From Sphaerodactylus townsendi (lineage: Eukaryota), in the NCBI RefSeq assembly GCF_021028975.2, contig NC_059435.1, positions 19,406,001 to 19,470,000 of the forward strand: DNA of 64,000 nt, read 5' to 3'. A program made the position numbers and the translations under genes. Positions 1 through 64,000 of the stretch are shown here, piece after piece; within the stretch, counting starts at the first letter, position 1; each line of letters starts with the position of its first letter. The notes under the pieces were generated by a model. That model saw only the letters and a program-made list of their open reading frames with translations, did no database searches and was not told the origin of the DNA.

Positions 1-330
1 GTTTAGTTGGCTCCAGTCTAATTCCAGTCCTAAACCCTCATGGCTATACCTATCAGGTTAACTGTTTAGTGAAACTCATACTGTAAGTGATCTATCTTGC
101 AGGAGTGATGTTCTTAATCGTAATCCCAGGAAGGCTGGAAGCTTGCCCCATGGCTTCTGGCTGTTTGGGTAGACAAAGAAGTGGTGGCAGCTACTGTCAA
201 AGCTGGGGTTTGTGGAGTTAGCTATTTGGCAGTGACACCCTTTAGTTGAAGGGGAGAACTGTGTGTTTATAAATGTTCTAAATAATAAGTACATTTTCTA
301 CGTTAAAAGACAGATAACATTTTGAAGATA

Positions 331-476
331 TTGTCAAAGGCTTTCATGGCCGGAAACACTGGGGTGCTGTGTGGTTTCTGGGCTGTATGGCCATGTTCTA
401 GTAGCATTTTCTCCTGATGTTTTACTTGCATCTGTAACTGGCATCTTCAGAGGATCTTCAGAAGATGCCAGCCACC
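331..476. mobile_element. Penelope-like element terminal fragment with a degenerate hammerhead
   Basis: Starts (ta)ttgtcaaaggctttcatggccgg, the same family as 29866 and 37039. Flanked by a 14-bp TSD acattttgaagata (317-330, 477-490). Confidence 0.8.
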
Positions 477-1904
477 ACATTTTGAAGATAGATGTACAAG
501 CTGAATATGGGAGAACTGTATGATTCTAGTCAGAGTTAGCTAAAACAGAGGTAAGGCCTTGAGAGGAAGGTACTATCATACTGCCTTCTGTGGGTCTAAT
601 ATACAATTAGTCAATTACCTATGTAGGAATGTATGTTTGCTTACATTATGCTCTGCTTATACATTTTTAAGAAAAGCAAATATTACAAAGAACCTGATTC
701 TCTGATGTTCCCTTATATAAAGGAAAGGAAACAGCATTGTCCTTAAGACTTTCATTTGGGGAGGTAGGGAACTGTATCAAAAAACACACTTCAAAAAAAA
801 TGAAATTCTAACAGTAAGAACAAGTAGCAGGACCATAAAAAGGCTCATCAATTACATTAAAAAATATGATTGGATTTTTACAGACTCATTGTAATGCTAA
901 AGCTAAATGGGATTTATTTCCAGGTGAATTCTGTTAGATCTATCATAATTTTACAAGCCATTATCATTTCCACAGGGTTGGACCTAGTATTTTTTCCACA
1001 AGAGAAAGATTTCATACAATTCTATCCTCATGGTAGTTCTTCAAAGATGCTTTCTTATTCATATACATCGTGCAATCTTCAGTATGGTTGGGTGGGGCAG
1101 GGGGAGCAGCTTCTTGTTTCTGTTTTCCAGTCTCTTTCCTTATGTGCTATGCCTCTCTACTGTTGTAGCTAGTGGGATCCAACTCAATGGGCTTTTATGC
1201 ATGCAGCGCTTACCCCGTGGTTTTCAGCTTCACAGTGGGTTTTCCCTCCTTTTTTATTTAAATAGGATTCTTCTGCTGCAAAGTGTCCCCAGCTGAACCT
1301 GAACCCATTCTCCCCATGCAACCCATTCCCCCCATGCAAGATGGGGAAGTTTCACGTATCCTTCACTTTCCCTGCGAAGGAAGAGAAAAAGTTGTGCTTT
1401 CAGAGGTTTTGGAACCATGGGGATTCTTTGGTTCTGAAGGTGGGGTGATTTCAGGAGAGGGAGAAATGTGTATGTTACAGAGACTGCCACCCAAAGGGAA
1501 TATATGCTCAGTGAGGAGGAGACCACAATAGACCTGGTGATTCTGTAAATCCAAATCATAGAAAATCCCCCTGAAAGCCATATCAGCTTTTTTCAGCTGT
1601 TTTTATAGATTGAAAAAAAAAACGGTGATTTGAAAATCTGGGGCTTTTAAAATCTCTCTCCCCTCTGCCACCATTTTCCAAGAACTGGTGGGTTTGAGAG
1701 ATAGTGGAGGGGGGTGGGGCAGAGAGATCTCCATAAGTGAAGTATCGAATGGAGGATCTGTCCCATACTAGAGCTTTTCAAGCCCTGTGGGATTTGAGAA
1801 GCAAGAAGGGGGGTGGGGGAGAGAGTCCAATCATGGTTCCAAAACCCTCTGGGAAAGCAATGCTGGGTGCAGTTCTCCTTCTCTGCCATTTCCTGTTTAG
1901 GGCA

Positions 1905-2033
1905 CCAGGTATCCAGAGCTTCAGGCTCAGATGCTGGACTACAGTTCCCATCATCCCCTACCAGCATCATGCTGGCAGGGGATGATGGAAACTGTAGTCC
2001 ATAACATCTGGAGGGCCACGAGTTTGACACCTG
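1905..2033. mobile_element. Partial palindromic hAT-type MITE
   Basis: Hairpin core ggactacagttcccatcatcccc...ggggatgatggaaactgtagtcc, and a right end gagtttgacacctg. Confidence 0.6.
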
Positions 2034-2915
2034 TGCTCTAGGGGGACAGCACTGAAAAATTTCTGGTTTGGGATTTTTTATCCCGAATATTCTCAGAAAT
2101 ATCTGAATAAAGCCGATGGCTAAATGGTCAAAGTGTTTCTTATTCTCAAGAGCACGTGAAGATCTTTATTTTGTGACTGTCTGAATGAGCTAGAAAAAGC
2201 TGATCAGAATTCTGCATCTTTTCCATTTTTATAGCCAACAATACTTGCATAAGCACCTGTTTGCAAGGTCACTGTAACATTGTAATCTAATAATTTTTTT
2301 AACTGCCATATTAGAACAACAGGTCTGGCCACATTTATCACTTTGGGTTCCAAATTATGCAACCTCATGATCTTTCATATAAGAATGTTTTGTTTCCTTC
2401 TTGGATACGCATACCATTGTTGGAAGCCAAGGGAACTGCCACATGCAAGAATAATTTGTAAAGGGAACTGTGATACAGCCAAATGTTATTTTTAAACGTT
2501 TTGATGAGAACCACTTTGCACCTTTCAGAGTTTAATTGATATTCCTAATCAGCAGGGAAAGATAAGCAGATGTTAAATGCATAGATTTCCAGATGTTGAG
2601 TTCATTTGTAATATAAATTTGGGAAGGGAGAGTATGGACCGATTCTTCCGCAATCCATTGGTGAGAATTTTTCCTCACAAATTTTCTTTTCGCTATAATA
2701 ACACACGAAAACGTTCAAAGAAAGTTCTCACTGACTGCATGCCACCAATGAAGTGGGCTCTACAAAAACAAACATCACAATAGATCTTTTATGCTTAAGA
2801 TGCTATAAGACTCCTTGTGTTTCGTAGTGCTTCCCCTCTGGAATTTGTGGGCAGAAATAATTGCTGCAAATTTCTCAGGCACATGCTCTTCCCTCTCCCA
2901 GACTTTCCAACTCAA

Positions 2916-3890
2916 TTTATTATTTTATTTATTTAAAACATTTATTAGCTGCCTTTCTCCATTGTGGAACTGAAGGCAGCTTACAACATAATTAAGTCAA
3001 ATACAAAAAAATAAAAACAACACAGATAAAACAATATTTATTTTATAAAAGTCACAATTAAAAAACTCCAGTTAAAACAGTCAGTACATAAAAAACCAAA
3101 TCAGTCAGATACAGTCTGAAATAGGACTGTCATCAATTGTCTCTTGAAGATCAACAGGGATCCGTTGTTCCATAATGGTGTTTCATAATTGTAGGACTGC
3201 ATTTGAGGAGGTTGTTCCATAGTTGTGGGGCTGCACTGAAACGGCCCTCTCTTGTCTAAGCACCAGCCAAGTTTCTTTGATTGATAGAAAGTCAGGAGGG
3301 CCTCTCCCTGTGATTTTAATCCCAGGTAGGAATGCATGGGAGAAGACAATGCTTTAGATAAACTGGTCCAAGCTATGTAGGGCTTTAAAGGTCAAACCCA
3401 ACTCTTTGAATTGTCTTGGGAGTAGATTGGTAGCTAGTCTAACTATTGGGTCATATGCTCCCGACTGCTGGGCCTGATCAGCAGTCTAGCCACAAGCGAT
3501 CTGTACTAGCTGCAAGTTCTGAAGACTCTTCAATCTGTACTGGCTGCAATTAGAGCCCTTTGCAATAGTTCTGTCTAGATGTAACTCAGACATGAATCAC
3601 TGTGGCTAGATCTGACTGAAAAGGAATGGGAATAGTTGATGCACCTGCCAAAGCTAGGCAAAAGCATTCCAAGCCACAATAGCCACTTGTTTTTCTAAAG
3701 TGACGACTGTGTCAAACAGCACTACCAAGCTGTGAGCCTGGCTTTACAAGCAGATTATAACGTCATCCAAGACAGGAGAGGTGCCGAGGGCCTGGTCTGC
3801 CTTTCTGCTAACACAGAGAACTTCTTTCTTGCCAGAGCTGACTTTCAGTTTGTTCACCCTTATCCAGTCTATCACTGACTCGCAGGCCTA
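2916..3890 (-). mobile_element. Decayed L2 LINE 3' fragment
   Basis: Has a (ttta)n tail plus gctgcctttctcc, and L2 ORF2-like stretches such as gggctttaaaggtcaaacc and ctagatgtaac. Confidence 0.65.
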
Positions 3891-4089
3891 CTACTCATTC
3901 ACCTTTATTTATTTCAACAGTGTTGAAATCAAGCAAATACACTCATGCTGGAAACCACACATATGCTACCTGCTGTGCAGAACTATACAAACTCTGTTTT
4001 TTTAACAAAGAAGGGGAAGCAGTTTTTTTTAAGGAAACACAAGACAGCTCATTTATCTATTATATTTGTATATGGCTCCCCCACCCCAC

Positions 4090-4218
4090 CCCCAATCTGG
4101 ATAGCCCAGCCTAGCTTGATCTCATCAGATCTCAGATGCTAAACAGGATCAACCCTAGCTAATATTTGGATGGGAGACCTCCAAGTAATACCAGGGTCAT
4201 GACATGGAGAGAGGGCAT
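4090..4218 (+). mobile_element. 5S rRNA-derived SINE, partial
   Basis: gatctcatcagatctcagatgctaaacagg...atttggatgggagacc resembles the 5S rRNA internal region; same family as 21787 and 40715. Confidence 0.65.
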
Positions 4219-4349
4219 TGACCAGACATGCAGCTAGACCAGACAAATTTGGTGAAATGTCACCTTTCTCCCTGCTCCCCAACCCCCATGGGCCTGCAAA
4301 TGGGTCCAAGGTACGTCTCAGGCCCCTGAGCTTCTGCTGGTGGAATAAA

Positions 4350-4490
4350 GGCCCCTTCCACACACGCAAAATAATGCGTTTTCAAACCACTTTCACAACT
4401 GTTTGCAAGTGGATTTTGCTATTCCGCACAGCTTCAAAGAGCACTGAAAACAGTTTGAAAGTGCATTATTCTGCATGTGCGGAATGAGCC
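4350..4490. mobile_element. PIF/Harbinger-like MITE
   Basis: TIRs ggccccttccacac / gtgcggaatgagcc. A near-identical inverted copy lies at 43822-43962. Confidence 0.7.
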
Positions 4491-5518
4491 ATAGTTTTTG
4501 TTGGAGGAGGAGGGAAGGCTGATTTTTGCTGATTCCTTTCTCCCAGTGTAGACTCCCCCTGTGCAACAGCAATCTTCCTAAATGTCCCATGACTTCCATG
4601 AGGTGGCCTCAGTCAACTGCAGTAGGAATGGGTAGGTGGGGAGGTACCACTCTGCCATCTTTGCTTTACACATTAGTGGTTCTACTTTGGATCCAGCACA
4701 GTGTGACTCTACCAATGGTGACACTCTTTGGAGTACATCTGAGCACTGGAGAAGATGCTTTTTGAGCACTGTTCCCTCACTGGCCTGAAAGAATTTCTGA
4801 GGTAAAGAACGATGAGTCTTTGCTTTAAGCCATTCGTGTTTGGAATACCAAGCTGAAAAGATGCAGATGTTGAGTTATGATATCAAATATTTTTTCTATT
4901 AACTGTAAATTTCTCTCTGTGTGTGTGAGTGAGTGAGTGAGAGAGAGAGAGGGGGGCGGGGGAAGACTGCCTTAAAAATCAAGATTTTTTTTAATGAAGA
5001 AATGTTCACTAGATAGAGCCAGTGGTGTTTGTATTGCTATGCTGCGTGTACACAGAAACAAATTAGCACAACGAACAAAGCATCTGTGACATATGGCTAG
5101 ATATCAAGAAGACACCTCAATAATTTCTAAAGGATAGAAGACTGGAAAGACAAATCTTTGGTGAGTCATAGCAGTGGATATATTAAGACCTTGATGCTAA
5201 AAAAGGTAAACACATTTTACATTGTCTAATTGCCATTTCAAAAAATATGGAACATTATATAAAGGATGGGAAAGGCCTAACCATATATCATTATGTTTAA
5301 GGAAGGGAATAAAATTATAATGAATGAGCTCATATTTCATCTGAGTCTCAACATTCAACATTCATATTATTCATGTTTAGCAGACATGTATCTTATACAT
5401 ATTCTAATATCACAACAATGTAATGCTAGTAGGATAAAGCCAGGCTAGAGAATGCAACAGCATGACCCCAACCATAATTGCTACAGCATTAAGAAAGACC
5501 CTAGTGCTGGGTCTAGTG

Positions 5519-5675
5519 CAGGGGTCTGCAACCTGTGGCTCTCCAGATGTTCGTGGACTACAAATCCCATCAGCCCCTGCCAGCATGGCCAATTGATGGG
5601 ATTGATGGGATTTGACGGGGTTGATGGGATTTGCAGTCCATGAACATCTGGAGAGCCACAGGTTGCAGACCCCTG
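5519..5675. mobile_element. Palindromic hAT MITE
   Basis: caggggtctgcaacc...ggttgcagacccctg, with an internal hairpin. Confidence 0.8.
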
Positions 5676-6803
5676 GCTAGTGCTTTAGAAATCATTCAGA
5701 CAACCACGTTTATTCTTCACTGTGGATGCACAGGGTTGGATCCAAGCTAAATGTTACATCAGCAAAACAGAAGTTCCCTTCCTCCTTCCCCACTACTATG
5801 CAAAGATTTCTTCACAATGCTGCTCCTGGGAAAACAGGAATCTGAAAAATGACATGGAAGGTCTGCAGCAGAGCAAAATATCTGTTTAGTCTGGATCCAA
5901 TCTAGTCCCTAGAGAGCACAGATCTATTGTCTGCTACAGTGACTACTTGTTCAGCTGGGATACTGGGATGGGGATTTAAAACATAGGGGTGAGGCCACAG
6001 ATCAGAGGTCTGCTTGGAATGAAGAAGGTACCATGCTCAGAACCCAGAATCTCCACTAAAAAGAGTAGATGAAGACCTCTTCCTGAGACCCTGGAGAACC
6101 ACTGCCAGACTCACCTTGGTGGACAGATGATCTGATTCAGTACATGGCAGGTGTACGGGTACATGTATACAGCAGGGAGCAGAGCCACATTTTCTAGGAC
6201 ACAGCAATAGATACCCAAGGTGCCAGTCACTCCTTGCATTTGTATAGCTCTTACCAGCACCTGTGGAAGGGTCTCTGCAAGAGATTGGAGTGCTGGGACA
6301 TGGGAGGTGCAGCATCGTGGGTGCCATGACATCACATCTGTGGAAACATGGCAGAGATACCTGGCAGCTCGAGGAATTGCCAGAAACTCCTTGGTAAAAC
6401 AATAGAGTTTCCAGTGATTCCTAGAGCTACCCAACATAATTCTAAGATATTCCTGGAAATGGTATCACAGCACACACAATGCCATTTTTTTTTTAAAAAA
6501 AAGCTCCTGCTGCTGCTCCAAGCAGTTGTGGGTAATGAGCCCTGCTGGCCGGAGGCCTGGCAGACCAAGTGAACACAACCATCCTGACAGAAAAGTTTAA
6601 GAGAGTGAACACTGAAGAAAGGAACTGGAGATTTTTGAGGAAAATACTTATTACTTTGTTTTGGGTGTTGAACTTGCAAAGAGCATCCATATCGCTGTCC
6701 TCTAAAAGCTTGCTGTACTAACTGAGTCCTAGTTTAATGTGATAGATTTCCTTTACAATGATTAAACAACCAATGTGGTGTAATGGCTAGAAGGCTGGAC
6801 TAG

Positions 6804-7083
6804 GGGCGTTTCCCCACTTGCCACACCCCCCTATGCTGCGCGCTTCTCTCAGCACGCGTCATTTCTGGTGCGCGCCCAGGCTTCCCCACGACCCCACGCT
6901 CTGCGCGGGGTCATCAAAAGACGCCGTTTGGAAGAGCGCCAGGAATGACGCGTGCTGAGGGGGTGCGACAGCGGCAGCGTCGGGCCGGCTGCGTTGTCAT
7001 CGCCCCTGTAGTGGGGAGTGCCGGGGGACCCCGCGCTACTTGCCTACAGTAGCGCGCAGCTACTGGTAAGTGGGAAAACGCCC
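6804..7083. mobile_element. PIF/Harbinger-like MITE inserted in an old tRNA-SINE
   Basis: TIR gggcgtttccccactt / aagtgggaaaacgccc with 3-bp TSD tag. Related copies at 57051, 61474 and 63778. Confidence 0.75.
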
Positions 7084-8126
7084 TAGGATCCAGGAAACTC
7101 CATTCTGCCATTCACTAAGAGACGTGCCTAACCTACTTCATACGGGTTGGTCTGAGGATAAAGTGAAGGAAAGTTTTAACTATAAACTGTGCCCTGAACT
7201 TGTTGGAGGGAAGATTCGATTTTTTTTTTAATGATAATCTTTGCAGTCCAAATATTCCTGCTTTTCAACATATGTGTGTATAATGTTCATGGGATAAATG
7301 ATTATGGCAAATTGTCTGGTAAATCAGATTTGTAGTATTTTACAAACAAGTCAAGAATACATTTCTGCCATTCTTGCTCTGAGGCTACAGTCCTATAAAA
7401 TAATGTTCTTATTTAGGAAATGGAGCTATCCTTTACAAATAAGTCATGCCATCTGTCTTCGGGCTGGATACTCTTTTTAAAAACTATGTGCTCACCATTT
7501 ACATGATGGATAGATTTTATTAAAAAGGAATTTAGTGATTTATAGAAAACTGCTGTTATAAAGCTTTTGCAATTTATTATTAACAGAATATAGACCTTAT
7601 TTGAAGAACTGTATTTTATTTCTCTTTTATCTCCCAATTCCTTTAAAGCCTTTTAATGGGCACATGTGAGGAATGGAAAACCAGCATCAACTACAGTGCC
7701 AACATAAAACTAGGCAAGTGATGGGGTAAAGTTGTGGAAGTATTTAATCCTAGTGTTGGGAGTTTCTGGGAAATATGCCAGCCTTACAGTGACGTATGAC
7801 ATTTGGGAGAAAATACACTTCCTCAGATTCAAAGTAGCCAAAACAAACTTTCTATAAAATTATGGAGAGAGTTGAACCAGAGGTGTTTTTTTTTTAGCTC
7901 CCAAAGAAGGAAGCCAAAGGGAGTACAGTTTCATTAGTTTCAGTGGAAATCAAGCCTGAGTATTGATCCATTTGCTAAGGTTCTATTTCCCAGACTCAAA
8001 CTCAGAGCCCTGGGTCAAGAGTTCCAAGTTCATGTCGTAGAGCTGTCTCCATGCAAAGGCAGCTGCCAGGATACACAAAAACAAAAAGAGGGGAAAGTGT
8101 AGACATAAAACAACCAATTGCTGTCC

Positions 8127-8740
8127 AAGGGTGGATCACTTCTTGTGCGAAGCCCCTCTATAATGACACACATCACACCATTGCTGGGGTAATAAATTGG
8201 CCATAGCCATTTTATTGAGCAGAAGCGTGAGGCTAAGCATGGGTCTGGATCTGGTCATGCGGGTACGTGCTACAGCTCAGCAGGGCGGGTGCCCTGTCCC
8301 GAGCTTCGATTTACTGTGGGGCTCTGCCGGGCGGTCGCTCCTGGCCAGAGATGTTCCCCCTTTCGGCCCGGTTCGACAGGGTGGTCGCCTCTTGTCGTTG
8401 TTGCCGTTCCCAAGGGGAAGGCGCGGCTCCATAGCCCCCTTCCCCTTCCAGATCAATACCCATGCGCCAAACCACCGTGAACTAGGCTATGACATAACAG
8501 CATGCATTTAACATATAAAAGTAGGGTGAGGTGGGTGGGCAAATCGTCGGCCGGCGAGCACATGGCCTGAACAAAGGAGGGCAAGCCCCTTTAAAGCCTC
8601 GGCTCACTCCTCCTTTCTTCCGGTGATGCAGCCCCTTCCCACAGTGGCTCCCTTTCCAGTTCCACCCTTATCTGGGCAGTGTCAGCTGGGCTCGCTCTAA
8701 CCCCCACCCCGATCAGCAACTCCGCCTCGTGGTAATTCAC
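8127..8740 (-). mobile_element. GC-rich LTR-like or Ngaro-type terminal repeat
   Basis: CpG-rich island in AT-rich intron, with a TATA-like tttaaag and a minus-strand AATAAA near its 3' end. No TSD confirmed. Confidence 0.35.
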
Positions 8741-9288
8741 ATGAGCCTTTTAACAATGTAATAAATGAAAATTAATGAATAAGTGAACAAAAACTTTTCT
8801 CCACTGGCTCAATGGTACAGTCATATGCAAAATGAAGTCTGAAATTCTAAATCATTTAACCTCTTCTTGGCACCTTCCCTCAACTTTTTAAAAAACATGG
8901 CATTTTAAGAAAAAGTTTCCTTTTACAAATATATCACTTGCAGACAATTTGGTATTGAATCAGAGGTGGTAAAATGCTGCCTTGAAATGGTTGACAATAA
9001 ATTCTCTAAAATTTCAAGAACTGTTATATAAAAATATGTATTTGTATATATCCAAATTGGGCAGTTCTTTTTGCTATCTACTTTTTCAAGTGCACAGCAC
9101 TATAAAAAGGTGCTTCCTTATTCCTACAGTGACATCCAAAACACAGCTGCTACAGTAAGCCAAGTGAAATCAATCGGCTTACAAAGGCCTAACTTTGTTC
9201 AGGATTGCGCTGCTAATTACAGTAATGCCCCCCCCCCCATTTATTACCACAGCTTTGAGTTATGACAAGCTGTACCTGCCACAATAAT

Positions 9289-9511
9289 CATAAGAACATA
9301 AGATCAAGCCTGCTGGATCAGAGCAGAGTCCATCTAGTCCAACACTCTGCTACTCGCAGTGGCCCACCAGGTGCCTTTGGGAGCTCACATGCAGGATGTG
9401 AAAGCAATGGCCTTCTGCTGCCACTGCTGCTCCTGAGCACCTGGTCTGCTAAGGCATTTGCAATCTGAGATCAAGGAGGATTAAGATTGGTAGCCATAGA
9501 TCGACTTCTCT
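9289..9511 (-). mobile_element. CR1 LINE 3' UTR fragment
   Basis: (taagaaca)n tail; near-identical to 19228-19450. Confidence 0.85.
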
Positions 9512-10566
9512 GCCCTGCAACTTATAAAAGACAAAAGATCAATCAGGAAAGGAATCCTCCTTTGGACACTGTATTTACAGCCTTTAGTCAACAGCTTCTC
9601 TGACACATTTCCTTTCAAAACTTATTTCATAATTGCAGCACTTCAAAACATATTTTATTTCATTTTAATCCTGACCTTCCTCCAAGGCAAGGATCATCAT
9701 TAAAGAGTCAAACAACATCAAATTTCAAAACAAAGAACGAAGTATAAGTTCGTTTGCGTAACTGAAAATATACATCTTAACATTACTGAAAATGGACATG
9801 TTCATTATTTACCTATTTTATTTACTCCATTTATGCTTCACTTTTCTCCCCAATGAGGACCTAAGGTTGCTTAGAACATTCTTCCCTCCTCCATTTTAAC
9901 CTGACAATGACCCTGTGAGGTATGTTATTCCTGAAGCATGTCACCAGCCCAAGGTAACCCAGTAAGTTTCTGTGGTAGATCTATTATGCACTTGTGGTCT
10001 GCCCTGCAGTGAACACATATTCCCTTCAGGGAAGATTCTTGGTTGCAAACAATTTTTCCCCTTTCGGAATTCACTGTGAGGCAGATCAAAGAAACCTTGC
10101 AGCTTCCAAAATCTCTTTCCGTACAATTTTGCCGTTCTCTTTTCTGAAAAAGTATCTGTTGTGTGAGCTCAGCCCACTGCGGCTTTAATCGGTTCTCCCA
10201 CCTTCTTCTGCTTATCAAACAGAAGTTCCTCCCACACTCAGTAAGCACAGCAGCCCAAGGAGTGTTATTAAAAAAGAGGGAAAAAAGCAGCAGGCAGAAG
10301 GACAAGTGGTGGGTAAAGAAATGGTGGTTGGCTTGGCTGGGTTAGGAGAACCCCTGGTTAGTACTGAAAACCAAAGGGGAAACCCACTGCAAAGAAAAGA
10401 GCCACGGGGTAAGCCCTGCATGCATCATAGGCCATAAAGTCAGGGTTCAAACCTGAGATGCCCAGATTTTAGTCCAACACACTAACCACTACACCACTGG
10501 CTCTCCATCAAAGGACATTCTATAGTGGAGGTTTAAGTTGGCTTCACTGTCAATCCCACTCTCTAA

Positions 10567-10706
10567 GGCTGATTCCGCATGGGTCAAAAACAGCAGTGTG
10601 AAAATGGTGTGAAAACAATATAAACCCTTTTACACCGTTTTAAACCCTTTTACACCATTTTCACACTGTTTTCACACTGCTGTTTTTGGCCCATGCAGAA
10701 TCAGCC
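10567..10706. mobile_element. PIF/Harbinger-like palindromic MITE
   Basis: ggctgattccgcatggg...cccatgcagaatcagcc, with internal (ttttacacc)-like subrepeats. Confidence 0.7.
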
Positions 10707-11752
10707 ATAGTAATTCTGGAAACTACAACTCTGAAAGGAGGATTAAGAATTTCCAACAGAGATATTTCTCAGCATGCTAATCAAGGTAACATTCCTGGAA
10801 AAATGATACAATATATAATGATATAAATATAAAATGATATACTATATAATGATATAAATGATATAAACTGGCTCAAAACTGATATATTTGTAGCCTCGTT
10901 TGAAAAACCATATATGCTCCTATGGATATGCTATATATAGCTACAGAACCTTCTCTAAAATGCACGTATGTACAATCAACAGCTATATTTGGATTTTCTC
11001 CAGTGAATCATCATTCAATTTTAAGATTCATGCATTAGAAATAAGGTTCATAAATTACTGTATTAATACTAGTGAAGTATTTTGAAACATATGACTAGCA
11101 GATAACACAATTTCAGGACAACTCTGATAATAAAAGGGAAAAAAGGCATAACATTTCTCACTTTACACAATTTTTCTGAACACCTTTCACATAAAGACAT
11201 CTGCTAAAGCAATTACTGTTTCTAGTTACACCCTTTAGTTAGAGCTGTTGAAGGCCATAGTTTGTCAGCATGATATATCAAATTCTAAACTTTTCTGAAA
11301 ATGCCACAAACATGACTAAAAAACACACACCTCACCATCCAATTTAAACTGTACACCTGCTTTCACCCTATGACATATCATAGGGTGTCAAGCATTATGC
11401 TGACCATTAGTTTGAATCACATCTAGATATGAATAGAATGTTTTCAAACTTGGCTTAAGCTGGGTTTTCAACTTCCTAAATTCATTAAAACAATAACATC
11501 TGAAGATCTGTAAGAAGTTTCATTTGTTCCACAAAACCATCTTAAATGTCTTTGCACAAAATCAAAATTACAGGTTGGATCCAACCAGTTTTTCTGTTGG
11601 TGGAAGAGGGAGTTCCCTTTGACTATCAAAATGGATATTCTGGGGATCTTATATGTAATGGGAGGAGGTATAGTAAAGAGGAGAATTAGGTGGTATTGAG
11701 TGAGGAATCTGGCTTCCAGAATAACCCACACTAGAATAACATGCTTCTAGAA

Positions 11753-11885
11753 CAGGGGTCTGCAACCTGCGGCTCTCCAGATGTTCATGGACTACAAATT
11801 CCATCGGCCAATTGGCCATGCTGGCAGGGGCTGATGGGGATTGTAGTCCATGAACATCCGGAGAGCCGCAGGTTGCAGACCCCTG
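11753..11885. mobile_element. Palindromic hAT MITE
   Basis: TIR caggggtctgcaacc and a perfect 8-bp TSD ttctagaa (11745-11752, 11886-11893). Confidence 0.9.
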
Positions 11886-12329
11886 TTCTAGAATAACCCA
11901 CACTGAAGGTTCTGCTACTTTCTCCCTCCCATTTCAGTTCGAGGTGATATGATTTCTGTGGCATACATGTCGTGATCAAACATGAGATGATCAAAGCATC
12001 TGTTTGCTTCAACACAAAATGAGTTGAAAGGCTGCTGAAAAAGTTTGCATCAGGTTTGTACAAAACTGAGCCTATGTGAAAATACATGGATCCAAACAGA
12101 GCAGCAGCAATTAACAATAGGGGTATGCTCAAAAAAAGGGTAAAATTTAGATTTAAGTTTAATGGACCAGAAATTTTTCAGGAAGCCTAGATATTTCTGA
12201 ACCTCCCCTATCAGAAATATCCATTATTCCACACACAAAAATTGGGTCCATTAGAGGTGAATCCAAATTTTAGCCTCCCCCATCTCCCCGTCCCCTCACT
12301 TACCTCGAGTCCAGAAGTTCAGCACGGCA

Positions 12330-12750
12330 GAGGTCATCCTGAGTCCCATGTGGAGCCAGGAGGTGACGGTGGCAATGAGGGCCAGCACAGGGCTGCACAC
12401 AGTCTAGCCTGCAGCTTTGCACCAACCACCACCTCCAAACCCCACGTGGAGCCAGGAGGCTGCAGAGGAGGCCAGCACAAGGCCACAGACCAAGCCCAGC
12501 TTGCAGCTCTATCCTGAGTACCATTTACAAGCCCCACACGGAGCCAGAGGCAATGGCCAGCACAGGACTGCAGATGAAGCCCAGCTTGCAGTTCTACGCC
12601 AACCATCACCTCCGAGTCCCATGTGAAATAGGGAGGTGGCAGGGTGGCCAACACAGGTCTGCAGGCTCTGAATGCCATCTGGAGCCTGGAGGCAGGAGCA
12701 GTGGTTAGTGCAAGGCTGCATGTCAAGCCCAGCTTGCAAGTCACCACCAC
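12330..12750. repeat. Degenerate GC-rich tandem array of about 5 units of ~80-90 bp
   Basis: Recurring motif cccacgtggagccagga...ggccagcaca...gcccagcttgca. Confidence 0.6.
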
Positions 12751-12989
12751 AATATATTCGTAGGAATATTGGCTGCATTGAAAACACAGGAATTTCCTGA
12801 GAACAGGTTAGGTGGCAATAAGTAAGCATCATGTAGATCCATCACGCCAAGCCATGTGTTAGGAACCAATCACCTGTCAGGATAATGTATGAAATCTGTG
12901 GACCTTCAAATAGTAATTTCAGTTGCAAAGATAAACAATGTTTGACTGACCAAAAAGTATCAGGAAAACAGTCCCCTATGGGCATGCTG

Positions 12990-13311
12990 AGATGTGACTT
13001 TAACCACCACCCCTTTACATAAAAGCTCCTCCAATTCCTCCAGTAGCAGCAGTACTTAATTGAGCAGAAATAAATTGAGACTCCGAATGAGATGGGATAG
13101 ATTCAAGTTCCAGCAAATAACCCAACTTTATTATTGAGAGGACCCAGAAGTAATATTCTGCCATACAGGAAAAACTGGAATAAAGTGCCAAATTGGGCAC
13201 CGCTAATCACGCTGGGCATTTCTGGACTGGGAAGATGAAGGGGACCAGCTCTGTCATTTGTTTTTTTAGAGCAAACCCCCTGCCCCCTCTAGGTTGATTA
13301 AAAGAGGGTTT

Positions 13312-13373
<62 letters not shown>

Positions 13374-14280
13374 ATCTACCCATTGAATAGTACAAGGATG
13401 AGCGTCCATGGTAAAGCCGTTTGAAAAAATACTTGAGCTTAGTGATAGGGGCCACAATGCATTTCAACCAGCACCACATCATCATTCAATATCTGATGGA
13501 TCAAAGCTGCAGCAAAGGTAAGATGGGCTCTGCAGACGTTCTTTGGTGCTGAGATATGCTGACCTCCACATCGACACCAACTGAGGACCCCAAAGATGAG
13601 TGCAGGACCAGATCAGAATGATGCAGCTCTGGACCTGGTGGGACTCAATGAGAATCTGCTCCAACAAAGGCTTTTCACAGATGGCAGCCAACATTTGAGT
13701 GTCAGCCGCACATGCGCCAGAAGAAAGTTGTACCACCTCAACTTGGGATCCTACCAGTGAATGACTGTGGTTCCCGGCACTAAGAGCAACCATGCTGAGT
13801 CAACCACAATGATGTCAGTGAGGAAGTAGAAGGGGACCAGGGTCAGCACCGCATCGGTTGGTCCAATGGATATCATGTGACTGGCCTTGATCTCTTGGCT
13901 TTGGCTTTGCCATTTGCCAATGCTCCCTTGTCCACCACCGAAGAAGTAGAAGGGCATTGAACAGAATGGCTAATTTTCACCTCCAGATCAGGAGCTAGAG
14001 ATTTCTCACAGAGGACAGCTTTTAAACGTCACACCCTCATAGTTCTCTGGGATGTGTGCCTGCACTCAGTTTGCGGCAGCGAAAAGAGAACTGAGGGGAA
14101 TGGTCTGCCCTCCCCTCTGTATCTCATGACTCCTGGGCAAGAAGTTTTCCCGCCTTGGAGATGAGCAATGGGTGGGGGAGAATTCGGGAGAACTCTAAAG
14201 AGTTTGAGAAGCTTGACAGTCTTCGACCGCGGGAGGCTCTCCACAGAAGGCCATGAGAAAGATGGTGTGGTTACTGCAGC
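12990..14280 (-). mobile_element. Decayed DIRS retrotransposon 5' part (terminal repeat, gag, RT N-terminus)
   Basis: The minus-strand peptide WVLSIIKLGYLLEL (~13105-13145) resembles the DIRS pol N-terminal motif W-V-L-x-I-I-x-x-G-Y-x-I/L-E-F. DIRS-like terminal sequence lies near 14050-14250. Confidence 0.55.
13313..13373. repeat. (CTG/CAG)~20 microsatellite
   Basis: Pure trinucleotide run read directly from the sequence. Confidence 0.97.
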
Positions 14281-15984
14281 TCCAGACAGACAAAGAACTA
14301 GACTTACTAAACAGTGCTCCTGTTTGAAACTATGCTGCCTCCTCATTTTGATGCCTAGCATTAAGGACACAACACGGGGTTACCATTTTCAGTGGCAGTC
14401 TGTGCCAAGTGATTTACTGAGTCTTGCCACAGTGAGAAAGCAGAATGTTTCATAACATACTGTAAAAAACATATGAGGAGGATTCACTAAAAGCATTTAA
14501 AGTGAAAAAGCCAAATCATAATAAAACCTTCAAGTATTAAGATCAACATCACTGACAGAGCGAACTTTTATTCAAACCACATTTTTCATTCCCCTTAGAT
14601 ACCCTTTCTCTAACACTTCTAGCCCACATTACTTTAAACATGCACCCCAAAACAAATGACCAGTTTTCTTGTTTACTTAAAACAATGACAGTTTATCTGC
14701 AAAATACAACTTTTAAAGAAAGAACAAAGTGATCTGTAGATTCTTCTTTTCTTTAGAACATAAAAGGCAGTGGGATTTGATTACACAATTATTTTATATG
14801 CAAATAAATTGGGAAAGTCTTATCTCTGATGGCGTTCTAACAATTCGAAAACTGGGAGCGATTGTGGAAGGTAAAGCAGTACTTTATCTTTGGGAAATGT
14901 TAAATGCGATGGTTCTCACAAGCATGGCTTCATAATAATTTGCAGAAATATGTAATAGCCTGGCAACATCCCAAACATGCACATTTAAGCAGTGGTAGAA
15001 GAAATAATATCTAGCAAACGAATATGATGCCTTTGCCATTATGATTAATGTTATATAAAACTTTATCTACGAGGAAAACTTCAACGGGTTAATCTTTATC
15101 CTGTTTCTGCTTCCCAGAAACTTTGTGACTTTGCTGCACTTCTAGAGCATCCTCTCCTAGTTGCCTTCACCTGAACTAACCAATTATTTTACATGTGTTG
15201 ACCAGCTGTGAAATAGAGGAGGGGGGAGCACGCAGGGGAAGAAGGGAAAAGCAGCAAAGCTTTCAAGTTTGAAAGCAGAAAGCTGAATTTTCTCATTCAC
15301 CCCCTTGGCCTATTTAATGTCTACAATTAGGTGCTCAGGAGAGACAAGTAAATTACACAGGAGCATACGTTAAACTTCAAGCCACAGATTACGTCCATAC
15401 TCGGATACTGGTCCTCTGGCGGGGCAAGACAGTCTTGATTTAGAACCACATTCTAGGTAGACAAGCTTTCTCATTTTTAGTTCTCCCTGTGGTTCATGAC
15501 TGTAGAGACTTGGGTATCTCGCCAGTAGCTTTCAGGAAAACATTCCACAGCAGTAAGCTGATACTCTCAGTCTCATGGATTATGAAGCTGACACTTGAAA
15601 TTGCTGGGAGATAATGCTGACCTCAAAGCACAGGGTTTTTTTTCTTATTCACCTTCAATTATTCATTTTTTAACCTTACTATTCAACCTACAAGTGGCTA
15701 CTGAGACAGTTAACAATAAAAGTGATTAAAAATTGCAGATATATTGGACAGATTCAGGCTTGAAACCCAAACTGTTAAACTTTTGGAACTGGAACTATCA
15801 TGGTCTTCTTGTTGAATGACCTAATCTTATTGGATGAGATAAATAGTTAAATCCAGTGGAACGATCTGCACAAGTAAGGGGTAAGAGAGTGGAATTTCAC
15901 CCATCCCCCCCCCCCCACACACACACACACCAGTTGTAGTCCTTCAAACTGTCCTGTCCCTTGGCATTTGTCCTTTGGGGAAGT

Positions 15985-16240
15985 ACCAGATTAACTCTTG
16001 CATCCATAAATTCTAATCTAACATCTCCTTGAACCTATTGGGAGAGGGTATCCAGAAATATGGGATGAAGTTTCATTAGTATGCCGACAACAGCTTTATT
16101 TCTCATTTTCAGGAAACTCAGATGAGGCAAGAGCAATGTACTGACGAGGGTGAATTAAAAAAAACCACAATACAGACAAGATGGAGATATTCATGGTGGG
16201 GGCAGAGACTAAGGATCTTTTCACTAGTTTCAGTACTGCC
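15985..16240 (+). mobile_element. Decayed L2 RT fragment; its likely 3' part is at ~18150-18520
   Basis: tatgccgacaac gives a YAD(D)-like RT motif in typical L2 context. Confidence 0.5.
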
Positions 16241-16297
16241 TTATCCACCTACACATACAATTCTATAACCTTACACATACCATATATAGTGTATAAC

Positions 16298-16694
16298 CAG
16301 AGGTGGGATCCAGCAGGTTCTCACAGATTCCCGAGAGTAGGTTACTAATTATTTGTGTGTACCGAGAGGGGGTTACTAATTGGTGATTTTGCCACGTGAT
16401 TTTTGCCTTAGTTACGCCCCTCCTCCGCTCCTCAGCAGTAGCGCGCAGAACTTGAAGCAGTCTAGCAGGAGGCGCACCAGCGTGGGTGGCAGCCTGCACC
16501 TGCGTGCATTCGTTTCCCACCCAAGCAACGGCACGGCGGCTGCGTCCTTGCCACAGCCCCGCCCAGCAATGCCCTGCCCCCGGAATGCCTGGCCACGTCG
16601 TGTCATGCCCCGCCCAGCCCCATTGGCGCTACGCCACTGTTTGAATCCCACCACCATGGGAACCTGTTACTAAAATTTTTGGATCCCACCACTG
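16298..16694 (+). mobile_element. Non-autonomous hAT element (TIR cag(a/t)ggtgggatcca), ~390-bp variant
   Basis: Has both TIRs and is near-identical to 53187-53577 and, inverted, to 31042-31434. Confidence 0.88.
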
Positions 16695-16979
16695 GTTACA
16701 CCCCACCCCACCCAAAAAATCTTTTTCAGATTTTAGGCATCTCAACAAATATTAGTTTCAGTTGCAGTCATTAGTGCTTTTAAATACTGAACCTGGGCTA
16801 GTGTAGCAGCTATGACTATTTTAGAAAATCATAATTTGGATGCAGTTTTATATAACATCTGTTGTAGGCTACCATACAGGGTTGCCAGTCCCAAGCTGGC
16901 AACCAGTGGGAGACAAGTGGGGGCATCAGCAAAGATGTGATATCGCTTTTAGGAAAAACATATAAATGGCATCATATAT

Positions 16980-17181
16980 TGTTGGGGAAAAGATACTTAT
17001 AGAGCAGACATGTAATAGTCAAGCAGCAAGCTGGCTGATGGATCTAGCTAGTTAGAAAGATATTTCTTGTTTTCTTCCAAGTTACCCTTCCCTGTTAGTA
17101 AGTAAACTTTATTTCAGTAAAGCAACTGTCTCTGACTCCTTATTGCACTAACTCTGCTCTATAAGTATATTTTTCCCAACC
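16980..17181. mobile_element. 202-bp element with 29-bp inverted termini and 5-bp TSD (solo LTR or Ginger-like), nested in a Blackjack-like hAT
   Basis: Termini tgttggggaaaagatacttatagagcaga / tctgctctataagtatatttttcccaacc match at 26/29; TSD tatat. Confidence 0.6.
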
Positions 17182-17402
17182 TATATCTCTAGGAATCATG
17201 TAAATATTATGGTAAAACCACAGAGTTTTCAGTGGTTCCTAGGGAAAACCCAGAAGTGATGTCACTCCGTTGGCCTGGCAGTCTTTTTTCCCCTTCCCAC
17301 CACCATCCAAAGCATGCATCATGACAGCAGATTGGCATGCCCTATGGGAAGTTGATTTTAAAGACAGTCTCAAAGCTTAATTGATTCAAAATATGGCAAC
17401 GT

Positions 17403-17973
17403 CAGAGGTGGGATCCAGCAGGTTCTCACCAGATCCCGAGAGTGGGTTACTAATTATTTGTGTGTGCCGAGAGGGGGTTACTAATTGGGTCTGCTTTTCC
17501 GTTAGAAATTCCATTAGGTCCAAAAATCATAAAGGCCTGTTGTTTCCTATGTGGCTGGTTAGCGAAGGTAGAAAACGGGATCATTCTCCCTGTTGGGCTG
17601 TTTTAAAAACATGTTTTAGAAATATGGTAAAGTTCCTTGTTTAAGGAAAGTATCCTTCTTTTGATTTCTAGAAACAAAATTAAGTATTTGACAGGCAGTC
17701 AATTAGAGGAGAAGTAGTTGTTTCTGTTGGCAGTAGACGATAGGACTTGCTATAATGAGTTTAAATTATGGACAGAAAGATACCAGCTGGAAATTAGGAA
17801 CTTTTTTTTTACAGTAAGAGTTTTTTACAGTAACAGAGAAATTATTAATGCCCCGCCCCTGGAATGCCCGGCCACGCCCCCATCATGCCCCGCCCAGCCC
17901 ATTGGCGCTACACCACTGTTTGAATCCCACCACCATGGGAACCTGTTACTAAAATTTTTGGATCCCACCACTG
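17403..17973 (+). mobile_element. Non-autonomous hAT element, long variant with an internal CR1-like segment
   Basis: Same TIRs as 16298, with TSD ggcaacgt/ggcaatgt. Confidence 0.88.
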
Positions 17974-18979
17974 GGCAATGTATTTTAATTGTAGGAGGAA
18001 GCCATGGATCTGAAACAGCTACATTGGCTCAATGCATTTCCAGCAGCAATGCAAAACACTAGCTTTTATTTGAAAGCCCTAAGCAGCCTGGGTACAGGTT
18101 AGTTAGGGAAGGTCTACTTACTAACCAGCCTGAACACCAAAATCCTCAAATGATGCCCTATTCAAAGCTCCTTCTTTATATGAAGAGTGGAAAGAAGGAG
18201 AAAGGTTTTTCAGTAGTGGTGTCTCTTCACTGAAATTCTCTCCCCAAAGAATTTACCAGGGCACTTCTATCTTCACATTCTGGAAACCAATTAAAATGTT
18301 TTTTTTTTAATTTTATCATATATTCACAGAGTGAGGCAGACTACTGTACTACAAGTCTGATTTTTTTTAAAAAATACTGATTTAACCATGGAGTCTGCTT
18401 TATTGGGGAAAAATGTGCTACCACTTTAAAAATTGATTTTATTGATATTTTCTGCTCGACTATGGTTTTTGTAAGTCTATTGGGATCTGCAGGCAAAGTA
18501 GACGTACAATAAATAAGTATGTAAAACCACTTTGTTAAGTCACGTAATCATGATTCGAACACAAATAAAACCTGCTTAGTCAATTAAAACAACCCATTTT
18601 ACACAGCAGCTGCCTGCTAAAATCAAAACTGGAGTCCTAAAAGCCTTTATCCACTTTCCAGGTCTTTGAAGGAACAGAATACAGGGGTGCTCGCTTATAC
18701 TCAGGGCAAACATTATCAGTGGACAACTTGGCGTGGTCCAGGGTAAATAAACTCTCACTGCCCTTAGCAACTGCTCGCTTATACTTGAAAGAGTCTGTCA
18801 CTCATTTTAAGAAGGAGCATAGAAAGTCGTTGAAATTCACAGTAACCTCACTATGCTGTGATCAGTGGTAGTACAGTAGTGCTACAACATGTTTAAAATT
18901 TGTCATTACCAAATTGAAGAATAATTGTTTGGTCAATGTTGGCCCATTTAGGAAAAAAATGTTTGGCCTTTGTATGGAT

Positions 18980-19170
18980 ACAGAAGAAGTGGTGTTTGGA
19001 TTGACGCCTTGCTTTTCTCAACTGTAAGGAAACTCAAAAGCGGCTAACAAACTCCTTCTCTTGTTCTCTCCACAACAGGCACCTTGTGAGATAGATGGGG
19101 CTGAGAGAGTTCTGAAATAACTGTGACTGGCCCAAGGTTACCTAGAAGCTTCCTGTGGAGGAGCAGGCTA
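18980..19170 (-). mobile_element. tRNA/CORE-type squamate SINE (Squam3-like), partial
   Basis: caccttgtgag...ggggctgagagagttct...ctgtgactggcccaagg, shared with the copies at 57534-60562. Confidence 0.65.
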
Positions 19171-19227
19171 TCATCAAATTAACCTACCTGTGGTTAATGT
19201 ACCTACAGGATCTATCAAGGATGCTAC

Positions 19228-19935
19228 TAAGAACATAAGAACATAAGAACTAGCCTGCTGGATCAGACCAAAGTCCATCTAGTCCAGCATTCTGCTACTC
19301 GCAGTGGCCCACAAGGTGCCTTTGGGAGCTCACATGCAGGATGTGAAAGCAATGGCCTTCTGCTGCTGCTGCTCCCGAGCACCTGGTCTGCTAAGGCATT
19401 TGCAATCTGAGATCAAGGAGGATCAAGATTGGTAGCCATAGATTGACTTCTCCTCCATAAATCTGTCCAAGCCCTTTTTAAAGCTATCCAGGTTAGTGGC
19501 CATCACCACCTCCTGTGGCAGCATATTCCAAACACCAATCACACGTTGCGTGAAGAAGTGTTTCCTTTTATTAGTCCTAATTCTTCCCCCCCAGCATTTT
19601 CAATGAATGCCCCCTGGTTCTAGTATTGTGAGAAAGAGAGAAAAATTTCTCTCTGTCAACATTTTCTACCCCATGCATAATTTTATAGACTTCAATCATA
19701 TCCCCCCTCAGACGTCTCCTCTCCAAACTAAAGAGTCCCAAACGCTGCAGCCTCTCCTCATAAGGAAGGTGCTCCAATCCTTCAATCATCCTCGTTGCCC
19801 TTCTCTGCACTTTTTCTATCTCTTCGATATCCTTTTTGAGATGTGGCGACCAGAACTGAACACAGTACTCCAAGTGCGATCGCACCACTGCTTTATATAA
19901 GGGCATGACAATCCTTGCAGTTTTATTATCAACTA
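19228..19935 (-). mobile_element. 5'-truncated CR1 LINE (ORF2 C-terminus, 3' UTR, (TGTTCTTA)n tail)
   Basis: ORF 19577-19981 encodes LYKAVVRSHLEYCVQFWSPHLKKDIEEIEKVQRRATRMI...RRLRGDMIEVYKI, the classic CR1 ORF2 end. Confidence 0.95.
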
Positions 19936-21786
19936 GTTCATTAAAGATGCTATTGCAAGAATGATCTGAATCATTACACAATATTTTTAAAAGTCATAGC
20001 ATGCTCAGAATAAGTCAGTGCTTAGAGAACATGGGAAAGTAGGCAATTCCACCTAAGCTGGGTAGACTTCAGGAAATTTAACTGATCCAATACAGGCTTT
20101 CTTGGACTGGAAATAAATTATGCTCAATCCAAATATTACTAGATACATCCCCGGCAAAAAAATCCACAGACAGAAAGATTTATGCCTGCAGGGAGTGACT
20201 TTCTCATCTCCATGTTCCAGTTACAGGACAAATTGCCCTTCACAAATTCTACTCATAGGAGACAAGACACCCCAAGCCCCCAATATGGGTCCAATATGTG
20301 TTTCCATTTTCTTATAAGAAGGGCAAAGAACTTCTTAATGTAGTGATTTGACTATAGATAAGAGAGTGCTATCTGGGAATATTTAGTCAACCCCCCACCC
20401 CAATACACAACAAAGGATGGATTCGAAATGAGTGAGATGAGATTAGCAGATGTTGCAGAGATGTTTCAGAGAAAGGAGAATATAGATATAAAATGGTGAT
20501 TAGTAATTTCAGGGTGGAAAGTAGAAAGACATTTCTGAGCACTGTTAACAGGAAGTTCATTCTCTACTGTTTGTAGAGGCAGAACCACAAATCCAAGTCA
20601 TTTAAGAGGAAGTATGCTTGAAAACAGTCTTCTATAGGTCAGAATCCCGATATTTTTAAAAGCATAAACGCACCACTGAATAAGAAGAGGAGCAGACAGT
20701 AGGCAAGTGAATGTGCAAAGATGCATTTATAAACTGGAAAAAAATTAAAAGATCACCGAGCAGAGTAAACTATGTTTTTTAAAAAATTACTTTTTAAAAA
20801 ACAGATAGTTCCTTAAAAATAAAAAGTCCTTACATTACGAAAGGCAAAACACTAATTCTACTCACAGGCACTTAAGAACTGCCTCAAAATTCTCTTCGCC
20901 GGTAATTTAAAAACCCCTAAATGTAAGAACAAAAAGGATAACCAAGGTCTTAACATGTGTCAGCACAATAGTTTAAAAAGGTAACTCTGATCTAAGCTCA
21001 GCATAATAAATGTTTCAAAGGAACCCAAATTAAAAGGAGCCCGATTAAAACTTTCCGTCACAGTCACAGCAGTTCATTCATCATTCATGTGAGACAGTTA
21101 ATAAATATGCTATCTTGTATATAGTGTGATATAGTGGTTAGAGTATTACAATAATGACATGAAGATCTGGTTGAAATATTCTGAGATGCGGCTCACTGGG
21201 TTCACTCTCTCACTGGGTTCAATCTTTCTCTCTCAGCCTAGCCTACCTCACAGGATTGTTCTAAGGATCAACAGGGAGAACCGTGCATGCTGCTCTGAGC
21301 AAAAAGACAGGGAAAAAAATGTACTAGACAGACGTCAGAGCTAAATTTCAATGGCTTTTATCTTCAATTTAATGGAATTTAAATTAAACACATAGCCCAC
21401 AACATTCTGCTTATACTGTCTGTTTTAGCCATTATAAATCAGACTACCTAATGGGCATACGTATACCCTTTTCAGGACAAAGATGACTCCAGATCTGAGA
21501 ATCCATCCACCATTTCCTGGACCATCTTTGTTCTAGAATGCTCTGCTTGGGTCCTGGTGCCTACCTAGTTCTGTCCCCAAGAGGACCCAAGCGGAGCATT
21601 CTAGAATACAGACAGTCCAGGGAATGGTGGATGAATTCTCAAATCTGGTGTCATACTTATCCTGAAAAGGGTATAGCTGCCTCCATTCGTCTATCTACAT
21701 CAGTACTGTCCACTCTGACTGGCAGTTTAAGCCACATTTCACATCATTTATTATCTCATACTTTTAACTGGAGATACTAGAGACTC

Positions 21787-22270
21787 GCCCTGACCTGGAC
21801 ACCCTAGGCCAGTGGTGGCGAACCTATGACACTCCAGATGTTACGGACTACAATTCCCATCAGCCCCTGCCAGCATGGCCAATTGGGGCTGATAGGAATT
21901 GTAGTCTATGAACATCTGGAGTGCCATAGGTTTGCCATCATGGCCGTAGGCCCGTGGTGGCGAACCTTTGCCACTCCAGATGTTCATGGACTACAATTCC
22001 CATCAGCCCCTGATGGGAATTGTAGTCCATGAACATCTGGAGTGCCATAGGTTCGCCACCATGGCCCTAGGCTAACCTGATCTAGTCAGATCTCAGAAGC
22101 TAAGCAATGCTGGGCCTGGTTAGTATTTGGATGAGAGACCACAAAGGAAGTCCAAGATCAGTATGCGGAGGAAGGCAATGGCAAACCACCTCTAGACATC
22201 TCTCACCTTGAAAACCCTACTGGGGTGCCATAAGTCAGCCAAGACCTGACAGCACTTTCCACCCCCACCC
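21787..22270 (+). mobile_element. 5S rRNA-derived SINE with RTE-type 3' tail, split by two MITEs
   Basis: gatctcagaagctaagc...gggcctggttagtatttggatgagagacc (5S box A/C region), followed by ggcaatggcaaaccacc...ccttgaaaaccc...gccataagtcag. Confidence 0.8.
21810..22064. mobile_element. Two tandem palindromic hAT MITEs (21810-21943 and 21952-22064)
   Basis: The 8-bp target appears three times: ccctaggc 21802-21809, ccgtaggc 21944-21951, ccctaggc 22065-22072. Confidence 0.92.
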
Positions 22271-22683
22271 CCAGAGATTGAACCCTGAATCTTCTGCATC
22301 AACATCAGACCCTCTACCCCTGAGCCACGGTCCCTCCTAATTTTCTTTTCACACCAGTTCTGCATCTGATGTCCAAGCTGAGCCTTTCAATAACCACTCT
22401 AAACATCAAAAAATGAAGTCTTGTCTTGTATTTCAAGCTGAAGTTCCTAGTACAATTGAGGACGCTTCTGTTCAATTACCTAACATCATACTATTCAATA
22501 TTCTCAGGCTGAGACGAAATAATTAGTGGAATGATATTCATTCGCTCATAATATATCATTTCAAATTTCAAGTTGCGTTATAAAAAGCATAACAAACAAA
22601 CAAAAAACCTCTGGTAAGTCTGTCATTGCCTTGATTTAAAAAAAAATCACAACCCTGAAACATGCTACAATACCAGATTACAT

Positions 22684-22702
22684 GAATGACATCTAGTGGG
22701 CA
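22684..22702 (-). promoter_or_regulatory. Candidate CTCF-binding motif
   Basis: Minus strand TGCCCACTAGATGTCATTC resembles the CTCF core CCAC(C/T)AG(A/G)(G/T)GGC, in non-repetitive sequence. Confidence 0.4.
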
Positions 22703-22844
22703 CATTGCTTCATGACAATTAAGCACACGTTAAAAAGGAGGCAAATTGTTTCCAGATCAAAGTTAAAAACATTTTAAAAATTGGGGAGCAGATCTCTTAA
22801 TAGTCCACCTGTCCAACCACTTGAAAAAGAAAGGCGGGTTTCTT

Positions 22845-22884
22845 CATGTTTAACGTTAACAAGACATGTTTAACGTTAACAAGA
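22845..22884. repeat. Perfect 20-bp tandem duplication
   Basis: catgtttaacgttaacaaga repeated twice. Confidence 0.95.
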
Positions 22885-23556
22885 AAATGAAGGCAGTCGG
22901 CTGCCCATATAACTGTTCCTCTTATTCAGGCACTGGTATCACAGCTATCTACATTTGGATCTCAGATAAATGTTTATGTTGTACAACTCAGTTTGTTTCA
23001 CTGTTAATTGGACTGATCCACAGCAATCCATCCTGTATCATCTCTGACAGCTAGGATGGGATTTCTTCATCAATAGTTATCCCAGTTTGAAAGATTGTTC
23101 CAGCACTTCAGTTACATAGAGACAAACTACAGCAGCAGAATAAATATAGATGCAGCAAGGCAATCCAACAAAAAGGGGGGAAATTTACAAAATATTTGCA
23201 CTTAATTTATAATAAATGCCTGTTTTGAAAGGTATTGCTCTTCTCAGAGCAGTAGGCAGTGGTCTCCTGCCTTGACAGTGTTCTAACATGACCACCTGGT
23301 TTGGATTAAGAGACTTAATAAATGTCCACCCTTTTGATACGGGTGGAAAACAGTAGTTTAAGCGTAATCTGCAACCTGGTAAAGCCACATAAGTTTGGCA
23401 AGAAATCACACCCATCCACCTGGTCTTTATTTTTGGCCTCGTAATCCTTCTCCCCTGACATGAACCAGATTCTAAAAGCCCTAGGCTTAAAAGACGGTGA
23501 GGAAGAAGAGGAGACCATGCCAAAAATAAACACCCTAGCCATGCATATGCACTTAG

Positions 23557-23895
23557 CAGGGCCATCTTAACAGCATTATAGGCCCCCAGGCAAAGCAGTG
23601 CAGGAAATACATACACATGTGATTGCAGAGGTGACCATGATACTAAATCAGAGGCAAATGCCAATGTCCACTTGTTATCATAAAAATTAACATTAATATT
23701 GTTCATTATCTTTTGTAAAATACATGCTAAATATGCATTTTCCCATAACAAATATTTAAAGTTTAGTATTGCATGGTATTTATTTATATATCAACAGCAA
23801 GTCACAACACACATAGATTAGCATGGGGTTCCTATGCTCATGATCCCCCCTCCCCGGATAATTGCCCAGCATGCCCATGTGGTGAGACAGCCCTG
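23557..23895. mobile_element. hAT (Tip100-like) non-autonomous element
   Basis: cagggccatctt...gagacagccctg, with TSD gcacttag/gcatttag. Confidence 0.7.
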
Positions 23896-24186
23896 GCATT
23901 TAGAATATACAAGACAGTAGCTTGAAGATTTGGTCTACTTACTCTAATGGCCTTACATAATACTGAGCTGACAGCCTAAGTTTGTTACAAAAACAAGGGG
24001 TGGGCAATTCCTCAGACAGTCATCTCTTTGCTGATCCCTGACACCCAACAAAACAGTGAAGGGTGAATCTGGAACTGACAGGAACCTCCAAAAGCAGTTT
24101 GCTGCTCAAAGTCTGCTGTTCAAAGAAAAGAAGAAAGCAAAGCCACTGATCAGGACGAAGCGTCAAGTCTAAGATTGGGGGCCCAG

Positions 24187-24378
24187 CAGAGGTGGGATCC
24201 AACCAGTTCTCACCACTTCTCTAGAAGTGGTTACTAATTTTTTCAGAGTCCCGAGAAGGGGTTACTAAAGCAACCTCCCTGCCCAATAGGGACTGGAGGT
24301 GCGTGTGTGCGGCGGCGCCACTGTTTGAATCCCACCACCATCGGAACCTGTTATTAAAAATTTTGGATCCCACCACTG
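24187..24378 (+). mobile_element. hAT MITE, short variant of the cagaggtgggatcca family
   Basis: Both TIRs present; TSD gggcccag/ggtcccag. Confidence 0.85.
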
Positions 24379-27300
24379 GGTCCCAGCCTATGTCCAAACC
24401 CATAGCCTGACCCAATTCTAACTCTGCAGGATGAAAATGAAAGTGTGGAGTTTATTTCTAGAAGAAAACAAGACTTCTGCCCTCCTAGGAGAAAAAGCAA
24501 CTTCCACACTGAGCGAGAAGACTTATCACTCTGTTTTTATTCTGTTCTTTGTTGAGTCTGGCTTGAGAAAGTACTAACAACCATTGTATCATATGTTAAT
24601 AGCAATCCCCTGGGATCCACCTCAAGGCAGAATACAGAAACAGCCAAGCAGCTGCGATCTCTGGTGGTGCACGCAACACTACAGAGTGTAAAGTTTCTAA
24701 ATGGCTGACAATACTTTGGACATTCTTTATTTAGCCAGGAAAGTCTTCCCTAGTACAAAAAGATAACCCAAAACAAATAAAATCCTGGGGAGCGGTATGA
24801 AATGGATCTAGAATTCAGGACACAGATGTTTTCCTCAGCTCAAAAGAGCTACCATGAGCAAACTAGCCAATGTGGAAGATTACTGCTACTTCACGGGAAA
24901 TGGAAATAGAGAAGGTTGCCATAAATTCTGCAATGGAAAATGCTTCTGATTATTTAAAAAAATCGAGAATAACTACTGGTTGAGTAGCCAATGCGCTGTG
25001 TCTTCCACTGGTCATGCTGATCATAATGGGAACACAAAGTCCTATTCTTTTGGCAACACCTCTATACGTTGTATATTTCTTCCACACAGTAGTTATAGCA
25101 GCAGGTCTGAATGGCTTCAGACCCTTTCAAGTAGGTTGTGGAGCCACAGCTACTGGGCATGAGAGGACTACAGAACCCTGCTGCTGGTGTAAAGACAGCA
25201 AGGCGACAAGAACTCTTTCCTCTCCCTGAATCCTCTCTGACAGGAATAGCAGGAGAGTAATGGATAGGAGAGTGATGGATAGGATTCCTTCAAGGGTCCA
25301 ACCCTTGGCTTGATCTTCACTACAATATATCTCCTGATGCTAAAAATATATTTCCTGTCCCCTTGATCTGCTGCTACGGTCCTAACAGTGACACAAACTC
25401 TGGATGCCATCACATGACTGTGATTTTCATGTATTGATGTCATGTGCTTGTAACTCAACAATCCCCTTCTGTAATTTGAGGGATAAAGGTGAGTTCCAGT
25501 TCTGGAAAGATGGTAAGCCATTGTCCCTTCTGCACCCAATATTCTTTTATAGGCGCTATTTACTTCCTACTGGAAATTGGACAGTGTGGACTTTAGATGC
25601 TCTGCAAACTAAACACCACCAACATTAACCAATGGTCTCCATTATCTTGAAAAAAGTGTTTTCACACCCTTTTAGTCTAATGAAGATTATTTGATGGGAA
25701 AGGCTAATGCCTTCTTCCTCTTCTCCAGAGTACACTGTTGGAACCAAAATGTTCCATCTGATGGACCTTTGGTCTCGCTGAACAAGCTGGTTTCTGAAAG
25801 GACAGCAAAAGATGGTTTCTGAAACAAACCCTCAAACTCTCCACCCAAAGGATGCTGAAGACTTTTTTTTTTAGAGGGGCAGTTATTTTATAAGTTGTTA
25901 TAGAGCACATCTTTTCACTCAAAACGTCCCCAGTTAAAAGGATCTAAGATAGTGGTGGGTGTTTGTAAAGAGAGCTTTCACTGACTGAAGCTCTAGGAGT
26001 TACTGCCAGTCTAAAGTCAGTAATAATAAGCTGCACCAGCGGTCTTCAACCTTTCTAGATGTCACTTCTACTTTTAACAAGAAGAGGAGGAACTGAAGCC
26101 CGTCCATCACTGTCATTCTGCCACTCTTCTTAGCATGTGGAACCCAACAGAGATGGAGAGCACCTTTGTTTCTTGGAGATGCAGAATAGTGGTCAATCCT
26201 TCTCAAAATCAACAACAAAAAAAGGCAGTTCTATAAGGGCACACAGCCCTGCAAATGGGGCTCCGCAGCCCACCTGACGGTTCTGACCCATAGGTTGCAA
26301 ACCACTGCACGAGATGGGTCAGCTTCATGAATCAGCAAAAGGCAGCCTCGTACATTCATAACTGATCACATCACACACGCTAAAACAGGATGAATCCATT
26401 TAGGACAGAGCTTTTAGCCTGGAAACAACAACCGTTATAAAAAAAATAATGATATCGAGCCAAGCAGGTCTGCAATATTATTGTGTGAGAAAGTTCCATT
26501 TTTATCCCAAGACCACTCGTGGCATTTTGAAGTGATGAGCAGGACTGGAAACACCTTGTAAATTGCTTTGCAAAGAGAATCATCTCGCTGCTAGCCTGAC
26601 GAGGGAATATGGGATTGCAACTATCATTTTCCCCCCCACGAGAGGGACAAATCATATGGCAATAAAAGGAAACCAGAGGAAGCCTTGCTTGTGAAACGGG
26701 GGTCTCGCACAACAAGACTAATGCTCTGCTGGGTCTAAATGTAAAACAAAATTGGGGTGACCATTGAGCAACGGCTCAGGAGGACTGCGATTGTCAGAAA
26801 GATTGCAAACAGCTGCATGCCTCACAGCATCTGGCAGCTTAGATCCCCAGCTGATGCACTGTCATTTCAACCATCCTAAGCCCTTCTTCTTCCTGGCTGG
26901 GATACGTTATTACAGACCGAGATGGAAATAGGCTGCAGTCGTATATATCCATTTTATATTCCCCGAGTGATATTTGAAGAGCTAATTGAAAGAGCTTCAC
27001 AAAACGATATTATGCACTGACAACCCCACTTCATCAAAAACAAGTGTTTAACTAAAAGCTTTCAACGGGCAGAAAGCTGCGGTTAACTGTGCAGTCTTAA
27101 GCAGAGTTACACCCTTGTAAGCCCACTAAAGTCAATGGACTTTGCACTATTAGCAAGCGGCAGATTTCTTACTGAAATGTTGCCGGTGGGAGGGAGACCC
27201 TACGCAAGGATAACAAACAGTTTGTGTACATTTTCCAGCTCTGGCCTGGGAAACTCCAGGAGATTTGGGGAGGTTGCAGAGGGAGTTCATCTAGAATTTA

Positions 27301-27677
27301 TGATATACTTTGCAGACTGCCCTGTGAAGCTTTCCTTTTCTACAGGGGAACTCATCTCCACAGACAGGAGATAAAGTTGCACTTACCTGTAACTGTTCAT
27401 TCAGTGTCTTCTGTGCAGGCATGCATGGGACAGTGCAGGTGCAGGCCAGCCACAGGGACCTTCAGGAAGCTTCAGCACCTCAGTAGTGCTCCCCCTCCCC
27501 CTCCCCTTCGTCCAAAGCCAAGGGATGGACTTTTTCCCGCCTAAATGATCGTGTAATGGTGGCAGGGAAAGCACTTCTTCCTTATTTCTCCAATTGCTGC
27601 TCTGGGAACATCAATGGTCAGATGCCCACAGGAGGGATGGGAGACAGGGATGCATGCCTGCACAGAAGGCTCCAGAT

Positions 27678-28013
27678 CAGTGTTTTCCAACCTTTTCGAC
27701 ATCATGGTACCCTTGACCTCACTCTTCATATCTCATGGTACCCCTGTCATCCCCCCACCACCTTCCCCTCCCAGTTCCCCTGCTTGCCACCCCCACCTTC
27801 CCCTCCCAGGGTGAAGGGAAGTATGGGGGTGGAGGGGTGGGAAGTGGCTGTTGACCTTGCAGCAGGCCCAACCCCCTGGGCCAGCTCCATATCCTTACTG
27901 GTGCCGGAGGGAGACACCGCAAAAGTGAGGGGGGCCAGTAGCATTGGCGCGGTACCCCTGGGACATGCTCACGGCACCCCAGGGTACCACGGAACCCTGG
28001 TTGAGAATCGCTG
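27678..28013. mobile_element. hAT-Charlie-like MITE inserted in the DIRS ICR
   Basis: cagtgttttccaacc...ggttgagaatcgctg with perfect TSD ctccagat. Second copy at 38559-38893. Confidence 0.9.
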
Positions 28014-28723
28014 CTCCAGATGAACGATATGTATAGCTAAGTTCATCATTATGTCTTCAGGGAAGTCTCACATGGGGCAGTAGCAAGCAGACTTTCTTGG
28101 AGGTGGGTGTGGCACTGGTCAGCAAAAAATTAACTGTAAAACTGCTCTCCCAACAGCTGCTTCGTTCCTTGAATTGACATTTTTCAAGTAGCCCTTCATG
28201 AAAATTGAAGGAGTGGACTACGTTGCTGCTTTCTAGAGGTCTTGAAGGTCTATCCGGCCAGAAACGCTGCAGATTAAACCTGTGTTTAGATACAAAGGGA
28301 AAAGGGCACTCCTATGTCCTATGGATACCTTGTACTGTGCATCTCAGGAGCAGAAAAGTGAGCACTTGACATTTGTCTATGTTGCAAATGGAGCTATAAT
28401 AGGAAACTCCCACTCTTGGAATATGGACTGAAGATATTTGCAGGTCAGAAAACACCCATGTTCTGTTACTGTGTCCCTGTTTAGAGCATCTGCTAGCACT
28501 TTGTCCAGTCCCAATATATGTACGGCTGATAGGGTGATAATGTGCTGAATGGCCCACAGCCACAGTCTTGTTGCACTGCTGCAAAGGGTTAGAGAACCTC
28601 TGTCGCCTTGCTTGTTGACACAGAACATTTCGGTCATACTGTCTGTGGCAACCAGCAGGTATTTTTCTGACAGCAAATCTGAAAAAGAAGTAAGGATATA
28701 CCAAATCATTTACAATTTACATC

Positions 28724-29007
28724 GCCACAGGAGGTGGTGATGGCCACTAACCTGGATAGCTTTTAAAAGGGCTTGGACAGATTTATGGAGGAGAAGTCAA
28801 TCTATGGCTACCAATCTTGATCCTCCTTGATCTCAGATTGCAAATGCCTTAGCAGACCAGGTGCTCAGGAGCAGCAGCAGCAGAAGGCCATTGCTTTCAC
28901 CTCCTGCATGTGACTTCCCAAAGGCACCTAGTGGGCCACTGTGAGTAGCAGAGTGCTGGACTAGATGGACTCTGGTCTGATCAAGCAGGCTAGTTCTTAT
29001 GTTCTTA
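28724..29007 (+). mobile_element. CR1 3' fragment inserted in the DIRS
   Basis: Reverse complement of 19228-19520, ending gttcttatgttctta. Confidence 0.9.
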
Positions 29008-29865
29008 CAATTCCAATGGATTAATATGCATATTGGCTTCCCTGTTTGATCATAACCCTTAGGTCAAATAAGAGCTAATTTGTGCTCCCTATTTTGACAG
29101 TGAAGCACTCGTGTAAAATATTAGGTCATCTGGAATAGTACCCAAAGCCACAACTTTCAATAAATTTGAGTCTAGGGACCACCGATAAAAAGATCTAAGG
29201 ATAGACCTTGGTACAGTTGTCTTCTGCCACTATGGATCCACAGTAATGGTGAAATTCCTAATGAACCAATTCTGCAATTTTCTCATATGTAATCATGCAT
29301 ATGGTACAACCGCAGTAGTGGGTGCCATAAGTCCTAATAGTTTCTGTATGCAAATGGATTTTTAGAACTTTTGTTTAGTAAAGAAACGTGTTCATTTTTG
29401 TGGCCATTGGTGAAGGAAGATATGGTGTGTTGAACCTGGCTTTCAGCATGGCTCCAATGAAGTTAATATTTCGACCCGGTTGCAACTGAGACTTCTCCTG
29501 ATTTACTTACAGGCCTCAAGTCATTGTAAACTTTCATGGCCAGTCGTAACAGAAAAATCAACAAAGCCCAAGAGCTGCCTACAAACAGCCAATTATCTAG
29601 GTCTAGGTAGATGTATAATGTTGAAGCCTCAGGTGGGCCATCACGGCCAAGGGACGTTTTGTGAACACACAAGAGCCATGGCAAACCCAAAGGGCCATGT
29701 AGTGTACTTGTAAAGGCATCCATAATACTCAAACCTCAAAAACTTCCTATCCAGTTCATGAATACTGATATGGAAGTATGCATCCTTCAACTCTTAACAC
29801 AACAAATCTGGAATTTGAAGGAAGTAGCAGTAAGACTTCTTGTAAGGATAACATCCTAAGGAATG

Positions 29866-30017
29866 TATTGTCGAAGGCTTTCACGGCCGGAATCACTGAC
29901 GTTTCGCCTGAATCTGTGGCTGGCATCCTCTGAAGATGCCAGCCACAGATGCAGGCGAAACGTCAGGAGAGAATGCTGCTAGAACACGGCCATACAGCCC
30001 GGAAACCACACAGCACC
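29866..30017. mobile_element. Penelope-like terminal fragment with inverted structure, inserted in the DIRS
   Basis: tattgtcgaaggctttcacggccgg...cacagcacc, with TSD catcctaaggaatg/catcctaagggatg (29852-29865, 30018-30031). Confidence 0.85.
29926..29968 (+). ncRNA. Minimal type I hammerhead ribozyme motif with intact core
   Basis: UCCU-CUGAAGA-U-GCC(...)GGC-GAAA-C-GUC-AGGA: stem I UCCU/AGGA, stem II GCC/GGC, GUC cleavage triplet. Confidence 0.8.
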
Positions 30018-30443
30018 CATCCTAAGGGATGCTTAGGAGTGTTGACTGATTTGTTAAGCTTTCTCTAGTCCACGATGGGCCTTTTGCCACCTAGGATAGA
30101 AACCTATCTCAATCTTTTTAACTGAAGGCTAAATAAACACAGACCTGCCCCAAATTCCTTCTGCTACATTTCTAATGTCTTTCATCACCAAATCAGGGAA
30201 CTACATACACTCATTATCAGGTCCAATGCTTTTGGATACGGGGTGGACAGTCAAGGTTCAAGGCCCTTGGCTTTGAATGGAGAGGAGGGGGAGCTCTCCT
30301 GAGGCACAGAAGCTTCTAGAAGTTTGTCATCAGTGCCCTCAGGCTGGTCTATGCCTGCACAGTCCCATGTGCGACTGTACTGAAGACACAATGATGAATG
30401 ATTGTAACTCCAGGAAAACTCCAAGCCCCACCTGAAAGTTGGC

Positions 30444-30580
30444 NNNNNNNNNNNNNNNNNNNNNNNNNNNNNNNNNNNNNNNNNNNNNNNNNNNNNNNNN
30501 NNNNNNNNNNNNNNNNNNNNNNNNNNNNNNNNNNNNNNNNNNNNNNNNNNNNNNNNNNNNNNNNNNNNNNNNNNNNNNNN
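30444..30580. other. Assembly gap (137 N)
   Basis: Run of n characters. Confidence 1.
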
Positions 30581-31041
30581 CACATTGGGACCCTGAAATT
30601 CTCTTCTCTCCTATTTTGCTCTTGTACGTTTTCTTCATATCAAAAAACATGACATCTAGGACTTGTTTCCAAGGTTAGATGGGAGAAAGAAGGAAAAGGA
30701 ATAGCATCAGGGAGTAACTGACAGGATGGGGAAAGACTTGGTATGAATATAACGTTAGCATGGCCACAAATATGGAACTACTCAGTGAAGAAATTATATT
30801 TCAGCTGGAGTCAGTCCTGTCAGTTAAGAGATTTCAGACATGAACTGGCAATTACAGAGTCTGAAATAAGCTGCTCACACCCCTGCCTTGGTGTTACCTT
30901 GCTGCCCATACCCAGGAATCAGAGCAGATAACTCTCGTCATTCCATATGTACATTAAACACAACATGGCAAGAAGCACAGGTACAAAAGGGCCCCCAGTA
31001 ATCTTGGGAGAATGTGATGAGCATTCAGGAAGCCCTAAAGG

Positions 31042-31434
31042 CAGTGGTGGGATCCAAAAATTTTAGTAACAGGTTCCCATGGTGGTGGGATTCAAACTGT
31101 GGTGTAGCGCCAATGAGGCTGGGCAGGGCACAACGGGGGTGTGGCCAGGCATTCCGGGGGCGGGGCATTCCTGGGCGGCGCTGTGGCAAGGACGCAGCCG
31201 CTGCACCGGTCCTTTGAGACAGGAAACGAATGCACGCAGGCGCAGGCTGCCACGCACGCTGGTGCACCTCCTGCTAGACTGCTTCAAGTTCTGCGCGCTA
31301 CTGCTGAGAGGAGGGCATAACTAAGGCAAAAACCATGTGGCAAAATCACCAATTCATAACCCCCTCTCGGCACACACAAATAATTAGTAACCTACTCTCG
31401 GGAACCTGTGAGAACCTGCTGGATCCCACCTCTG
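31042..31434 (-). mobile_element. Non-autonomous hAT element, ~390-bp variant, inverted
   Basis: Both TIRs present; perfect TSD cctaaagg. Confidence 0.92.
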
Positions 31435-32744
31435 CCTAAAGGGCTGTGATGTTTGCAACTGCTTGTGAATAGGATCCACCTCAAGGCAGAATGAAGATTA
31501 GCTCCTCAGAGGCTGACAGCAGTAGGGAGGAAGGGCTGGGGCAGAGGAGCCTCTGCCCCACACTTTGTTGAGCCTGCCCTGGTTCCATGCCACATTTTGC
31601 ATCACCCAATTTCTATTACAGTTTTCACTAAGCTTTCCCCAGTTTAGGGAAACTGGAACCAAGACAGCATTTCATATGAAAAATGGAACGTATTCCATCA
31701 TATCAAGGACTAATTAGAGCAAACACAGTTGCTAATTACTAGCACATTTCAAGAGTTAAACAGTGCTAGAATTGGATACTTTTCTCGTATGACACTATTC
31801 AGAGTTGTCATGTGCAGGGACACAGATGTTAAAAATATTGACTTTTTAAAACTCTCAACATCTGTTAAGAAGCCAGTTCCAAAGGTTTGCCTAATCCTCT
31901 ATGATTTAACGACATTCTGACATTCTTAAAGTACCATAGCAAAGCTGACATCTTTTCACAATTCTAATTTAAAACTTTTCTGAATGCTGAGGTTCATACT
32001 CACACAATTTTAAATAGTCTCTAGAAAACAGACCAGTTCTCTTCTGAGTTTCTTACTGTGGAATCCTTTACAGAGTTTTTTCCGGTCTAGCCCCATTAAA
32101 GTAGAATGGAAGAATTGTGGATAGACTTGTACCGTTAAATTTTTAAAAAGACCTTTACTGCGACATGTTCTACATAATTTGATTAGTTCATTTGAATTTT
32201 TTTTTACCATCTCAAAACTGGAGGAAATAAATGTCTTCCTAGAAGATGACAATCTTCAAACACTATATCATGTTTCAGGAAGCAAAAGATAGTGTGCACT
32301 GAATCATATCTTTGGGGATTTTAACTACATTTCTTCTACAGTTCTTTTCCAAAAGGCGCAAGACTAACTCATTACTTTGTCTGGTCACAAACTCATTGAA
32401 CCTCAGTATAGCCATCTGGTAAAAGAATGCAGAGACATTTTAATCTAGGTCAGAGGAAGCATCTATCTGAACCGCAGACAAGAAACCTGCACATTCTCCT
32501 GCAAATTACTGCACCATGCTCAGGCAGTACACACAGCGCAACTTTGGAAAATATGTTCTGCTTCCAAAGTAATTATGTCTTCTTCTCACCTTCAGAATCT
32601 ATCGACATTCATTTTTATACCAATATGATCTGATAGGATGTTCTTCTCTATGGCCATTTATGTATGCAGCAGGTTGCTTTGTAATAGGGTTTTCCCTTTT
32701 TTTGTTTACACAGGGATTCTCCTCTTGCAAAGCATCACTAGGTG

Positions 32745-33516
32745 GAATTCCGAATCATCTTCAAGGTGTGGGTTTTGACCTTTAAGGCCTGACATTACGT
32801 CTGACCTGGGACCTCTCGCACCTGAGAGAGACCGTGACACCCCATATAAGAGCCTCCTACTCTCGGCTCCTAAGTCATGCTCAGCAGAGGCCAATGGCCC
32901 TGCTGGTGGTCTCCTTGGTCCTCTCCATGATGCGGTTGGTTTCTTCTCACACGGGCCAGGACCTTTACGGCCCTGGCCCCGGCCTGGTGGAACACTCTCC
33001 CTCCAGCTGTCCGGGCCCTGCGGGACCTTGGTGAGTTCTGCAGGGCCTGTAAGACTGAGTTGTTCCGCCGGGCCTTTGGAGTGTCCAGTCACTGAGTGGT
33101 GCCCCCCCTTATGCTTTATGCATTTATTTACCATCTTAATTTTGGTTCCATCTATGTTACCCTCCTAGAGAGGAGTCTGGCCTCTCCTTCTTTTTGGGGG
33201 AGATTTAATGGACTGGGTTATAGGACGCCTCATTGTTATGCTAACCACTGTTTTAATAGATTTTAATGGATTTTAGCTATTCTATTGGTTGTTGTGTGGT
33301 CACTATTGTAGACCCTTATTTATTTGTGTGCGTGTGTGTATATATATATACATATATACATACATATATATATATATTGATGTTGGGCACTGCCCAGAGC
33401 CCCTTGGGGATGGGGCGTTCTATAAATTGAATGAATGAATGAATGAATGAATGAATGAATGAATGAATGAATGAATGAATGAATGAATGAATGAATGAAT
33501 GAATGAATGAATGAAT
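32745..33516 (+). mobile_element. L2 LINE 3' end with (TGAA)n tail (33428-33516)
   Basis: aaggtgtgggttttgacctttaaggcc...gcctggtggaacactctccc...gcctgtaagactgagttgttcc, then a 3' stem gcccagagccc...ggggcg and the microsatellite tail. Confidence 0.8.
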
Positions 33517-35331
33517 AGGTGAACCGCCATTTTGTCTACCCTCCCACCACTTCCATTCGGGGAGCTTACCTATCACTTGTGCGTGTGTGTGTACCATCTC
33601 TGGTCCAGCATTACTTCACTAGACCATGTCAATTTCACAATTTCAGCATTTTTTTTAAAAAAAGAGCATTTCTGTTCATTTTGAAATGGTAGCCCAAAGA
33701 GTGGGAGAAACATCTGTTGTGGGGGTGGGGGAAAGTGAGGAGGAGAGAGAAAACTTGAAGAAACTTTAACACACCGTGATCTCCTTCAATTTCCCTGGAA
33801 AGAGAGAGAAGTTGTCCTTGAACAAGTTTCAGAAACTGCGGGGATCCTCTGATCTGAGAGTACAGTGAGTTTCGAAGAGGGGAAAATGCAAACGTAACCA
33901 AGAATCCAACCCGATGGGAATGTATACTCAATGCGAAGGAGACCCAAGTGCGTAAATGGCCTGTAGTTTCCCTGCAACTTTCTCACCTGCCCTTGAAATG
34001 GAAACAACCTCCACAGACAACATTCCAGGTGCACATACTTAATTTATTGAACAATTCTATGGCTGATTATGCTGTGCAATGGGGGTGAATGTCTGTTGCT
34101 GCAAGATTACTTGTATGGATGCATTTCCTCAAGTCCCATTTTTATTTTTCATTCTCTCTGCGGCAAGCAACACCACTTCTAGCATGACTTTTAATTTGCT
34201 TCACTGCCAATGAAGTGGGCAGATTTGCTAGTAAGCACAGCTTTGCCCCAAAGATTTTCCCTCCCCCTACAACCAACCTATCTAGTCCCACCCTTCCCAT
34301 TCCCGCACATTGCTGTCCACACCTTCCCCCTCTTCCCCCCTTTTCATGTTGCAAGCTCTTTCCTGTTTCTCTAAATGCTCACATTGAGATATTGATGTCT
34401 CAATATAATACCGGTAACAGAAAGTTGGCTTTTCCAAGGAAAAGTACAAGTAGAGTCTTTTTTTTTTACTCCACCCCACCTCCTGTCTCTACATCCACCT
34501 TCCCTGAGGACCGGGAAGACTGTTTAAAAATTTATTTCAAACAAGCCTTTTTTAAAAAAACAAGCCTCTCTCTTTTCCTACGACAGCAACAGCAGCTGTG
34601 GGGGTGGGGGAAGAGAAGAGAGGAGGAGGAGAGAACTGGAATCTTTAGGCTATCACCTACTCACTGTTCCTCCAGCTGGATCTCTGGGCATTTATCAGAA
34701 CCTCCAATCATAGCCCCACCCTCTGGAAAAGGCTCCCAGAGGAGGTGAGGGGGGCATTGCCTCTGGATACTGTAAGGAGCAAAACTGCAAGCAAAATTTC
34801 ATTTACTGTGCTTTTTTAATGCATCAATCATTTGCAGAGAGGAGATTATTTGGTTTTTACTGTACCATGTATGTTTTAAATATAAGTTTGAAAACCATCT
34901 TGAGCCACAAAGAAAAGGCCCGGTATGAATATTTTAATGAATAGGTAGAAATATAGCTGTTCCTTGCTATTTGGCACTTCACATGCGTTACAAAACGCAT
35001 TCCTCTATGCAGCAAAGTTGGTATATTGCACAGGTCTTTTACAGTTGGTGACAACTGAGAAACAATTTTAAACTCTCTACATTTAACCATCTCCTCCCAA
35101 GAGCATACCCAAAATATTGTTATGTGATCCAAATCTGCTGCCAGCGCAGTCTGTTTCACAGATGGTCCACCACATCAATCATACGGAAAAGTTCTCATTC
35201 TACCTAGAATGGTTTGGACATGGCATCACCTAAAAACTTTGCTGGCAATTACAGTGCCTGCAATGCTCATTAGGAATTGCACTCGAGTGATAACTCAGAG
35301 AATTTTCAATAATCTTTTAAAAGAACTAATT

Positions 35332-35662
35332 CAGTGGTTCTCAACCTGTGGGTCATGACCCCCTTTGGGGGTCGAATGACCCTTTCACAGGGGCCACCTA
35401 AGACTCTCTGCATCAGTGTTCTCCATCTGTAAAATGGATAAATGTTAGGGTTGGGGGTCACCACAACATGAGGAACTGTGTTAAAGGGTCGCGGTCAGTG
35501 GTGGGATTCAGCAGGTTCGCACCACTTCTGCAGAACCAGTTGTTAAAATGGTGCTTGTAAACAACCAGTTGTTAAATTATTTGAATCCCACCACCAGAAC
35601 CAGTTGTTAAATTATTTGAATCTCACCACTGGTCATGGTATTAGGAAGGTTGAGAACCACTG
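35332..35662. mobile_element. SPIN/URR1-like non-autonomous hAT-Charlie element
   Basis: cagtggttctcaacctgtgggtc...gggggtcaccacaacatgaggaactg...attaggaaggttgagaaccactg resembles recalled URR1/SPIN_NA ends. Perfect TSD aactaatt. Confidence 0.8.
35496..35631. mobile_element. hAT MITE nested in the SPIN-like element
   Basis: TIR cagtggtgggattca / tgaatctcaccactg, with TSD gtcgcggt/gtcatggt. Confidence 0.85.
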
Positions 35663-35872
35663 AACTAATTGGACTCACCCTGAATAGATCATAGCTCCAC
35701 TAGTGAACAGAGTCAGGAATCGAAGTCCTAAACACAGGGCTCCCCCGTTGATGATCAGAAAAGAACTCCTGAGAAAGCAATCAGGCTTAGCTATTTTGTG
35801 AGCATGGAAGATCCACATGGCTATTTTGCTTTGGTGTCCAAAGTATAGTAGTGTTTTTCAGAGGATTCACAC

Positions 35873-36130
35873 CAGAGGCGTAGCTGGGACAGAGTGCGCC
35901 CGGTGCGCACTCTGGCTTTTTCACCCCCCACCCCGCGGCGGCGCCCCCCTCCACTCCCACTCCCACTCCCACTCCCACTTACTTTAGAAAACAGAGCAGG
36001 CTGGAGAACAGGCCTTCCTGTTCTGGTGGGAACTACATTTCCCAGGAGATCCTTGCGCCCCCCCATGTGACCCAAATTCGTGCTCCCGGTGCGTCGCGCA
36101 CCCCCCCACCCCCTGGGAGCTTCATTGCTG
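35873..36130. mobile_element. hAT (Tip100-like) MITE
   Basis: cagaggcgtagc...gcttcattgctg, with perfect TSD attcacac. Confidence 0.75.
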
Positions 36131-36785
36131 ATTCACACACAATTAATCATCTCCTGTCTGGGCTTTTTCTCCTGCTTTGCTATGACCTTTCCTGAAAGAC
36201 TGCAGTTAAAGTGGGTTCCCATGCCACGTGGAGTGGGAAGTGTGCATTTTTTAACAACTCGCCTAGGTCTGCACCATTTTATCCATGCACACCTGTCATT
36301 CCCCGTGCCATTGGAGAGCTTTCTTTTAAAACAGTTGCCATATATAGTGGCTATTTTTTAAAAAAAACAAAATCTATGAAAAGCCCTCTGGTGCCATTTC
36401 CACCCAGTACCACCAGAGGGCTTTTTTGTTGACTCTTTAAAAAGATTAGCTTTTCAAAGCTATCCAGTGGGTCAGAGACAGGGATGCGCACAGGGATGAA
36501 CAAGGAAAACTCAAAGAATATCCCCATATGGGCTCTCTGTTGCATCTGTGAATTCATGTTTGGCATTCAAAGGGAACCGCAGTTGTAGTGACAGTTTTTG
36601 TACAATGGAGAATCATCACCAAATTGATGCAGTTCTAGTTAGATACTGCCAGAGGATGAAGAATGTTGCACTTCTTTTACCTTCTTGGCTCACAGGAACA
36701 CACAAAAACTGCTCAGGAATGTATTCATTTAGTTAAAAACTTATGCCCTCCTTTTTGATTAAATAAAATACTGAGGAACATATAT

Positions 36786-36998
36786 CCTGTTTCCCCGAAT
36801 ATAAGACATCCCCTGAAAATAAGACGTAGTAGAGATATAAGGCACCCCCCAAAAGTAAGACGTAGCAAAGTTTTTGTTTGGAAGCATGCCCAACGAACAG
36901 AACACAGAAAAATAAGACATCCCCTGAAAATAAAACATAGCGCATCTTTGGGAGCAAAAATTAATATAAGACACTGTCTTATTTTCGAGGAAACATGG
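36786..36998. mobile_element. Tc1/mariner-superfamily (Tc2-like) MITE
   Basis: TIR cctgtttccccgaatataagaca / tgtcttattttcgaggaaacatgg in TA context, with internal aaaataagac subrepeats. Confidence 0.75.
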
Positions 36999-37038
36999 TA
37001 ATAAGTTAAAATCATAGCACAGAACAAAATACAAAAGA

Positions 37039-37081
37039 TCCTCTGAAGATGCCAGCCACAGATGAAGGCGAAACGTCAGGA
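37039..37081 (+). ncRNA. Minimal type I hammerhead ribozyme motif with intact core
   Basis: UCCU-CUGAAGA(37043-37049)-U-GCC..GGC-GAAA(37070-37073)-C-GUC(37075-37077)-AGGA. Confidence 0.8.
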
Positions 37082-37132
37082 GAGAATGCTGCTTAGAACA
37101 CGGCCATACAGCCTGGAAACGGCACAGCACCC
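37039..37132 (+). mobile_element. 94-bp Penelope-derived insertion consisting mainly of a hammerhead
   Basis: Perfect 14-bp TSD caaaatacaaaaga (37025-37038, 37133-37146). Confidence 0.88.
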
Positions 37133-38558
37133 CAAAATACAAAAGAAACGGAACCAAAAAAGCAGTGACTGAAAGCAGGGGATAAACCAAAGAGCTATAA
37201 CAAACCAAAATCCAAACTCACTGCAAACTAGTATTAACAGAATGTCAATGCCACAGTTACTCAAACCAGAATTCCAAAATCTCAGTTATTTGGCTAGCAA
37301 GACTCACTCATAAGCGACTGTGTGTCAAACCTCTGATGAGGATCGAACACAGAACAAGGCTTTCTTCAGCTGATGTGAAAGCTCAAGTGTGCCTTAATGT
37401 ACCCTGCCACGGCTTAGCAGCTCCATCCACAGCTGTCAGGCGGACGGTATGGGATAGCTTTGGCGCTGCTCCGCCCACACCAAAGGGCTTTCCCATGGTG
37501 CAGGAAAACAACAACTCACCTTACACTTCCCCATAGTGCAGATTAGAGATATGCCACAAAAATCATGGGATATCTCAGCGAGTGGCTCCACTGACGGAAG
37601 GCCCGAACTGGGTCTGGAGGCCAACTATGGTCAGCCTTCCCCCCTGGTCTGCCCCCAATATGCCTCTTGCCAGGCTGGTGCAGCGTTTTGCACCAGCAGG
37701 CCTGGGCGACAGATGTTGTGCTGCACCCACCTGGGTAAGCACCTCCTCTGCATTTGCCCCCTGTGCTGGCGGAATGGGCATTTCCACCAGCACAGGGTGC
37801 GCTGGTTCCACAGGTGGATTAAGCCCCCTCCCCAGATGGAGCTGCCCAGCTTTAAACACCAAAATCAGCACTTCTAATTTGGACACAGAAACGAACTAGA
37901 AACCAGTGAAACTGAATCAATGGCAGGATAACAAAACCGAGGAAAGTTTTTCTCAGTCAGTCAGCAATCATATAACCATATCCTGAACCAATTACAATTT
38001 CTCAAAACTTTTGAAAGGATTGTACCACCCAGAGCACATTATAATTGCCCAGCATGGAAATCTCCAAGGCATATATAATCATGGCAAGATTCATAGTTTA
38101 GTGAGCGTACTTTCTGCAGAGTCCAAGGCCCCACGGTTGCAAACATTCATTATTAATTAATTCCTGGGGAAAGGCTGTGGTTCAAAAAATGTTGATGCAA
38201 TTATCTTTGGCCTTTTTGCATACCTAATATGAACTAGAGCAATATTACCAAGACAAGACAGACAAAAATATTTGTGGGATCCAGTGTTATTATCAAAGCA
38301 TGTTGCTTTTTTGATATTTGACCAAATAACTTTGATTACTGTACCACCAAACTTACCAAAATAACTAGAAAGGAAACAATCCTTTCAAGTGATGATCTTA
38401 CATAGCAAAAAATAATGATGTATCAAAATCCTATCACCCGCCCACAGATGAATACTTGTCTCAGACAGCAGCCCTTGTATCCTGAGAAGCAGCCCTTCAA
38501 GCAATTGCAACTCCAGCAATAAAGCTGCTATCATAAGCTTTGGTAGGACAGTCTGGAC

Positions 38559-38893
38559 CAGTGTTTCCCAACATTTTCAATGTCACAGTACCCTTGACCT
38601 CACTCTTCTTATCTCACGGTACCCCTGCCATCCCCCCCCCACCTTCCCTTCCCAGTGCCCCTGCTTGCCACCCCACCCCCACCTTCTCCTCCCAGGGTGA
38701 AGGGAAGCACTGTGGGGCGGGAAGCGGCTGCTGACCTTGCGGAGGGTCCTGCCCCCTGGGCCAGCTCCATGTCCTTGCTGGCACCAGCAGAAGACACTGC
38801 AAAAGTGACGGGAGCAGGTAGCGTTGCCGTGGTACCCCTGGGACATGCTCACGGCACCCCAGGGTACCATGGAACCCTGGTTGGGAATCACTG
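38559..38893. mobile_element. hAT-Charlie-like MITE
   Basis: Homologous to 27678-28013; perfect TSD gtctggac. Confidence 0.9.
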
Positions 38894-39184
38894 GTCTGGA
38901 CCTTGTCTCTTATATTGTCCCCAATCCCCCCTCCCCCCAAGATATGAAGAAAAAGCAATGGGTGTAATTAAATGAGAAATGATGGATGTAGGAGTAATTC
39001 TCCATGTGGCTGTATAAGGACCATAAGAACTTCATGGACTCGTTAAAAGGCTAAGACTGCATCAGGCATATGGCTGCAAGTATTGGTTTGGATAAATGCA
39101 CCCTGGCCTTGTACTTAGAACTCTTGGCTTCTTTTAGAACTTGGCTTGCATTAACAAGCAAGCAAGTTTATTGAGAAGAGAAGA

Positions 39185-39480
39185 AACTAGTGCTCCATCT
39201 AGTTCATCATCCCTCCCGCCCTCATACCATAGCCAACTATCTTCCCTGGTGGACCAAAAAGAGAACATCAAGGCATTCCATTGATGTTGCCTCCTAGCTC
39301 TGTCATCCAGAGATCAAACAGCTTCAGGATTTGGTGGTTCCCTTCAGTCATCATGGCCAGTAGCCATATATGGAGCCTATCCTCCATGAATCAGCCTAAG
39401 CCTCTTTCCAAGCCATCTGCATTCATGGCCATCACTACATCTATGAACTATGAATTCCATAATTTAATTATTCATTACTA
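39185..39480 (-). mobile_element. Old CR1 3' fragment
   Basis: tccatctagt...tagccat...tcctccatgaat...aagccatct...tggccatcactacatc resembles a CR1 3' end. Confidence 0.55.
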
Positions 39481-39887
39481 TCCTGCACAGTTATAGAAGA
39501 ACTTTTTCAAAATCTTTGTGAACCCTCCCAAGATGATGCAGGACTTCATGTTTTTTCCCCCTGTAACCTCTAAGAAAATCAAAGAAGTTCATTCACTTGC
39601 AGTCTATGTGGCAAAAGGCCACACAGTCATTAGTACATTTAAAAACGCACATCAGCTAACTTCTTTGATCCATTCAAATGCTATTTCTTATCACTAGTCT
39701 GCAGTGTATAAATATATAGGCAAAGTTCAAAAACAAAGAAAGAGAACAGAATCTTTTTTCTAATAGGACAATAAAGGATTGTAGAATGGTGTAGGTCCTG
39801 GAAAGCAAGATATTTCTTCATGTAGACATTATTTTAAAATGCACAGCATTAGAAAAGAGAGACGCAGAAAGATTCCTATTTACTTAC

Positions 39888-39983
39888 CTGGTAAGGAACG
39901 ATACTGGCATGAGCCGTGCCCCATCGTTTTGGTTCTATTTGGCAATTTAGAAAATTGCTTGCTATGTAAGTAAGACAAGCGAC
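39888..39983 (-). CDS. SUGCT: SUGCT internal coding exon (96 bp, phase 0 to 0): [32 protein letters not shown]
   Basis: Borders are ttcctgcag|GTCGCT...TACCAG|gtaagt. The peptide matches recalled human [32 protein letters not shown]. Confidence 0.96.
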
Positions 39984-40714
39984 CTGCAGGAATATGAAAA
40001 TGCCCATTAAGACAAGCGTTAGTGTTCTACTGATTTCCAACACACACTCAATCAGCATTTTAAATTCAAAATCGCACCTATGCTCCAGATTCTGGTCAAA
40101 AAGCATTAATTGTTGTCTCAGGGAACATGCAAAAAGCAAAACCAGGATTCAGCAAATGCAGAGCTCAATAAATTGTGTCATAGAGAAAGAAAAGCACAAG
40201 CACTTCCAACAAGCCTCTATAAAAGAATTATTGTTAACATGCCTTTCACTGGAGTCACCATCAGATGTTGTGTTTGAAGGACAAGCTAGGGTTCGAACCT
40301 CTTGGGCAAGCCATGCAGAGAAGAGAAAACAGGAACGGTATTCTCCTCCCGGGCACGGCTCCATTCCATCCACGTGACATATTAGCCTGACTATAAATGC
40401 TTCCAGATCGAGCCTGGGTTTCTTCTTGGGCAACAGCTGGACTGATCTGTCTAGATCCCTAGGAGCTCACTAGAAGTCTCTGCTTGCTCATTCACTTGCC
40501 TTTCAGGCATTTTTAAAGTATCTCAGGGAATACTGAAGTCTTTCAGGGAACATGCCCAGTTTCACTTGGTTCATAACATTTTTTTTTAGTAACGTGCAGA
40601 CTCATTCAAGGTTTTTTAGATTTGTGAAACTCTCACAGATCTTGCACTTCTGAGGATATGTTTTCTCCCAAGAAAAAAATTACAAAATATTTTGCCCCTA
40701 AAAGTACCTTACAC

Positions 40715-40915
40715 TAACCTGGATAGTTTCAGGCTAGCTTGATCTCATGAAATCTCAGAAGCTAATCAGGTTTGGCCTTAGTTAGTATTTGCATGGGCAA
40801 CCTTCAATGGATACCAGGGTCCTGATGCCAACGTAGACAATGGTAAACCACCTCTGAACGTCTCTTGCCTTGAAAACCCTACAGGGTAGCTATAGGTCAG
40901 ATGTAACTTGATGAC
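40715..40915 (+). mobile_element. 5S rRNA-derived SINE
   Basis: Homologous to 21787-22270, with both 5S head and RTE-like tail. Confidence 0.75.
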
Positions 40916-42020
40916 GCACAGACATAAGGGTGTGCGTGGAAAGGAATAAAGTCAATGGGCATCCTTCACCTTCTGTGTGTGTTACAGGGCTCAGGGGAAG
41001 TGCTTTCAACCAAACACTACCATTTTCTGAAACACCTCCCTGAATGAGAAAAGATGGGAAAAACTGACAGGACAAGTCAATGTGTTGTTCCCTGCCAGAA
41101 GAAGATAAGAAGGTTTGGGGGGTGGGGGGATGTTACAGTTGCATTTAGATAATTTTGTTAAATTGACCACAAAGAGCACAGTTGTAACATGTTTGATCTT
41201 CCATGGCTATTAACTTAAACATTGTGTACATTATTAATATTTTGTTTATTTAGCCGAAGACCTAAATAAAGTGCTGAAAACTCAGTTAAATGCTTAAATG
41301 TCAAGAGCTGAAATCCATCTCTTCAAACACTTAATTTGAACCAAAAATTCCGTATTAAGGAAGTAATCAGTCTAGGCTATAATAATAGTATTATTAATCT
41401 CCGTATCTGGCTACCTGGCCCTTATATTTAAGACTAAAAATTACTTTAAAAAATCCTTTTCAGCTAGTTCTGTGATGCACAGAATCATCCGCAAATACAA
41501 GTCTGTATTCCTTAATTGCTCTATTGTGTCTGCTGCTTGCCACCTACAATGCTGAGAAAACCCGACTGTACATATTATCATGCTCAACTACAGCTCAGTC
41601 TGAAGCATTCGCACCTGTTCCTAAGCTTAATGGGAACAGGTGTAGCGATATACATTTCTAGCAAGGTGGGACATGTTGCTTCCTTGAAAGTATAATGAAA
41701 CATATGTTTATATTATTCTAAAACTGTGATTTTAAAACTGTGCCCTGCAAAATGCAATCAGGGACAAATAAGCTCCCCTAAAGACAGCCAACTCCAACAT
41801 TATCAAACTCATAATGCAATCCTATGCCGAGTTATTCCAGTCTAAGTTAAACTGAAATCAATGGATTTAAACTGGGGTAACTATCAATAGGACTGTTACC
41901 ACTGCCAAATGCAGCTACATTAAAATATTTCAGGGTACCCTTATCGCATGTCAGTCAACAGATAGCCCCCTGAAGCCCCCCCCCCCTCCATCCCCCCGGT
42001 AAATTCAGAATAAACTCTAA

Positions 42021-42084
42021 TCTTGTTTTACTTTGAAATTTTGTCCTGTTTTGTATGCCAATAAAGGCTTGCTGTTATTATTAA
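42021..42084 (+). mobile_element. Extreme 3' stub of an RTE-X-like LINE
   Basis: tatgccaataaaggctt end shared with 48930-49356; TSD aaactctaa. Confidence 0.6.
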
Positions 42085-42466
42085 AAACTCTAAATTGCAC
42101 CAGAATTCTCTTTTAGCATCTGTCATTTCTTAGGCAAACAAGCACGAATTAACTGGAAAGTAGACTGATGGAGCAAAGCTTTCCTTGAAGATAAGACAAA
42201 GCAGTTTGAACTTCATTGCTGTGTGTGATAAATAAAAACTGACAAGTAGGGAAGTTATCTACTGATTTATTTACTTCATTTATGCCTCACCTTTCTTCTC
42301 AATGAAGACCCAAAAATGGCTTATCTCTCTCTCCTCCATTTTATCTTCACAATAACTTGTGAGGTAAGTCAGGCTGAGGAGGTGTGTGAATGGCTCAAGG
42401 TCATCCAGCCAGTTTCCAGGGCAGAGTGGATCCCCCAAGAATTTAGTCTGATGCTACTGAATCTAA

Positions 42467-42986
42467 GGCTGCTTCCGCACGGCCATGCTGGGGTGTGTGT
42501 CGGCGTATACCACGGCGACATCCCCCCGGGGCCCTTCGCACGAATGGTCCCAGTAAAAACAGGGAAGACGGCGCAGCACTGCGCCGTCGCCTGATTGACT
42601 TTCCTTCCCTGCGACCTTCCAGCGCATCGCTGAGGCCAGGGGACACACACCCCTGCCCTGCGCGACCGCTCTGGAGTCGCAGGGCGGGGGCGTGTGTCCC
42701 CAGGCCTCGGCGATGCGCTGGAAGGCTGCAGGGAAGGTAAGTCGATCGGAAAAGGGGGGGGATGGCGCCTTCCAGCTGCTGCTGTTCACACGGCAGCGGC
42801 TAGAAGCCGCTGTTTCCAGAAAACCTCGCTCGGGTAGCAAGGTTTGGAAACAGCGGCTTCGCGCCGCTGGGGGGGATTGAGGGCGGTGCGGCTGCAATGC
42901 AGCTGCGCCCCCCATGCGAACAGCTCCCTAGGGACGGCATTTTTGCCATCCCTAGGGTGCTGTAAAAGGCCCGTGCGGAAAGGACC
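42467..42986. mobile_element. PIF/Harbinger-like GC-rich MITE with a long internal palindrome
   Basis: TIR ggctgcttccgcacgg / ccgtgcggaaaggacc with TSD taa; inverted arms at ~42600-42650 and ~42693-42738. Confidence 0.8.
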
Positions 42987-43821
42987 TAAGCCTTTTATTT
43001 TCTATGCAAAAAACAGATGTGAAAATAAGTCTTCTTGCTCTTTAGCATATGTGTTCCTCGTGACTTGATTCAAGGCCACTCCTCTAGCTGCTAGCTGCCT
43101 CCTGCCATAGAGCCGAAAGACAGCACTGAAGCTCATCAGTATATCCAAATGCTTTCAAGAGAGAAGACAAAATAACACATCTCATTTCCAAACGTTATTT
43201 AGTCTGCAGGTAGTGCTGTTTTCTTTAAAGCCTACGAGGCATGTTTTATTTCTGTTTCAAGCAAAAACCCCACAAGGGTGGCCTTCAGACATCAAAACAG
43301 ATGTTCCCCAAAGATACAATCTCAGCATTCATTCACTGGTGAAGACAGAGCTACCTCCTGTAAATATGTATTATCACATCTGTCTACATTTTCCTAACTT
43401 TCTCAATACAGTGAACAGAACACACACATTTGAATTCTTTTGTGTGTGATCACAAAAGATAACCAAGCAGCACACTCAGTTTTATATATCCGGTAATACT
43501 AGGGCAATATGAAAGTACAGCTTCACACAATATAAAACTCCTCTTGGCTGAAACCAAAAATCAGCCAAGGTAAGAGGATATGAATTGCCTAAGGGAAGAC
43601 TGAACGGAAAAGAGGGATAGCTTTCCAAGAGGTTCTAAAAAGCAAAATTACAGTAACCAGATTGATCCCATCAACTTAATAGATATGTAAACCACACCAG
43701 TTCCAAAACAAAAGTGTGAAAAACAAGTTGTGAATAATATTACATAGGCTATTTTCTTGTTATTGACTCCATGACCAAAGACTGCCTCGTGCTCCTTCCT
43801 GTGCTCACTTGAAATAACAAG

Positions 43822-43962
43822 GGCTCATTCCGCACATGCAAAATAATGCACTTCCAAACTGCTTTCAGTGCTCTTTGAAGCTGTGCAGAATAGCAAAATC
43901 CACTTGCAAACAGTTGTGAAAGTGGTTTGAAAACGCATTATTTTGCGTGTGCGGAAGGGGCC
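43822..43962. mobile_element. PIF/Harbinger-like MITE, inverted copy of 4350-4490
   Basis: Reverse-complement match to 4350-4490. Confidence 0.75.
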
Positions 43963-44169
43963 AAGGATTAGATCCAGCCAGCTTTTCCACTCAGCTTCAT
44001 CCAATTCCCCTCCATACTAAAGCTCCCATTCCACACTGTTTTGTACATGCAATTCTTAACATAGCTGTTAACAGACTGAGTAGTCTCAGATCTGGGGTCC
44101 TAGTCTGCAAACCAGGAATTCCCTCCCTAGTTCCTCACTAACTGCCCAGACAAATAGATACAGTCAATC

Positions 44170-44510
44170 AATATGGAACCTTTATTGGCATATAAGTTTA
44201 AACAAGGTTATTAAAAAAAAAAGACTTGAGCACAACAGGTATAAAACAGTCGACATTAAAATAACCATAGTGCTGATAATATAAAATTAAGACCGTTTAA
44301 GGATTCCAGAGCAAAGCAATTTCGCTGTCTGTTCGAGAACACCTGTGACTTCATTATTTCAAAGAAATACAGTCTTTTCTTGCTCAGTAAGTTCACTGCT
44401 ACCCAGAACTAAAGGTTCAAGCAACCCAATCGTAGCCGTGCTGTACAGGGAGCAATGATGTAGGACGTGATCAACTGTTTCTTGACTTTTCATCTTGCAG
44501 ATGCAGTCTT
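44170..44510 (-). mobile_element. RTE-X-like LINE 3' fragment
   Basis: Minus strand encodes a CCHC motif CICKMKSQETVDHVLHHC and ends tatgccaataaagg. Confidence 0.65.
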
Positions 44511-45544
44511 TCATGGTGAGGGATTTTCAGTTCCCTCCCCTGCATCCTTGTATATCCTCTAGATTTGTCTCAGATACAGCAATCTGGGGATCCCCTAGAC
44601 CTCTGCGCTTTCCCAGAATTTACACGCACAGGCCTTCAGTAATTGCTTCCTTCTTCTCAAAGTCCCTGGAAAGTCTTTCAGTTTCTCTTGAGTCCTTGCC
44701 CCAAAGTCCAACGCCCTTTTCTAATCTAATACGCTTGCACAGTCCTCTTCCATCTGGCCCACGGTCCTTTCTCTTCCCTCCTTGATTTGCCCTCTCTGGA
44801 GCTTTCCATCCATTCACACACCTGCATGAGTCTCGGTGGCCCCTTTTAAAGGTCCTGGCCATCTATTGGACCCTACCCTCCCTCCAACAACAGCCACTCA
44901 CCCCCAATATCTTCAGTTTCACCTGAACAATGGAGAGTGCCCACTGCTGCATGGTCTGTTACAACTGCCTTTGGAAGAAAACTCCCCCCACCCCAAATTT
45001 TTCACTAGCAGAAAAGCTGGTGGGCTCCAACCAACTTTTTTTTTTTGCTTCCAGCCTGACAACCACACTTGACAGCACAAAGACATATAAGCATCTATCT
45101 AATAGTCACATGTTGCTCCCTTCTGTGGATATCTAAATCTACAAACTGGGCCACACCAATGCTAATTTTTTTCCTCCTTGTAAACCCTCCAGGTTTGCAG
45201 AAAAATCTGATACCTTAAAAAAATTGAGGGGATTAAAATCCTCCCAAACATAAAAGATCATTCTCTGCACAAATGCAGAGAATGTTCCTATCTTCTGGGC
45301 AACTGTTGTTTCAGCAACTCAGAAACCACACAGGTGGTGGCTGTGGTAGAACTTGAGACCTGTGACACCTGTACTGGAACCTGAGAACCATGGATGGGTC
45401 AGGCAGCAGCTAAACTGGACCCCCAAAGGTAAAGTTGTACCAGAACCCAGGAGCCATGGCAGGCCCAGTGAGAAAGTGAGGGGTATTTGTGTGGAAGAGA
45501 CAGGATTCCCCTCATTGAGTCTCACTGGCCCACATTTCTTGAAT

Positions 45545-45691
45545 GTCACAGTTCTCTCAGAACTCTCTCAGCCTACCGACCTCACAAGGTGTCTGTTGTG
45601 AGGAGAGGAAGGGAATGAGTTTGTAAGCCACTTTGAGACTCCTTACAGTTAAGAAAAGTGGGGTATAAATCCAAACTATTCTTGTTCTTCT
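45545..45691 (+). mobile_element. Squam3-like SINE 3' half
   Basis: ctctctcagcctaccgacctcacaaggtgtctgttgtg...ggggtataaatccaaac(tct)n. Confidence 0.7.
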
Positions 45692-45980
45692 AGTTACTGA
45701 CCAGAGTTCTACAATATTGTTTCAATTGCACAAAGAGGACATGAATCATTTTTATTGTATGATATTCTTGGATCATGTCAAAAACTCGGGGTGCCACTCT
45801 TAATAATGTGACACTGGGGTTAAATTTAGAATGTTTAACTTAGATCTTCTGTCTTGTGTGTTACATTCTCTTGCTGGTATGCAGCTAATTCAAACAACAC
45901 TGCAAGATTGCTGCGAAAAACTGCTTACAGATGGTTAGAATTCTGGTCTAGTGGCTGCAGCAACATCTGTATTTGGCTAT

Positions 45981-46268
45981 TGTCAGGATGCCATTGCTAG
46001 GAGGTGAGAATTGTTGGGGACTGCTTTCACATTTGCAGGTGCTGCTTTATCTGTTTCCCTGGTCTTGGAGCTCGGCGGCTGGGACGGGCCTTCAGGCTGG
46101 ACTTTTCTAACTGTCTTGGGTCACATGTGAGGTTGGGGATTTGCTACAACATATTATCAACTGCTTTGGCGCCTTTTCACCAAAACTGTCTTCTTCTGTC
46201 TCTCTCATGTCTTCAATAAAATCCTTGAACCCTTCAAGTGAGTTATTGTCTGAATGGGGAAACTGACA
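45981..46268 (+). mobile_element. Solo LTR (288 bp)
   Basis: TGTCAG...CTGACA termini, AATAAA at ~46215, TSD gctat/gctaa. Confidence 0.7.
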
Positions 46269-47545
46269 GCTAAGAATAGGTGTTTATAAATCATATAGGA
46301 AGTACCTATACCAATATCGCCATCTCCCAGGGAATGGCTTATAACTACAGTCTAAAAGAAACTGAATAATATCTAGGTGGTACCAAAGAAGACTTTCAGA
46401 TTAAAACCAAGATAAAGAAGCATGAAGGTTTTCATGCTCTAGATCAGTGATGAACTTAAGAAAAACTTGTGTCAGCATTTCCATAGCATGTGTCTTTATC
46501 AGCGCAGAAATTCAGATTGTTTCCATTAATCTGGCAACGTCTTCCAATAGTTACACATCACCAAAGACCAATGAACCTTCGCTTTAACCTAAACACCTTT
46601 TAAGAGAAATATTTCAGAAGACTTTCTAAAGACAAATCTGCTTTCAACTGTCTGCGCCACAGTATGGTGCTACAAAGTCTTGCTTCACACCATAGGCATA
46701 CAGGAAGAGAGATCAAGGAAGTACAAGACATTCAAGGCAGTCCTACATTGTATTCGCTGAATGAACAAAAAGTAGTTTTATAGCTTAAAAGGCACTTGAA
46801 AGTAACCTATTATGGAGGAGTTTTTCTCCTGTTGAGCTGTGGGGTAACACAAAACTTATCTCTGGAGGCAAGTGAAATGTATGAAATGGAACATGCTTTT
46901 TTAAAAGTGAGAAATTCAGTTTTACATCTTTGCAGCATTGATGAACACCCACTGTTCAACTCCTATTTCATATTCCTTTGAGTACTTTGTGTTGTCTTCA
47001 GAACAAATACAGGGCTCAACCGTACAGATGTCAAAGATAGCACTGTTCAAAGAAAAGTGTCATCTAAGATTCAATTCGATTTGGGAGATAACTGAATAAA
47101 TATTAACTGTCTGTGCATCTAAAGTCAAAATATATCCATGGCATTTTTCAGTGACATCTCTTTTGCCAAAGCCTCACATTATCAGCAACAAAAACAAAAA
47201 TGGTTGTCATGCTCCTTTCAAGCCTTAATTTTTTTCCTTGCCAAGGCATTTTTCAGCTGAAAAGATATAATTGAATAATATTTCTTGGAATTCCCTGGAT
47301 TTCTTTCGGCAAAATGCTCCAAACGCTGCAAAATATAAACTAATAACTTTACATTTGATCCTATTGGACTAATTTTGTTGTTGTTTCAAAGGATTGCCCG
47401 AATGAATCATGTAGCCAGAAGTCATGTCTTGCTGTTATTTTTTTAAGCATACTTTTGCATATGTGAATGGGAGAAAGAAGAGAGAACTGAGTTTTGAAGG
47501 GATTCAGGAGAGAATGGATTGTATTGTACAGCTGTTCCCCTAGCA

Positions 47546-47947
47546 CAGGGGTAGGGAACCTTTAATACTCAAAGAGCCATTTGGACCCGTTTTCCACGGG
47601 AAAAGAAAACACTTGGAGCCGCAAATAATTTTTGACATTTAAAATAAAGATAACACTGTATATATTGGGTTTTTTTAACCTTTTACTCCGCTCATTCTGA
47701 GAAGCACATGGATGTGCCTGCCCTGCTGCCTGCAGGGCGGGCAAGGATGAAGCCGGTGGCTCGGCCTCGCCGGCCGCTGGGAAAGCGCCCACCCCGCTCC
47801 AATGGGGCGGGTGAGAGCAGAAGCCTCTCGCAGTTGGTGTGCCCGCCCTGCAGGACAAGGATAGGGCCGGCGGCTCGGCTCGTGGAGCCACAGTACAAGG
47901 GCAAAAGAGCCGCATGCGGCTCTCGAGCCGCAGGTTCCCTACCCCTG
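47546..47947. mobile_element. hAT-Charlie-like non-autonomous element
   Basis: Perfect TIR caggggtagggaacct and perfect TSD ccctagca. Confidence 0.92.
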
Positions 47948-48929
47948 CCCTAGCACAAGAAGGAAAAGGGATTATCTCATTCAATTCTCCTCCTCATTGC
48001 AGCCCCCTGTTCTGCATGATGTTTGTTCACGTGTTTGTTCACAATATTTACTGTAGCCTGAAGCCTTTGAGTGGTGGGAGTGTCAACAGAAACTCTTCCT
48101 ATCTGTTGCAACAGCAGAATAGGCGGTAAGATCCAACCCAAAGGTTCATCTGCAAAGACCCATATATCTGCATAAATATGCAGAAAGACAAGTAAAAGGA
48201 CTAGAATGCACACACAGTTGTGCATGTTTGCACATATGCTGTATGTTCCCTTTGTGGACCACAGAGTTTTTCAATGTAAAAGAAGAAATGTTTAGTGGAA
48301 AAGAAAAAAGGCCAAAGGCTAAGGGGAGAAATGTTTAAGAAAAATATATTTGTTTATAACTTCGTGGTAAAACTGCAGAGAGTTTTGTTTGTTTTACTTT
48401 TTATTACAACAAGAAAAGCTATCACATTTGGGGGTTCTATACCATATACCATATATAAGTATATATACCCACACACAAACTGAAACACTGATTAATTGCT
48501 TGCAGGATAGATTTCTAATTGGATAAAATATCTTTTGCCAACTGACAGTTCTAATATATACCAATAAAATTCTTAGTAAGGGTAATAAATGTACTGTAAA
48601 CTGCCAGAATTCCCCAGGGTTACTGTATAACCAAAAGAAGATATTACATATATTTTAATAATGTAAACTTGTTTAGATTCAATAATTAGAAGCAAAGAAG
48701 AGGCTTAGCAGCAATCATGTAACACAAACGATATTAACCACGGACTAAAATCTCAAGAGTTCCTTGTGTGTATCAAGGGCCTGTGCATGCCCAGTACTTT
48801 TTGATTTTTTTCTCTTGGAAATCCCATACTACACTACAAACGTCTTGCAACATTCACCTGAATTTTAAAAGGCAGCTTGCCTGTAGCATAAGGTGAATGG
48901 AGAAATCTGCTGCTTGAAAATTATAAAGT

Positions 48930-49356
48930 GAACCCACGTGCAAGGAGAGCCCTTACCATTGCGCGTTTTAACTTTATGCCCTCTGCCCTATTAAAGGGTA
49001 GGTTCAGCAATTTAGATAAATCCGCAAGGTTATGCAGTTGCAAACTTAATGTGGTTGAAACCCTGACTCACCAACTCTTGCACTGCACCAGATTTGATAA
49101 CATCAGATCTAAATATACCAACCTACACTTTTTCTTTCAATCTGGGCTGCCTGATCTGATTAGGTTATCTCTACTGTTAAACAACTCGGACCCCGGTCTT
49201 TGTGAAGAGATCGCCAATTTCATTGCGGAGATAGTTGAGAGTTCCCAGTAGATCGTATTTGTTGTGCTCCCCGTGGGGCTTTTTATCTATCATGTACCCA
49301 TGCAATTGTTCCTGATTTATGTAACTTTTTCTGTCTATGCCAATAAAGGCTTATGT
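48930..49356 (+). mobile_element. 5'-truncated RTE-X-like LINE (ORF2 C-terminal CCHC and 3' UTR)
   Basis: Peptide RRALTIARFNFMPSALLKGRF...RLCSCKLNVVETLTHQLLHC. 13-bp TSD aaaattataaagt (48917-48929, 49357-49369). Confidence 0.85.
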
Positions 49357-50474
49357 AAAATTATAAAGTAAGCATTTACAGGGCATATAAAGTCAGAAGT
49401 GTGGATGAATGCCGGAACCTTCTATGTGTACAGTTGAGAAAATGCACAATACGATTACAATCTCATAGGGGTGGCCAGAATTTCAAAGAGTCCTGTGGCA
49501 CCTTAAAGACAAAATTGCTGAGATCATAACAAGAGCCTTGTCTTACAATCTTATTTTCCATTGTGTTCAACTAGTTACCTCCAGAAGCCAGGCAAGAAGT
49601 AATTGCCCTCTAGCTACTGGTAGTCCAATATACGCTGCCTCAGAACATGAATTGTACTTTATGGAAACATAACGTTTCTTGCTTAATGTCAGACGAAGAC
49701 AAACTAATTTGTTGCAGGAGTTTAGGATAGCGTGGACCTTTTTTTTTTTTTTTTTTTTTTAGTTCATTGGTTCCTCAACTGGTTATAATCAAACGCAGGA
49801 CTGATGTAAAAACTTCCAAGAGATATTTTCAGGCCACAACAGAAGACATCGATCAGTTTATAATTGGAAACAAGTCCAGAAACCGCTTCCTTCTTATTTA
49901 CCATCATCTAAAGATTATTGTTTAGATGCTGACGCTAAAAGGACTGGAACTGACTATCCTAAATCAAGTACAAGCAAAAGGTTTCAAAGGAACTTTAAGT
50001 CAAAGGGTAAAAGTTCATAGTCAAGAGACCATGAAATGTCGGTGCCCCTTGAAAACCCATAACTATTCATTTAGGATGGACCTTTTTCTAAAAAGGATCT
50101 TGATTTCATTCTTTTTTGTAGATAAGGTATTGACCCTTAGTAATTAGCTACCATTCAGCCATGTTTTGATTTACTAAATCCACATAAACCCAAAATCTCT
50201 TACAGACTAGTGGCTTGTACAGATATTTTTGAAAGCTGAAATAAGAATTTATTACCTCTGCAAAAGGCAGTTAAAATTAGCAAGCAGTTTACACCTTACT
50301 CTAGACAAATCTTCAAACAGCAAGATTGCCATTCACTTTTACATACTTATAGTTAGCTATTAATGTTAAGAAAATACACACACAAAAACCCCCGACATGA
50401 AATAAAGTGGCTGTAAGGATCTCACATGGAACTCTGGTAAATCTTAAAATACTAAAACTTTCAGACTTCAACCG

Positions 50475-50598
50475 AATATCTGATGAAGGGAGCTTTGACT
50501 CTCAAAAGCTTATACCCCAAAATTTTTCTTGGTCTCTAAGGTGCTTCTAGACGTGAACATGGCTGTTCTGATGCCAACTAACATGGTTACCCTCTGAA
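50475..50598 (+). mobile_element. Second Penelope-like family (Neptune-type) terminal fragment with a degenerate hammerhead
   Basis: tat-CTGATGA-a-gggag(ctttga)ctctc-aAAA-gc-tt-ata: GAAA has become AAAA at a CpG. Followed by ggtctctaaggtgc. Confidence 0.7.
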
Positions 50599-50698
50599 AG
50601 GATTGTTACTATATCCACTGAATACATTCAGAAGAACATTCCAGAGAAAGTGAGATTATTCTATTTGATTTGTTTTACCCTGTTCTATCTCTGTAGGC

Positions 50699-51213
50699 CA
50701 GTGGTGGCAAACCTATGGCATGGGTGCCAGAGGTGGCACTCAGAGGCTTCTCTGTGGGCACGCACAAACAAAGTGCCCCCCCCCCACACACACACACATC
50801 TAGGCTGGCCTGGGCTGCTGGGCTCGATTATTAGCATTAAACCTAAGACCTAGTTTTGGGGAAGCAGTGTAGGTAACCCTGTTAAGCGCTGTTAAACCCC
50901 TCTGATTTTCATGCGAAGAACTAAAGCATGATCCTTTACCTGGCAGTAAGCTCGGTTGCTAGCAATGGGGCTTGCTTCTTAGTAAACCCTCCTAGGGTCA
51001 TGAGTCACCCATTGGAAGAGTTGCACGGTTGCTTCAAAGCAAATCCACCAACTACCACCTAGCTTTGAGTAACTCACGCCTCGGAGCCAACCGTTTTTTC
51101 TAAACTAAAACCTCAGTATTCAGGTTAAATTGCCATGTTGGCACTTTGTGATAAATAAGTGGGTTTTGGGTTGCAATTTGGGCACTCGGTCTTGAAAAGG
51201 TTCGCTATCACTG
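50699..51213. mobile_element. hAT element resembling Myotis nhAT/hAT1 non-autonomous copies
   Basis: cagtggtggcaaacctatggc...tttgggcactcggtcttgaaaaggttcgctatcactg, with perfect TSD ctgtaggc. Confidence 0.8.
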
Positions 51214-51707
51214 CTGTAGGCTCATAGTAGCTCAATTATTTTAACAGGCCATCATCTTGGGCTTCTCTTTTTCTCCCAACCACTTTGGTTCCCTTAAAAT
51301 CTGTTTTTCACAAACCAACAGTGATAGGGCAGGACTACCTCCTCAGTCTCCTGAACAACTAGAGGCAATGGGGAAAGCCATGCGAGATACACACTCTACT
51401 TGACTCCTTAGTCTGAACAGACTGTTCATGCCATACCTTCCCCTTTCCAACAACAACAACAAAGGCCGGGCTGGCCAGAGAACATGGTCAGCACAAAGGC
51501 CAGGCTGGTCTTTTGTAGGCACTGGCCGGCCTCTCCCTGGTGACGCCGCACATGCCCTCAAGGGCCTGGCTGGGAGGACCCCCATCCGCCCTTACTAGGG
51601 CGGATGCCAGGGGCTTCCTCCTGCCCTTCCCGGGCAGCAACTCCCTTCCCTGCCCTTCCCGTAATGGCCAGGCAATAATGAAAATGATGCTGTGGATTGA
51701 TCATACA

Positions 51708-52018
51708 TAAGGTGACCAGATGGTCACCTTTGTGATGCGGGACGGGGAAGCGGCCGCGCGCACATGCGTGGCCGCAAAAGTGCACGGGCTTCTTGGGCTT
51801 GCCGTTTGCCACCCTGTGACAGGGCAGCAAACAGCAAGCCCCAGAAGCCTGTGCGCTCCTGCGGCCGGGCGCACGGGAGGCTGCCGCACTGCCTTGCGCC
51901 CCCAAGGCAGTGCAGCAGCCTCCCAAAAATCGGGACAATTTGTAGAACCCGCGGGACGCGGGACAAATTGTCCAAAGGCGTGATGGTCCCGCCAAAAGCG
52001 GGACGGCTGGTCAGCCTA
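51708..52018. mobile_element. hAT-Blackjack-like MITE
   Basis: taaggtgaccag...ctggtcagccta with cgggac subrepeats; TSD atcataca/atcgtaca. Confidence 0.8.
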
Positions 52019-52386
52019 ATCGTACACACTGTCAGGGGAGAAAATGTGCTTGGGTGATTTTGTACCCTGTCAGGCACTCAGACAATCTGCCTGCTGGGTG
52101 ACCTGCACAGAATGGCAGGTGGGCAGATTATCCCTGAAAGTGGACAGCATAGAACTTAAAGTGAAAGGGTGGAAGGGTGGAAGGGAGGGAAATAAAGCAT
52201 CTCCTGTTTGTTGTGTTCACGCATTAGTGCCTCCAACGCAGGGCTGTGCAAAACGATTGCTGGTTTGAGATTTTTGAAAATCCCAGGTTGAGGGGAATAG
52301 AACAGGCCAAACTTGTTTTGGGAACGGGACCTGAGAGAAGGTTCCCATTTACGTAATGTCCCACCCATTTACATAATGTCCTATAC

Positions 52387-52496
52387 CCGTGGTGGCGAAC
52401 CTTTGGCACTCCAGATGTTATGGACTACAATTCCCACCAGGGCTGATGGGAATTGAAGTCCATAACATCTGGAGTGCCAAAGGTTCGCCACCACTG
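52387..52496. mobile_element. Palindromic hAT MITE
   Basis: Same family as 21810; perfect TSD tcctatac. Confidence 0.9.
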
Positions 52497-53186
52497 TCCT
52501 ATACCCGTCATGTTTGGCCTGTGCAGAATCTATCAGAGTGTGGCAAGAGCAAATTAATGACTAAGCTCCTGAAAAGCATCCCAGTTTCTGAGGAGGAAAC
52601 AAACTCCACTTTGCTCGTGCACTTGCATTTGAATGTCACAGATCAGAAAAGTTTAATCACTCTAGGCTCACAAGGAGAGGAGGGAGAGAACACATTGGTG
52701 GAACACCAAGCTTGGTGAGACTAAAAATCCCATCAGTTAGCATTCTGATAGAGCATGGGTTTCAAAACTTTCAAAATATATATATGAAATGCCTGCAATA
52801 CTTTCACACAATGTAAATATGTGGTTGATTGATGCATAGGAGAGGCTAAAATGTTCTTATTTTTTTCTTTTTGTATCTTTTTAATTAACCCCCCCTGCAG
52901 ACAAATGCAAACTCTTTATCTTGGGTGAATTTCACGGCATGTTCCAAAGTAGACAATTGCAATACTGTTGGGGCAATAGCAGTGGCAGAGCAGCATTTCT
53001 ATATGTGGAGCAAGCAGGGCAGTTTCTGCTGATTTCCCTTCTCACTACAGGCTCCACTTTGCACTGCATACTGTTCCTTGGGATCTACTGACCCAAAGAA
53101 ACACAATTTGAGGGGGATGCGGAAGCCTGTGGTGGGAGAAGGGGGGCAGGGGAATTGCCTTCACTGAGTTTGACTTTGCTTATGTT

Positions 53187-53577
53187 CAGAGGTGGGATCC
53201 AGCAGGTTCTCACAGGCTCCCGAGAGTAGGTTACTAATTATTTGTGTGTGCCGAGAGGGGGTTACTAATTGGTGATTTTGCCACGTGATTTTTGCCTTAG
53301 TTATGCCCCTCCTCTCAGCAGTAGCGCGCAGAACTTGAAGCAGTCTAGCAGGAGGTGCACCGGCGTGCATGGCAGCCTGCGCCTGCGTGCATTCGTTTCC
53401 CGCCCAAGGACCGGCGCAGTTGCTGTGTCCTTGCCACAGCCCCGCCCAGGAATGCCCCGCCCCCAGAATGCCCGGCCACGCCCCCGTCGTGCCCCGCCCA
53501 GCCCATTGGTGCTACGCTACTGTTTGAATCCCACCACCATGGGAACCTGCTACTAAAATTTTTGGATTCCACCACTG
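53187..53577 (+). mobile_element. Non-autonomous hAT element, ~390-bp variant, 55 bp from a SUGCT exon end
   Basis: Both TIRs present; perfect TSD cttatgtt. Confidence 0.92.
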
Positions 53578-53632
53578 CTTATGTTATTTCAGTCCTCTGC
53601 ATTAAGATCCAAACAGCTAAGTAAGCCCTTAC

Positions 53633-53776
53633 CTGAGAGGACAGCAAATTGCAGTCCACATGCATCCCCTTCCCTGTTTTATGGCTCTGAAGAAGTGCAG
53701 CCATTATTGCTCCATACACATAAAGGCCTGTAGCAAGATCAGTCATAGCTACTCCAGGTCTAACTGGCTCACCGCC
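53633..53776 (-). CDS. SUGCT: SUGCT internal coding exon (144 bp, phase 0 to 0): [48 protein letters not shown]
   Basis: Absent from the ORF track; found by hand. Borders are ttttag|GGCGGT...TCTCAG|gtaagg. It is in frame with both neighbouring exons and contains the family III nucleophile Asp of AMTD (codon 53738-53740). Confidence 0.96.
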
Positions 53777-54136
53777 CTAAAAGATGCAAACAAGAGAGGA
53801 AAGAAGAATCGACATTTCAATGCTGTCTATCGTTTCAGTACTCTTTACTGCTCACTGTAATAAAATCTTACTAATACCATGTCAGACACTGCCATGATAT
53901 CAAGAATTGAAAAGGACTACATTGTACCTTGAATCATCTAGGAGTACAAACAGTGGCCTCAGTCATAACTGTAGTGATCAGAATTGCCAGAATAAGTTCT
54001 GAGGGAGGGTGAACAAATAAATAATTAAATCTCTCCACATGTTTATTATACATCTGGCACATTTTTTTTTGCATCTCCCACATCCAGTAAGTGTTCAAAG
54101 TCCAAATAGGAGGACAGCTTGCGCATCTCCTGAGCA

Positions 54137-54353
54137 CAGGGTGGCCAACACTGGATTGGGAAATTCCTGGAGATATGGGGGTAGAGCATAGGAAAGATGG
54201 GGTTTGGGGACAGGAGGGGCTTCAGTGGGGTATAATGCTGTGAAGTCCATCTTCCAGAATAGTCATCTTCCCCAGGGAAACTGATCTCTATCATGTGGAG
54301 ATCAGCTGTAATTTCTGGAGATCTCCAGACCCCACCTGATGGTTAACAACTCT
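54137..54353. mobile_element. Abundant Blackjack-like MITE (agggt(t/g)gccaa...gcaacccta family)
   Basis: Related pieces at ~16877, 27235-27372 plus 30400-30443, 62018-62365 and 63450-63502. Confidence 0.6.
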
Positions 54354-54359
54354 ATAAAA

Positions 54360-54740
54360 CTGGTTGTTAGGTTATGGTGGCGACTTTGGTACTTGGACTG
54401 ATACTATCAGTTCCCTGCCAGCATGTCCAATTGGCCATGCTGGCAGGGGCTGATGGGAATTGTAGTCCATAACATCTGGAGTGCCAAAGGTTCGCCACCA
54501 CTGTTGTGGGCTTTTCGGGCTGTGTGACCGTGGTCTGGTAGATCTTGTTCCTAATGTTTCGCCTCCATCTGTGGCTGGCATCTTCAGAGGTGTATCACAG
54601 AGACAAGTGTGTTCACACTTCTGAAGATGCCAGTCACAGATGCAGGGGAAACATCAGGAACAAGATCTACCAGATTATGGTCACACAGCCTGGAAAGCCC
54701 ACAACAACCAGTTGAGTCCGGCCGTGAAAGCCTGTGACAA
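54360..54740. mobile_element. Penelope-like inverted-repeat fragment (two degenerate hammerheads), with a MITE at 54372-54503 inserted
   Basis: Arms 54504-54588 and 54620-54704 are reverse complements; the element ends ggccgtgaaagcctgtgacaa. Confidence 0.8.
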
Positions 54741-54987
54741 CCCTATACAACCCTATAGGTGACAACCCTATAGAACATTCAGATTTACTGCTCCCTCTGA
54801 AATTGCTCTCACTTTATTTTTTGTTCAATTGATACCACATTTTTCCTATTAATTATTTACTGAAATATCGTTTTTAAAATACCAAATTAGACAAGAACAA
54901 TAGCCCCCTTTCCCAGCCCATTAGAAAATAACCACTTTGTTTTCAGTCATCAAACTCCATTTACAGCACCTACAAGCTCATCTCCAA

Positions 54988-55030
54988 CTATATATATATA
55001 TTTGTATAATGGCATAATAGGCATAATGGC

Positions 55031-55067
<37 letters not shown>

Positions 55068-55080
55068 AATGGCATAATAG
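54988..55080. repeat. (TA)n microsatellite with duplicated tgtataatggcataatag
   Basis: Read directly from the sequence. Confidence 0.9.
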
Positions 55081-57050
55081 GACTATAGATCCATATAATA
55101 GGGGGGAAAATGTCTATTTAATTTTTAAAAACCAAGGGACACACACTCACACCCTAGCAGAAAGCACGATTGGGATGTGCATAAGAGAATTTTGTTGTCT
55201 GAGCAGCTATTAATAATAGCCAAATTCCAAAAAGGGCACATATTAGATTAGATTGGATTAGTGCACATATACACACGTACACACTTGTTTATACAGCACT
55301 AAGGCACATTTAAGTCCATGTAATAAACAAGAGAGACCAGTCCATTCAGTTTCAATAGATGCCATGAAACTCAATCTAAATTTTAAAAATTGAAGTAGAT
55401 AGAGGAGGTAAAAAGGGGGGGTAGAAAGAAGAGTAACAAAGACTGAAAGTAAGTCAATGCTTACACAATGCTTTACACATACTTAGGGTTTCATTCAGAT
55501 AGTTGATAAGAAGCACGTTGAGCAAAATGATTTTGTGGATAAGGTAATCTGCACTTTGCTTCCCTGTCTTACACTCGAGTCATCATTCAGGAAGTCAGAT
55601 TTAAAAGCCAGTTTCATCTCAATCCCAGCCCTGTTTGCTAGCCAACAACACACATGGAAAGGAAAACTAGTGCAACATGGGAAGTCATGATTGTTGAGAC
55701 TGGAGGACTTATTACTACTTCAAGTATATGGTATCATTCAAGTCGTATTCCTGTGAGCTGTTCTTAAATGGCCAGGTACCAAACAGAGGCATCTGCAGCA
55801 GTAATGTGGTCATCTTCATTATTAAACAAGACTAATCATCTTAAAAAGAAATGATGAACGTTGCAACCTATTAGTTATTCATACTGTGATTACTATAGGG
55901 TAATACACTCCTAAGTTAATAACCTCCTAGTACCACTAACAATAAAAAGCGCAAGAAAGGTAACCTTAAAAGAAGAAGACTTGGAAACTGTTAGTAATTT
56001 TCTCTTCTGGATTCATTGCAGTCTCAGTGTGCCACCATTTTTCTTCTTCATGCATTTTAGACTTGGACTTTAATCTTTATCCAATTTTTTTTGGCCCAAG
56101 ATCAAAGCTTTGCAGAGAAGCTTGATAACCAAATGGTAATTCCAGATGCAGCATCATCTGCACTTCACCTAGAAGTCTCATCCAATTCAATAGGGATCAG
56201 TTCTAGTTGTTTTGCATTCAGAGTTGCTCAAGATTTTTACCCTCTTAAAAAGTTCCCTGCGCTAGCAAGATTACGTGTGGCATACACACAGAAAATTGTA
56301 TTACATTTTTTCAGTGGAAAACCTCTCAGCTTCAAGATGTACAAAAAGCACAAGATACATAATTTCATAGTAATGTTTTTACATTTTTTTTCTAAACGGC
56401 GTCAAAATTACGTATGATTAGATGGGTTTCCAGCATATAGAATGAACTATCTTCTCTATTCTTTTATAAACACTGTTTAGAATGCCACATGCCTTTGTTA
56501 AACGTAGATCATCAGTAATCATCTCCATATATGCATGAACTACATTTCTAAACAATGAGATGCAGGGAAAAAAGAAGGGCTAGTCACTGTACAAATACTT
56601 TCAAGTTGGGTTGCTGTCGAGGGTTGCCTACCTGCAGAGGCCCACAGCTGGACACAGAGTCAATGCCAATACTTGACACACAACCCAGAGCAAGAAACAC
56701 AGCTGGTGATGCAGAGGAAGCAGAACTGGGTTCAGTGGCATCCTCCAGGTGCTGAGAATTGAAAAATGGCTCCAGAAGTCCCTGCATCATTACCGGGAGG
56801 ATAGGAGGAACAGCACACAGAGGATAGTATGACTCCTCTTATACACATTTTAGTTCTGTTGAAATCAGCAGAACTAAAGCAAGCATAAAACGCTTGCTGC
56901 TCCACTGCCATTCAGGGCTCCTCCTACCAGAAAATGGGGGATTCTAATAGGGTTTCTGTGCTGGCTTTCCCACTCTTTGAGGATTTCCTCTATGTCACAG
57001 GCCAAGGGCTGCCTCTGGCGCTGGGCATGGGCAATTCCTTCTTAGCACGT

Positions 57051-57291
57051 GGGCCTCTGGAGCAGTCCCATCGAATTCCCCACTTCGCGCTGCGCCAAGG
57101 TCACCAAAAGGCACATGCTTCTCCTTAGCTGGCTCAGCGGCAATGCTCAAGGCGCTGCTGGAGGGGGGCTGGGGCAGAGAGCGGCATGCCGGGCGTGCCA
57201 CGCTTGTCACGCCTCTGTCATGGGGGAGTGTTAGGGACCCCGCGCTACTTGAGGAGAGTAGCACGGGGATTAAGGTAAGTGGGGGAAGGCC
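57051..57291. mobile_element. PIF/Harbinger-like MITE with interrupted left TIR
   Basis: Homologous to 6804 and 61474; right end gtaagtgggggaaggccc. Confidence 0.6.
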
Positions 57292-57533
57292 CCAAGATAA
57301 TCTCCCATTTACTTATGAAAAGGGAAGCTGGAGGAATCAGAATACAACTTCTTTAACTCCTTTTTGACTAGTCAATGGTCTTTTCCACATGGTGGGGTTT
57401 TTTTTCCAGCTTCTACTACTTTGGTTTATCTGCTGATTTCCACATACATTTCGGAATCTTTAGTTTTCATTGAGGGTTTCTGCTGTCACACTGGCTGGTC
57501 CTTTTGGGATCACTTTTACCTCAACCTTTTTCT

Positions 57534-57810
57534 GGAAGAAGAAAAAGAGTTTGGTTTTCGCTACTGTAGGAGATTCAAGGCAGCTTACAAACGCTTTTCC
57601 TTTCCTCTCCCCATAACAGACATCTTGTGAGGTAGGTGGGGCTGAAAGAATTCTGAAGAACTGTGACTAGTCCAAAATCACCCGGCAGGAATGTAGGAGT
57701 GGAGAAACAAATCTAGTTCACCAGATAATAGTCCACCGCTTATGGGGAGGAGTGAGGAATCAAACCCAGTTCTCTAGATTAGAGTCCACTTGCTCTTAAC
57801 CAGTACACAC
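57534..57810 (-). mobile_element. Squam3-like tRNA/CORE SINE
   Basis: (gaa)n tail, CORE-like gtgaggtaggtggggctg, reverse tRNA head aatcaaacccagttctc...ttaacc. Confidence 0.75.
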
Positions 57811-58204
57811 AGCTTTCCCCGTAATGTGTAATGTTTCTGTTGATTTTCTTTGTCTCACCCACTTCCACTCAACTCCAGCTCATTATTCAGTGATTGGACT
57901 ACTGTCATTTCAACCATGCCCTCTCCTCTCCCGTACCCTGACGACAAGTGATTTCAAATGTTTATATTGCAGTCCTATGCAGAATTACTCCAGTCTAAAC
58001 CCACTGAAATCACTTTGCACAGAACTGCACTGTGTCATGACAGCATGCCAAAATTATCCTTGCCAAATGCTGTTATTTTAGCTCATCCTTCTCTATCTCC
58101 AAACCATCATATAGGCTGCCTCCTGCCCTGCACTGTGTAATCATGCGCCACAGCAAGGTTTTAAATGAGAAAGGGTGGACCCCACAAAATTTGCAGTAGT
58201 ATAC

Positions 58205-58296
58205 CTCAGGCCCTGTGATATGCAAGAGTCCGGAAACAGCAGCTGCAACAGAGTCATAGCCTGCTCGTTGAAACTTTGGACCAGTTTGACCGTAGC
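58205..58296 (-). CDS. SUGCT: SUGCT internal coding exon (92 bp, phase 1 to 0): (G)[30 protein letters not shown]
   Basis: Minus strand reads ttttattttag|GCTACGGT...CCTGAG|gtatac. The peptide matches the recalled human SUGCT segment [31 protein letters not shown], with the G-x-G-x-x-G-P...GYD motif of CoA-transferase family III. Confidence 0.96.
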
Positions 58297-58340
58297 CTAA
58301 AATAAAAACAAGGACACTATTAAGGTGGAATATACAGAAA

Positions 58341-58586
58341 AAGAAGAAGAGTCGGTTTCTTTGCCCCATTTTTCTCTACCGTAAGAAGTTGCGAAGAGAA
58401 TTGCAATCGCCTCCCCCTTCACACACACAACAGACACCTTGTGAGGTAGGTGGGGCTGAGAGAGTTCTAAGAGAACTGTGACTGGTCCAAGGTCACTTAT
58501 CAGGCTTCACGTGAAGCAGTGTGGGATCAAACACAGTTCTCCAGATTAGAATCCTTCACTCTTAACCACTATACTATGCTGGCTCT
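58341..58586 (-). mobile_element. Squam3-like SINE
   Basis: Same structure as 57534; ends ~45 bp from the SUGCT acceptor. Confidence 0.75.
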
Positions 58587-59097
58587 CAGAGTAGCGATAA
58601 CTAGACTTTTCAGTAAACATGTCTCAAGTCAACTAGAGTGGATGGATTTAAATCACCAGGGGAAGGGGGAAGGTAGATTTAGTTTCCCACAAAATAGCTT
58701 TCCACAGTGAAATTCATTAATTTCCTGAACCAACATGGAAAATTTGTAACTATGTTTTAATCATTAATTTAACTGAAAGAGGAGACAAAATTTGCTTTGA
58801 TCAACACTGTATGCATTCAGGGAGACTGAGGGAAGTCACTGATTTGTACACTAAGACTGCAATCCAACGCACACTTATTTGGAAGCAAATCTAAGTTAAT
58901 GGGGGAAAATGAGATTTATTTCTGAGCAGCACTCAACGCAGCAATCCGAAAACATTGAACATTACTGAGCCATCTAGGAAAGTTCTCCCCTGCTGGGCAG
59001 CCACTTATCTGCACAGCAGTAATACAGTGGCCATGCAGCTCCACACACACGCAGCTTACATGAAATGTTGCTCCTGAGTTATCATGGCTAAGAGAAA

Positions 59098-59400
59098 AAG
59101 AAGAAGAAGAGAAGAAGAGTTTGGATTTATATCCCCCCTTTCTCTCCTGCAGGAGACTCAAAGGGGTTTACAATCTCCTTGCCCTTCCCCACTCACAACA
59201 AACACCCTGTGAGGTGGGTGGGGCTGAGAGAGCTCCGCAGAGCTGTGACTAGACCAAGGTGACCCAGCTGGCGTGTGTGGGAGTGTACAGGCTAATCTGA
59301 ATTCCCCAGATAAGCCTCCAAAACTCAAGCAGCAGAGCGGGGAATCAGACCCGGTTCCTCCAGATCAGAGCGCACCTGCTCTTAGCCACTGCTCCTAGCC
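59098..59400 (-). mobile_element. Squam3-like SINE, long subfamily
   Basis: Full length from the (gaa)n tail to the tRNA-like head. Confidence 0.8.
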
Positions 59401-60130
59401 AGAAGCAAGAACTGAGCAAAACAGTGTTTCAAATGGGAAGTTTTTATGCTCCCTGCTTAGCAGGGTCATAAATATTCACAATGTGATGTTGAGTGCTACT
59501 CTAGATATTGTGTATGTGAAACCCCTGCATGCTGAAATGCCTCTGCCTCTGGCTTTCTGAACAAAAGGGGCAGACAGCAGCCCACTGTGAGAAAGAAAGA
59601 CCTAATGCTGCCCGCACTGCCTGCAGCGAACACTGAGAGGTTTTGAGGGCATTATTTCAGAAGGATGGAGTTTGGGCTGAAGATAACTTGAGTGATGTTC
59701 TAGAGATTTCCACAAATAGCTGTATTGTTCCCCATGGAGGATGGGGAAATTCCTACAGTGTCACTGTGGAGGACTTTTCCAGACATTTTTCTCCTGTTCC
59801 TCTGTTTCTCAAGGGTGGAGGATTGGGGCCAAAGATTGGGGTTTACCCACCATATGCAAGTAAATACCAAACTTGGCACACAGGAGTGAAAATCTGATTC
59901 TGTATCCAACCTTTGTTTCTCCTGGCTAGAAGGAACAAGAGCAGGCTACAGAATCACTTTACATTTCTACCACTTGTGGTCCTCCTGTCACAAACAACAT
60001 CCACAATTTTTCAAAAAGTCCTTCTGAGCAAACCCCATAAGAATGAGCAATGACCTCACAAATGTGCACAAATGTGACCAAATTGCTTCCTACGTACAAT
60101 TTTGCCTACGTAGCAAGAGAGACTGGAGAG

Positions 60131-60562
60131 ATGAAGATGGGTTTGGATTTATGCCCTACCTTTCTCTCCTGAAAGGAGACTTATGGTGGCTTACAAACTC
60201 CTTTCCCCACAACCAGGTGCATAATGGCAATTGGGACATCTGAGATGGCTTGTCCAGGGTGGCGCCATTGCAGTCACGTGGGGAGGGGAGGGGTGTCGGG
60301 GGTGGGGAGGGTGCACATGGGCAGGGTGCAGTTCCCGCTCCCTTCGTCACTGCCCACAACAGACACCTTGAGAGGTAGGCGGGGCTGAGAGAGTTCTGAA
60401 TGAACTGTGACTAGCCCAAGGATGAGTGGCAGGAATGTAGGAATACGGAAACAAATCTGTTCACTAGATAGGAGCCCACCACTCGTGTGGAGGAGTGGGG
60501 AATCAAACCCAGTTCTCCAGATTAAAGCCCACCTGCTTTTAACCACAACACCATGCTGGCTC
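60131..60562 (-). mobile_element. Squam3-like SINE with a 139-bp hAT-type insert (60214-60352)
   Basis: The insert cag...ctg is flanked by perfect TSD cccacaac. Confidence 0.75.
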
Positions 60563-61473
60563 TACCCAAGGGCAGAACACATCATTTGTAAAGAAGCAAA
60601 CGCATGCATAGTTTGCAACTGTTAACAAAATGGCTGGCCTAGCCCCTTTTTATTCACAGCATCCGTGTATTTTTAAGAGAGGTGACCGGACATTAATTAA
60701 TACATGGACACTACAGTTGATGCAACACAAATCTATTTTATATTGTGGGATCATTACACAAGTAGTTACACAAGAAGATATTGGACATCTAAAGGATATT
60801 TTTCAGGGCAAACAAATTTGATGCAGATATTTCTGCAAACAGGCATGTGTGTATCATCCCAGCTTTAATCCACATAGCTAAATAATCCTGTTTAATACTA
60901 AATTAATACAAAACACCTTTAAGACCTGCTCTGCAGAATATCATCCTTATCCTTTATGAGCAGACTACATCTTTCTTCAATAAAGATTAATAAAATAAGG
61001 AAAAACTCAAGCAATGGATCCCTGATGAGGGAAACCATATTCTAAGTAAAGCATCACATGCATCTTTATAATTACAGAGCTGCCAAATACGTTGAAATGA
61101 AAAATTGCTTTTTAAAAAATGCGGGTCACATCTTGATCTCTACAAAGAACACGCAGAATGTTCTAGAAAGGCAGGACTTAAATATCACCAAACAGACACA
61201 AGCACAATGAACCAGAGATGAAGTAATGAATAAAGTGTAACCTATGGAAAAATTAATCTGGGTTTAATTTGAACTAGGGCAAAATCAATGATATGCTTTA
61301 AAAGCCAGGCCTCAGCCTTGTGATACCACAGCTGGCGTGGTGCATATGAGCTGTGACGGGTTGGTAGAAAGTCACTCTGAAGGAGTAAACAGGTTCCAAG
61401 CAATTTAAAGGAGTTTTCCTTTCCTATCCTGCTCTTTAAAGGTACTGCGACATCTTTTCTCCTCTTTTTCATT

Positions 61474-61750
61474 GGGCCTTTCCCCACTTACCTAAATTAC
61501 GGGGCTACTTGAGGAGAGTAGCTGGGTCCCCCCGCACTCCCCACAACAGCGGGCGACAATGCAGTCAGCTTCACGCTGCCACTGTCGTGTCTCCCCTCAG
61601 TGTGGCATCCCCAGGTGCTCTTCTTAAGGCGCTTTTGATGACCCCGCGCAGAGCGCAGAGTCGTGGGGACGCCCGGGCACGTGCCTGGGATGACGCGCGC
61701 TGAGAGCAGCGCGCGGCATAGGGGAGATGGAAGAGAGTGGGGAAAGGCCC
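61474..61750. mobile_element. PIF/Harbinger-like MITE
   Basis: Perfect TIR gggcctttccccact; TSD att. Confidence 0.8.
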
Positions 61751-62179
61751 ATTAATGCAAAGAGGGCATATGCACAAATCTTTGCTTCGGGAAAACAACA
61801 GCATCTCTTCTTTATGTGAGCACACGTACAATCTTGCTCTGGAAAGGAACTGAATGTACTACTGACACCCCTACCCTCCCATCAAAGATGCTATATGCTT
61901 CTTCCAGGGAAAACAAGAGCCCTGGTGACAGGTCACAATGAATACACATACACGCCATACATAGTACAACTTGCGTACAGTGTACACTTGACTGTTCTTT
62001 ATTAGGATTTCTACTCTACAGGTGGTGGCTAGAGATCTCCACTATTACAACTCATCTCCAAGAGACAGAGACCAGTTCACCTGGAAAAACTGGTCATTTT
62101 GAAAGGTGGACTCTATGGCATTACATCTCCTACTTCAGGTGGTGGGAGCACGAGACACTCAGATAATGGATTGCTGGCC

Positions 62180-62271
62180 TTTATCAGCCCCTGCCAGCAT
62201 GGCCATGCTGGCAGGGGCTGATGGGAATTGTAGTCCATAACATCTGGAGTGCCAAAGGTTCGCCACCATGG
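62180..62271. mobile_element. Truncated palindromic hAT MITE within a Blackjack-like repeat
   Basis: Right part matches 54430-54500. Confidence 0.7.
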
Positions 62272-63777
62272 CCCTACCCCATTACACTCCCCTCTCCAAA
62301 CCCCATTCTCCTCAGCTCCACCACCCAAACGTCCAGGTATTTCTCAACATAGAGCTGGCAATCCTATGTTTTATACATGCACTGAGTAATTCTAACGTTA
62401 GTCAATGCATTATACAGCTAAAAAAACAAACACATTTATCCATGTACTGGTCCCTGGTTTCATTTGAAAAGTGGAACAACTTTGCCGCTTTCAAATACAT
62501 TTTGTAAATTAAAATAAAGTACACACGCACAGGCAGGCTGTACGCTCGCTGTGTAACATCCTCAGAGGGCAAGTTACAATTTGGTGTATGAGCAGTTTGC
62601 TCAAAGGAAAGTTTTTTTTTTCTATTCTGAAATGCTGTAATTCTGGGACAAAGCGCCATTTTGTGACTAACTCCACCCACTGCGCCCCCATTTTGTGACT
62701 GGTAGCTCCTGAGCCTCTTTGGGGGAAAATTAAGTAGCTCCCAGAAAGATAAAATGTTCCCTTTCCTGGGCTACAAATGCGGCAGAATGAGGTGACAGAA
62801 TTCTGAGATAGCAGAATGGAATATACCACTTCAGTTGGGGGGGGGGGTCACATTACAAATCTGTTGCTCCCCATGTAATTACACCCTGCAAATTAAAAGA
62901 CTTGCTGGCTCTAGCCCTTTATAGTGCTGCAGTAGAGAATTACTAACATGGAAGAGCTCTAAAACATTTAATCCCACCCCTGAATTCTAAAATAGTAGCG
63001 TCCATTCTATCACCTCAGCACTCTCTGGGGCAGACCTGAGGAAAAACTACCATTTGTGACTTGATTTCTAGTCAGTGCAATAAAGAAGAGCTAGCTTTAT
63101 TACCTTATAAATTGTATTCCCTCACGCATACACAAAATAATATAAAAGAAAGACAGACACTCCCCTCCCCCCACAAAGAAATCTAATTATAGACCTTGGC
63201 ACGTGAAAGAAACGCTGGAAGGGTGGCCAGAATGAAATTCTTCATTTTGCAATCTATGTATTTACTGAACGTTTGGCTGCTGTGAAAAAATGTTGCTTTT
63301 CAATTAAAGAGAGCCCCCTGGGCAACCCAGGGGCAGAGTCTGAAACAACCGGCCGTGCACATCACACGCACTGCAGAATTATTTCTACTTAGCAAGCCCT
63401 GTGGCACAGAGCTGTAAACTGCAGTACTGTAGTCAAAAACTCTGTAATTCCAACTGTAATTCCAGGAGATCTCCAGGCTCCACCTGGAGTTTGGCAACCC
63501 TAGCCTTTCCCATCCCATTCCGGGAGCAACCATGGGCTGCTTCCACATAGAAGTTATTATCTGTGTAACTCTTGTTGTAAATGTAGAGGTGTTTGCAGTG
63601 GCATGGGGGTATCGAGAATGGACATAGCAGATTCTCTCCCATTTTCCTTGTTTCAGCCTCTCGCACCCCAACACCCTTTCTTCCCTTTTTTAAAAGTGCC
63701 TTTTTAAAAGAAGGACTTTTTAAAAAGCGGGAATTGGTTGCTACATCATAACTACTATATGGTGGCAATAGATCATT

Positions 63778-64000
63778 GGGCGTTTCCCCACTTACCTTTT
63801 CTGCCCTTTGCTGCGCACTACTCTCAGCATGCGCCATCTCTGGTGCGTGCCCGGGCATCCCCACAACCCCACACTCTGCATCAAAAGGCGCTGTTTCGAG
63901 AAGCGCCAGGGATGCCACGCGCTGAGTGGGCACAAGATCGGCAGCGTTGGGGCGGCTGCATTGTCACCGCCCCTGTAGTGGGGAGTGCCGGGGACCCCGC
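63778..64000. mobile_element. PIF/Harbinger-like MITE, cut by the window end
   Basis: Left TIR gggcgtttccccactt; homologous to 6804-7083. Confidence 0.75.

What the first reader, a model, noticed from the sequence alone, without database searches (positions are those of the whole stretch)
37039..37132. A 94-bp TSD-flanked insertion that is essentially a stand-alone hammerhead ribozyme
Seen: a perfect 14-bp TSD brackets a unit that begins exactly at stem I of a complete type I hammerhead (UCCU/AGGA, CUGAAGA, GCC/GGC, GAAA, GUC). Established: Penelope-like elements carry minimal hammerheads with a near-absent stem III that are thought to cleave as dimers. Inference: this is either a heavily truncated PLE or a tiny non-autonomous ribozyme-bearing retroelement mobilised in trans.
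Basis: partly seen in the sequence, partly recalled or inferred. Interest (0 to 1): 0.7.

Follow-up and report, generated by a model that had tools for sequence, protein, structure and literature searches.

The report
Short Penelope retrotransposon stub with ribozyme
This 94-base insert is the front end of a very common lizard jumping gene of a known kind (Penelope/Poseidon) and carries that gene's minimal hammerhead motif; its size recurs because copying likely starts at a fixed internal site and likely runs off the front of the RNA, so it is probably a dead by-product and not a self-spreading ribozyme element.

Summary
Observation confirmed: perfect 14-bp duplication around a 94-bp body with a minimal (not complete) type I hammerhead. 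The body is 89/94 identical to the start of a Poseidon-type Penelope-like element whose intact 819-aa RT ORF begins inside the ribozyme (ATG 37049); one 32-mer of the family has 12,318 exact genomic matches. Anatomy matches PAc of Anolis (Frangieh 2024). Ends are not random: of 100 arms sampled by their 3' part, 3' ends fall in two groups (49 tail-less like this one, 50 tailed) and 34 5' ends lie at element -5..-1, about 25 times the background rate, 30-35 nt behind a TATA-like box. Long ORF-bearing copies stop there too, and stubs have no private variants or promoter, so there is no separate mini-element. Best reading: run-off cDNA from the internal RT start to the likely transcription start. 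A weaker excess of ends at the ribozyme cut site (148 against 51-76) hints at cleavage in vivo. The copy lies antisense in a host intron. This scan reported the same family and reading before on other DNA of this genome.

The parts
37025..37038 (+). Left target-site duplication (14 bp, A-rich); last 3 nt (AGA, 37036-38) also match element positions -3..-1
37039..37132 (+). Body: front end of a Poseidon-type Penelope-like element, tail-less; 89/94 identical to the intact-ORF copy L201 (4 substitutions, 1 inserted T)
37039..37081 (+). Minimal type I hammerhead motif: stem I 37039-42/37078-81, core CUGAAGA 37043-49, extra U 37050, stem II 37051-53/37067-69, GAAA 37070-73, ACGU palindrome 37073-76, predicted cut after C37077
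   Evidence: layout as in PMC4209133 and PMC11167929; cleavage not tested
37049..37051 (+). Start codon of the parent element's RT-endonuclease ORF (here only the first 84 nt remain, with a frameshift)
   Evidence: ORF L201:4299-6755, 819 aa, starts at the same ATG
37082..37132 (+). Rest of the ORF start up to the tail-less 3' end, the inner of the two family 3' end points (likely RT start site)
   Evidence: 49 of 100 arms end at 93-100, 50 of 100 at 121-136; PMC11167929
37133..37146 (+). Right target-site duplication; first 2 nt (CA) also match element positions 94-95

Best explanation
The insert is a promoter-less front-end piece of a Poseidon-type Penelope-like retrotransposon, likely made when the element's own protein nicked A/T-rich DNA, began reverse transcription at the inner of its two internal start sites and likely ran off the 5' end of the RNA about 96 nt later. 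Shown here: family identity, the parent ORF, both end-point hot spots, the duplication and the short matches at both junctions. Taken from work on the Anolis relative PAc: nicking of A/T-rich DNA, internal priming at two sites, ribozyme cleavage only with protein and not needed for insertion. Inferred: the 5' hot spot is the Pol II start (A at element -3, in an initiator-like TCAGATC, 30 or 35 nt behind TATATATA), the joint was closed by the 3-nt AGA match, and the RNA was uncut, since both halves of the ribozyme are present. The hammerhead is a passenger: it lies between the RNA start and the priming site, so any such product carries it. The copy lacks the TATA region and lies antisense in a host intron, so it is likely silent and cannot spread.
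For: Parent: 819-aa ORF with RVT_1 (E 1.1e-12) starts at the ATG inside the motif; N-terminal 59 aa are 43/59 identical to PAc (my by-eye translation of the RNA printed); cut site 26 nt after the ATG as in PAc. 3' ends: 49 of 100 at 93-100, 50 of 100 at 121-136, 1 between. 5' ends: 34 of 100 at -5..-1, 50 of 100 at -7..+7; stop rate 0.135 per nt against 0.005-0.007 at +8..+61, -8..-60 and -61..-200. In 30 copies chosen for carrying the ORF start, 7 of the 13 that reach +4 stop at -5..+4, so long cDNAs end at the same place. TATAWAWR sits at -30/-32 (8 of 23 arms that reach -38), -35 (6), -39 (1), no exact match in 8. Same architecture elsewhere: L061 and L115 (tail-less, start -5, 12- and 14-bp duplication abutting), L073 and L098 (tailed) = 4 of 100 arms. 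The stops lie on the far (5') side of the hammerhead fold, where a structure block is not expected (inference). Host: exons of a CoA-transferase III gene on the minus strand flank the site.
Against: No RNA 5'-end data: the start site rests on motif spacing and on insertion ends. Ends at -2 (10) are about as common as at -3 (12), and many hot-spot joints are inversions where the GATC and TCAGA/TCTGA palindromes give microhomology, which can make a hot spot by itself. The same place reads as a 3' splice site (pyrimidine tract, CAG|A), and in D. virilis Penelope an intron ends at helix I (PMC4209133) and the promoter is internal and TATA-less (PMC2377424). The subfamily with the -35 spacing fits less well. 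The 100 arms come from the first 9.8 Mb of one contig, from the young subfamily only, include 17 pairs from one event each, and two arms (L116, L120) were mis-mapped by insertions; the finding itself differs from the anchoring 32-mer.
Confidence: 0.7

Rival explanations
1. Same Penelope piece, but the 5' hot spot comes from sequence, not from the RNA end: the small palindromes at -5..+8 let the cDNA fold back, anneal to a second cDNA or pair with the target, ending synthesis there.
For: TCAGA-TCC-TCTGA is an inverted repeat and GATC a palindrome (sequence); many hot-spot arms have an inverted partner joined there; L012/L013 is a perfect palindrome centred on GGATCC.
Against: 22 of the 34 hot-spot ends are at -2 or -3, before the 5-bp hairpin is complete; simple non-inverted inserts (this one, L061, L073, L098, L115) end there too; a TATA-like box lies at the expected distance.
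Confidence: 0.12
2. The hot spot is a splice acceptor: the template is a spliced RNA and copying ends at or just past the exon junction.
Against: Of 37 arms ending at -5..+1, 32 could be tested; none had upstream sense pLTR sequence followed by GT joined at -1 (one 10-nt hit lay in an inverted arm and was followed by CT). Upstream letters are inverted element, short duplications or target DNA. A first exon under 10 nt would be missed.
Confidence: 0.08
3. A self-propagating non-autonomous ribozyme mini-element (SINE-like or retrozyme monomer) of about 94 bp, moved in trans by the Penelope protein.
For: Recurring size class with 12-14-bp duplications; animal retrozymes derive from pLTRs (bioRxiv 10.64898/2026.07.22.740005). 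Truncated copies that keep the TATA region (23 of 100 arms) could give RNA that yields only short products, which is a form of trans-mobilisation (inference).
Against: The unit lacks the TATA region; its variants (A at 27, GG near the 3' end) also occur in tailed, inverted and long copies (L002, L003, L008, L010, L014), so stubs are no lineage; exact architecture is only 2 of 100 arms; no tandem array here; a ribozyme-released RNA would begin at position 40, not at -3..+1.
Confidence: 0.06
4. Ordinary random 5' truncation that happened to stop at the ribozyme's first base.
For: Half of the arms do end at scattered places (50 of 100 outside -7..+7).
Against: Stop rate at -5..-1 is about 25 times the background; background gives about 0.5% per nt.
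Confidence: 0.04

Closest known systems
PAc / Poseidon_Ac, Penelope/Poseidon-clade element of Anolis carolinensis (Frangieh et al. 2024, PMC11167929)
   Same: ORF starts at hammerhead stem II; cut site 26 nt after the ATG; two 3' end points with and without a 30-40-nt tail, the outer near +111-118 of the ORF; A/T-rich targets; about 820-aa RT plus C-terminal endonuclease; 43/59 aa identical at the N terminus (by eye).
   Different: Another species and subfamily. The text read does not describe a 5' end hot spot, a TATA/initiator start, or minimal TSD-flanked stubs, and found no RNA reads starting at the cut site; its Fig. S2 (genomic coverage) could not be seen and may already show the 5' drop.
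Minimal hammerheads of metazoan Penelope-like elements (Cervera and De la Pena 2014, PMC4209133)
   Same: No helix III, palindromic 15.2-16.2, extra base between 9 and 10.1, G10.1-C11.1 pair, 4-bp helix I, mostly single motifs in truncated copies.
   Different: Stem II here is 3 canonical pairs plus an imperfect extension (one further pair is broken by the A variant); activity untested.
Insertion structure of endonuclease-bearing PLEs (Craig et al. 2021, PMC8557442)
   Same: 5'-truncated copies, inverted partner, tail at only one end (16 of 17 pairs here).
   Different: This copy is a single arm without an inverted partner.
Animal non-LTR retrozymes (bioRxiv 10.64898/2026.07.22.740005; PMC7229834 seen as listing only)
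   Same: Non-coding, type I hammerhead, PLE-derived, monomers exist.
   Different: Defined by tandem units with a hammerhead in each; this is one unit, and it is the ORF start of an element with intact copies in the genome.
Retroviral minus-strand strong-stop DNA (recalled, analogy only)
   Same: Short cDNA from an internal priming site to the RNA's 5' end, covering the terminally redundant part.
   Different: No tRNA primer, no strand transfer, and the product is joined to chromosomal DNA from the start.

Membership tests
Penelope/Poseidon-type PLE (fragment) | Parent with one ORF: RT plus C-terminal GIY-YIG endonuclease | tested here: met
   L201:4299-6755, 819 aa, RVT_1 E 1.1e-12. C-terminal GVY..YIG with C/H residues seen by eye; Pfam support for that domain is weak (T5orf172 E 0.067, under the cut-off; no hit).
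Penelope/Poseidon-type PLE (fragment) | Terminal redundancy (pLTR) with the hammerhead at the ORF start | tested here: met
   L202 has the 94-bp core before the ORF (4359) and again after it (7029).
Penelope/Poseidon-type PLE (fragment) | Two 3' end points differing by a 30-40-nt tail | tested here: met
   49 and 50 of 100 arms; this copy is tail-less.
Penelope/Poseidon-type PLE (fragment) | Frequent inverted 5'-truncated partner | tested here: met
   Common in the family; absent from this copy.
Penelope/Poseidon-type PLE (fragment) | RT falls in the Penelope/Poseidon clade on a tree | not tested
   No tree built; only by-eye identity to PAc's N terminus.
Minimal type I hammerhead | Core C3 U4 G5 A6 N7 G8 A9, G12 A13 A14, A15.1-U16.1, H17; stems I and II; palindromic helix III stub | tested here: met
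   All core letters intact; 4-bp and 3-bp stems; ACGU self-pairs.
Minimal type I hammerhead | Self-cleavage | not testable with these tools
   Predicted pairing probability of stem I about 0.01 and of stem II about 0.05 in context; a competing fold wins; fold z-score -0.65. These models ignore tertiary contacts and protein.
Non-LTR retrozyme | Tandem array of at least two units, each with a hammerhead | tested here: not met
   Single unit; nearest other copies at 29.9 kb and 54.5 kb of the window.
Non-LTR retrozyme | Circular RNA from the unit | not testable with these tools
   No raw RNA reads available.
SINE-like non-autonomous element | Own lineage with shared diagnostic variants and fixed ends not shared with the parent | tested here: not met
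   Variants shared with tailed, inverted and long copies; ORF-bearing copies share the 5' end. No formal tree.
SINE-like non-autonomous element | Promoter inside the unit | tested here: inconclusive
   The TATA-like box lies outside the unit; internal Pol II or Pol III signals were not scanned or assayed.

The most novel reading that the evidence does not exclude
The end points of this family are a fossil map of the Penelope RNA in the germ line: about a third to a half of all arms end at a TATA/initiator Pol II start just before the hammerhead, giving a strong-stop-like class of 95- and 130-nt inserts that promoter-keeping truncated copies can feed in trans, and a small minority end exactly at the hammerhead cut site, which would be the first in vivo sign that a metazoan PLE minimal hammerhead cleaves and that the cut RNA is still used as template.
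Probability: 0.4. Interest if true: 0.55.

Novelty: new member of a known kind. Interest (0 to 1): 0.27.

Why it matters
The copy itself is one of many thousand relics and likely does nothing. The family-level pattern matters modestly: how Penelope-like elements finish an insertion and what their hammerhead is for are open questions (PMC11167929, PMC8557442). If the 5' hot spot is the RNA start, the main product of this element is a dead 95-130-nt stub, which explains why single minimal hammerheads litter such genomes without any selection on the ribozyme, and it names an exact promoter to test. If the excess at the cut site holds, it is genomic evidence for cleavage in vivo, which RNA-seq did not give.

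Tried and rejected
Rfam scan of 35000-39000: no hammerhead family among 10 weak hits. Folding: no significant stability of the unit (z -0.65). A second CUGAUGA at about 37333 was considered and rejected: no GAAA/stem I partner in the motif scan, which found only 29930 and 37043. RNA runs: no RNA holder listed; contigs cannot show starts. Empty site: none shown among the joints listed in 6 runs laid (tables are cut); runs X6, X7 and X10 of another organism label have a contig from 37115 onward with about 3.5% flank differences, only 18 letters on the element side, so a shared insertion is a weak hint. Spliced first exon: not found in 32 testable arms. All-against-all extension was dropped as a measure of 5' ends because shared inversions inflate it. 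The first 30 loci were not used for end statistics since they were chosen for matching the whole 94 bp. The count of 4,653 was not used as a stub count: about a fifth of the 100 listed rows belong to another subfamily with different upstream sequence. Pfam scan of 60 of the 90 long frames of the window gave one hit. Literature searches returned no paper whose title, abstract start or read passages describe the 5' hot spot or ends at the cut site; most subscription journals and Repbase are not covered. Look-ups near this place and by sequence in earlier findings were empty. No tree, no protein database search and no structure job was run.

Full report
Observation. The window shows a perfect 14-bp direct repeat at 37025-37038 and 37133-37146 around a 94-bp body. 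Only CG separates GAAA from UC, so helix III needs a second molecule through the ACGU palindrome: a minimal motif. Rfam does not detect it, and ViennaRNA prefers a competing fold (stem I probability about 0.01). Exact 14-mers at this spacing occur 19 times in the window, so it is the fit to the ends of a known repeat that makes this a target-site duplication. Both junctions appear without a difference in short-read contigs of run X5, which may be the source sample.

What it belongs to. The body has further copies in the window at 362-454, 29926-30018 and 54502-54740 and a 32-mer of its 3' part has 12,318 exact matches in the 1.81-Gb genome, control 0. Longer copies continue upstream through a non-coding stretch into an endonuclease-like C terminus. 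L201 holds an intact 819-aa ORF with an RT domain (RVT_1, E 1.1e-12) that starts at the ATG inside the hammerhead, which is 37049 in the finding; the finding is 89/94 identical to it. L202 has the core on both sides of the ORF. This is the anatomy of PAc, the Poseidon element of Anolis carolinensis: ORF start at stem II, cut site 26 nt after the ATG, reverse transcription starting at two internal sites separated by the 30-40-nt tail, A/T-rich targets, both strands nicked and extended, ribozyme cleavage only with protein and not needed for insertion (PMC11167929; I read parts 1-3 of 4 of the text and the text of supplements 1 and 2; figures not visible, the xlsx not read, the gbk not readable). 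By eye the first 59 aa are 43/59 identical to PAc. A squamate host is inferred from that likeness.

End points. To avoid choosing on the 5' end I took the first 100 exact matches of the 3' 32-mer; all lie in the first 9.8 Mb of contig C1 and 17 pairs are two arms of one event. Numbering is from the first base of stem I. 3' ends: 49 of 100 at 93-100, 50 of 100 at 121-136, 1 at 111; the finding is of the first, tail-less group. 5' ends: 34 of 100 at -5..-1 (12 at -3, 10 at -2), 50 at -7..+7, 23 at +8..+61, 27 beyond -7; two arms (L116, L120) are mis-mapped by insertions and were left in. The stop rate is 0.135 per nt at -5..-1 against 0.005-0.007 elsewhere. Among 30 copies chosen for carrying the ORF start, 13 reach +4 and 7 of them stop at -5..+4; 14 stop between +15 and +114 and 3 were not mapped. 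So short and long cDNAs end at the same place. The finding's exact architecture (single tail-less arm, hot-spot start, abutting duplication) recurs in L061 and L115, and with a tail in L073 and L098.

What the 5' hot spot is. In the 23 arms that reach -38, a TATAWAWR match lies at -30 or -32 (8 arms), -35 (6) or -39 (1) from the A at -3, with no exact match in 8; that A stands in TCAGATC, which fits the initiator consensus YYANWYY (consensus recalled). I therefore read the hot spot as the likely Pol II start and the insert as a run-off product. In the finding the AGA at the end of the left repeat matches -3..-1, so the copy is compatible with starting exactly there and joining by a 3-nt match. 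Against this: no RNA data; D. virilis Penelope has an internal TATA-less promoter (PMC2377424, passages) and an intron ending at helix I (PMC4209133, parts 1-2 of 4); the site also reads as a splice acceptor, though none of 32 testable arms (of 37) carried a spliced upstream exon; and small palindromes at the site give microhomology for the frequent inversions.

Not a separate mini-element. The unit lacks the TATA region; its variants recur in tailed, inverted and long copies; it is not in tandem, which retrozymes require (bioRxiv 10.64898/2026.07.22.740005, parts 1-3 of 5); and an RNA freed by the ribozyme would begin at +40. What stays open is the donor: truncated copies that keep the promoter would give RNA with one priming region and so only short products, a trans route that cannot be told from the stub.

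Ends at the cut site. Whole-genome patterns demanding three mismatches just before a position gave 148 matches at +40, the base after the predicted cut, against 65 at +38, 51 at +43 and 76 at +45. In the 100 listed of 671 matches of a wider pattern I counted by eye 15 of 95 ends at +40 (5 rows with internal indels dropped), the highest of 15 positions, but +48 and +49 had 11 and 10. About 17 of the 100 listed rows at +40 have a CAG-AGGA joint that stem I complementarity itself can cause, and 5 are pairs from one event. This is a hint of cleavage in vivo in a small minority of RNAs, not proof. It does not concern this copy, which came from uncut RNA.

Surroundings. Exons of a CoA-transferase family III gene lie on the minus strand on both sides (window 58205-58312 and 53624-53782; another 40 kb left of the window); the exon sequence resembles SUGCT (recalled). 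The ribozyme strand is thus antisense to the host pre-mRNA. A repeat with 26-nt terminal inverted repeats ends 24 bp upstream.

Prior knowledge and verdict. Inverted partners and a tail at one end are described (PMC8557442, passages); 16 of 17 pairs here have one tailed and one tail-less arm. Five literature searches showed no description of the 5' hot spot, but Fig. S2 of PMC11167929 may contain it. My reading was noted before the look-up, which showed that this scan had reached the same family and much the same reading on other DNA of this genome; those are unchecked AI notes and no support. Verdict: real, a new member of a known kind, likely inert; interest 0.27, resting on the family-level end-point pattern.

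Noticed in passing
window 29859-30018, 329-475, 54502-54740: Three more insertions of the family: a fold-back with a tailed inverted piece, a tailed copy with a short inverted piece, and an older, about 78% identical head-to-head pair from a subfamily with different upstream sequence.
   Followed up: partly
17 inverted pairs among L062-L131: 16 of 17 pairs have one tailed and one tail-less arm, as expected if each nicked strand is primed at a different one of the two start sites.
   Followed up: partly
genome-wide, element position +40: 5' ends are 2-3 times more frequent at the base after the predicted ribozyme cut than at three control positions (148 against 65, 51, 76).
   Followed up: partly
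window 36783-37000: Miniature element with 26-nt terminal inverted repeats, internal 32-nt repeats and TA at both ends, very high copy in the runs laid; likely a Tc1/mariner-type MITE (recalled).
   Followed up: no
window 53624-53782 and 58205-58312, minus strand: Exons of a CoA-transferase family III gene spanning more than 135 kb; the finding lies in one of its introns, antisense.
   Followed up: partly
window 36379-36425: Perfect 15-bp inverted repeat with a 17-nt loop followed by T's; cause of the weak Rfam terminator-like hits; unexplained.
   Followed up: no
L094 (G000:C1:4970916-4971060): Head-to-tail pair of two cores joined by upstream sequence of the other subfamily; the first core lacks the front of the hammerhead. 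The only direct tandem among the 100 arms apart from short duplications.
   Followed up: no
many hot-spot joints, e.g. L088, L090, L101, L102, L110: Short duplications of the first 10-12 nt of the element at the 5' joint, as repeated template jumps at an RNA end would give.
   Followed up: no
L149/L201 (G000:C3:109298-111754) and L157: Intact ORF copy near a contig end with no downstream core found; a second copy also lacks it.
   Followed up: no
L090 and L124: Share about 2.5 kb of upstream sequence at 96%, so these two arms may not be independent.
   Followed up: no
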